DNA from: the human T2T-CHM13v2.0 reference genome, Homo sapiens
Length of the DNA: 64,000 nucleotides
Direction: 5' to 3' (one strand)
Assembly (NCBI RefSeq): GCF_009914755.1
Contig: NC_060933.1
Shown: in pieces, positions 1 through 64,000 of the stretch
Numbering within the stretch: position 1 is the first letter of the stretch
How the letters are laid out: each line of letters starts with the position of its first letter
Program-made: the position numbers and the translations under genes
The notes under the pieces: generated by a model
What the model was told of the DNA's origin: nothing
Databases searched by the model: none
Seen by the model: the letters and a program-made list of their open reading frames with translations, nothing else

Positions 1-14
1 TCTGGAAAGGTAGT

Positions 15-215
15 GATGAAGAGCTTGGGCTAAATGAGGGTAAAAATCTCAGCTGTTACTTAGCAACTATATGAACTTGAGCAAATTACTTAACCTTTAA
101 ATCTGTGTCATCTGTAAATAGGAGATACAACAATAGTATTTGCTTCACAGGGCTGCTTGAAGATTAAGAATACATGTAAAGAATTTCACACAAGATCTGA
201 CACACAAAATATTAA
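15..215 (+). mobile_element. MIR SINE
   Basis: gcaaattacttaacc..catctgtaaataggagatac..cttcacagggctg MIR core. Confidence 0.75.
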
Positions 216-493
216 GATCTTAGTGTATGTGCATGTGTTGTGTGTGTGTTTTGTAAGCGCTGCCAAGCATGACTGGCTGATAGGAGACAAAAAGCAGACA
301 GGAAGTTCAAACAGACTAGAAGCAAAGACGTTAACAACTGTGATCTCAAAGTTGTAGAATTATAGGTAATTTTTATGTTTATTATTTATACTCTTATAGA
401 TCTTCCAAGTATTTACCAATAAGCATAAACTATTTCAACAATTAAGAAAAAGTTAATTTTAAATCATGTCTTTCTACTCTGGTTTCTCTTCAG

Positions 494-885
494 ATCATAT
501 AAATCTTTCGCCTTTTAAATCATGTATTAAAAAAAAAGAAAAAGGAAAAACAAAGATTTCTTTTAGATGCAGAATCTACCTACATTCGGCTGAAAATCAG
601 ATGGAAGAATCCACAGAGGAAAGGAAGGAAAGGCGAACTGTCCTGTGGAAAGCACAGCTGCAGGGATAGTAGAAAGTAACAGGCTCTCGATCCGTGGGAG
701 GTGGTCACTTTGGAGGACAGATAAGTCATCCTCAGAGAACGAACACAATGAAGGAAATTCCAGCCTATTCATGTTCTCCTCTCAGGCTGTACCTCAACAA
801 GATCCAACTGGACTTTGTGATCTCATAACCTGTCAAGGGGCCTGGCATGGAGTAGATAATAAATGTTTTTTTTAATCAAATGAAT
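494..885 (+). ncRNA. MIR181A2HG: Probable terminal exon of MIR181A2HG (antisense host lncRNA of miR-181a-2/miR-181b-2)
   Basis: Candidate acceptors tttctactctggtttctcttcag (ends 493) or gatttcttttag (ends 566); AATAAA at 858-863 followed by U-rich sequence. The position about 35 kb from exon 2 fits my recollection of where MIR181A2HG ends. Exact exon start is uncertain. Confidence 0.55.
858..863 (+). terminator. Polyadenylation signal inside an L2 3'-end remnant (~815-885)
   Basis: cctggcatggagtagatAATAAAtgttttt..aatgaat resembles the L2 tail cctggcacatagtaggcgctcaataaatatttgttgaatgaat. Confidence 0.55.
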
Positions 886-2096
886 TTTTAACTTTTTTTA
901 TCAAACGAATTTTCTTGTAATTTCTAGCACAATTATATTTATAACTTAGGAAGTAATCTTCTCCTTGAACCAAGCACAGGATACCTTCAGCTATCTATCT
1001 GTCCCACACATTGCAGTTTCAGCCTATATATAATTTTAATAGCTACCAAATATCAGGATAAAATTATCCTGGCTATACTTGCCACAGAACCCATGAACTT
1101 ACACTGTAGCCCAACTTCCCTTCCTGTTCTTCAGACTAAATCTACTGAAAAACACACAACCAATCAAAATCGTATGCCCTTTTCTCTCCTCTTCCCAGTA
1201 AGTAGTTGGGGCAAAAAACGGTAGGTATAGAAGAAATCGCTTGAAATACAAGAGTCAGAAAATCTGAATTTAAGTTCAGCTAAGTTCAGCTCTGCCCTGA
1301 TTATGTATTCGTGGTCAAGCCAGTCACCCTGTTTAAGTCTTACTTCTCTGTAAAAGGACGACTAAATATACCCTCTCCATCTCAGATGTGAAAAAGCGCT
1401 CTGCAAACAGCACAAGGTATAGGCCAAAGTATCCTAGTCTCTGATGGTGCTGCTCCACAGGTACAGACAAGTAGTTCAGACAAGATCCTCTCACTACCCA
1501 AACTCTTGCCTACTTGTCAACCAGCAGTATATGTGTGCAAGATGTCTGGATAAAGTTAACCCATAACCCAGGGTTAAAAGAAGGCCTTTTCTGCATGTAA
1601 GTGTCATCAGACTGGATGGGAAATATCATTCACTCTAGGTCCATCAGTAGCAACTCCAAACACTTGAGTCACCTCCCAAACAAGAAGTTGCTATTATACT
1701 CTGTAGTGGGGTAGGACACAGGGTAAGGCTTTGGGATTATAAGCTTCCAAGGTGAAGAATAATGACATAGCAAATAATCAGTGGGGCCCCATCTGATCAA
1801 TGAACTTAAATCATTTTGTCAAGACGTCCCTTCCTTTTCCTGCTTCCAGCCAATCTTAAATATTTCTTTAAACAGCTTTGTTTAGGTATAATTCACATGC
1901 AATTAAATTCGCCTGTTGTAAGTGTATAATTCAATGACTTTTATTCATTCATTTATAGACTTGTGCAAGCATCACCAAAATCTAATTTCGAACCTTTGCA
2001 TCACCCATAAAACTCCCTTTGTTCCTGTTTCCACTCCCAACTTAGCCCCCAGACAACCACTGATCTGTCTCTATACATTTGACTTCTCTGGACATT

Positions 2097-4272
<2,176 letters not shown>

Positions 4273-4729
4273 TTTACCAGATATTTAATTTGCAAATATA
4301 TTCCCACAATCTGAAGTTTTCCCATTTTCTTAATAACGTATTTTGAAATGCAAAAGTTTTACATTTTAATGAAGCCAATTCATCAATGAATTTCTTTTAT
4401 GGCTTGTGCCACTGGTGTCACATCTAAGAGGTCTTTGCCTAACCCAAGGTCACAAAGATATGCTTGATACATTTGGTAGTTTTAGCTCTTACATTTAGGT
4501 GTATGGTGCACTCTGAGTTACTTTTTGTGTCTAGTGTAAAATAGAGTCTTAGATAAATTTTTGGCATGTAGATATCCACTTTTCCCAGCATCATTTCTGG
4601 AAAAAAACTATGATTTCCTCCACTGAATTGCCTTGGTATCTTGGTCAAAAATCAAAGGACCACATACATAAGGATTTATGACTGAATTCTCAATTCAGTT
4701 CCAGTGCCTATCCTTACAGCAATTATCAC

Positions 4730-5122
4730 TGATACAGTTTGGATGTCTGTTCCCTCCAAATCATGTTGAAATGTGACCCTCAATGTTGGAGGTGGGGCCT
4801 AATGGGAGGTAGTTGGGTCATGAGGGTAGATCCCTCATGAATGGCCTGGTGCCCTCCCCTCAGTAATGAGTTCTTGTTTTATTAGTTCACACAACAGCTG
4901 GTTGTTTACAGAGCCTGGCACCTCCTCCTCTCTTGCTCTTTCTCTTGCCATGTGATGTGCCTTTTCCCCCCTCATCTTCTGCCATGAGTAAAAGCTTCCT
5001 GCGGCCTCATCAGAAGCCAACAAAATGTTGGTACCATACCTTGTCTCCAGAACCGTAAGTCAAATAAACCTCTTCATAAATTACCCAGTCTCAGGCATTC
5101 CCTTAGAGCAATGCAAAACAGA
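4730..5122 (+). mobile_element. MaLR solo LTR (MST family, MSTB-like), 3' terminus lost
   Basis: tgatacagtttggatgtctgttccctccaaatcatgttgaaatgtga.. and aataaacctcttcataaattacccagtctcagg. Confidence 0.85.
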
Positions 5123-5149
5123 ATTTTGCCTATTCTACGAATAGGCAAA

Positions 5150-9064
<3,915 letters not shown>

Positions 9065-11901
9065 AACAATTTTGTTCCCTTTCCACACTTAGAATGTCAT
9101 CCCATTGCCTTCAGGCATCCATTGCTTTTGATGAGAAGTCAGCCACAAAGCCTATTGTTTTTCCTTATCTATAATGGATCATTTTTTTTCTCGTTGCTTT
9201 CAAGATTTTCTCCTTGTCCTTATCTTTCCACATTTTGACTCTGATGTGTGTTTATCATACTTGGCGTTTATTAGGCTTAAATCTGTAGATTAATGTTTAT
9301 CATCAGATTCAGAAAGTTTTTGCCATTATTTCTTCTAATATTTTCCTGCCCCTTTCTCTCATTCTTCTCCTCCCATGAGTCTCATTACATACACACTTGA
9401 TGTCCCACAGATCTCAGAGGTTCTGTTCCTTTTTCCTCAATCTTTTTTCTCTGTTCTTCATATTGAATATTTTTAATTCATCTATCTACAAGTTCACCAA
9501 TTCTTTCATCACCTCAAACCGGCTGCTGAGTCCCTACTTTTCATTTTAGTTATACTTTTCAACTCCAGTCCAGTGCTTCCATTTTTATTTTCTTATAATT
9601 TCTCTATTGAAATTCTCTATGTACTAGATCACTGTCATCACACTTCCTCTTTTAATTCTTTAAAAGTTGTCCCTTTATTTCTCTGGAATATCTGTAATAG
9701 TTGCATTGAAGTCTTATGTGTGCTAGATCCAACATTTAGGATCACTCAGAGACAGTTTCTACTGTTTTTTTTTTTTTCTTTCCTTAGTATGGGTCAAACT
9801 TTGTTTCTCTACATGTCTTTTAATTTTTGTTGTGATACTAAACATTTAAAACAATGTGCTTTTGGCAACTCTGGATTCTGACTTTTCCCCCACTAAGGTT
9901 GGTGGTGATGATGAGTTGTTTTTTGTTTTGTTTACTAACTTTCCTGCACTAAACCACCAAGTCTGTCTCCTCTGCAATGTGTAGTTCCTGATGGCTCCGG
10001 TTTTTCCCCCCACCTTTTTATTTTGAAGCCTGACTTGCAGGAGATACCCCTCTAACTGTATAGCTTCCTACTCCATTAAAGATTAGTCAGAGATGGTAAT
10101 CAACCACCTTGAGCTCTTTCACTACCTGCTGCTGCAACTATGGTCAGGATAAGGGGAGCACACTCACACTTCAGGCCTTCACGTCTGTTCCAGTTACTTT
10201 TTGCTTGGCTTTCCCACACATCTTTGCATTGGTCAGGGATGTGTGGTAGTCTGGGCTCACACAGGTGTCTGATGTGCATAAATACTCCAACCCAGGATAT
10301 TCGGAGAGCTTATCAAGCCCCTTGAAACTGTCTCACCTACCAGACCTCCTTGTTAAAGCCCTGGCTAGTCTACTGGCCCACTGTTTATCCTAAACAGAAC
10401 TGCAACCTCAGAGTAGCAGATTTGCTGGCCCTGTTTCACTTGCCACAAAGATCATCAAATTTAACTGACAACATTCCAAATCAAGAAAGCTCCCTCCTGC
10501 AGCAGTCATAAAGCTACTGGTTTTCACCGCCAGCCCCACCCTGGTTGAACTACTGCACTGTCAGGGCTGGGAGAAATAGGAACAGGCCCAGGCAACACGA
10601 CAAAACTCCTGCTGTTCTTACCCCAAGTACAGTGGTTTTCATGAATAAATGCTTCTCAATTTGTTTTAAGCCTTTGCTGTTTTTGAAAATTTGGGGAGAG
10701 AGAATTTTTTGACCTCCTCATTCACTCATGCCAGATATAAATGTCTTTGGCACCCAAACTGCTTAAATACAACTTAATCTCAAAATTTCACTTAGGAGGG
10801 AAAACTTCCAGAGGAAGGCAGAGGTATAAACTCATCTTGGGATTATGGAATCATTTTCAGTTCCAGAAAGCAACAGCCCAAAACTGTAAAGAGTTATTTT
10901 CAATTCTCTCTTCCCAAAAGCCATAACTACTGGAGTCTTTAGTGCCTTCCATGTGTATATATAAGCTGGACAAGCCCCAGGGCCAATGATGACTAGGGCA
11001 AAAGTACACAATCTCAGACTTTATCACCAGTTAGGTACTCAAATAGGTCCCAGGCAAAGTAGTACACTGAGTGTTACAGCTGGCCTTGGTCACTATGATT
11101 AAGCCCATCAGCATGCCTTGATGGCTATCATGGGTCCCTTTCCCACTGGCCCAGGTCTTAACTCTCAGCCCATCTGGTCATTAGCATTCCAAGACCAAGA
11201 GCTCTGGGTCTTAAAGCTTATACCCACAGCCAGTAACTGCGTGACCTGAATATATCTCTCTTCTACTTGCCAAATGTCAAGCATCAATTAATACCTGGAT
11301 TCTCACTGCATTTCTCAGATCCCCATCCTCTCTCATCTCAGGCCCAGCAAATAATTCCTAATTAATCCATTAATCTATGCCCCTGAGTTTTCCCTGTCTG
11401 CTCATTGTCCTGGCTCAAATACCAGATTCCATAGTCAGTTTCCAGAATCTCCATCCTGCCTATTTCCTGACTGAAGTAATCATGTCAGATAATTTCTCTG
11501 TTCTATTTATATTCTCCTTAGAATACTTCTACAGCTTCTACTGAATAGTCAATTTACCATAGCTCCTGAAAGGACAAATGGACCCTGATCCAATCTGGGC
11601 TTATACTCCTTCCTAAGTGTTTACAATTTGAACACAAATACTTTAGTTAGTCTGTGTCAAGCATGGGTGCTAGAAGGCTATGTGACATGCCAGGGGAGGG
11701 GAGGGGCAGCCATTTTCCATCATGGACACAGAAGCGAGGAGTATCAGTCTAAAGAAGTTATCAACCAGAGGCACTAGAAAAAGCAGAAATGAGACTCCAC
11801 ATAGCCACAGAGAGATGGAAAAGAAATCCTGGCCTTGGTTCTTCATGAAATTCAATTGCATGCTCTGCCATTGAGCCCCAAGAGAAAACAAATACTTTTG
11901 C

Positions 11902-12210
11902 ACCAGGTGGGTTGGCGCACACCTGTAATCTCAGCACTTTGGGAGGCCAAGGCGGGCAGATCACTTGAGGTCAGGAGTTCGAGACCAGCCTGACCAACAC
12001 GGTGAAACCCTGTCTCTACTAAAAATACAAAAAATTAGCTGGGAAAGGTGGCAGGCACCTATAACCCCAGCTACTCGGGAGGCTGAGGCAGGAGAATCGC
12101 TTGAACCTTGCCTGAACCCAGGAGGCAGAGGTTGCAGTGAGCCAAGATCATGCCACTGCACTCCAGCCTGAGCAACAAAGTGAGATTCCATCTCGAAAAA
12201 AAAAAAAAAA
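11902..12210 (+). mobile_element. AluS, inserted in a probable old MLT1-type LTR remnant (~11650-12280)
   Basis: Full Alu with A-tail. Flanks (gcagccattttc, gtgtttctgttccttgc) resemble MLT1; that part is low confidence. Confidence 0.9.
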
Positions 12211-12644
12211 GAAACCCAGTACTTTCTAACAATGTCCCTATTTTAAACTAGCTTGAGAGTGTTTCTGTTCCTTGCCATTGAACTACTCCAGAGAAAAGAG
12301 AATCACTCAATCCCATAATTAATATTATTTTGATGAAAATGGAAAATGTTTAGGGCTTGGTTTTTTACTGCATCTTAGTTATGCTGGACAACTGAGGGGC
12401 CAAATGATCAGACACGAGACAAGTCAACAAAAGTCTCCGCACAAAATCATTACATGAAGGACTTTATTTCCTTCTCGATGACATAGAACTTCTCCATTCA
12501 ACGTAACAGAAAAACAATTCCTTAAAAAAATCATTTGGTTATTAAAAGTCACAAATAATAATTCTGTCAACAGAACTGACCACATGTAGTAATCCTACCA
12601 ACTGTATCAGAACTATTATAAACACCTGTGAATACACAATGAAA

Positions 12645-12668
12645 CACACACACACACATACACACACA
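12645..12668. repeat. (CA)n microsatellite
   Basis: cacacacacacacatacacacaca. Confidence 0.9.
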
Positions 12669-13432
12669 ATGTTGAGGTTTTGCTTTAAGTCACAGAAAAA
12701 ACACCCCCTTTCTATTTCACATTTAGCATCAAAGGTTCATTGCAATGAGCCTCAGCCTAAGGCTATTTTTCTACCTTATCCTCCTCCTTCCCAACCTCTT
12801 AGCCCCATGATTCTCAAGGTATAAAGGATCTTCCTGGTGAATTAATCCAACATTCATCCATCTTATGAGTGACTGGTGTTCAGTTTATTTCTGCCTGTGA
12901 TTAAAAGCTACATGCAAGTAACTTGTTAAGTGACTATTAATACAATTCAATGTTTATAAACGAATGAGACTCTAGTATTCTACTAAGCCTAGTTGCCAAA
13001 AATGGGTGGAAAAGTTGCAAAGATCCTTCCGCAATTGCACACGTAAGATCAGCTGGAAATCTTACAGTTCTCAGAAGAACTCCATTATCACTGTTGAGGA
13101 AATTAGTGGTAGTTTTCAATTGCTGCTATTTTTGCTTTACTCTTCAATTACAGTTCATTCAGCATCATCATTTTCAAGTTAGTTTGATTCATGTGGTGTA
13201 TAATGATAGGTATTACATTAACAGTATCCTTATTTTGAAATTTTCCAGTAATTAAATCTTGACATGCATATGTCATGTTTCAAATATGAACCATACCCAA
13301 TTGTTAAAGCGCATCTATCATCCTTACTCCAAGCCTATTTGTACATAATAGTCCACTGCCAATGAATAATTATGAACCGGAAAGCAGGAACATGCAAGTT
13401 AAGTAGATTTTTACATGCCTAAGTCAGCTAAG

Positions 13433-13436
<4 letters not shown>

Positions 13437-13464
<28 letters not shown>
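13437..13464. repeat. Isolated A28 mononucleotide run
   Basis: 28 consecutive A with no adjacent SINE body. Confidence 0.9.
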
Positions 13465-13467
<3 letters not shown>

Positions 13468-14575
13468 GGCATCTTTGCCATAACCAAGCAATCTATTCTA
13501 GCCTGCCAGGTCACACTGTTTACACCCTAGTGGTCTTCCCCAAACATTATCTTAATTTTCACAGCCCTATAAATTCTATCCACCACTTCATGGAATCTCA
13601 CACCCCCTTAACTGATCTTCTTCCTTCACCACTGCCTTAAACAATTCCTTGCCAAAGAAAATCTGTTCTCCTATTTCCATTTAAAAAAAAAAAAAGCCAC
13701 ATCTTAGACAACATTCACAAACACTCCTTTATCCATGCCCAAGGAATGGAGTGTCAGACCCAAAAATGGCGAGGAGCCATTAATGCCTCTCCCTGAAATC
13801 TCTCTGCAAGTAGATTTCTTCTTTTTATCATTAATAAAGTAGGTTTCAGGCACATCCTTCTCACCCCATCCCCAAACTCAGATCCCCTTGCATTAAGGGT
13901 CTACTCTATTACTTTAACCTTCTGTCCCTATTACCTCCTACTGCCAATATTCAAAGAAAAGTGACCACTGGATACCCACTGAGTAAGTCAAGATTTTCAA
14001 GCTTGAGAGGCAAGAGAAGTGAGACAGGGAAATGAATTCCCATGTGTCTTTATTGTTAAGATACAGAGTCTCACTATGCTGCCCAGGCTGGTCTTGAACT
14101 CTGCAGCTCAAAAAATCCTCTTGCCTCAGCCTCCTGAGGAGCTGGGACTATAGGCCCCATATATTTTTAGAGTTTTTGTACATGCTCTTAGAATGACCTA
14201 AGGGTATACAACTCCCTTCTCCAAGATTTTGAAGCCTAGCTGTACCAGAAAATCTTGTTCCGAGTTTTGCAAGCACAGGTTTTCTATTTTTCAGTCTGAG
14301 TGCTCTTCCCTCTTTGGTTAGGGCCTGTTGCCACCTAATGGACAAAACTGGCATACCCACCAATACATTAACACAGGTTCTCACCTCTGTGCTTCCAGAA
14401 TAGACCACTAGATGGAGACTTAAAAACTGAAGGAGGAGGAGAGAGCGCTTATGCCCATCTAGAAAGCCTATTAGTTGGTTTATGACTACACGAAAAATTA
14501 AACTAATGCAGATTCAACAAATAAAAGGGAATATGCCCAAAATGAGAAATTAAGGAAAAATAAAAGTCTTCTGGA

Positions 14576-14870
14576 GGCTGGGTGTAATGGCTCACACCTG
14601 TAATCCCAGCACTTTGGGAGGCCGAGGCAAGGGGACCACTTGAGGCCAGGAGCTGGAGACCGGACTGGTCAACAGGGCGAAACCCCTTCTCTACTAAAAA
14701 TACAAAAATTAGCCAGGTAGGTGACACACGCCTGTAGTCCCAGCTACTCAGGAGGCTAAGGCACAAGAATCGCCTGAACCTGGGAGGCGAAGGATGCAGT
14801 GAGCCAAGATCACGCCACTGCACTCCAGCCTGGGCGACAGAACAAGACCCTGTCTCAAAAAAAAAAAAAA
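14576..14870 (+). mobile_element. Alu
   Basis: Full dimer; TSD aaaagtctt. Confidence 0.95.
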
Positions 14871-17166
14871 GTCTTTTGAAGGCAGTATGGCACCAAGATT
14901 AAAACATAGGTTTTGGCTCTTCTACACATAATCACAAAAATCCATTAACAAAATATTACCAAGTTGAATTCAGCAACACTGGAAAATTATAATACATCAC
15001 TGACCACATGAGGTCTATTTCAGCATTAAAAGGCTAGCCTGAGTTTCAAAATTCAATCAGTGTAATTCACCATATTAAGTCTAAACAATCTAGATGGAGA
15101 ATTGGTATGAAAACATAACTGATTTACAGATTAGTAATTAATTATTAATCTGAAAACAACACCACTCATGATAAAAAAAACTCTTAGCAAACTAGCAACA
15201 GCATTTTCTCAAGTTGATAAAGGGCATCTACAAAAACCCTACAGCTTCCTGATTTCAAAATTTACTACAAAGCTACAGTAATCAAAACAGTCTGGTATTA
15301 CCATAATGACAGACATAGACCAATGGAATAAAATAGGGAGCCCAGTACTAAACCCTCATATATATGGTCAAACAATTTTTGTCAAGGTTACCAAGACCAC
15401 TCAATGGAGAAAGAATAATCACATGGTACTGATAAAATAATATCCACATGAGAAAAAAATGAAGCTGGCCTTTACCTTTATACCATACACAAAAATTAAC
15501 TCAAAATCGATCAAAGACTTAAACATAAGCCCTAAACTATAAAACTTTTAGAAAAAAAAAACAGGAGATAGCTTCATGACAATGGGTTTGGCAATGGTTT
15601 ATTGGATATGATACAAAAAGCATAGGCAACAAAAGAAAAAACTGCTCGATAACATGAAAATGTAAAACTTTTGTGCATCGACGGACACAACAGAATGAAA
15701 AAGCAACCTGCAGAATGGATGAAAATATTTGCAAATCATGTATCTGTTAAGAGATTAATATACAGAACACAGAAAGAACTCGTATAACTGAAACAAAAAC
15801 CCATAAAGAATCCAATTAAATAGGCAAAAGACCTCAATAAACATTTCTCCAAAGAAGACACACAAATGGTCAATAAGCACATGAAAAGATGCTCAATATC
15901 ACTAATCATTAGGGAAATGCAAATCAAAGCCACAATGAGATATTGTCTCACAACCATTAGGAGAGCTACTATCAAAAACACAGTAAATAAGTGTTGGTGA
16001 GGATGTGGAGAAATTGGAACCCTAGAGCACTGCTGATGAGAACGTAAAGTGGGGCGGCAGCTATGGAAAACAGTATGGTGATTCCTGAAAAATTAAAAAC
16101 AGAATTACCATAGGGTCCAGCAATTCCACTTCCAGGTATACACCCCAAAGAATTGAAAGTAGGGACTTGAAGAGAGACATCCATGTATACTCATGTTTAC
16201 AGCAGCATTATTCACAATAACCAAATGGTGAAAGCAACCCAAGTGTCCATCAATAGGTGAATGGATCAACAAAATGTGGTATATACATACAATGCAATCT
16301 TATTCAGCCTCAAAAATGAAGGAAATTCTAACACTATACAACATAGATAAACTTTAGGCACATTATGCTAAGGGAAATAAGCCAGTTACAAAAGGACAAA
16401 ACTGTATGATTCCACTTAAATGAGGTACCTAGAGTAGACAAATTCATAGAGACAAAAAGTAGAATGGTGGTTACCAGGAGCAGGGGAGAATGGTTATTGT
16501 TAATGGGTACAGAGCTTCAGTTTTGCAATATGAGAAGAGTTATGTGGATGGATGCTGGTGATAGCTGCACAACCAGTGTGAATGTACTTAATGCCACTGA
16601 CCAGCACATTTAAATATGGTTAAGATGGTAAATGCTACGTCATGTATATTTTACCAGAACTCTACAAAATAAAAGAAAGCCCAATAGAGGTGTCATCATA
16701 CTTGATACTGAAATTGAACTCCTTCCCCCTAAGATTAAGAACAAGGTGAGAACATCACTCTCACCATTTCTATCTATCATTGTACTGGAAATCTTAGCCA
16801 GTGCAATAAGAAAAATAAATAAGTCATAAACATCAAAAAGGAAGAAGTAAACTCTCTTTATTCACAGATGTACACATAAAAAGTCCCAAGAAATTTATTT
16901 TTTAAAGTTACTAGAACTAACAAATTTAACAATGTCACAAGATACAAATACATAAAAATCAACTGCATTTATATATACTAGCAACAATTGGAAAATAAAA
17001 TTTAAAAATAATATCATTTACTATAACATTAAAAAACAAAATACTTAAGGATAAAGATGTATAAGATCTCAACACTAAACTTTTTAAAACACTAACAAGA
17101 AAAAAGAAAGATGACCTAAATAAGGAGAAAGATACACTGACTTCGTAGATTAGAAGACTCAACATT

Positions 17167-18460
<1,294 letters not shown>

Positions 18461-18880
18461 TAAAATGTAATGAAGAAAGCCTTTTCAACAAATGGTGCCA
18501 AACAAATGAATATTCATATTAAAAAGACTTTCATTCCTACCTCATAATACAGAAAAAACAAATTTGAGATCCATTATTATAGACATAGATGTAAAAGCTA
18601 AAATAATACTGTTTCTAGTAGAAAATATAGCATATCTCTGCAATCTCAGGTTAGGCCAAGATTTGTAGAGAGGGCACAGAAAATGTTAATCATAAATTAA
18701 TAAATTGGACTTCATAAAAATTTTAAAGTTCTGTTCCTCACAAAACATGTTAAAAAGTAAAAAGGAGCCACAGACTAGGAGAAAATATTTACAACACATA
18801 TCTGACGGACTTATATGTTATATGTAGAATAACAAACACCCACCACTCGACAGTTGAACAAAACACATGAATTTCTTTTT

Positions 18881-19184
18881 TATTTATTTATGTTTTTTGA
18901 GACCAAGTCCCGTTCTGTCATCCAGGCTGCAATGCAGTGGTGCAATCTTGGCTCACTGCAACCTCCACCTTTCAGGTTCAAGCAATTCTTGTGCCACAGC
19001 CTCCTGAGTAGCTGGGATTACAGGCAGGCACCACCACACCCAGCTAATTTTTGTATTTTTAGTAGAGACGGGGTTTCGCCATGTTGCCTTGCCCACACTG
19101 GTCTCGAACTCCTGGGCTCAAGCAATCCACCTGCCTTGGCCTCTCCAAGTGTTGATATTACAGGCGTGAGCCACTGCACTCAGC
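18881..19184 (-). mobile_element. Alu
   Basis: TSD acatgaattt. Confidence 0.95.
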
Positions 19185-19984
19185 CACATGAATTTACCAA
19201 AAGATTTGAACACTTTTAAGAGATGACACATGAATGACCAATAAGTACATGAAAACGTGACCAATATTATTAGTCATCAAGAAATGCAAGTTTAAACCAC
19301 ATCAATCCTATTACAATGCTCACTAGAGTGACTAAAATTTTAAAAACTAGCAATAACAAATGCTTGCAAAGATGTGAAACTGAAACTCATATACTACTGG
19401 AACTAAGATGTATGAACATCTGGGAAATCTGTTCGGAAATTTCATAAAAAGTTTAACATATACCATATCACCCAGTAATTCCTAGATGTATGACTAAGAG
19501 AAATAAAAACACAGGTCCATAAAAACCTTATACAAGAAATTTTATAGCTGCTTTATTCATAATAACCAAAAATTAGAAGCAGCCCAGGTATCAACAGGTA
19601 AATAAACTATGGTACGGTCAAAGGAATACTCCTCAACAATAAAAAGAAATGAACTACTAACACCAGCAACACATAGATGAGTCTCAAACATCATGCTGAA
19701 ACAAGCACGAAAGAGCACATATTGTATGACCATATATACATGACATTTTAGAAAACAGGCAAAACTAATCTATCATGATGGAAACCAGAAGTTATTGCTT
19801 TTTGGGGTAAGTAGTGGGATGGACTGGGAAAAGTAAAAGGGAATTTTCTGAAGGGATGGAAATGTTCTGTATCTTGATAGAATGTGGATTACTAGGGTGC
19901 ACACATTTATAAAAATGCTTAACCTTAACACTTTAGATCTATGCGTTTCATTGCATGTAAGTCACGCCTCAATTTTAAAAAGAT

Positions 19985-20190
19985 AAGGACATGGACTTTG
20001 GGATCACACAGGGTTCATCTCTGCCACTTACCAGCTGTGTGACCTTGGCCAAGTGTTAAACTGTCAGTTTCCTCATCTGTAAAATGGGGCAGAACAAGAG
20101 TTGAGAATAACCTTGTAGAGCTGCCAGGAAGAGTAAATGAGATAAATGTTTTAAAGTCATTAACATACAGTAAATGCTCATCAAATATTA
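19985..20190 (+). mobile_element. MIR SINE (antisense to NR6A1; hosts the 45-nt cassette exon)
   Basis: ctctgccacttaccagctgtgtgaccttggccaagt..cagtttcctcatctgtaaaatgggg matches the MIR core closely. Confidence 0.92.
20032..20076 (-). CDS. NR6A1: Putative MIR-derived 45-nt cassette exon of NR6A1, orthologous to mouse Nr6a1 exon 3
   Basis: ctcttgttctgccccattttacag|ATGAGGAAACTGACAGTTTAACACTTGGCCAAGGTCACACAGCTG|gtaagt. Spliced after exon 2 it reads NEETDSLTLGQGHTA versus the recalled mouse NGETDSLTLGQGHIP. 45 nt, phase 1-1, no stop. Inclusion in human mRNA is not shown by the sequence. Confidence 0.7.
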
Positions 20191-20909
20191 ACAAAAAGAA
20201 ATTAGAAACCTTTTGTCTTGTATTTCCACAAAAGAGAAACATGCAGGACTAGAGCAGCTAACTGCTGGGCAATTCATGTATATTATCTCATTATTTTTTA
20301 AAACAACATTTAACAAGAATTACTACTGTTTCAAAGATGAACAAACTGAGCTTCACACGTTGCCTATGCTACTCAGCAAGAAAGCAGGAAGGCCAGGATG
20401 CTAACTTTCACTCATGTTTTTTCCACTGTACCATGCACCCATGCATTTCATTAGGGTCGCTTTCAGCAGGTATCCCTGCAACTGTCAGGATAGCCCAATT
20501 TATATAAGAAGCTCCCTCCATTATCAATAGTGCTGGCTCAAGCCTCAAGCCTGACACTGAAAAGGAGGCAAATTCTGATGGCTTTACTAGTGAATGGAAG
20601 CAGGGTTGCAAGTAGAAGCCTGAAAATGCTGTAGAAGTCTTTTACTTTATTCTCAGACTTCAAAGATGGTTCCTGCTACTTGAGGACTCTGATTCCCCCT
20701 TCCTTAGAACAATTTCAAGATAACAGAATTCTGAATGTAAAATCTGTGCTTTAAGTGGAAGCTAGAACCTATTGGCTCAATTTGGCAGAATAGCCATGGA
20801 AATCTGGCAGCTAAAATGAGAGAGAATTTTTTAAATGCATGTCTTTTTTCTTAATAATGTGATGTTCTTAAAAACAGAAAACTCAGAGATAATGAAAGAT
20901 ACCCTGTAA

Positions 20910-21621
<712 letters not shown>

Positions 21622-21769
21622 TGTAATTTTAAATTTTATATTTTTAAATTTTAAACTGCCAAGTCTGAAAAATTAACCTGCACATTATCAGTTTTAATAG
21701 GTATCAGATTACATTTTTAAGAGTTCCCATTTTCCCACACTCTCATCATCCCTAAAAATTATTTAATGT

Positions 21770-22710
<941 letters not shown>

Positions 22711-24974
22711 AACAGATGAAAAAGATCTTTAACACTGTATTTTCACTTTGAATCTTATTTTGCAGTTTTGATTTTCTTATGCTTACCAACAAAGCACATT
22801 CAATTTTGGTTCACAATGACTGTCGGCTCTCTTCAAAGAGAGAGGCTTATCTTTTCTTTCAGATCATATCTATGACAAATACTGGACCAAAATAAAACAA
22901 AAACAAAGTAGCTTCAGGTAAAGAGGCAAAGAGTGGTCCCGGTTGACCAAAGAGTACCCAGAAAGGGCCTCAGTTAGAACTGAGTTATTATAGCCTCAGC
23001 ATGCTAAGAATATGTGAGATATTTAGAAAAAAAAAGTTAATTTGTAAAACTATGTACAACTTTGAAGACAGTGACTTTAATCTAGGGTATCCCCCCACTA
23101 CTGATACGTTTGCCTAACACAGAAGGTTTTCTCTTTGGCAAGAGTTCAAAAAAGGAAGAGAAGAATTCCCATGTATTCCCTTGTTATCAAGCACTGAATT
23201 TAAGCAACCCCTTTCAGCTTTTTTTTAATAAAATAAAACAAATGTTTATTAAAAGTCTTTGTCTCATCTGAAAATGTTACTGCAATATTGCTCCCATGGA
23301 AAGAACAACTGCAGAACCTAACTAGCCTCAGAATTTCTTCTCATTCCTTCTTAGTCATTCATTAAAATCTCCAGACTTAGATATTCAAGCAATCCCTTCA
23401 CCCACCAGAGATAGTGGCAGACATCCAAGACTATCCAAGGACCCAACAACCGCCTTTGAATGCAACTATCTTTTCATCAACTGTAAACAAGTGCTAAACT
23501 CTCGGCTCCATAGGGAGTCCCTACCAAGTCAGTATAAACTCAAATAGGGGCAGAGGTCAAGGGGATGAGAGTTCACCCTAAGCTCTGGATCTCATACCAC
23601 CCCTACCCTGATCAAAACAATCCTTATCAGAAGGGAACTCCTCAGCAAAAGGCCACATTCAGAAGGCTTGATCTAGCAGCAATGCCACAGAATCAACTGA
23701 AGCTTTGGAAGCAGGCACTCGGAACTGTTATGAATGTGACATAGCAAAATCACTAACAGTGTTGCAGAGAAAAAGGGACATAAAGGGAGGAAACAAGGGA
23801 GATTTGTGAACTATCTTAAGTTGCTTCAGGAAAGAACTCACTTGAAAAATAGTGGAATAATCCTGAATCTGAGCCACAGAAGACAACTCGGGAACCTATT
23901 CCACAATGAATCATTCTACTTTGTGTCCAAAACCACCCTAATACACGCAGAAGAGGCCCAGATGACACTTCAAAAATAGTCTTCATTCTTTTACACAAAA
24001 ACCCTGATTATATATGTTATAAATCATTACACTGCCTTAAAGTCTTCCACCATCAGCATTTGAGATCTGTCACAATCAAGACAGCTAGAGACAGGATAGA
24101 AATTAATTATTTAATAAAGCAGGGGCTCTGAAGTCTCAGATACTTCACTAGGTACTTTGGGGTGAGTCATTTAATCTCTTCAGGCCTCATAGTTCTCATC
24201 TGTAAGATGGGGATTGTATCTTTTTAAACAAATCTTATGAATGCTTAATAAAAAATGCATGTGAAACATTCTGTGCATAGTAAATATTAGCTATCCTTAC
24301 TATTATGTGGTAAAAGCCACATCATATTTTGTGTCTGCCTTCCTGATTAAACCAGAGTCCTTTCTGGGCAAGAACTATGTCTCAGCTTGGCACCCAAAGT
24401 AGGGAGGGAGAAAAGAACAATAAGTGCGTTAAATGAACTAAGTATTACCAAGTCAAACTTAAAATCAGATCATTTTATATGCTATAATCCTTCTCACACT
24501 TACTGAATATACGCAAAGTGCCTGGCACACAAGGAATACCAAATACACAAGTAAATGGTAATTTCCTTTTCTTCCTTCATCTGTAACATTCAGTCTTAAG
24601 TTCACTCTCTGCAGACATTTGGGCTTATATAAACTACTTTCTGAGACCAAAAATTGTGACACATAGTTTGACAACTAGGAATAAATCCATTAGAACATGT
24701 GACAGAATACTGGAATTTTAGGGTACGCTAGCTGAGATGTACACATTTCTCTTTTGTAGCTGGAAGAATCCACAAAAAAATATCTTTGGGATCCCAAGTC
24801 ACGTGACAGTTGAATGCAAAGCCAGAGCAAGTTCGTGGTGCCAGGCTTTCTTTTTATCTTGCCTATTTTTTATCTTGTTTTTTTCATCTTGCCTGTTCAT
24901 CCCACCAACACATGTAGAACTCTCCTTGGTGGGCATCTACCAATATGGCAAGATATACCAAAATTTAATTTACG

Positions 24975-25237
24975 TTTTTTCTGAGACAGGGTCTCACTCC
25001 CGACACCCAGGCTAGAATGCAGTGGTGCAATCTCTTGGTTCAGTGCAGCCTCAACCTCCAGGGCCTCAGGTGATCCTCCCACCTCAGCCTCCCAAGTAAC
25101 TGGGACTACAGGTACACGCCTAGAGTCGGGGTTTCATCATGTTGTCCAGGCTGGTCTCAAACTCCTAGGCTCAAAATAATCTGTCCACCTTGGCCTCCCA
25201 AAGTGCTAGGATTACAGGTGTGACCCACCACACCCAG
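24975..25237 (-). mobile_element. AluJ-like element with internal deletion, followed by TA-rich low-complexity tract (25265-25375)
   Basis: Alu consensus in reverse. Confidence 0.9.
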
Positions 25238-25737
25238 CACTTAACTTTCAAGTCTCTTTTAAAATACTCATATAAATATATATACATACACACTATATTA
25301 CATATAGTGACATATACTATATATTAATACATACTATTTATTATACACATTATATATATGCTATATCATTTATATAGGTCCTTGATCATTAGAATATACT
25401 TTATTTTTTAAAGTCTGAGTAAACAGGAATCCATGGTAATAGTCAGATTTTAAATTCTACAAACTTTTTCTTCAGTATGCTTTCTGTAAGACCTTGCTAT
25501 TGACCAAAAAGAAAGTGTGTAATTCGAGTATCTGTTTTAAATAAGCAGAAGGTTAACATGTTCAGTCTCCTAAGAGGTTAAATGTGTTGGCAGATGGTCA
25601 TTTGGGAGGTTACCTGCTATTGGCTGGGGAAGAGGACCAAAACACCCTAACAGTCACTGAGATGGTAAAGAAGTCCCGACCAAAAGAGTCAGCAGCATAT
25701 GAGCTCTTCTATTCCTGTGACTGAACTATTTAATTGA

Positions 25738-25778
25738 GTCTATGGTCATACACTCTGAACACGCCCAATCTCATCTGA
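25738..25778 (+). pseudogene. 3'-truncated (tailless) 5S rRNA retropseudogene, first ~41 nt
   Basis: gtctatggtcatacactctgaacacgcccaatctcatctga versus 5S GTCTACGGCCATACCACCCTGAACGCGCCCGATCTCGTCTGA, differences mostly CpG transitions. TSD ctgaactattta(a/c)ttga at 25721-25737 and 25775-25791. Confidence 0.9.
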
Positions 25779-26179
25779 ACTATTTACTTGAAGCAGTAAC
25801 TTACACCTGCCAACACCTTTGTGTCATTAAGAAACACAGGCCAGCTTAATTGAATAAAACAGTTTCAACAGCCCATTAGTGCAGAAAGACTGAGAATTTC
25901 AACATTATACTACATAGCCTAGAACAGTATACACTTAATAGTATTTACCATTTGTCAAGCACTATTCCAAACTTTAAATATATTACATTCACTTAATCCT
26001 CACAGCAACCCAATAAAATAAAAATACATTTTACTGTCCTCATTTCATAGATGAGAAAAGGAAGGCAGAGAGTTTAAGTAATTTAACCAAGATTACAGTG
26101 AAGCCAAGTTGAATCCAAGCAATCTTGAGCCAGAGTCTATGTTCTTAATTATAAGAGCAGCTTTGGCTTGCATAAAAAA

Positions 26180-26620
26180 ACTAAAGCACTCATTCGAAAT
26201 GCAGACAAAAAATTTATACACAAACGTGTTCACTGTGGCATTATTTATGATGCAGAAAAAACTGAAAATCTAAATGCTCAACAATAGGAGGATGGTTAAA
26301 TAAATCATGATAAAGCTATTTACTTATTTAATGAAATATCCTTCCGTTAAAAACATTTGTGAAAATCGTTTCATGACTTGGGACAATGTTCCCAATGTAA
26401 TACAGAGTGGGGGAAAACAAACAGGATACAAAAATTGCATATATAGTATAGATTCCTAATTATGTAAAAGATGAGCTCGGACACAACCTGGAAGGACATA
26501 CTCTCAAACGTGAAGCAATGGTTATTTCTAGGTGGTGGGATTAGAGATGCTTCTATTTTCTTTTAGTGTTTTCCATAGTGAACCATACATTATTCTACTA
26601 CCAGTTTAAACAAAAACAAT
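26180..26620 (+). mobile_element. L1ME-like 3' end, preceded by a minus-strand MIR (~25935-26150)
   Basis: tgttcactgtggcattattt..aacaataggaggatggttaaataaat..gttatttctaggtggtgggatta. Confidence 0.7.
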
Positions 26621-27426
26621 GTTTTTTTCTTTTAATCAAGCTACACCAAGATCCTCAACCAGCTGGTAAAAAAAGAGAAAAAAAAAAACCACACAGCTAA
26701 AAAGCTTCTAATATGTCTAACTTCAAGCAGGTACTTTCCTTGGGATTATATCCTTTGAACATCAGACAACATAGCACATACCAAAAAAAAAAAAAAATTC
26801 AATCTTCAACTTTGGAAACTGAATTAAAGTAAGTACTTTCAATTTTGGTCAATGTTTACTCTCAGTGTAATTACTTGTAGGATTATGTTACAAGAGGAGA
26901 AATGGACTTCATTATATGTAAGCCAAAAATTCAGGAACAGTATTTCTGAAATAGATAATAAGAGACAAAAAGTTTGGCGAGGAAGAACAGCTGTTGCTAA
27001 TCCAACTATTTACCCTTTGACCCTCTATCTGGCCAGTAACCGAACACTATCAACTGTTTCCCTTTATTATGTGCTGTTTACAATCCCTGAGAGGCATGAA
27101 AGGAATTAATAATTTAGCCTAGAAAGCTGACAGCCTTTATTGGGAAGCCCCTTGTCTATGGGACAGAAATCAGAGCAAGTCCTGAAGTCACAGGTCCCTT
27201 TACTGTTCCTGTTTTATAGCCTAACTGGCCCCCAAACATAAATCAATTATTTCTCCTGTTTTAAGCAACAATGACTTCTATTCTCTAACTTCCCTTGTAT
27301 CAAGTCGGTCCTTGTTCTCTTGAGTTTTACAGCTACACGGTAAACACGACGGCCGAGGAAAAAACTCGGGGAGCAGGGCAGACAGGGGTTATTTGGAAAC
27401 AGAAGCACAGAAAGGTTATGCTGTTT

Positions 27427-27454
27427 TGAACTTCTCTTGACCTTTGACTGCCCT
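27427..27454 (-). promoter_or_regulatory. Composite nuclear receptor element: AGGGCA-N5-AGGTCA-N5-AGTTCA (double DR5 RARE) with overlapping DR1
   Basis: Plus strand TGAACT tctct TGACCT ttgac TGCCCT. The AGGTCA-agaga-AGTTCA pair fits RGKTCA(N5)RGKTCA exactly. Function is inferred. Confidence 0.6.
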
Positions 27455-28021
27455 TGTCCCTAGCTTATGCTAATGGACATGGTACAGGGACACTTCTTGT
27501 AGAAATGAACTTAGCCTGAACCTGTGCCATAACATTGGACTCCAGGAAGTCCAGGAATCATAGGAAGGCAGCCAGAGTGTGAACAGCTGCCCATATTCTG
27601 AGCATGGCTGCCCATCTGCTTTATCACACTAAAGGTATTTAAAAAAAAAGAAAAAAAAAAAGCCAAGCCATTTAATTGGACAAAGTCAGTCTTTCCTCAA
27701 CTAGTTCCCACATGACACCTGCTGTCCCAAACCTGCTGCCTACAACCACTGCCATGCACAACTGGAAATTAGCAACGAAGTATTTCCTGTTCCAAAATAA
27801 GGGAGTGTGAGCAGGCTTTCCTATCAGGAATCTGGGGAATGGGGGGCAATATTTGGGCCTCCAAATTCCAAAGATACAACACAAGGAAATCTGTAATATC
27901 CTCAAAAGTCATGCGGGGCTCGGCCTGGTAATCCCAGCACTTTGGGAGACCAAGGCAGGAGGATCACTTGAGCCCAGGAGTTTGAGACCAGCCTGGAGAG
28001 CATGGCAAAAATTCGTCTCTA

Positions 28022-31667
<3,646 letters not shown>

Positions 31668-32042
31668 AAAAAAAATACAAAAGTTAGCCAGGCATGTGGT
31701 GTGCACATGTAGTCACAGCTACTCAGGAAACTGAGGTGGAAGGATCACCTGAGCCCATGAGGTCAAGACTGCAGTGAGCCATGACTATGCCACTGCACTA
31801 CAGCTTGGACAAAAGAGTAAGACCCTGTCTCAAAAAAAATTAAATTAAATAAACAAAAGTCAAATGGAATTAACATAGGAGATGTTATTCTTTCCCAGTC
31901 AGAATTCCCAGAATATGCAGTATCAAAAACCACAGCCAATTTAACACAACACACATAGCCCATCTCAGTCTTGATGCTTCCTATCACTTGGTAGGGCTGA
32001 ACATGCTCATTTGAACCCCAAAACTGGTACAAACTGAAATAA

Positions 32043-32798
<756 letters not shown>

Positions 32799-33336
32799 TA
32801 GTCTTTTTTTTTTTTTTTTTTGGTGACTCCTATTCTATACTGATGTATAAAATTATGTCTCAATGTCTGTTCATTCTCATGGAATAGAGAGGTCTATAAA
32901 TTGCCATATCTAGCTAGGAATTTTATGAAGAAATGTTTAATGAGCTGGTATTACTTAACCCAGAAAGAAGAATTCAACAATAATTTTTCTGAGAATATCA
33001 AGGACCTTTCTCAGAAAATGGGCATTAACCATTTTCAATTGCTACTAGGTGCAGAAAAAGAGAATACATTTGGGTACTAAATGCTAAACTAGAGGTTTAT
33101 AAAATGTCCTTTCAAATATTTCCTAACACACTGATAACATACAAGAACAAGAGCTATACTTATTTATCTGTGTATCCCTAGAGTCTAGAGAACTGGGTGT
33201 GGAGCAGAGAGAACACTCAGTGCTTAACAAACTGAGTTATCAACTATCTAGCATGTTTTATGTGTAGTTGTCTGAAAGGTTACAGGGCATCTCAATGTCC
33301 TTCCTAGTGTTCAAAAATGCTTCTAAGAAAGGACCA

Positions 33337-33666
<330 letters not shown>

Positions 33667-33716
33667 TTATCTTTTCCTCCCCTAAGCAAAGGCTACTCAT
33701 AAGAGAACAGAAAACA

Positions 33717-34198
33717 CAGCTGGACCTCGAATAACACGTTTCAACTACACAGGTCCACTTCTACGCAGACTTTTTTCAATAAAAGTTATACCAGGTGTGC
33801 CTGCCTCTCCTGCCTCCCCTTTCACCTCCTCTACCTCTTTCACCTCTGCCACTCAAGAGCAAGACCAACCCCTCTTTCTCCTCCTTCAGCATGAAGGTGG
33901 TGAGGATGAAGACCTTAACGATGATTCACTTCTATTAATGAAGAGTAAATATATTTTGTCTTCCTTATGACTTTCTTAACAACATGTTCTCTTCTCTAGT
34001 GTACTTTATTGTAACAATATAGAATATAATACATATAACATACAAAATTATGTTAATCTACTGATTATGTTATCGGCCAGGCTTCTAGTCAACAGTAAGT
34101 TATTAATAAAGTTTTTGAGGAGTCAAAAGTTATAAGTGGACTTTCAACTGTGCAGGGGGTTGTCATCCCTAACCCCCACATTGTTTAAGGGTCAACCG
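33717..34198 (+). mobile_element. Tigger2a-like (TcMar-Tigger) non-autonomous DNA transposon
   Basis: Degenerate TIRs cagctggacctcgaataac and ttgtttaagggtcaaccg followed by TA; internal gatgaagacctt..gatgat and ggcttctagtcaacagta motifs. Confidence 0.85.
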
Positions 34199-34932
34199 TA
34201 CTATATACACCTATAGCTGCTGGTATACTGGGGCTATACTATCTAATACAAAACTGATTCTGAAATTTACAACTTTTAAAAAGACAAATATATTTCCCTG
34301 GTGTTTGATAAGCATCATGAGAACTATTTTGCCTAAAAATTAATAAGTATTAGTTGCAACATGGACATTTATACTAATAAGGAGGGCAGAGGCGAATATG
34401 TGAGAAGGTCCACCACCTCAGAGCTTGAATCAGCTTCACGATGATGGAAAGGTAAGCTTTATCACTGATCTCAACAGCAGACTGGTGGCAAAGAGCCAGC
34501 CGTAACAAAGTACTACAATCAGAAAAATAACTCTAGACCATCTCATGGAATCTCAATCTAAATTATCATTTGACCTTTCGGCATTATAGCAAAATAAGGT
34601 CTGTATACACTGGATACTCCCATGTCCTATTTCTAACCATTATGACTATGTGTCCCAGAATGGTGCACGCCACCACATTTAGGAAGAACTGGAAATGCAA
34701 ATGATTATCTATGATGAAGACTCACATAGTCCTGAAAAGCATCATTTAATTAGACCTTGAAATGGTAACTCTCATATCTTAACCATAAGACCGTAAATGA
34801 AAATTAAACTGTACTACAAAGGTTATCAATTATAATTTCTAAACTAAGCAAAATGCTTCTTTTAAAGAAATTATTTCAAAACTATCAATACTTTAGAAGT
34901 GTTTGTGAGTATACAGTTGTCCATGTGCATAA

Positions 34933-35311
<379 letters not shown>

Positions 35312-35555
35312 TAAACAGAAATTTTCAGCAAACCAACTTTCTATTAAACAGATAGATCCTGGCCACTGAATAATATCAGAAGAAAGCATAACTAGAAAAG
35401 ACAGAGTGCCCTTCCTATAATTACAAATTAAAGTGAAATAAAATCTGAGAGTCAATAAAGTAAGGCTTATCAATGACACCTTAAGTTATTCACTTAAAAG
35501 TGTACACACACATCCTTTTCTTACCAAAGAATATTGGGTAACATTGAGAACTTAC

Positions 35556-35597
35556 TAGTGCCTGGGTCAAGCTCTGCCAATTCATCCTGACAGAAAC
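35556..35597 (-). CDS. NR6A1: NR6A1 (germ cell nuclear factor, GCNF) coding exon 2, 42 nt, phase 1-1
   Basis: Minus strand reads ttttcctattgttttctctttag|GTTTCTGTCAGGATGAATTGGCAGAGCTTGACCCAGGCACTA|gtaagt and translates (G)FCQDELAELDPGT(I). This matches the recalled NR6A1 N-terminus PPPPRNGFCQDELAELDPGTISV. Canonical AG/GT sites and a long polypyrimidine tract. Confidence 0.97.
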
Positions 35598-35694
35598 CTA
35601 AAGAGAAAACAATAGGAAAAAAAATTACAATTTGTGAATTACTTCAAGCTGACTCCAAATATGAAGTATCATACAGTTGGGGGGAAATCTATAC

Positions 35695-35885
35695 TCAGAA
35701 GTCAATTTGGGTTTCAATCCTAGCTCTAACATTTAGCTACTACATATCCCTCTGAGCCTCCATTTCATCCCTTCAATATAAAAACAGATAATAGCATTTA
35801 CCACAGAATTGTAATGAGGATTAAACAAGTTACCAAAATAAAATGCTTACCATAGGCCTTGCCACACAGTAGGAGCTCAATATAC
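35695..35885 (+). mobile_element. MIR SINE
   Basis: gggtttcaatcctagctct..ctctgagcctccatttc..gtaatgaggattaaa..cacacagtaggagctcaata. Confidence 0.75.
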
Positions 35886-36582
35886 AACAGCACAAGTAAT
35901 TATGAGTTATCATGGCAATGTCCGTTGGAATAAAAATTCACAGGAAAATTACAATTCATTTAATACCTGTCATATTCTATTTAACACTGCTAATTCTTTT
36001 CCAAAAGAAAGCAAAGTATGTAAAATATTAACAACAATATCAGACAGTGTAATATCATGTAAATTTTTCACAAATGCTGAAGAATTTTACCTACACAAAC
36101 AAATGAAAGCAATTTTTCCATTAATAAGTATGCTATTCAGGTTGGAATAAATACCTCTCAGAGCACACTTCACATTTCATATGCTCAGACCCAAAAAGTA
36201 TGAGCTATATTTGTCTGGCTGGTATATAACTAACACACTGGAGAGATAAATCAAGCACAAGGAATGGCAAACATAGTACGTCCTCTATACATCGTTGATG
36301 AAAGGTTTTGTTTTTCCTGAAATGGCTGCATACTTTCTTCTGTTTGCTTTCTACTCTTCCTCAGTTTAAATATTTCCTCAGAAAAGTTTTCTCTTGCCTC
36401 TTTCACCCTTGTCTCACACACAAGGTCAAATTCCTGTTTATAATTATCTCTAACACCTGTGCTTGCTTCTAGCACTCATCAACAAGGAACTACTTGTTCA
36501 GCGTCTGACCACAATGAGACTGTTCCATGAGGGCGGGGATCCGACCTGCCTTGTTTTACAGCTTTAACCCCATTACCTCTCA

Positions 36583-36969
<387 letters not shown>

Positions 36970-37095
36970 TTAGGACTAGAGGGGTATGAAAGTAACTTCT
37001 GTCAAAACTGGGTGACCAAAAGCCAGACCAACAACTAGCCGTCATATGGGAGAAATGAGATTCATGCAGCAGGCCAACTGCTTAAACACTACGAC

Positions 37096-37369
37096 TTTGT
37101 TTTTGTTTGATACGGAGTTTTGCTCTATCGCCCAGGCTAGAGTGCAGTGATGCAATCTCAGCTCACTGCAACCTCCGCGCCTCCTGGTTTCAAGCGATTC
37201 TCCTGCCTCAGTCTCCTGAGCAGCTGGGATTACAGGCACCTGCCACCATGCCCAGCTAATTTTTGTATTTCTAGTAGAGACAGGTTTCATCCTGTTGGCC
37301 AGGCTGGTCTCAAACTCCTGACCTCAAGTGATCTGACCACCTTCGCCTCCCAAAGTGCTGGGATTACAG
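37096..37369 (-). mobile_element. AluS, 5'-truncated
   Basis: Alu consensus in reverse ending at gggattacag. Confidence 0.93.
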
Positions 37370-37952
37370 AAAGCCCAGCTTAAACATCACAACTTTTAAA
37401 GTCCTTTGCAATTCTGGGCTGTTCTGACCACACCAAACATGCCACATTCTTTCTTGCCTTTCTGTGAGTCCTCCTCCTCCTCCATTTGGTAAAAATGACT
37501 CATCCTTTAAGATTCAGTTCCAATATCACAACAATGAAATATGGAAAACAAAAGAGGCCTCACCAGCATTCACCAAACAATAAAGGAATAGTTTAAATAC
37601 CTGCTTCTTCCACTAGACAGTGAAATCTTCAAGGCTAGGGACTGACTGTGCCTTATCCATCTGCAGAGCTGCTTCTGGCCAGAACAGTTGTGGACACATT
37701 ATGGAAGGTGCTGAAATGCAGGATCAACTAAACAGAACACACAACCCTGCCTCTAGATCAGTCTAGGGAAGAAAGTCATAGAATCAGGAAATCTTAAGTC
37801 TAGTCTGAATAGTGTGTGTAAAGTCTAAATGAGGAGACTGGATCTGAAATACCAGAATTTAGAAGCTGCTTAAAGTGGCTGATCTCAGACCAGCTTTAAA
37901 CCCCTCTACATAAAGGCAATGGGAATCAGAAAAGCCATGGAGAGATGCCAGG

Positions 37953-38246
37953 TGTCTTAGTCCATTCAGACTGCTATAATAAAATATCATAAAGTAAGTC
38001 TCACAGTTCTGGAGCCGTGAAGTCCAAGATCAAGATGCTGGTAGATTTGGTGTCTAGTGAGAGCCCATTTTATGGTTCACAGATGGTACCTTATCACTGT
38101 TCTCACATGGTAGAATGAGCTCTTTAGGGTCTCTCTTATAATGGAACAATCACCTCCCAAAAGGCCCCCATGCTAATACCATCACCTTGGAGGTTAGGAT
38201 TTCAATATGTGAATTCAGGGGGATCACAAACATTCAGACCATAGTA
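37953..38246 (-). mobile_element. MaLR solo LTR (MLT1A-like)
   Basis: tgtcttagtccattcagactgctataa..aacattcagaccatagta, flanked by a perfect 5-bp TSD ccagg (37948-37952, 38247-38251). Confidence 0.88.
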
Positions 38247-38784
38247 CCAGGCAATGAGAAAATAATTCATCACTACACACGGATTGAATGTTGAACATCA
38301 TGCCAGAAGTGAAACTGAGAATAAGCATTCACTTCATGTAAATTGACTCAAAAACGGGACAAAAGTACAGGAAAGCAGGCTGGTACAATGGGAAGGTTAG
38401 ACCTCTCCTAGGTTCTAACTCAAGCCACCTTTAGTTATATGACTCCCTATTCTGGGCCTCAGACTACTTTGGACATTAAATGAACGGACTATACTAGAAG
38501 TCTCAAAAAAGGACAAAGCCTAATGTACCTTCTGAAAGTGCCCATTGTTGTGAACTCAAGTAAATGATCAAACAAAAATAGAGGGTGACTCAAAAACAAA
38601 GAAAATACTAAGTAAAATATTTAAGATGGACATCTATTGCTTTTATCTGCCTAGCAACCACTCCCCACTTCTGTTAATGGCACCCTGATTTTTCTTTGCA
38701 GACTTCTATTCAAAGGCCACATGATCCAAGGAGAATTGACCCTAACTTTGTTGTAAATTGGGATCAACAACAGCACCTACCTTA

Positions 38785-41451
<2,667 letters not shown>

Positions 41452-43290
41452 TGGGGGCGGCGAGGGTATGGGTATGAATTAGAATTAGATTCAAATCCCA
41501 GATTTGCTATTATCAAATTAACTACTCCAAACCCATGTCTTGGAATGAGGATAAAAATAACCATCACATTCAATTGTCATGAGATTTGGTGAATATATGT
41601 AAATCATCTACTTTATGGCAAGTAATCAGCAAATGGCTCTAAGTCTAGGAATCTTATTTCATACAAGAGAAAGTTCCAGTTGACAAGCTCTTCTCCAAAT
41701 AGGCGTTTTGTTTGCTTTTTAAACAAGGTCTTGCTTCTGTAGCCCAGGCTGGGGTGCAGTGGCACGATCATGGCTCACTGCAGCCTTGACCTCTAGGACC
41801 CAAGCAACCCTCCTACTTCAGCCTCCCAAGTAGCTGAGACTACAGGTGTGCACCACCACACATTTGACAAAAAGGCATTTGACAAAAAGAAAATGATCAC
41901 TGATTCCTCAAATTGTGACTGGCTATCATGAGAGATTAAAATGTCACTGATCTTTTTCCTTTTTGATATTTTGACTATAAAATTGTAAATTTACCATGAC
42001 AGAAACTTAAATAAACTTCTGAGTATCACCAGTCAGCAAATTAAGGTGTGAAACACTAGCTAATTATACTCTATAATGTGTTAGAGTTACTCAAGCAATG
42101 TTTTAGTTTGACTGTAGGAAGACAATATAGTGCAACAGAGACATGGACTCTGGTTAACGTTCTGCTAGTTACTCAGTCTCTTTTGAAGCCTCAATAACCC
42201 ATATGTAAGATTAAGGCCCTTAAAAGGTAAAATTCTACAATTCTAATCAACTATCTCTTTCTACAAAACAGAAGTTGTATGTGTCTCTCATGATTTGCCA
42301 ACCACTTTATCTCTTGCTTTTCATAGCATCCTACCCAACAGTGTATACTCCATCCACACTGAAGTACATCGTGGCTCCCAGAATTCAACACGCTCTTTGG
42401 CCTCAATTCCTTTACACATGCTATTTTCTCCACCTGAGCCCACCTTTACTCACCACTGACATAAGGACTCAAGTCAGGTCTCCTCTAATTTCCCCCTCCC
42501 TTTCCTGCAAACACTCAAGTCTGAGTTAGGCACTACAAACAACATGGCTGAAACTATAGTTTTTCAGGGACCTATGAGGAAGAAAAAGACTGGTTTCAAA
42601 ATCCAAAACACAAACACATCTGCAAATTTGAAATTCAAATGTTTTAATTAAATATGAGATAACGTTATTTCACTTAGTCAATTGCAATTCAAGTCTTATA
42701 TAGTTTTAAACATGAGATACAGTGACACAGGGCTTGTAGGACTAAGAAAGCCAAAGGTCAAAATAGGTCTTGAAATTGCTCTGACGAATTCTGTGTGACT
42801 CTTCTATGCTCCCACAGGTTCCTGTGCTTTACACACCACAACCATATCATGATCAGGACCACTAGAACCTGAATTCAGAGAACCCAAGGTTTCAGAGAAG
42901 TCTGTTTTTCCAGGATCCCCAAGAAAAAGTTAAAAATCTTTACCCAGGTTTTCTATTGATATACAACAGTCATTCACTGGTCTTTCCTAGACCAATCCCC
43001 TCTAGTCAGCTGTATCAGTTTCCCATCTACCTTGTCTCCCGTGATCATGATTTGGCACCCAATAAAACTCTTGACTAGATCAGTCAAATCTAGTCTCAAC
43101 CCCAAAGATAACCCCAGCCCTGGGCCTGAGACATGTCCCAGGAAAGGCAGCTCAATAAATGTTTGAAGAACTGTTTCTTTCACCAGAAGACAATAATGGT
43201 AAGCTACAATGCCACTACAATGAATTTCTTGCCAAAATAACAAATTTCAAGAGAACAATTTCACTATTCTCAACTTTTAAAGCCTAGATA

Positions 43291-43475
43291 AGCACTGTCC
43301 AATAGAAATTTCTACAATGACGAAAATGTCATATATCTACACTGTCCAATACAGTTGCCACTAGCTACATGTGGCCAATGAGTACTTGGAATGTGACTGG
43401 CGTGAATGAGGAACTGAATTTTTAACTTTACTCTTAATTTAAATGGCCGTATGAGGCTGGTGGCTATGAAACAGT
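43291..43475. mobile_element. MER3-like hAT-Charlie MITE
   Basis: cactgtccaatagaaatttctacaatga..gccactagctacatgtggc..gaggaactgaattttta. Confidence 0.8.
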
Positions 43476-44528
43476 GAAAACATAGTTGTCGTCCCTCTTT
43501 GTAAATTTGTCACACCACATGTTTTGGATATACATGCTTAAAAAAATAAAATATGGAAATGTTTAGGCCAGTATTATTTACTAGCCAATTTATAGCTGTG
43601 TCAGCTGTTATAAGAATAGGTCCATCAGCCTGCAAATGCAGTCACTTACTCCTTCAAATATTAAGTATCTACCCATACTGTAACAGGCCAGAGGCCTCGA
43701 AGGTAGAGATATGAATAAGACTGACTACAGAGAATTAATAGTCTCTAGGAGTACAGAGCAGACAAAAATAACTGTAGAGCCTGACAATGCAAATGCACTT
43801 AATGCCACTAAGTTGTACACTTCAAATGGTTAAAATGGTAAATTTTATGCTACGTATATTTTACCACAATTTTTAAAAAGATTAAAGCCTACTGAAGAAA
43901 AAAGTTGAAACAATATTTTCGAAAAAATTAACACTATGGGACAGATGGACATGATACACTGGGAAGCAGTGCAGAGTAGAAAGAGCATAAATTTTTATTT
44001 CAGAATAGGTTTGAGTCCTGGCACCATTACTTACTAATTGTGTTAGCTTAGGAAATGACTTCACCCTCTGGGCCAATTTCCTCATCTGTCGATTATGAGT
44101 ACTCAATGATATGATGCACTGAGGTCAGTGAAAGTGCTCGGTAGCCATGATCGATATCAGGGAGAAGAGAAGCAGCAATCATGGAGCCAGGAGCACAGAG
44201 AGGAGACAGGCATTCACCAGGCAAACAGGGCTATTTGAGAAACATATTTAGAGGAAGCAGCATGTGAAAGCACTAAATAGAGAGAAAAAACAGAATGTTA
44301 CTTGGTAATTTGACTTGATTGGAATCTCAGCAGGGCCTTATCATAAAGACCTTCAACTGTCATACATGAAGAGTTTTTGGTTTTTATCCTATAGGCAACA
44401 GTGACTGAAAATATATGTACACCTAGGAAGTTTGTCAGTAACAGCCCAACTCTCATTACTTCAATACAGGGGCTCTAAAATTTCAACCAGAAAACCAAAA
44501 GCACAAGGAGTTTTAAAAAAATAAAAGA

Positions 44529-48860
<4,332 letters not shown>

Positions 48861-49434
48861 TAATTCCAAAAGAAATTTTTAAAAACTATTCAAACCTGGT
48901 GAGTTAAGACAGAAGAGCAACAACCAAGTATTTATAGCACAACATAAATACAAAAGATACTCTACAAAATAGGACTAAGGGAGAAAAAACTCCTTTTTTT
49001 TAGATGCTAAACTTTCCTATATTCTAAAATCAAATTCAACAAATATTTACCTAGTGTTTTCCATGTATAGGCTGCTATCCCAGACTGCATTGGAAAAATA
49101 GGTGAGTAAAGCTGGCTACCCCTAGATTCTTAAAATCTAGCATAGAAAATAGAAAACTGACTGGATACAAGGACTTTTGAAGTAAATGCCCTAATGGAGA
49201 CATTAACAGCAGTGGTCACACTATTTATTTCTTCTTAGGGAAAACTAGAAAAAAGTTAATGACAAAATGGCACTTGAATCAGACTAGTAAGGGAGGAAAG
49301 AAAGAATGTAAATACAGACACATTATCAATAATACTCAGCCATACATATCTTTTGGATGTCCTTCCACTGCTGGCAACTATTTCCCCTAGAAGCAGTCAC
49401 ATCCTTACAGATGATTATACAGACCTTGTCTGAC

Positions 49435-50150
49435 TTTTTTTTTTTTTTTTTTTTGAGACAGAGTTTCACTTAGTCACCTAGGCTACAGTGCAATGGCATA
49501 ATTATGGCTCACTGCAGCCTCGACCTCCCAGGCTCAAGGGATCAACCCAACCCGCCTCAGCCTCTCGAGTAGCTGGGACTACAATCATGTGCCACCACGT
49601 CCAGCCTGACATGTTCTTTACTAAATGTCCTCACAGGCAAGAAAGGCCTATCCCAGCACACACACAACCTTCTCATCCTAGGTTGGATGGTCTCATCCAC
49701 ATACACTTTCACTTACACTTCCCAACTGATGATTCCCCTCTCCCCCAAACTTTCAATTCTGGATGAGACTCTTCTCCTGAACCACAGACCCATCTATCCA
49801 AATGTCTATTGTCAATGTCTACCAGGATAAATAACCCATAGGCTCCATCAATTTCAACATGTCAAACTGAACCTATTATTTTCTCTTTGAATCCTCTTTC
49901 TCCTGTGTTCTTCACTCAGGTTCCAGGTACCACCAACTCTCATCCCCCAAGCCAGAGATCCCCAAAGACTCCTCCTGGGCTCCCACTTTACCACCCTTCC
50001 CAACAGTCCCCTCGAATAATATAGTCAATCACCAGGACATTTTCATTCTCTCTCAAATATCCCTAGATCAAGCTCAAGGCATCTAATCACCCTATAATCC
50101 TAGACTATTATGACTGCTCCTCTCTCTTCCTGGAATTTAATTTCCTAATC
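49435..50150. mobile_element. Alu right arm (49435-49606, -) followed by L2 remnant
   Basis: tgatgattcc..cagacccatctatccaaatgtcta..catcaatttcaacatgtc are L2 motifs. Confidence 0.7.
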
Positions 50151-50825
50151 CACTCAAAAATCCTGTTTGATTCCCCTTTTCAACTTTTTAGCATACATTA
50201 ATAGCACCAAATTACAGAAATAAACAAATCCAACAATTGAAAAGCTACTTTTTGCAACCTTATTTCCTCGAAACACCCCAAAGCTTGAAAAGGATAACAC
50301 CTAAATTCCTATTTGCAAACTCTCTTTATACAGAGATGCAAATATACCAACTTTGATGTTAAAGCAAGTTTCTAATATTAAGATATCAATAAAGTGATAT
50401 ACTAGGCAAGATGCCTTGCTTCAGTATTAATAAGCCATTTGTATAAGGCTAAGTGATCTACTCCCTCTGTACTTAGATTTTCTCCTCAGTGAAAGATCAA
50501 TTTTCTTAGCATCATTTTTCAGCTCTAAAGTCCATGAGTTTATCAAAAGTTGCAGTTGTGTATAATAGGGGGTACAAATCATACAATGCTAACACTTGAG
50601 GAACCCTTAAGGGGTTATCAAGATTCTTAGATTTTTTAAAAAAAACTAGAAGGATAAACTATAAATCATTCCTAATCTCTTCCATCCCACTGTAGCCCCC
50701 ATTTTACAGAAAGGAGAAATTGTTTAAAGGGAATAACATTTGTAGGATTCCTGTGATTTAAACACTAATTGTGGTCCCATAGGCATTTCCCCGATCTAAA
50801 AATGGGAACAAAAGAACTTAACTTA

Positions 50826-51523
<698 letters not shown>

Positions 51524-51804
51524 AGAGTTACCCATTATTATAATTGGAAACCCTCCAAAACACAAATATAAACAGACTCAGAAAAGACTTCTTAATTTAA
51601 AAAATCTAAACCACTTTGCAGCAGCTTTAGGGAAAGTGTTCCATTCTGCACACACTTAGGGAATAGGACCTTTTACTAAGTCATCACCCAGTGCTATTAC
51701 TGAGAGGTCAGCTTCTTCATGAGGTTGCAGTATTCATGTGAAAATTGACCTTTGGGTCAACCATTCAGATCTCAGATCACCCAATCAATAAAATAAATAC
51801 GGTA

Positions 51805-51970
51805 TTTTTTTTTTAAGAGACAGGTCTCGCTATGTTGCCCAGGCTGTAGTGCAGTGGCCATTCACAGGAACAATCATAATGCACTCCAGCCTCGAACTTC
51901 TGACTCAAGCAATCCTCCTGCCTCAGCCTTCCCAGTAGCTGGAACTATAGATGCACACCATCACACCAGC
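51805..51970 (-). mobile_element. FAM (fossil Alu monomer)
   Basis: Retains the 7SL-like gcagtggccattcacagg segment that dimeric Alus lack. Confidence 0.75.
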
Positions 51971-52726
51971 TTGTTAAAGCACTACAGATACTAGTATACC
52001 CTGCCCCGCTAAAATCACACTCTTACATAACGCATGTTTCTTTACAGTTTTTGATACCTATTATAAGTTCCACAGGCTTAGAAGTTCCTCTTCTAGCATT
52101 AACATACATTAGCACAAACATAAGGTTAGAATTGCATCCCTACTTCCCCACAGCTCAACTGGACTTCCAGAGTAAGAGATGATTATTTGGTATACAGCTG
52201 TTCTGAGTTTAACAATCTTCTCTCTGAATATGCCTCACATTCCTGAATAAGTCACAGTGACCATACTATTCAAAAAGTAAATACTAAGGATATCAAATGA
52301 GAAGAACGTATTTGTAAGGTCAGCAAGGCAAACTTTAATACAAGCTGACCTGGAAATTGAGACTGTATAGACACATTGGTTACTTTCAGTCCCTACCATG
52401 TTAAGGCTCTCATGTTTCTAGTTTATATTATTCACTCTTCATCTTGTATCAAATAGTATTTAAGAGCCTAATGCTATTTTGCTTTGTTTCCTAAAAGGCA
52501 TTAAGGATCAAAAGTCTCTCCCATTCCACATGGAGTTCTGCTTCCATGTCACATGCCCAGGGCCAGCATTTTTAAGCAAGGGTCTCTTTGCTTCCTTGTC
52601 TCCCCATTGGCAAGGATTTGTCCTAAACCTCACAACAGCATCTTTCTCCAACATCACAAATTGGCTTTGGACTTTGCTCTTCTCCTTAGAAATACATAAA
52701 GGCATCTTTAAAAAATAAATAAATAG

Positions 52727-54576
<1,850 letters not shown>

Positions 54577-55321
54577 TTAAAGATAAAATCAAATTAAAAT
54601 TAAACAATCAATTTTTTTAAAAGGATAAAATTTTTAAAAATCAAATTATAATCTAGGCTTCAATTATGGTAAAGTTACATCAGCTACCTATTGTTTCCAA
54701 TAGAACACAATAAAATGGTAATTAAACATAATTATTAATATAAATTACAAAACTACAACACGCAATAAAAGTCAAAGAAATTGTCCTTTAATGCACTTGA
54801 GATAACATCTGTTTCAAAAACTGCTGGCAATATCTTTTCTCAAGCTCACTTTTCCAACATTATCTAATGAGGAGGCAAGGGAATGTTTATGATGTCTTTA
54901 CAGTTATTTCAATAAATCATTTATGTAGGGGTACAAGTACCTACAAAATTACTATATATTTTACACCCAACTTCTGAAATTCACTAAGCACTAAGAAACA
55001 CAATGTTTTAAGAAAGACCTAAGTTTTTAAAGATGAAATCCTATCTCACAGCAGTTAAATTAAAAAAAAAAAAAGATCAGAAAAACACATCTAAAAATCT
55101 CTACACTACTCTGGAGTTAGCTGAATTCTCTTAGAGGATGAGGAAGAAAAGAGGAGAGGCAGGGACAGGGAGGCAAGAGGAAGGATGAAAGGAGAGAAAG
55201 AAAAGTAAGGAGGGGGTACCTAGGCAGTAAGGCCTGTGGGACTGGTTCAACTTCGAACAAATTTCCTCTTCCCTAAGACTCAGTTTACTCATTTGTAAAA
55301 TGTACACACCATCACCTATGT

Positions 55322-55765
55322 CAGTGTTTCCCAAAGCAAGGAAACCACTGGATGATTTTAAATGGTACAAAGAGAAGGCATCATAAAACATTCCAAAGCT
55401 GTTAGTACCTTTTCCACTCTCTTTCAATCCTTCTGATTACATCAGAAGAAAAATGTGGTGTTAGTTTTTCTAGTGCCTCTCTAGTGCTTACTAATCTCTC
55501 TATCAAAGGCCTGGTCAGAGACCTTGGCAGACAATAGCATTTAGAATTTAACACAATTCTATTTTCATTAAATTTTTTTCATTGTTACTTTCTACTTGTG
55601 GCAAATAATTTTTCATTTAAGCTAATAAAAAAATTCATTTTAAAATAAATGTTGGGTTGCAGAATGTTAACTATTCAATATTTAAAAAATTAAATAAGCA
55701 ATATATTAGAAAATGACAAAAATCATGTGGTGATACAGGAAAAACTGAAGATTTAAAAATACTGG
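55322..55765. mobile_element. hAT-Charlie element (MER113-like) between MIR fragments
   Basis: Starts cagtgtttcccaaag and ends ttaaaaatactg (degenerate TIR); MIR core cagtttactcat on both sides. Confidence 0.6.
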
Positions 55766-58700
55766 TTTAGCAGAGTAGTGGTTAGTAGAAGGTTATTTTC
55801 AACTCTAAGCCTCAGTTTACTCATCTATAATAAGGGAATATCACCACCTATCCAAAGAAAAGTTATGGAAAGGATTACATGAGTTAGTTTAGCTCTGTGC
55901 CTAGTGCTGAGTGTTCAACAACTACTTGTTCCCTTCCCTTTTAAGGATATTACCAGAAAACCTTTTTAGAGACCTCCAGAGAGAGACTTTGGGTAGGGGA
56001 TGGGGATGCTGGGCTTCCTGTATATCAGAGACAGGAGCATTTGCTCTGGTTCTAATACTTCCCACTAAGAACCTCCAGGGACCTAGCCTTGCTTTTACCC
56101 TGATAAAGCTGCAGTCTACTCTCCTAAGGCTCATAATTCTACTTACAAGCAAGACTGGGAATAAAGTGCTACAGAAAAGGGGCACATATCTTAAATCACT
56201 GAGAAGTCAAACCCTAAAGGGCACCAAGGAAGGAAGGACCATTTTATAACAAGTCCAAGCCAAAATAAAGTATTTCATTTGGGCAAATTCAACAACTCTG
56301 TAATGGAAAAGAAAGTCACTAGGTGGTTCATAACCAGCCTTTATCACCTGATATTGTCAAACTAGAGCCCACAGGGGAGAAAAACCTTGGGAGGAGGAGT
56401 TCCAACTCAGAGTAGGAATGCTTCAAGAAAAGGAACACCAACTGAGTACTTACTACAGTCCCACCATTGTGAGTAATAGGCACTTTATTTTACATATATT
56501 GCCAAATTTTTCCAAACCTATATGAGATAATTCCAAGTCAACTGACCAAATTGCCAAATCTCCAAATAGCCAATTCTCTAAATTTGTCAAAAATTTGTTT
56601 TAAATATTTGGACAGTTTATAAAAATTCATATTGATGAGACAGTTAATTACCTTTTAAGGATTTCTGCCAAGTCAGAACTGACCGTTGGAATACCAGCAT
56701 TTTTAAGATGTTCAATTTGTCTCTACACTGCAGCTGGAGAGAGCTGAAGCAGAGAGGACCTCTGCTGGTAGAAATATACATCCTTGTCTGGGCTGCAGGG
56801 CATGGGGGAGAAATGATGTATAGGAAACGGGAAAAACAAAAAGGAAAAAAATGGTGGGGAGCATTTAAGAAAAACGAGATGAACAACGGGTTCTGTAAGG
56901 TCTACAGATTAGATTCAGCAAACTGTCTTTTATTGAATGGAATACTGGGTAAACTGAACATCTGGGAAACTGGTTTTCAATGACTTGGATTGTGGTAAAC
57001 TGGTCTGCTGTACCTATGAGATCGATGATATTAACATTACTTACAGATAAGGAAATTAACTCAGAAACTTTTGTAAAGTAATACAGCTACATTCCAGGTT
57101 TTCCATAAACTACCTCATTTCATTCTCCAATAATCAATGTGGTGATTCCACATCCTTTTACCACCCTCCACCCAGTATCTCCACCCCCCTTCCACTCAAC
57201 TGTCAAAAAAATACATTAAAAAATCACAAGAATAGACAGGATTTAAACCCAAGTCTAACGTTAAAGCTCAGGCTCTAATGCACCTAGTTATCACTACATC
57301 CTACCAATTTGCTGAAATAATTTTTAACCCCTGCCCTCCCACTGCTGAAGTTTGTCTACCATTACTACAGTAACTCCTTTCTGCAAAGATCTGCTTTTCA
57401 GAGGTTGAGTCACATTACCGTAAGACTAAATGGAAATATTTCAGGCAAAAGAGTATTTCAGAGATCTCATTTTATTTACCCTGAACAACCTTATTGCTCA
57501 CACGATTTCAGATCAAATCAGAACTGAAATTGCTTGAGAACTTCCATTAGAGACTCTCAGACTGGCAATCCCTGCTGTGTATTAACAACTTTTTCCGTTC
57601 ATTATGTTGGCTTCATTCACAAGCACACTGGCATGTAATTTCATTATTGTGATCTAAGAGTGACTAGGTTAGTCTCATTAAATAAATGTAAAAACTAAAA
57701 TAATCCTAAAATCTGCAAGATCTATGTAACACCTTACCGCTTGCTCAAACTATCTGCTTTACTGCTGGACTCTTCAGGGATTTATCACATTTATGATGCT
57801 GGAAGACATGTCTTATCTGACCTACTGACACATAAAACCTAACTTTTCTTATAGCAACAATGTCAAGGTCCTTTCTATCAATAAGATAGTACTTCAAGGC
57901 TCTCTAAACAGCTGCGAATATATTCTACCCTTTTGGTAAGCAGAAAAGTTCTTTATTCATAGAACTTAAGATGTGGCTCACATATAAAGCATTTTTAAAA
58001 CATTAATATTTTTACTTTTACACTGACTGAGTATAATCAGAAACTTTCACTAAGAAAATTCCCACTGTGTAAAATATTTTAAGAATCAATTAAACTGTTA
58101 CTTTTAAAAAAGTGTTAAATATTTGTTCTGATTCCCCACTGGGTTCAAAAACCTCTTTGATGTTAAGATGGGGAAAAGATAGATCTTTTCAGCAAATCTG
58201 AATAGCACAAAATGACACTTTGAAAAATGCCACCCTCTCTTAAATCTTTTCAAGTACATATTTTAAATGATCAACAAATAGATGACAAACTTAATTATTT
58301 TTGTAGCCCATATTAGGCTTCCCTTTGCACTTTAGTAGTACCTCTTATTAATTATTTCTGATCTTCAATGTACACCCAAGGCTACGCTTAATGTTTTAGC
58401 AAATAGAATACCATTCTTTTGAAATTGACAAAAGCTATAAATTTAACTCAAGACAGCTTTTGTAGTTCAGTTAGATTCAAGGTCATCTCAAGGCTTTTAA
58501 TTACTAACCAGGAATTGAGGAGGTTTGTACCCGCTATAGTTGAGAGAAAGAGCAGCTGGCTTATTCATTTTCTTATTAAAGAGCATTATAAAACCTATCT
58601 TGGCAAATTACAAGTTTCTGATCACCAGTGGTGAGCACAAAGCAGCAAAGCAAATGATCTTCAAATGTTCATGTTTACTTTCAATCAACATAAACTTTAA

Positions 58701-61700
58701 CAATGTCTAAAGACTACTTAATTTTAATTTCAGCAAATATGACTTATGCTTTAATAAAAAAATGTATAGATAGCTGGATTCCCAAAATGTTCCTATTTCC
58801 ATTCTGAAATCAGACCTGTTAAAAACTGTGAATGCCCTTCAAATTAGCATAAGATTTATTTAGATTCTTTCACCATCAAACACTGCACAGGATCAGGATA
58901 GAAACTAGCCACTGAGGAACCCATGCAGATTTCTAAAGGAATGCAAGTTTAAATTCTCTCTGCATGTACTTAATTTCTATTCACACTCAGGTATAGGTAG
59001 GTCTCAAGACACATTAAAGACTGTGGGAGATGATATAATTGTATTAGAAGACACACGCACATCAACTTATCATCCCGAGATTTTTAGAGGCAACCAGAGA
59101 AGGCTCTAGGGTGTCTCTGCCACCCATTCACCCATATCTATAAGAATTCGAAGGTAGCCTCAGAAGGGTCCTTAAGCACAGCTCTGACCAGACTGGAGAT
59201 GCTAGGATGAGGGTGCAGGGCAACATTCTAGTGCCAGAATCAAAAAGAAAAAAAAAGGGCGGGTAGGGGGGGAATGACTCTCTCTCACCCCAAAATGATA
59301 AAAAGCAAAGAGCCTACCCACAGTATCTCAAATTCTATCTCAAGCACCAGGCATTTATTAAAATAAATAAGTACTGCTGGCAGCCCTGGATGTTGGTATG
59401 CAAGGTATCTCAGTGTAAATTAAAGTAGTTGTTGGTGAGGGTACATTGAGATAGACACACACTTCTCAAAATTATCCCCCAAAATAAGCCAAGATAAAAG
59501 CAAGCACAAGATGGTGTGAGAAGTACTATTATAACACTGAAAAAATAAAACCTATCTAAATGGCCAGCAATGAAAAACAATGGGCTGTCATACAGCTATC
59601 GAAAGTTTCAAATAACTTGATGTTCAATGAGTGAAGTTTATAACAGGAGAAAAAACATTTAAAATTAAACAAAAAGCAGAAAACGTAATAGTATATACTG
59701 TATGACTAAAAAAATGCAAAAAAAAAAAAAAAAACCTTGGATTTGAGGTCTAGAAGAAAATGTTAATGAAAGTTGCTTAGTGGTAGGATTATAGGTTATT
59801 TTCCCTTCGTTTTCCATATTCTCTTCAGTAACCATGCATTAATTTTAAAAACACTGGATTCTTAAGCAGCTCACATCTTAAGAACCAAAGGACCTAAGGG
59901 CCACAGGCAATTCAAGCACAGACAGACCCTCAGAAATCACAAGTATTTAAAACCTAAATATACGATGCAGCTGTATCTTTCCTGCTTTTATTTATATGCA
60001 AGCACTTCCAACTGTGTTTCCCAGGGTATGTTCCTTAGACAACGCTTTAACCCTGCTTTCCAAACAAGGCATTTGAAACATCGGGTATTCTCCAGCCAGG
60101 AGTCCTTATCTATGCTCTGAAACTAGCTTTGGAGAATAAATTTACAGTGTTTCACACACTTCGGCTTGCTCAGTATTTATTTTTTGATGGGCACACTGTA
60201 CGAAAAGCAAACTTATTTTGAAATATTTTGAAAAGGCTCGCAGCAGATAGGAAATTTTATCTCCAAATGTTAAATGCACTTCTTCACAGCAGTACTTTCA
60301 GCAACTGCTTGCAGTCAGTTCTGAATTCCAGGGAACCAAAGTATCTCTCAGATTCGATCTGTCACCAAGAAAGGGAATATTTTTTTGTGGGAAAGCAATT
60401 GTATTTTCCCACATTAGGTGATTGATTAAGTTCTCTCCCTAAAAGGCTGATTGGTTTCCTGGTGCCAGTAAAATGATTGATGAATATTTCAACTGCAGCT
60501 ACCCTGCTACACTCTTCACTTCACCCCTCCCCCATGCACCTCTCCCCTTTCCTGCTGGGTTCCCTTTTTACAGACCAGCAGCATTTAAGGAAGTTTCCCT
60601 TCTGTTTTGCAATTTCCCTTAATGAATCAACGTTCTCAAATGAAGCGCATTTAATCTTAGGAAGACAGCACTCTTCTCAATGCTGAATGAGTTTTGCAGA
60701 TAAATATCCCATTACAAGGAATGAGGAAAAACTCTAAAATTAACTATGAGTTTGACTCAGCAAATGAAACTGTACTCAAAAAAGAGAAAGTGTGGCATGG
60801 AGGGGTTATAAATGAAAAAAGTGATCTTGTTTAAACAACAAAAATACTCCATAATTTATTTCAAATTTACATTACAAATTATCATAACATCAGAACTGTA
60901 ACTGTAAACATTTCTATAAGGCAGACTCAAAGAATGAAATTTACAGATAAATTATGGGATCTCACAGACTTTAAAGCAGCCAAGGGTTCTAAAGCAGAAC
61001 AGGGAAACAGTTTGGTAAATGTAAATATTCTCAGAGGGATGATTGAACAGTATCTGACATCAAAATCATCCCAGAGAATGTGGGCAGTCAGTACCACAGC
61101 TATTTGCTTTAGGCAGAACTTTTCTAAATTGCAACTTCCTGTTTTGCCCAATTCATTCCATCATAAACCTGGAAAATCCTTTCAGGGATTATCTAATTTA
61201 GCTCCTCCATTTTTATAGGTGGACCCACAGAGACATGCATTTGAGACAGAGCTAGAATCAGATCCTAGGCATAAAGTATCTCCTGGGCCTCATAACTCCT
61301 CAATGTTTGGGCTCCTCTCTAAAGTCTTTTCCTATTCAAACTACTTTGCTAACATAATCTATTAACCCACACTGCCTATCCTCTTTTACATCTTTCTCAC
61401 TATCTCTCTTTTCATTAGGAAATCACCTTCTGTATTTTATAAATTTTGGACACCTAGCTCTTATATTTCTTTTGTGAGACAGAATTTTAAAAAGGTACAT
61501 GGGACAAAGGCCACCTTTTCCTAAACTGCATTCCCGAATACAGTCAAGCAAACAGCCACTAGTTTATTGGCCATCTCGTCTTAATCTGGGATATCTAGTC
61601 ACTTTAAATTACAGGAGAACCATGTTTCCAAACAGAAACTACATTCTAGTTCCAGGAGGGCCTATCAAACCTTGGATTTAGCTTAAACACACTGCTTGAC

Positions 61701-61951
61701 TTAGATATTGGCCCCAATTTCCTCAAGTAGCTGAAAAGCACATTCCTTTCCCTTATATTTTGTAGACTTACTCTGACTACCAGCAAGGGACTCTGAGATA
61801 AGCAAAAGGCTCATATTCCTGACTTGCCTCTTTCATTCATTCAATATTCATGGAACACCAATTCTCAGTGCTTAGGATACAGATAAAAGACATTGTACTC
61901 CTGCCTTGAGTAACTCAAAACGCCTTCATTCCTTAGCACCCCTTGGGTTCA

Positions 61952-62738
<787 letters not shown>

Positions 62739-62894
62739 TTAGGCAGATACTATGCTTGGCAATTTACAGACCTTGTCTCTAATCCTTATAACCCTACAGT
62801 CAATTTCAGAAATGTCAGAGTATATTGGAGAAGAGGGGATGTTAAATCTATGAAACAAATTATTAATGCTGTTACTAGCTGCGAAATCTGGAGG

Positions 62895-63125
62895 TTTAAA
62901 CTCTGTGGGTCTCAGTTTTCTCCTGTAAGATGGGGATAACAGAACACCTACCTCAGAGTTAAGACGATAAATATACATAAGGTGTTTAGATTATAAACAC
63001 TATGTAAATGTTAGCTATTAATGTTAAATGAGAACACTAAAGTTCAGAGAAGTCAAGTGACAAAGTCGCATAGCTGTGATCTTTGTTAGGCCACACTCCA
63101 GAGTCCCTGCTCTTTGCCTCACACC
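62895..63125. mobile_element. Two opposed MIR fragments
   Basis: tctcagttttctcctgtaagatggggataac (+) then aatgagaacactaaagttcagagaagtcaagtgac (-). Confidence 0.7.
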
Positions 63126-64000
63126 ATCTAACCAAAATCCTTCCTCCCTGGATGGGACTACTATTGCCATTTCCAAAAAACAAAGCCCTCTAAATGCATG
63201 TCAATGGGGGGCTTCCCCCAGGTGGTTTATTATCCTGCTAAAAAGGCATCTTGGGGGAAGGATTCCAAGAATAGAGAGAGGAAGTCTCCTGACAGGTTAG
63301 ACTTCAAGGGTACAGAAAGAATATGGAAGAAAAAAGCCAAATCTGTCTCAGTTATTAGGTTTCGTAATTAAAGCAATTTAACTCAACTGAAGAATGCAAT
63401 TGAAGATTTCACATGAATCTTCAAATCCAAACATTAAGAAATAAAAGAAAGGCTTGTATTTTCTTATAACTAAGCTGCAATCCCCACAAAACACAAAAAT
63501 GTTTTCAAAGGTACATTACATGAAACTCCAAGAATATCAAGATAATTAGAGCTCTTAGGAAGGAAGCCCAAATAATTATCTCACTGATCTTTCAACACCT
63601 ATCCAAGCTTCACCTTGAGTTCTGATGCGGTAACTCCTTATTTGTTATTCACATTGTTATGTGACATTTCTTCAGCCAGCAAGCCCACTACAGGATGAGT
63701 TCTACCTAGTAACTACCCTAAGGAGTAAATTTCTAACTCTTTAACAACACAGTAATTGACTTACACTAAAATGTTACTCACACTAGGAAAGGATATTCTT
63801 CGACCAGAGGAAGAGATGCCTCTCCTATACAGACTTTATTACCATCTCAGTGAAAACCAGGTTAAAAGCAAACCAATTTACAAAACTGCATTACCGAAAT
63901 CACAACTCTAAGACTCAGTGAAGCCAAACATGTCTAAGGAAAGCAAATAAGCAAACTATTCTTGATGGAAGTTTTAAAAAGCACGATAGGATCTTTATCT

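What the first reader, a model, noticed from the sequence alone, without database searches (positions are those of the whole stretch)
20032..20076. Hidden MIR-derived in-frame exon: intact human counterpart of mouse Nr6a1 exon 3
Seen: an antisense MIR supplies acceptor (ttttacag) and donor (CTG|gtaagt) around 45 nt, phase 1-1 like exon 2, open, encoding NEETDSLTLGQGHTA. Against my recalled MIR consensus (55 nt between these sites, CTA|gtaagt), a net 10-nt loss restores frame, the donor -1 base is improved to G and the pyrimidine tract is longer. Recalled: mouse GCNF has NGETDSLTLGQGHIP at this spot (12/15 identical) while the 480-aa human reference does not. Inference: an exonisation predating the primate-rodent split, still splice-competent, giving a ~495-aa human isoform with a longer N-terminal domain. 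The mouse/human exon difference may be in older literature; MIR origin and human use are what need testing.
Basis: partly seen in the sequence, partly recalled or inferred. Interest (0 to 1): 0.88.

Follow-up and report, generated by a model that had tools for sequence, protein, structure and literature searches.

The report
Conserved MIR-derived NR6A1 coding exon
A 45-base piece of an ancient repeat inside a long NR6A1 intron is the intact human copy of a small coding exon used in rodents and modelled in orangutan, a known kind of event whose use in human tissue remains untested.

Summary
Window 20032-20076 (minus strand) is 45 nt, flanked by ttttacag| and |gtaagt. It is open in phase 1-1 after NR6A1 exon 2 and encodes NEETDSLTLGQGHTA. 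It lies in an antisense MIR. The family consensus built here has 55 nt between the same two sites and an in-frame TAA; this copy has a net 10-nt loss.

The same 15 residues sit at the same junction in annotated NR6A1 proteins:
- 15/15 identical in orangutan, two squirrels and a sea lion;
- 11-13/15 in rat and lemming.

Human versus sea lion, the intron codons just downstream match at only 8 of the first 16. This points to selection on the coding sequence since before the split of primates/rodents from carnivores.

Human use could not be tested: no RNA data were available, and only 1 of 6 RefSeq transcripts was shown. So "hidden" is unresolved.

This is an ordinary member of a known kind, a conserved exonised MIR like those in DMWD and MYT1L (Sela 2007). 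It has some annotation value, because NR6A1 is a developmental gene.

The parts
20032..20076 (-). 45-nt phase 1-1 cassette exon encoding (N)EETDSLTLGQGHTA. It is the human orthologue of the extra N-terminal exon of rodent Nr6a1.
   Evidence: Sequence. In-frame join with exon 2. Identical peptide in P0012, P0017, P0029 and P0123, and 11-13/15 in P0027 and P0009.
20077..20108 (-). 3' splice site region: pyrimidine-rich tract ending in ttttacag.
   Evidence: 23 of 30 pyrimidines at -3..-32, against a mean of 18.9 and a maximum of 22 in 30 MIR copies. No AG lies between -34 and the acceptor (read's 40-nt upstream string).
20026..20031 (-). 5' splice site gtaagt after exonic CTG. This is the MIR family's major exonisation donor position.
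   Evidence: Sela 2007, passages: the MIR has one major 5'ss, CTA/gtaagt. Genomic counts of the A and G forms.
19986..20192 (+). Whole MIR SINE copy. Its own sense strand is the window's + strand, so it is antisense to NR6A1.
   Evidence: Local alignment to the empirical consensus covers consensus positions 8-227. A B-box-like GGTTCAAATCC lies on the reverse complement of the consensus, and GGTTCATCTC on the window + strand at 20012. The B-box consensus itself is recalled.
35556..35597 (-). NR6A1 exon 2 (42 nt, phase 1-1), the upstream splice partner.
   Evidence: and the hub annotation given with the finding.

Best explanation
An old MIR SINE, inserted antisense in the long intron between NR6A1 exon 2 and the DNA-binding-domain exon, became a coding cassette exon.

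How the exon arose:
- The repeat's antisense strand supplied a ready acceptor (pyrimidine run plus TTTTACAG) and a near-perfect donor (CTR|GTAAGT).
- Two small deletions (8 + 2 nt) shortened the stretch between them from 55 to 45 nt. They removed the in-frame TAA of the repeat, making a phase 1-1 open exon.

Effect on the protein: inclusion adds 15 residues to the N-terminal A/B region, ending 12 residues before the first zinc-finger cysteine.

Shown here:
- The exon is intact in human.
- Its peptide is identical in orangutan, two squirrels and a sea lion, and 11-13/15 identical in rat and lemming.
- It is spliced in annotated or predicted proteins of those species.

Inferred:
- It has been under protein-level purifying selection since before the split of primates/rodents from carnivores.
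- In human it is an alternative, probably minor or tissue-limited, exon, skipped in the reference transcript. In muroid rodents it is included in the standard protein.
For: - Sequence anatomy, phase and frame.
- MIR membership, antisense orientation and the 10-nt net deletion.
- Consensus-like copies read NEETEAQRG* in this phase (L046, L061), so the deletions removed a stop.
- 8 of the 137 cluster-representative proteins held carry the insert at the same junction: P0012 Pongo abelii X14, P0017 Sciurus X6, P0029 Ictidomys X6 and P0123 Eumetopias (15/15); P0009 Lemmus (13/15); P0015 and P0122, unnamed (12/15); P0027 rat X1 (11/15).
- Internal control, human versus sea lion. The exon matches at 15 of 15 codons. 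The read-through intron codons match at 8 of 24 ungapped (Fisher p = 2.5e-5), or at 8 of the first 16, before a likely indel (p = 0.0024).
- Precedent: conserved MIR exons in DMWD and MYT1L, and the MIR's strong major donor (Sela 2007, passages).
Against: - No human transcript evidence was available. The selected human RefSeq transcript skips the exon (hub table).
- Most mammalian representatives lack it (129 of 137 held). These include the 480-aa P0022 (301 members), carnivores (P0019, P0020), bats, sheep and marsupials. Clustering at 90% identity hides isoforms, so this is weak evidence of absence.
- The sea-lion model does not use the donor. It reads on into the intron with N (AAY) where human has K (AAG), so donor position +5 differs there.
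- Most supporting proteins are computer-predicted isoforms.
- No DNA of other mammals could be fetched. Codon-level constraint therefore cannot be told apart from nucleotide-level constraint, such as an overlapping regulatory element.
Confidence: 0.8

Rival explanations
1. Rodent-used exon, human relic. The sequence is orthologous and intact, but human cells never include it. Its conservation reflects something other than coding, for example a conserved non-coding element within a developmental gene's intron.
For: - The human selected transcript skips it (hub table).
- Most representative mammalian proteins lack it (129 of 137).
- The sea-lion donor seems altered while the peptide is unchanged. 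That could mean the constraint is not on splicing.
Against: - The orangutan model P0012 splices exon 2 to this exon, and this exon onward.
- Both human splice sites are strong and the frame is open.
- The flank immediately 3' of the exon is much less conserved between human and sea lion than the exon.
- No RefSeq enhancer interval listed by the hub overlaps 20032-20076.
Confidence: 0.17
2. Chance pseudo-exon. It is an ordinary MIR copy that happens to keep both splice-like motifs and an open frame, with no relation to the rodent exon.
For: MIR copies often keep both motifs: 22 of 59 copies examined. Of those 22, 3 are also a multiple of 3 and open in this phase.
Against: - The peptide is 15/15 identical at the same exon 2 / DNA-binding-domain junction in four named species, and 11-13/15 in rodents.
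- Other open MIR copies read differently, for example NEETEVKSGAQIYSA in L024.
Confidence: 0.01
3. Poison (NMD-switch) exon. Inclusion would serve to destroy the mRNA rather than to change the protein.
For: Many deep-intronic repeat-derived exons act this way (general knowledge).
Against: The exon is 45 nt, a multiple of 3. It has no stop in the used frame and keeps the downstream frame with either acceptor of the next exon.
Confidence: 0.02

Closest known systems
Rodent Nr6a1 (GCNF) extra N-terminal exon, as in rat isoform X1 (P0027) and the unnamed records P0015 and P0122
   Same: Same place (between ...DPGT and VSV[P/S]DDRAEQ), same length (15 residues) and same phase. Peptide identity is 11-13/15.
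   Different: Human has E2, T14 and A15 where the muroids have G2, I14 (T in lemming) and P15. The exon is in the standard rodent proteins but is skipped in the selected human transcript.
Conserved exonised MIRs in DMWD and MYT1L (Sela et al. 2007, PMC2394776, passages read)
   Same: Exons made from a MIR element and conserved at protein level across mammals, with exaptation dated before the human/mouse/dog/cow split. For NR6A1, the exon uses the donor position that the paper names as the family's major one, and the element is antisense.
   Different: Different gene. For NR6A1, inclusion appears to differ between species, whereas MYT1L is constitutive in both human and mouse. That paper found only 6 orthologous human-mouse TE exons, 4 of them MIR. 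Whether NR6A1 is among them could not be seen, because the supplements were closed.
FGB intron 1 antisense-MIR cryptic exon (Kralovicova et al. 2015, PMC4615370, passages read)
   Same: An antisense MIR copy in which a small deletion relative to the consensus helped exon recognition.
   Different: The FGB exon is a disease-activated pseudo-exon enclosed in a very stable hairpin. The NR6A1 exon region folds no better than shuffled sequence (z = 0.19) and is a conserved coding exon.
Orangutan NR6A1 isoform X14 (P0012)
   Same: Identical 15-residue exon after exon 2, in a great ape.
   Different: It carries a further 30-residue Alu-like exon before the DNA-binding domain and lacks part of the ligand-binding domain. 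It is a predicted model.

Membership tests
Exonised antisense MIR (whole exon inside the element) | The sequence belongs to the MIR SINE family. | tested here: met
   At least 40 genomic matches at 72-97% identity. The acceptor 24-mer has 615 copies against 0 for the control. Alignment to the empirical consensus runs over about 207 nt.
Exonised antisense MIR (whole exon inside the element) | The element lies antisense to the host gene. | tested here: met
   A B-box-like GGTTCAAATCC lies on the strand opposite to NR6A1 (the B-box consensus is recalled). Sela 2007 reports 67% of human MIR exons as antisense.
Exonised antisense MIR (whole exon inside the element) | Both splice sites come from the element, with the donor at the family's major CTA/gtaagt position. 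| tested here: met
   Sela 2007 passage.
Exonised antisense MIR (whole exon inside the element) | The exon is present in mature human mRNA. | not testable with these tools
   No RNA-seq, EST or full transcript table was available. Only 1 of 6 RefSeq transcripts is shown by the hub.
Exonised antisense MIR (whole exon inside the element) | The exon is present in mRNA or protein models of other mammals. | tested here: met
   P0012, P0017, P0029, P0027, P0009 and P0123. Most of these are predicted models.
Orthologue of rodent Nr6a1 exon 3 | Same intron, same order between exon 2 and the DNA-binding-domain exon. | tested here: met
   Window 20032-20076 lies between exon 2 (35556-35597) and the zf-C4 exon at C9:136752566-136752808.
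Orthologue of rodent Nr6a1 exon 3 | Same length and phase, and a matching peptide. | tested here: met
   45 nt, phase 1-1. Identity is 11/15 to rat, 13/15 to lemming, and 12/15 to P0015 and P0122.
Orthologue of rodent Nr6a1 exon 3 | Syntenic DNA alignment of the mouse exon to this place. | not testable with these tools
   No rodent genome is held.
Poison / NMD-switch exon | Inclusion introduces a stop codon or a frameshift. | tested here: not met
   45 nt, no stop in frame, and the downstream frame is kept.

The most novel reading that the evidence does not exclude
Human NR6A1 makes a so far unlisted 495-residue isoform in particular cell types, such as germ cells or early embryonic progenitors. 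The 15 MIR-derived residues next to the DNA-binding domain change how the receptor works. Species then differ by a switch from regulated inclusion (primates) to default inclusion (muroid rodents). Mouse studies of this receptor would therefore have used a protein form that is not the main human one.
Probability: 0.2. Interest if true: 0.55.

Novelty: new member of a known kind. Interest (0 to 1): 0.33.

Why it matters
NR6A1 (GCNF) is a regulator of early development; Nr6a1's roles in axial elongation, vertebral number and body plan are reviewed in PMC10909835 (passages).

- If the exon is used in human, variants in it, or in its splice sites, would today be filed as deep-intronic.
- The standard mouse and human proteins would differ by an exon that is alternative rather than absent in human.
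- It is also a clean example of how two small deletions turned a repeat into a coding exon, and of that exon being kept unchanged in species as far apart as human, squirrel and sea lion.

Tried and rejected
- **Older literature.** Three searches for papers citing them found none, and the Borgmeyer reference entries shown for six papers did not include them. Krull 2007, Lin 2009 and Chung 2001 are not held.
- **Print searches for a MIR origin of this exon.** 'NR6A1' + 'exonization' gave 0 papers. 'NR6A1' + 'interspersed repeat' + 'exon' gave 2 papers, each with one mention of NR6A1 and judged unrelated from title and abstract only. 'GCNF' + '15 amino acid' gave 1 unrelated paper. One broad search was uninformative. 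These cover main texts only.
- **RNA hairpin like the FGB MIR exon.** Not supported: minimum free energy -18.6 kcal/mol, z = 0.19, and 100 of 200 shuffles fold as well.
- **Open frame as evidence by itself.** Rejected: 3 of 22 MIR copies with both site motifs are also open and a multiple of 3.
- **First set of MIR copies.** It was chosen by likeness to the query, so it was biased towards G at donor -1. It was replaced by a set chosen by the acceptor 24-mer and by genome-wide counts.
- **Orangutan's extra Alu-like exon in human.** The best minus-strand match in the window is only 20/30 (11924-12013).
- **Solved structures.** The only NR6A1 structure (5krb) starts 9 residues after the insert, so it says nothing about it.

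Full report
**What is there.**
On the minus strand, which the hub table gives as the NR6A1 strand, the window reads ...ctcttgttctgccccattttacag|ATGAGGAAACTGACAGTTTAACACTTGGCCAAGGTCACACAGCTG|gtaagtggcag. The exon is 20076 down to 20032, 45 nt. Exon 2 (35597-35556, 42 nt) ends ...GGC ACT A|gtaagt. Joining the two in a script gives FCQDELAELDPGTNEETDSLTLGQGHTA with one base (G) left over. The other two frames of the 45 nt carry stops.

The next exon was found by searching the held human assembly with Pfam zf-C4. The whole domain (model positions 2-70) lies in one open stretch at C9:136752570-136752776 on the minus strand, inside the NR6A1 span. Its sequence shows two acceptors 12 nt apart, gatcag|TTTCTGTTTCAG|ATGATCGG. 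With the upstream acceptor, inclusion reads ...GHTA V SVSDDRAEQRTC. With the downstream acceptor the frame is also kept.

**Repeat origin.**
- The stretch matched at least 40 other places in the genome at 72-97% identity, mostly over window 20016-20091.
- The acceptor 24-mer TTTTACAGATGAGGAAACTGAGGC occurs 615 times; its reversed control occurs 0 times.
- I took the first 30 of these copies. They were chosen without regard to anything downstream of the 24-mer. Their majority consensus has 55 nt between TTTTACAG| and |GTAAGT.
- The NR6A1 copy aligns to this consensus over about 207 nt (window 19986-20192), with two deletions inside the exon, 8 and 2 nt.
- Consensus-like copies read NEETEAQRG* in the NR6A1 phase (L046, L061). 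The deletions therefore removed a stop and made the length a multiple of 3.
- The reverse complement of the consensus carries GGTTCAAATCC, which resembles the polymerase III B box (consensus recalled). The SINE's own sense strand is thus the window's + strand, and the element is antisense to NR6A1.
- Sela et al. 2007 (PMC2394776, passages read) state that the MIR has one major 5' splice site, CTA/gtaagt, that 67% of human MIR exons are antisense, and that MIR exons have the strongest donors among TE exons.
- Genome-wide, the 22-mer with A at donor -1 has 72 copies and the one with G has 38, this locus included. G departs from the commoner form but is not unusual.
- The pyrimidine content at -3..-32 is 23/30. 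The 30 copies average 18.9 and none reaches 23. At -3..-22 it is 16/20, which 12 of 30 copies also reach.

**Is it more than chance?**
The open frame alone is not. Of 59 MIR copies examined, 22 keep acceptor-like and donor-like motifs, and 3 of those are also a multiple of 3 and open in this phase. The decisive evidence is orthology.

**Orthology.**
The protein database holds vertebrate proteins. I searched it with the human DNA-binding-domain exon and then with the N-terminal region of a squirrel isoform, for near and for shorter lengths. This gave 137 cluster representatives. Eight carry the insert at exactly this junction:

| Protein | Species or source | Insert | Identity to human |
|---|---|---|---|
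| P0012 | Pongo abelii isoform X14 | NEETDSLTLGQGHTA | 15/15 |
| P0017 | Sciurus carolinensis X6 | NEETDSLTLGQGHTA | 15/15 |
| P0029 | Ictidomys tridecemlineatus X6 | NEETDSLTLGQGHTA | 15/15 |
| P0123 | Eumetopias jubatus | NEETDSLTLGQGHTA | 15/15 |
| P0009 | Lemmus lemmus | NGETDSLTLGQGHTP | 13/15 |
| P0015, P0122 | unnamed | NGETDSLTLGQGHIP | 12/15 |
| P0027 | Rattus norvegicus X1 | NGETDGLTLGQGHIP | 11/15 |

The other 129 representatives lack the insert. They include the 480-residue P0022 (301 members), carnivores, bats, sheep and marsupials. Clusters are built at 90% identity, so a 15-residue isoform difference can be hidden inside a cluster. Absence among representatives is weak evidence.

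**Selection.**
No DNA of other mammals could be fetched, but the sea-lion model gives an internal control. That model does not use the donor. It reads on into the intron for 24 codons.
- Against the human intron in the same frame, 8 of 24 codons match ungapped (Fisher p = 2.5e-5 against 15 of 15 in the exon).
- Counting only the first 16 codons, before a likely indel, 8 of 16 match (p = 0.0024).

The exon is therefore far better kept than the adjoining part of the same repeat. This supports purifying selection since before primates and rodents split from carnivores. It is not a codon-level test, and an overlapping non-coding constraint is not excluded.

The same read-through shows N (AAY) where human has K (AAG). 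Donor position +5 therefore differs in the sea lion, which may be why that model runs on. It is also a caution against assuming the exon is spliced as a cassette everywhere.

**How it most likely works.**
The antisense MIR gave a ready acceptor and donor, and the deletions opened the frame. Inclusion inserts 15 polar or acidic residues into the N-terminal A/B region, ending 12 residues before the first zinc-finger cysteine (positions 48-62 of P0015, first cysteine at 74). The only solved NR6A1 structure (5krb) starts 9 residues after the insert. The exon region has no unusual RNA fold (z = 0.19), unlike the FGB MIR exon of Kralovicova et al. 2015 (PMC4615370, passages).

- Shown: the anatomy, the repeat origin, orthology, and better conservation than the flank.
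- Inferred: regulated or minor inclusion in human, default inclusion in muroids, and any functional effect of the insert.

**What is open.**
- Human use was not tested. There were no RNA data, and the hub shows only 1 of 6 RefSeq transcripts.
- The older gene-structure papers (recalled) and the two MIR-exon surveys (Krull 2007, Lin 2009) are not held.
- Main-text searches for NR6A1 with exonisation or interspersed repeats gave nothing relevant.

**Verdict.**
This is a further member of a known kind, a conserved exonised MIR as in DMWD and MYT1L. It has modest interest, mainly for human annotation and for mouse-human comparison of this receptor.

Noticed in passing
L009 498-510 (G000:C9, about 136752797-136752809, minus strand; outside the window): The DNA-binding-domain exon has two acceptors 12 nt apart (gatcag|TTTCTGTTTCAG|ATG). 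This would give forms with or without four residues (ISVS versus N) at the junction with exon 2.
   Followed up: partly
G000:C9:136752570-136752776 (outside the window): The whole zf-C4 domain of NR6A1 (model positions 2-70) lies in one exon. Many other nuclear receptor genes in the same search match in two pieces (for example 2-25 and 24-70).
   Followed up: no
P0012 (Pongo abelii X14); window 11924-12013 minus strand: The orangutan model has a further 30-residue Alu-like exon between the MIR exon and the DNA-binding domain. The best minus-strand match in this window is only 20/30, so the human counterpart, if any, lies elsewhere in the intron.
   Followed up: partly
P0123 (Eumetopias jubatus): The sea-lion model reads through the donor. 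The residue after G is N (AAY) where human has K (AAG), so donor position +5 is not conserved there although the 15 exon residues are identical.
   Followed up: partly
P0032, P0024, P0010, P0018: Other models place different sequence at the same junction. A bat form has SKVLQNSEAHQTSMWT (representative of a 400-member cluster). An anteater form has a long insertion. Tree shrew and camel forms start with METWE directly before the DNA-binding domain, which suggests an alternative first exon.
   Followed up: no
window 4444-4459 (+): A second MIR-core-like match (CCAAGGTCACAAAGAT, 2 mismatches) lies in the window.
   Followed up: no

What the first reader, a model, noticed from the sequence alone, without database searches (positions are those of the whole stretch)
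27300..27570. Chained double-DR5 RARE in a CpG-retaining patch: candidate retinoic-acid enhancer of NR6A1
Seen: three half-sites at 11-bp period on the minus strand, AGGGCA-gtcaa-AGGTCA-agaga-AGTTCA (27454-27427), one pair a perfect DR5, plus overlapping DR1 CAGTCA-a-AGGTCA. Nearby are FOX motif GTAAACA (27340-27346), six CpGs in 27306-27369 in CpG-poor surroundings, and ETS-like ccaggaagt (27542-27550). Established: RAR/RXR binds DR5, and NR6A1 is induced by retinoic acid in EC/ES cells. Inference: a direct RA-response enhancer for NR6A1 and/or MIR181A2HG.
Basis: partly seen in the sequence, partly recalled or inferred. Interest (0 to 1): 0.72.

Follow-up and report, generated by a model that had tools for sequence, protein, structure and literature searches.

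The report
Twin retinoic-acid switch inside NR6A1
Inside the human developmental gene NR6A1 sit two perfect vitamin-A (retinoic acid) receptor binding words only 62 bases apart, a rare pairing that likely marks an as yet untested switch helping retinoic acid turn this gene on.

Summary
The motifs are present as described. These are the only strict DR5s outside Alu-type sequence in the 64 kb window. Given one DR5, a second within ±100 bp has probability about 4e-4. Genome-wide, 74 same-strand pairs (gap 14-106 bp) fall at 19 places, nearly all tandem or low-complexity repeats; only this site and one on chr6 are ordinary sequence (0.5 expected by chance). The element is single-copy, in NR6A1 intron 2, 46 kb below the TSS. 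NR6A1 is a known early RA-response gene, and I found no mapped RARE for it. Zebrafish nr6a1b has a very strong intragenic RARa peak (orthology untested). Against: mouse F9 RAR/RXR data show no peak at the estimated orthologous position but one 2.1-2.6 kb below the TSS; human intron 1 has a perfect DR2 there; Nr6a1 is absent from the RA-regulated-mark tables for mouse E8.5 trunk. FOX, ETS and DR1 words are weak, and the CpG patch lies beside the DR5s. Verdict: likely a clustered-RARE enhancer of NR6A1 (0.5); new member of a known kind; binding, conservation and function untested.

The parts
27427..27443 (-). DR5-A, strict consensus AGGTCA-agaga-AGTTCA
27438..27454 (-). Chained imperfect DR5 AGGGCA-gtcaa-AGGTCA sharing the AGGTCA half-site with DR5-A (1 mismatch)
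   Evidence: 40 such triples genome-wide
27506..27522 (-).
27455..27460 (-). GGGACA half-site (1 mismatch) abutting AGGGCA: weak DR0-like extension
27438..27450 (-). CAGTCA-a-AGGTCA 'DR1': weak (5' half has 2 mismatches); contains CAAAGGTCA (HNF4-type label recalled)
27306..27368 (.). Six-CpG patch (local o/e about 1.0) flanking the DR5 cluster, not containing it
27340..27346 (+). GTAAACA forkhead-type word inside the CpG patch; weak evidence alone
27536..27553 (+). TGGACT-ccagga-AGTCCA everted pair of 1-mismatch half-sites overlapping the ETS-like ccaggaagt (27542-27550); weak
35556..35597 (-). NR6A1 exon 2 (42 bp, ag/gt flanks); places the element in intron 2, 8.0 kb below the donor (context only)
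   Evidence: and the hub's gene table

Best explanation
Two perfect DR5 elements and a chained imperfect third lie within 96 bp of unique sequence in NR6A1 intron 2, and they likely form a clustered retinoic acid response enhancer where RXR/RAR dimers would bind and, with retinoic acid, help switch on NR6A1. Shown: the motifs, their rarity, single-copy status and position (46 kb below the TSS). From established receptor biology: RXR binds the 5' and RAR the 3' half-site of a DR5 cooperatively (PMC7515732 passages); ligand swaps corepressors for coactivators. Inferred: one dimer on DR5-A (or on the overlapping chained DR5, which shares a half-site and is an alternative register) and one on DR5-B; the adjacent CpG/forkhead patch may help keep the site accessible; the enhancer would act on the NR6A1 promoter together with a proximal intron-1 DR2, and probably only in some cell types, since mouse F9 cells show no peak there.
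For: Only 3 strict DR5 in 64 kb; the third (12118) lies in Alu-type sequence. Of 74 same-strand pair matches with gap 14-106 (24+34+16) at 19 places, I checked 17 (the other two are copies of the chrY locus): 12 of 17 overlap a TRF repeat, 3 are half-site-rich low-complexity stretches, and 2 (this one and chr6:54.34 Mb) are ordinary sequence. The DR3 control at gap 45-75 gave 10 matches, all looking like repeated units by eye. Single copy by DNA search; flanks of the two DR5s share only 14 of 50 bases, so not a recent duplication. NR6A1 is an early RA-response gene in EC cells, mouse and human ES cells and Xenopus. In zebrafish, nr6a1b rises 12.7-fold with RA, falls about 38-fold with BMS493, and has an RARa peak scoring 1288 inside the gene 16.8 kb below the TSS, on a par with hoxb4a (1284) and skap1 (1362-1573).
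Against: In the F9 RAR/RXR table (9,956 rows held of 13,791 regions; the chr2 rows appear to lie within the held part) no chr2 peak starts or ends in 38.71-38.77 Mb; length scaling puts the orthologous spot near 38.746 Mb. A peak does lie at 38,780,617-38,781,117, 2.1-2.6 kb below the TSS, and human intron 1 has a perfect DR2 1.45 kb below the TSS. Nr6a1 was not found in the 4 supplementary files of the Aldh1a2-/- E8.5 trunk study. nr6a1 appeared in only 4 of 9 zebrafish supplementary files, and none of those hits was in the conserved-site table. None of the RefSeq enhancers listed by the hub covers the site. About 0.5 such pairs are expected genome-wide by chance, so 2 observed is not itself significant. 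Wnt/FGF alone induce Nr6a1 80- to 175-fold. Conservation was not testable.
Confidence: 0.5

Rival explanations
1. The DR5s bind RXR/RAR in some cells but are redundant or minor; RA induction of NR6A1 runs mainly through the TSS-proximal intron-1 site (human DR2 at +1.45 kb).
For: Mouse F9 RAR/RXR peak 2.1-2.6 kb below the TSS; perfect human DR2 at window coordinate 72120, outside the window; a zebrafish peak at +1.8 kb; RARE redundancy described as possibly common.
Against: The zebrafish proximal peak is weak (72) beside the intragenic one (1288); F9 induction is modest, log2FC about 1.3 at 6-12 h. Orthology of the human DR2 to the mouse peak is not shown.
Confidence: 0.2
2. A chance cluster of half-sites with no regulatory role.
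For: About 0.5 such pairs expected genome-wide, 2 seen in ordinary sequence; strict DR5s are no commoner than the reversed-pattern control (5,867 vs 8,318); no F9 peak; no RefSeq element listed here.
Against: It would have to coincide with one of only 40 triples (about 0.015 expected to have a second DR5 nearby), with a known early RA-response gene, and with a CpG-retaining patch next door.
Confidence: 0.15
3. A real nuclear-receptor element used mainly by other receptors (COUP-TF, HNF4, TR2/TR4-type), or as a silencer, or acting on MIR181A2HG/miR-181a-2/b-2 rather than NR6A1.
For: Contains CAAAGGTCA and weak DR0/DR1/everted arrangements; RARE silencers exist; the element lies 26.6 kb past the annotated 3' end of MIR181A2HG.
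Against: Both perfect pairs have 5-bp spacing, the RXR/RAR geometry; no TCAAGGTCA-type GCNF site at the locus; the MIR181A2HG start is farther away (66.7 kb vs 46.0 kb), and the mouse host gene responds to TGF-beta while Nr6a1 hardly does.
Confidence: 0.15

Closest known systems
Canonical DR5 RARE (Rarb2 DR5; RXR 5', RAR 3')
   Same: Two elements match RGKTCA-n5-RGKTCA exactly, the top motif in RAR ChIP-seq peaks and the geometry solved for RXR-RAR.
   Different: 46 kb inside the gene rather than at the 5' end; two perfect copies plus a chained third; no binding or reporter data.
Composite / multi-RARE RAR/RXR regions (Chatagnon 2015, PMC4446430)
   Same: In vivo bound regions often hold more than one RARE and share half-sites.
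   Different: Two strict DR5s this close are very rare in the human genome; no peak at the estimated mouse position in that dataset.
Zebrafish intronic RAR sites: skap1 intron-4 DR5 enhancer and nr6a1b intragenic peak (PMC8608873)
   Same: Strong intragenic RAR site in an RA-induced developmental locus; the skap1 element confers an RA response in transgenics.
   Different: Orthology of the nr6a1b peak to this human element could not be tested; only its position is analogous.
Distal multi-RARE enhancer of CYP26A1 (recalled; PMC13738024 seen only as listing and passages)
   Same: Several RAREs cooperating in a distal element of an early RA target.
   Different: That enhancer has been deleted and tested; this one has not.

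Membership tests
DR5 retinoic acid response element / RA enhancer | RGKTCA-n5-RGKTCA direct repeat | tested here: met
   Two strict matches, 27443-27427 and 27522-27506
DR5 retinoic acid response element / RA enhancer | Beyond chance and not repeat-derived | tested here: met
   caveat: the DNA search skips common words and about 0.5 pairs are expected genome-wide
DR5 retinoic acid response element / RA enhancer | RAR/RXR occupancy in cells | tested here: inconclusive
   No peak at the estimated mouse position in the F9 list; position is an estimate, one cell type; no human ChIP data reachable; Moutier 2012 not held
DR5 retinoic acid response element / RA enhancer | Linked gene is RA-induced early | tested here: met
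   PMC10909835 section 7; F9 log2FC 1.28 at 6 h and 1.29 at 12 h; zebrafish
DR5 retinoic acid response element / RA enhancer | Evolutionary conservation of half-sites and spacing | not testable with these tools
   No other vertebrate genome held; Lalevee 2011 not held
DR5 retinoic acid response element / RA enhancer | RA-dependent H3K27ac or accessibility | tested here: inconclusive
   Nr6a1 not in the mouse E8.5 trunk tables; no human data
DR5 retinoic acid response element / RA enhancer | RA-dependent reporter activity, or loss of induction on deletion | not testable with these tools
   Needs experiments
GCNF/NR6A1 extended DR0 autoregulatory site | TCAAGGTCA-type extended half-site or strict DR0 | tested here: not met
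   No such match at 26900-28000; no strict DR0 in the window
CpG island | >=200 bp, GC >50%, CpG o/e >0.6 (criteria recalled) | tested here: not met
   Patch is about 62 bp; neighbouring stretches have o/e 0-0.09

The most novel reading that the evidence does not exclude
This twin-DR5 module is the long-missing, vertebrate-conserved main retinoic acid switch of NR6A1 (counterpart of the very strong zebrafish nr6a1b intragenic RAR peak), so non-coding variants in about 100 bp could lower NR6A1 dosage and explain unsolved coloboma, vertebral or renal cases, or tune vertebral number.
Probability: 0.15. Interest if true: 0.72.

Novelty: new member of a known kind. Interest (0 to 1): 0.45.

Why it matters
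NR6A1 (GCNF) silences OCT4, times Hox expression and trunk length, and heterozygous variants cause oculo-vertebral-renal syndrome. Its induction by retinoic acid has been known since 1997-98, yet a 2024 review's section on its regulation names no RARE or enhancer. This gives a precise 100-bp target, plus a rival DR2 in intron 1, that makes the direct-regulation question testable by ChIP lookup, reporter or deletion, and a place to look for non-coding patient variants. The mechanism itself is textbook.

Tried and rejected
Repeat origin: no self-match in the window apart from poly-A, single genomic hit, no TRF repeat, not among the listed masked stretches; an old diverged repeat is not fully excluded. 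Structured RNA: 0 Rfam matches at E<=1 in 26000-29000. Local duplication of one DR5: flanks 14 of 50 identical. DR1, FOX and ETS words as support: weak. GCNF autoregulation: no extended site. Convergent DR5 pairs at gap 45-75: 0 genome-wide; other gaps and the divergent orientation were not searched. A DR6 spacer control was not obtained; DR3 served instead. Prior description: both 17-mers and their reverse complements gave 0 papers; keyword searches listed no paper mapping an NR6A1 RARE. Mahony 2011 main text has no Nr6a1/Gcnf; Reay 2018 uses only DR5s within 10 kb of a TSS. Lalevee 2011 and Moutier 2012 are not held, and their supplements could list this site. F9 table prefixes 3870, 3877 and 3878 were seen only for the first 10 places each, and the last of 40 places for 3873 was not shown. 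Earlier scan findings were not available.

Full report
Observation. The minus strand reads AGGGCA-gtcaa-AGGTCA-agaga-AGTTCA at 27454-27427, as reported. The forkhead word, six CpGs and ETS-like word are at the stated places. The window has 150 strict half-sites and only three strict DR5s. The third (12118) lies in Alu-type sequence, as do the strict DR2s by their words or context (Alu label recalled). This locus is the only place with four same-strand strict half-sites within 110 bp. The DR5s are beside the CpG patch, not in it (0 CpG in 27400-27560). The DR1, FOX and ETS words add little.

Chance. Two strict DR5s within 100 bp appeared in 0 of 150 order-2 and 0 of 150 order-5 simulations of the window. 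The genome holds 5,867 strict DR5s, so a second within ±100 bp of a given one has P about 3.8e-4. Same-strand pairs with gaps of 14-106 bp gave 74 matches at 19 places. Of 17 checked (the other two are copies of the chrY locus), 12 overlap tandem repeats, 3 are half-site-rich low-complexity stretches, and 2 are ordinary sequence: this one and chr6:54.34 Mb. About 0.5 are expected by chance, so the count of two is not significant. The weight comes from the coincidence with a chained triple (40 genome-wide) inside a known RA-response gene. The stretch is single-copy, has no Rfam match and is not a recent internal duplication.

Context. The 42-bp exon at 35556-35597 is exon 2, so the element is in intron 2, 8.0 kb below its donor, 46.0 kb below the NR6A1 TSS and 66.7 kb from the MIR181A2HG start. 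None of the RefSeq enhancers listed by the hub covers it.

Literature for. PMC10909835 (passages and section 7) calls Nr6a1 an early RA-response gene in EC cells, mouse and human ES cells and Xenopus, and names no RARE or enhancer. PMC8608873 (passages, sections 6-7, supplement search and part 1 of 5 of file 5) shows zebrafish nr6a1b up 12.7-fold with RA and down about 38-fold with BMS493. It has two RARa peaks: a weak one at +1.8 kb (72) and a strong one inside the gene at +16.8 kb (1288, like hoxb4a at 1284). That is a positional analogue only. PMC7515732 (passages) gives the cooperative RXR-5'/RAR-3' binding on DR5. PMC4446430 (passages) reports that bound regions often hold several RAREs.

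Literature against. In the F9 RAR/RXR peak table of PMC4446430 (9,956 rows held of 13,791 regions) I found no chr2 peak with a start or end in 38.71-38.77 Mb. Mouse Nr6a1 spans 38,578,890-38,783,208 in mm9, and scaling puts the orthologous position near 38.746 Mb; this is an estimate, not an alignment. A peak lies 2.1-2.6 kb below the mouse TSS, and human intron 1 carries a perfect DR2 1.45 kb below the TSS, a ready rival. F9 induction is modest (log2FC about 1.3 at 6-12 h). Nr6a1 is absent from the 4 supplementary files of PMC7259794 on RA-regulated marks in E8.5 trunk. Wnt and FGF induce Nr6a1 strongly in vitro. PMC9498520 (passages) shows the miR-181 host gene responding to TGF-beta while Nr6a1 hardly does. 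Passages of PMC12226721, PMC9755267, PMC7619239, PMC10563765, PMC2233893, PMC3091300, PMC7156344 and PMC13738024 gave no NR6A1 RARE.

Mechanism. Most likely a clustered RARE enhancer: RXR/RAR dimers on DR5-A (or the overlapping chained register) and DR5-B, converted to activators by RA, acting on the NR6A1 promoter alongside the proximal DR2 in a cell-type-restricted way (0.5). The motifs, their rarity and their location are shown; binding, activity, target and conservation are inferred. Rivals: bound but redundant (0.2), chance (0.15), another receptor or target (0.15).

Novelty. A new candidate member of a textbook class. Neither 17-mer occurs in the searchable full texts and nine keyword searches listed no mapping of an NR6A1 RARE. 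However, Lalevee 2011 and Moutier 2012 were not held, and their tables or public ChIP tracks may already include the site. Interest 0.45: ordinary mechanism, but a sharp, testable handle on how RA induces a dosage-sensitive developmental gene.

Noticed in passing
L026; G000:C9:136968120-136968133 (window coordinate 72120, outside the window): Perfect DR2 AGTTCA-aa-AGTTCA 1.45 kb below the NR6A1 TSS, plus an imperfect DR2 at +0.8 kb; candidate counterpart of the mouse F9 RAR/RXR peak near the TSS.
   Followed up: partly
window 23547-23575 (+): Composite GGGGCA-g-AGGTCA-aggggatgag-AGTTCA (imperfect DR1 plus strict DR10) inside the RefSeq enhancer 23212-23721.
   Followed up: no
window 1273-1288 (+): Strict DR4 AGTTCA-gcta-AGTTCA about 400 bp past the MIR181A2HG 3' exon; its wording closely resembles DR5-B.
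   Followed up: no
window 58464-58485 (+): AGTTCA-n10-AGGTCA whose 3' half is a TCAAGGTCA extended site (SF-1/ERR/GCNF type, label recalled) in intron 1; possible autoregulatory or NR5A site.
   Followed up: no
window 12102-12118 (-): A strict DR5 made by a short internal duplication in Alu-type sequence.
   Followed up: partly
L037; G000:C6:54336109-54336173: The only other pair of strict same-strand DR5s (31-bp gap) in ordinary-complexity sequence found genome-wide; gene context not examined.
   Followed up: no
G000:C19:41312642-41312669 (-): Another chained triple starting with AGGGCA in the genome-wide list; I recall this lying near the CYP2 cluster (not checked).
   Followed up: no
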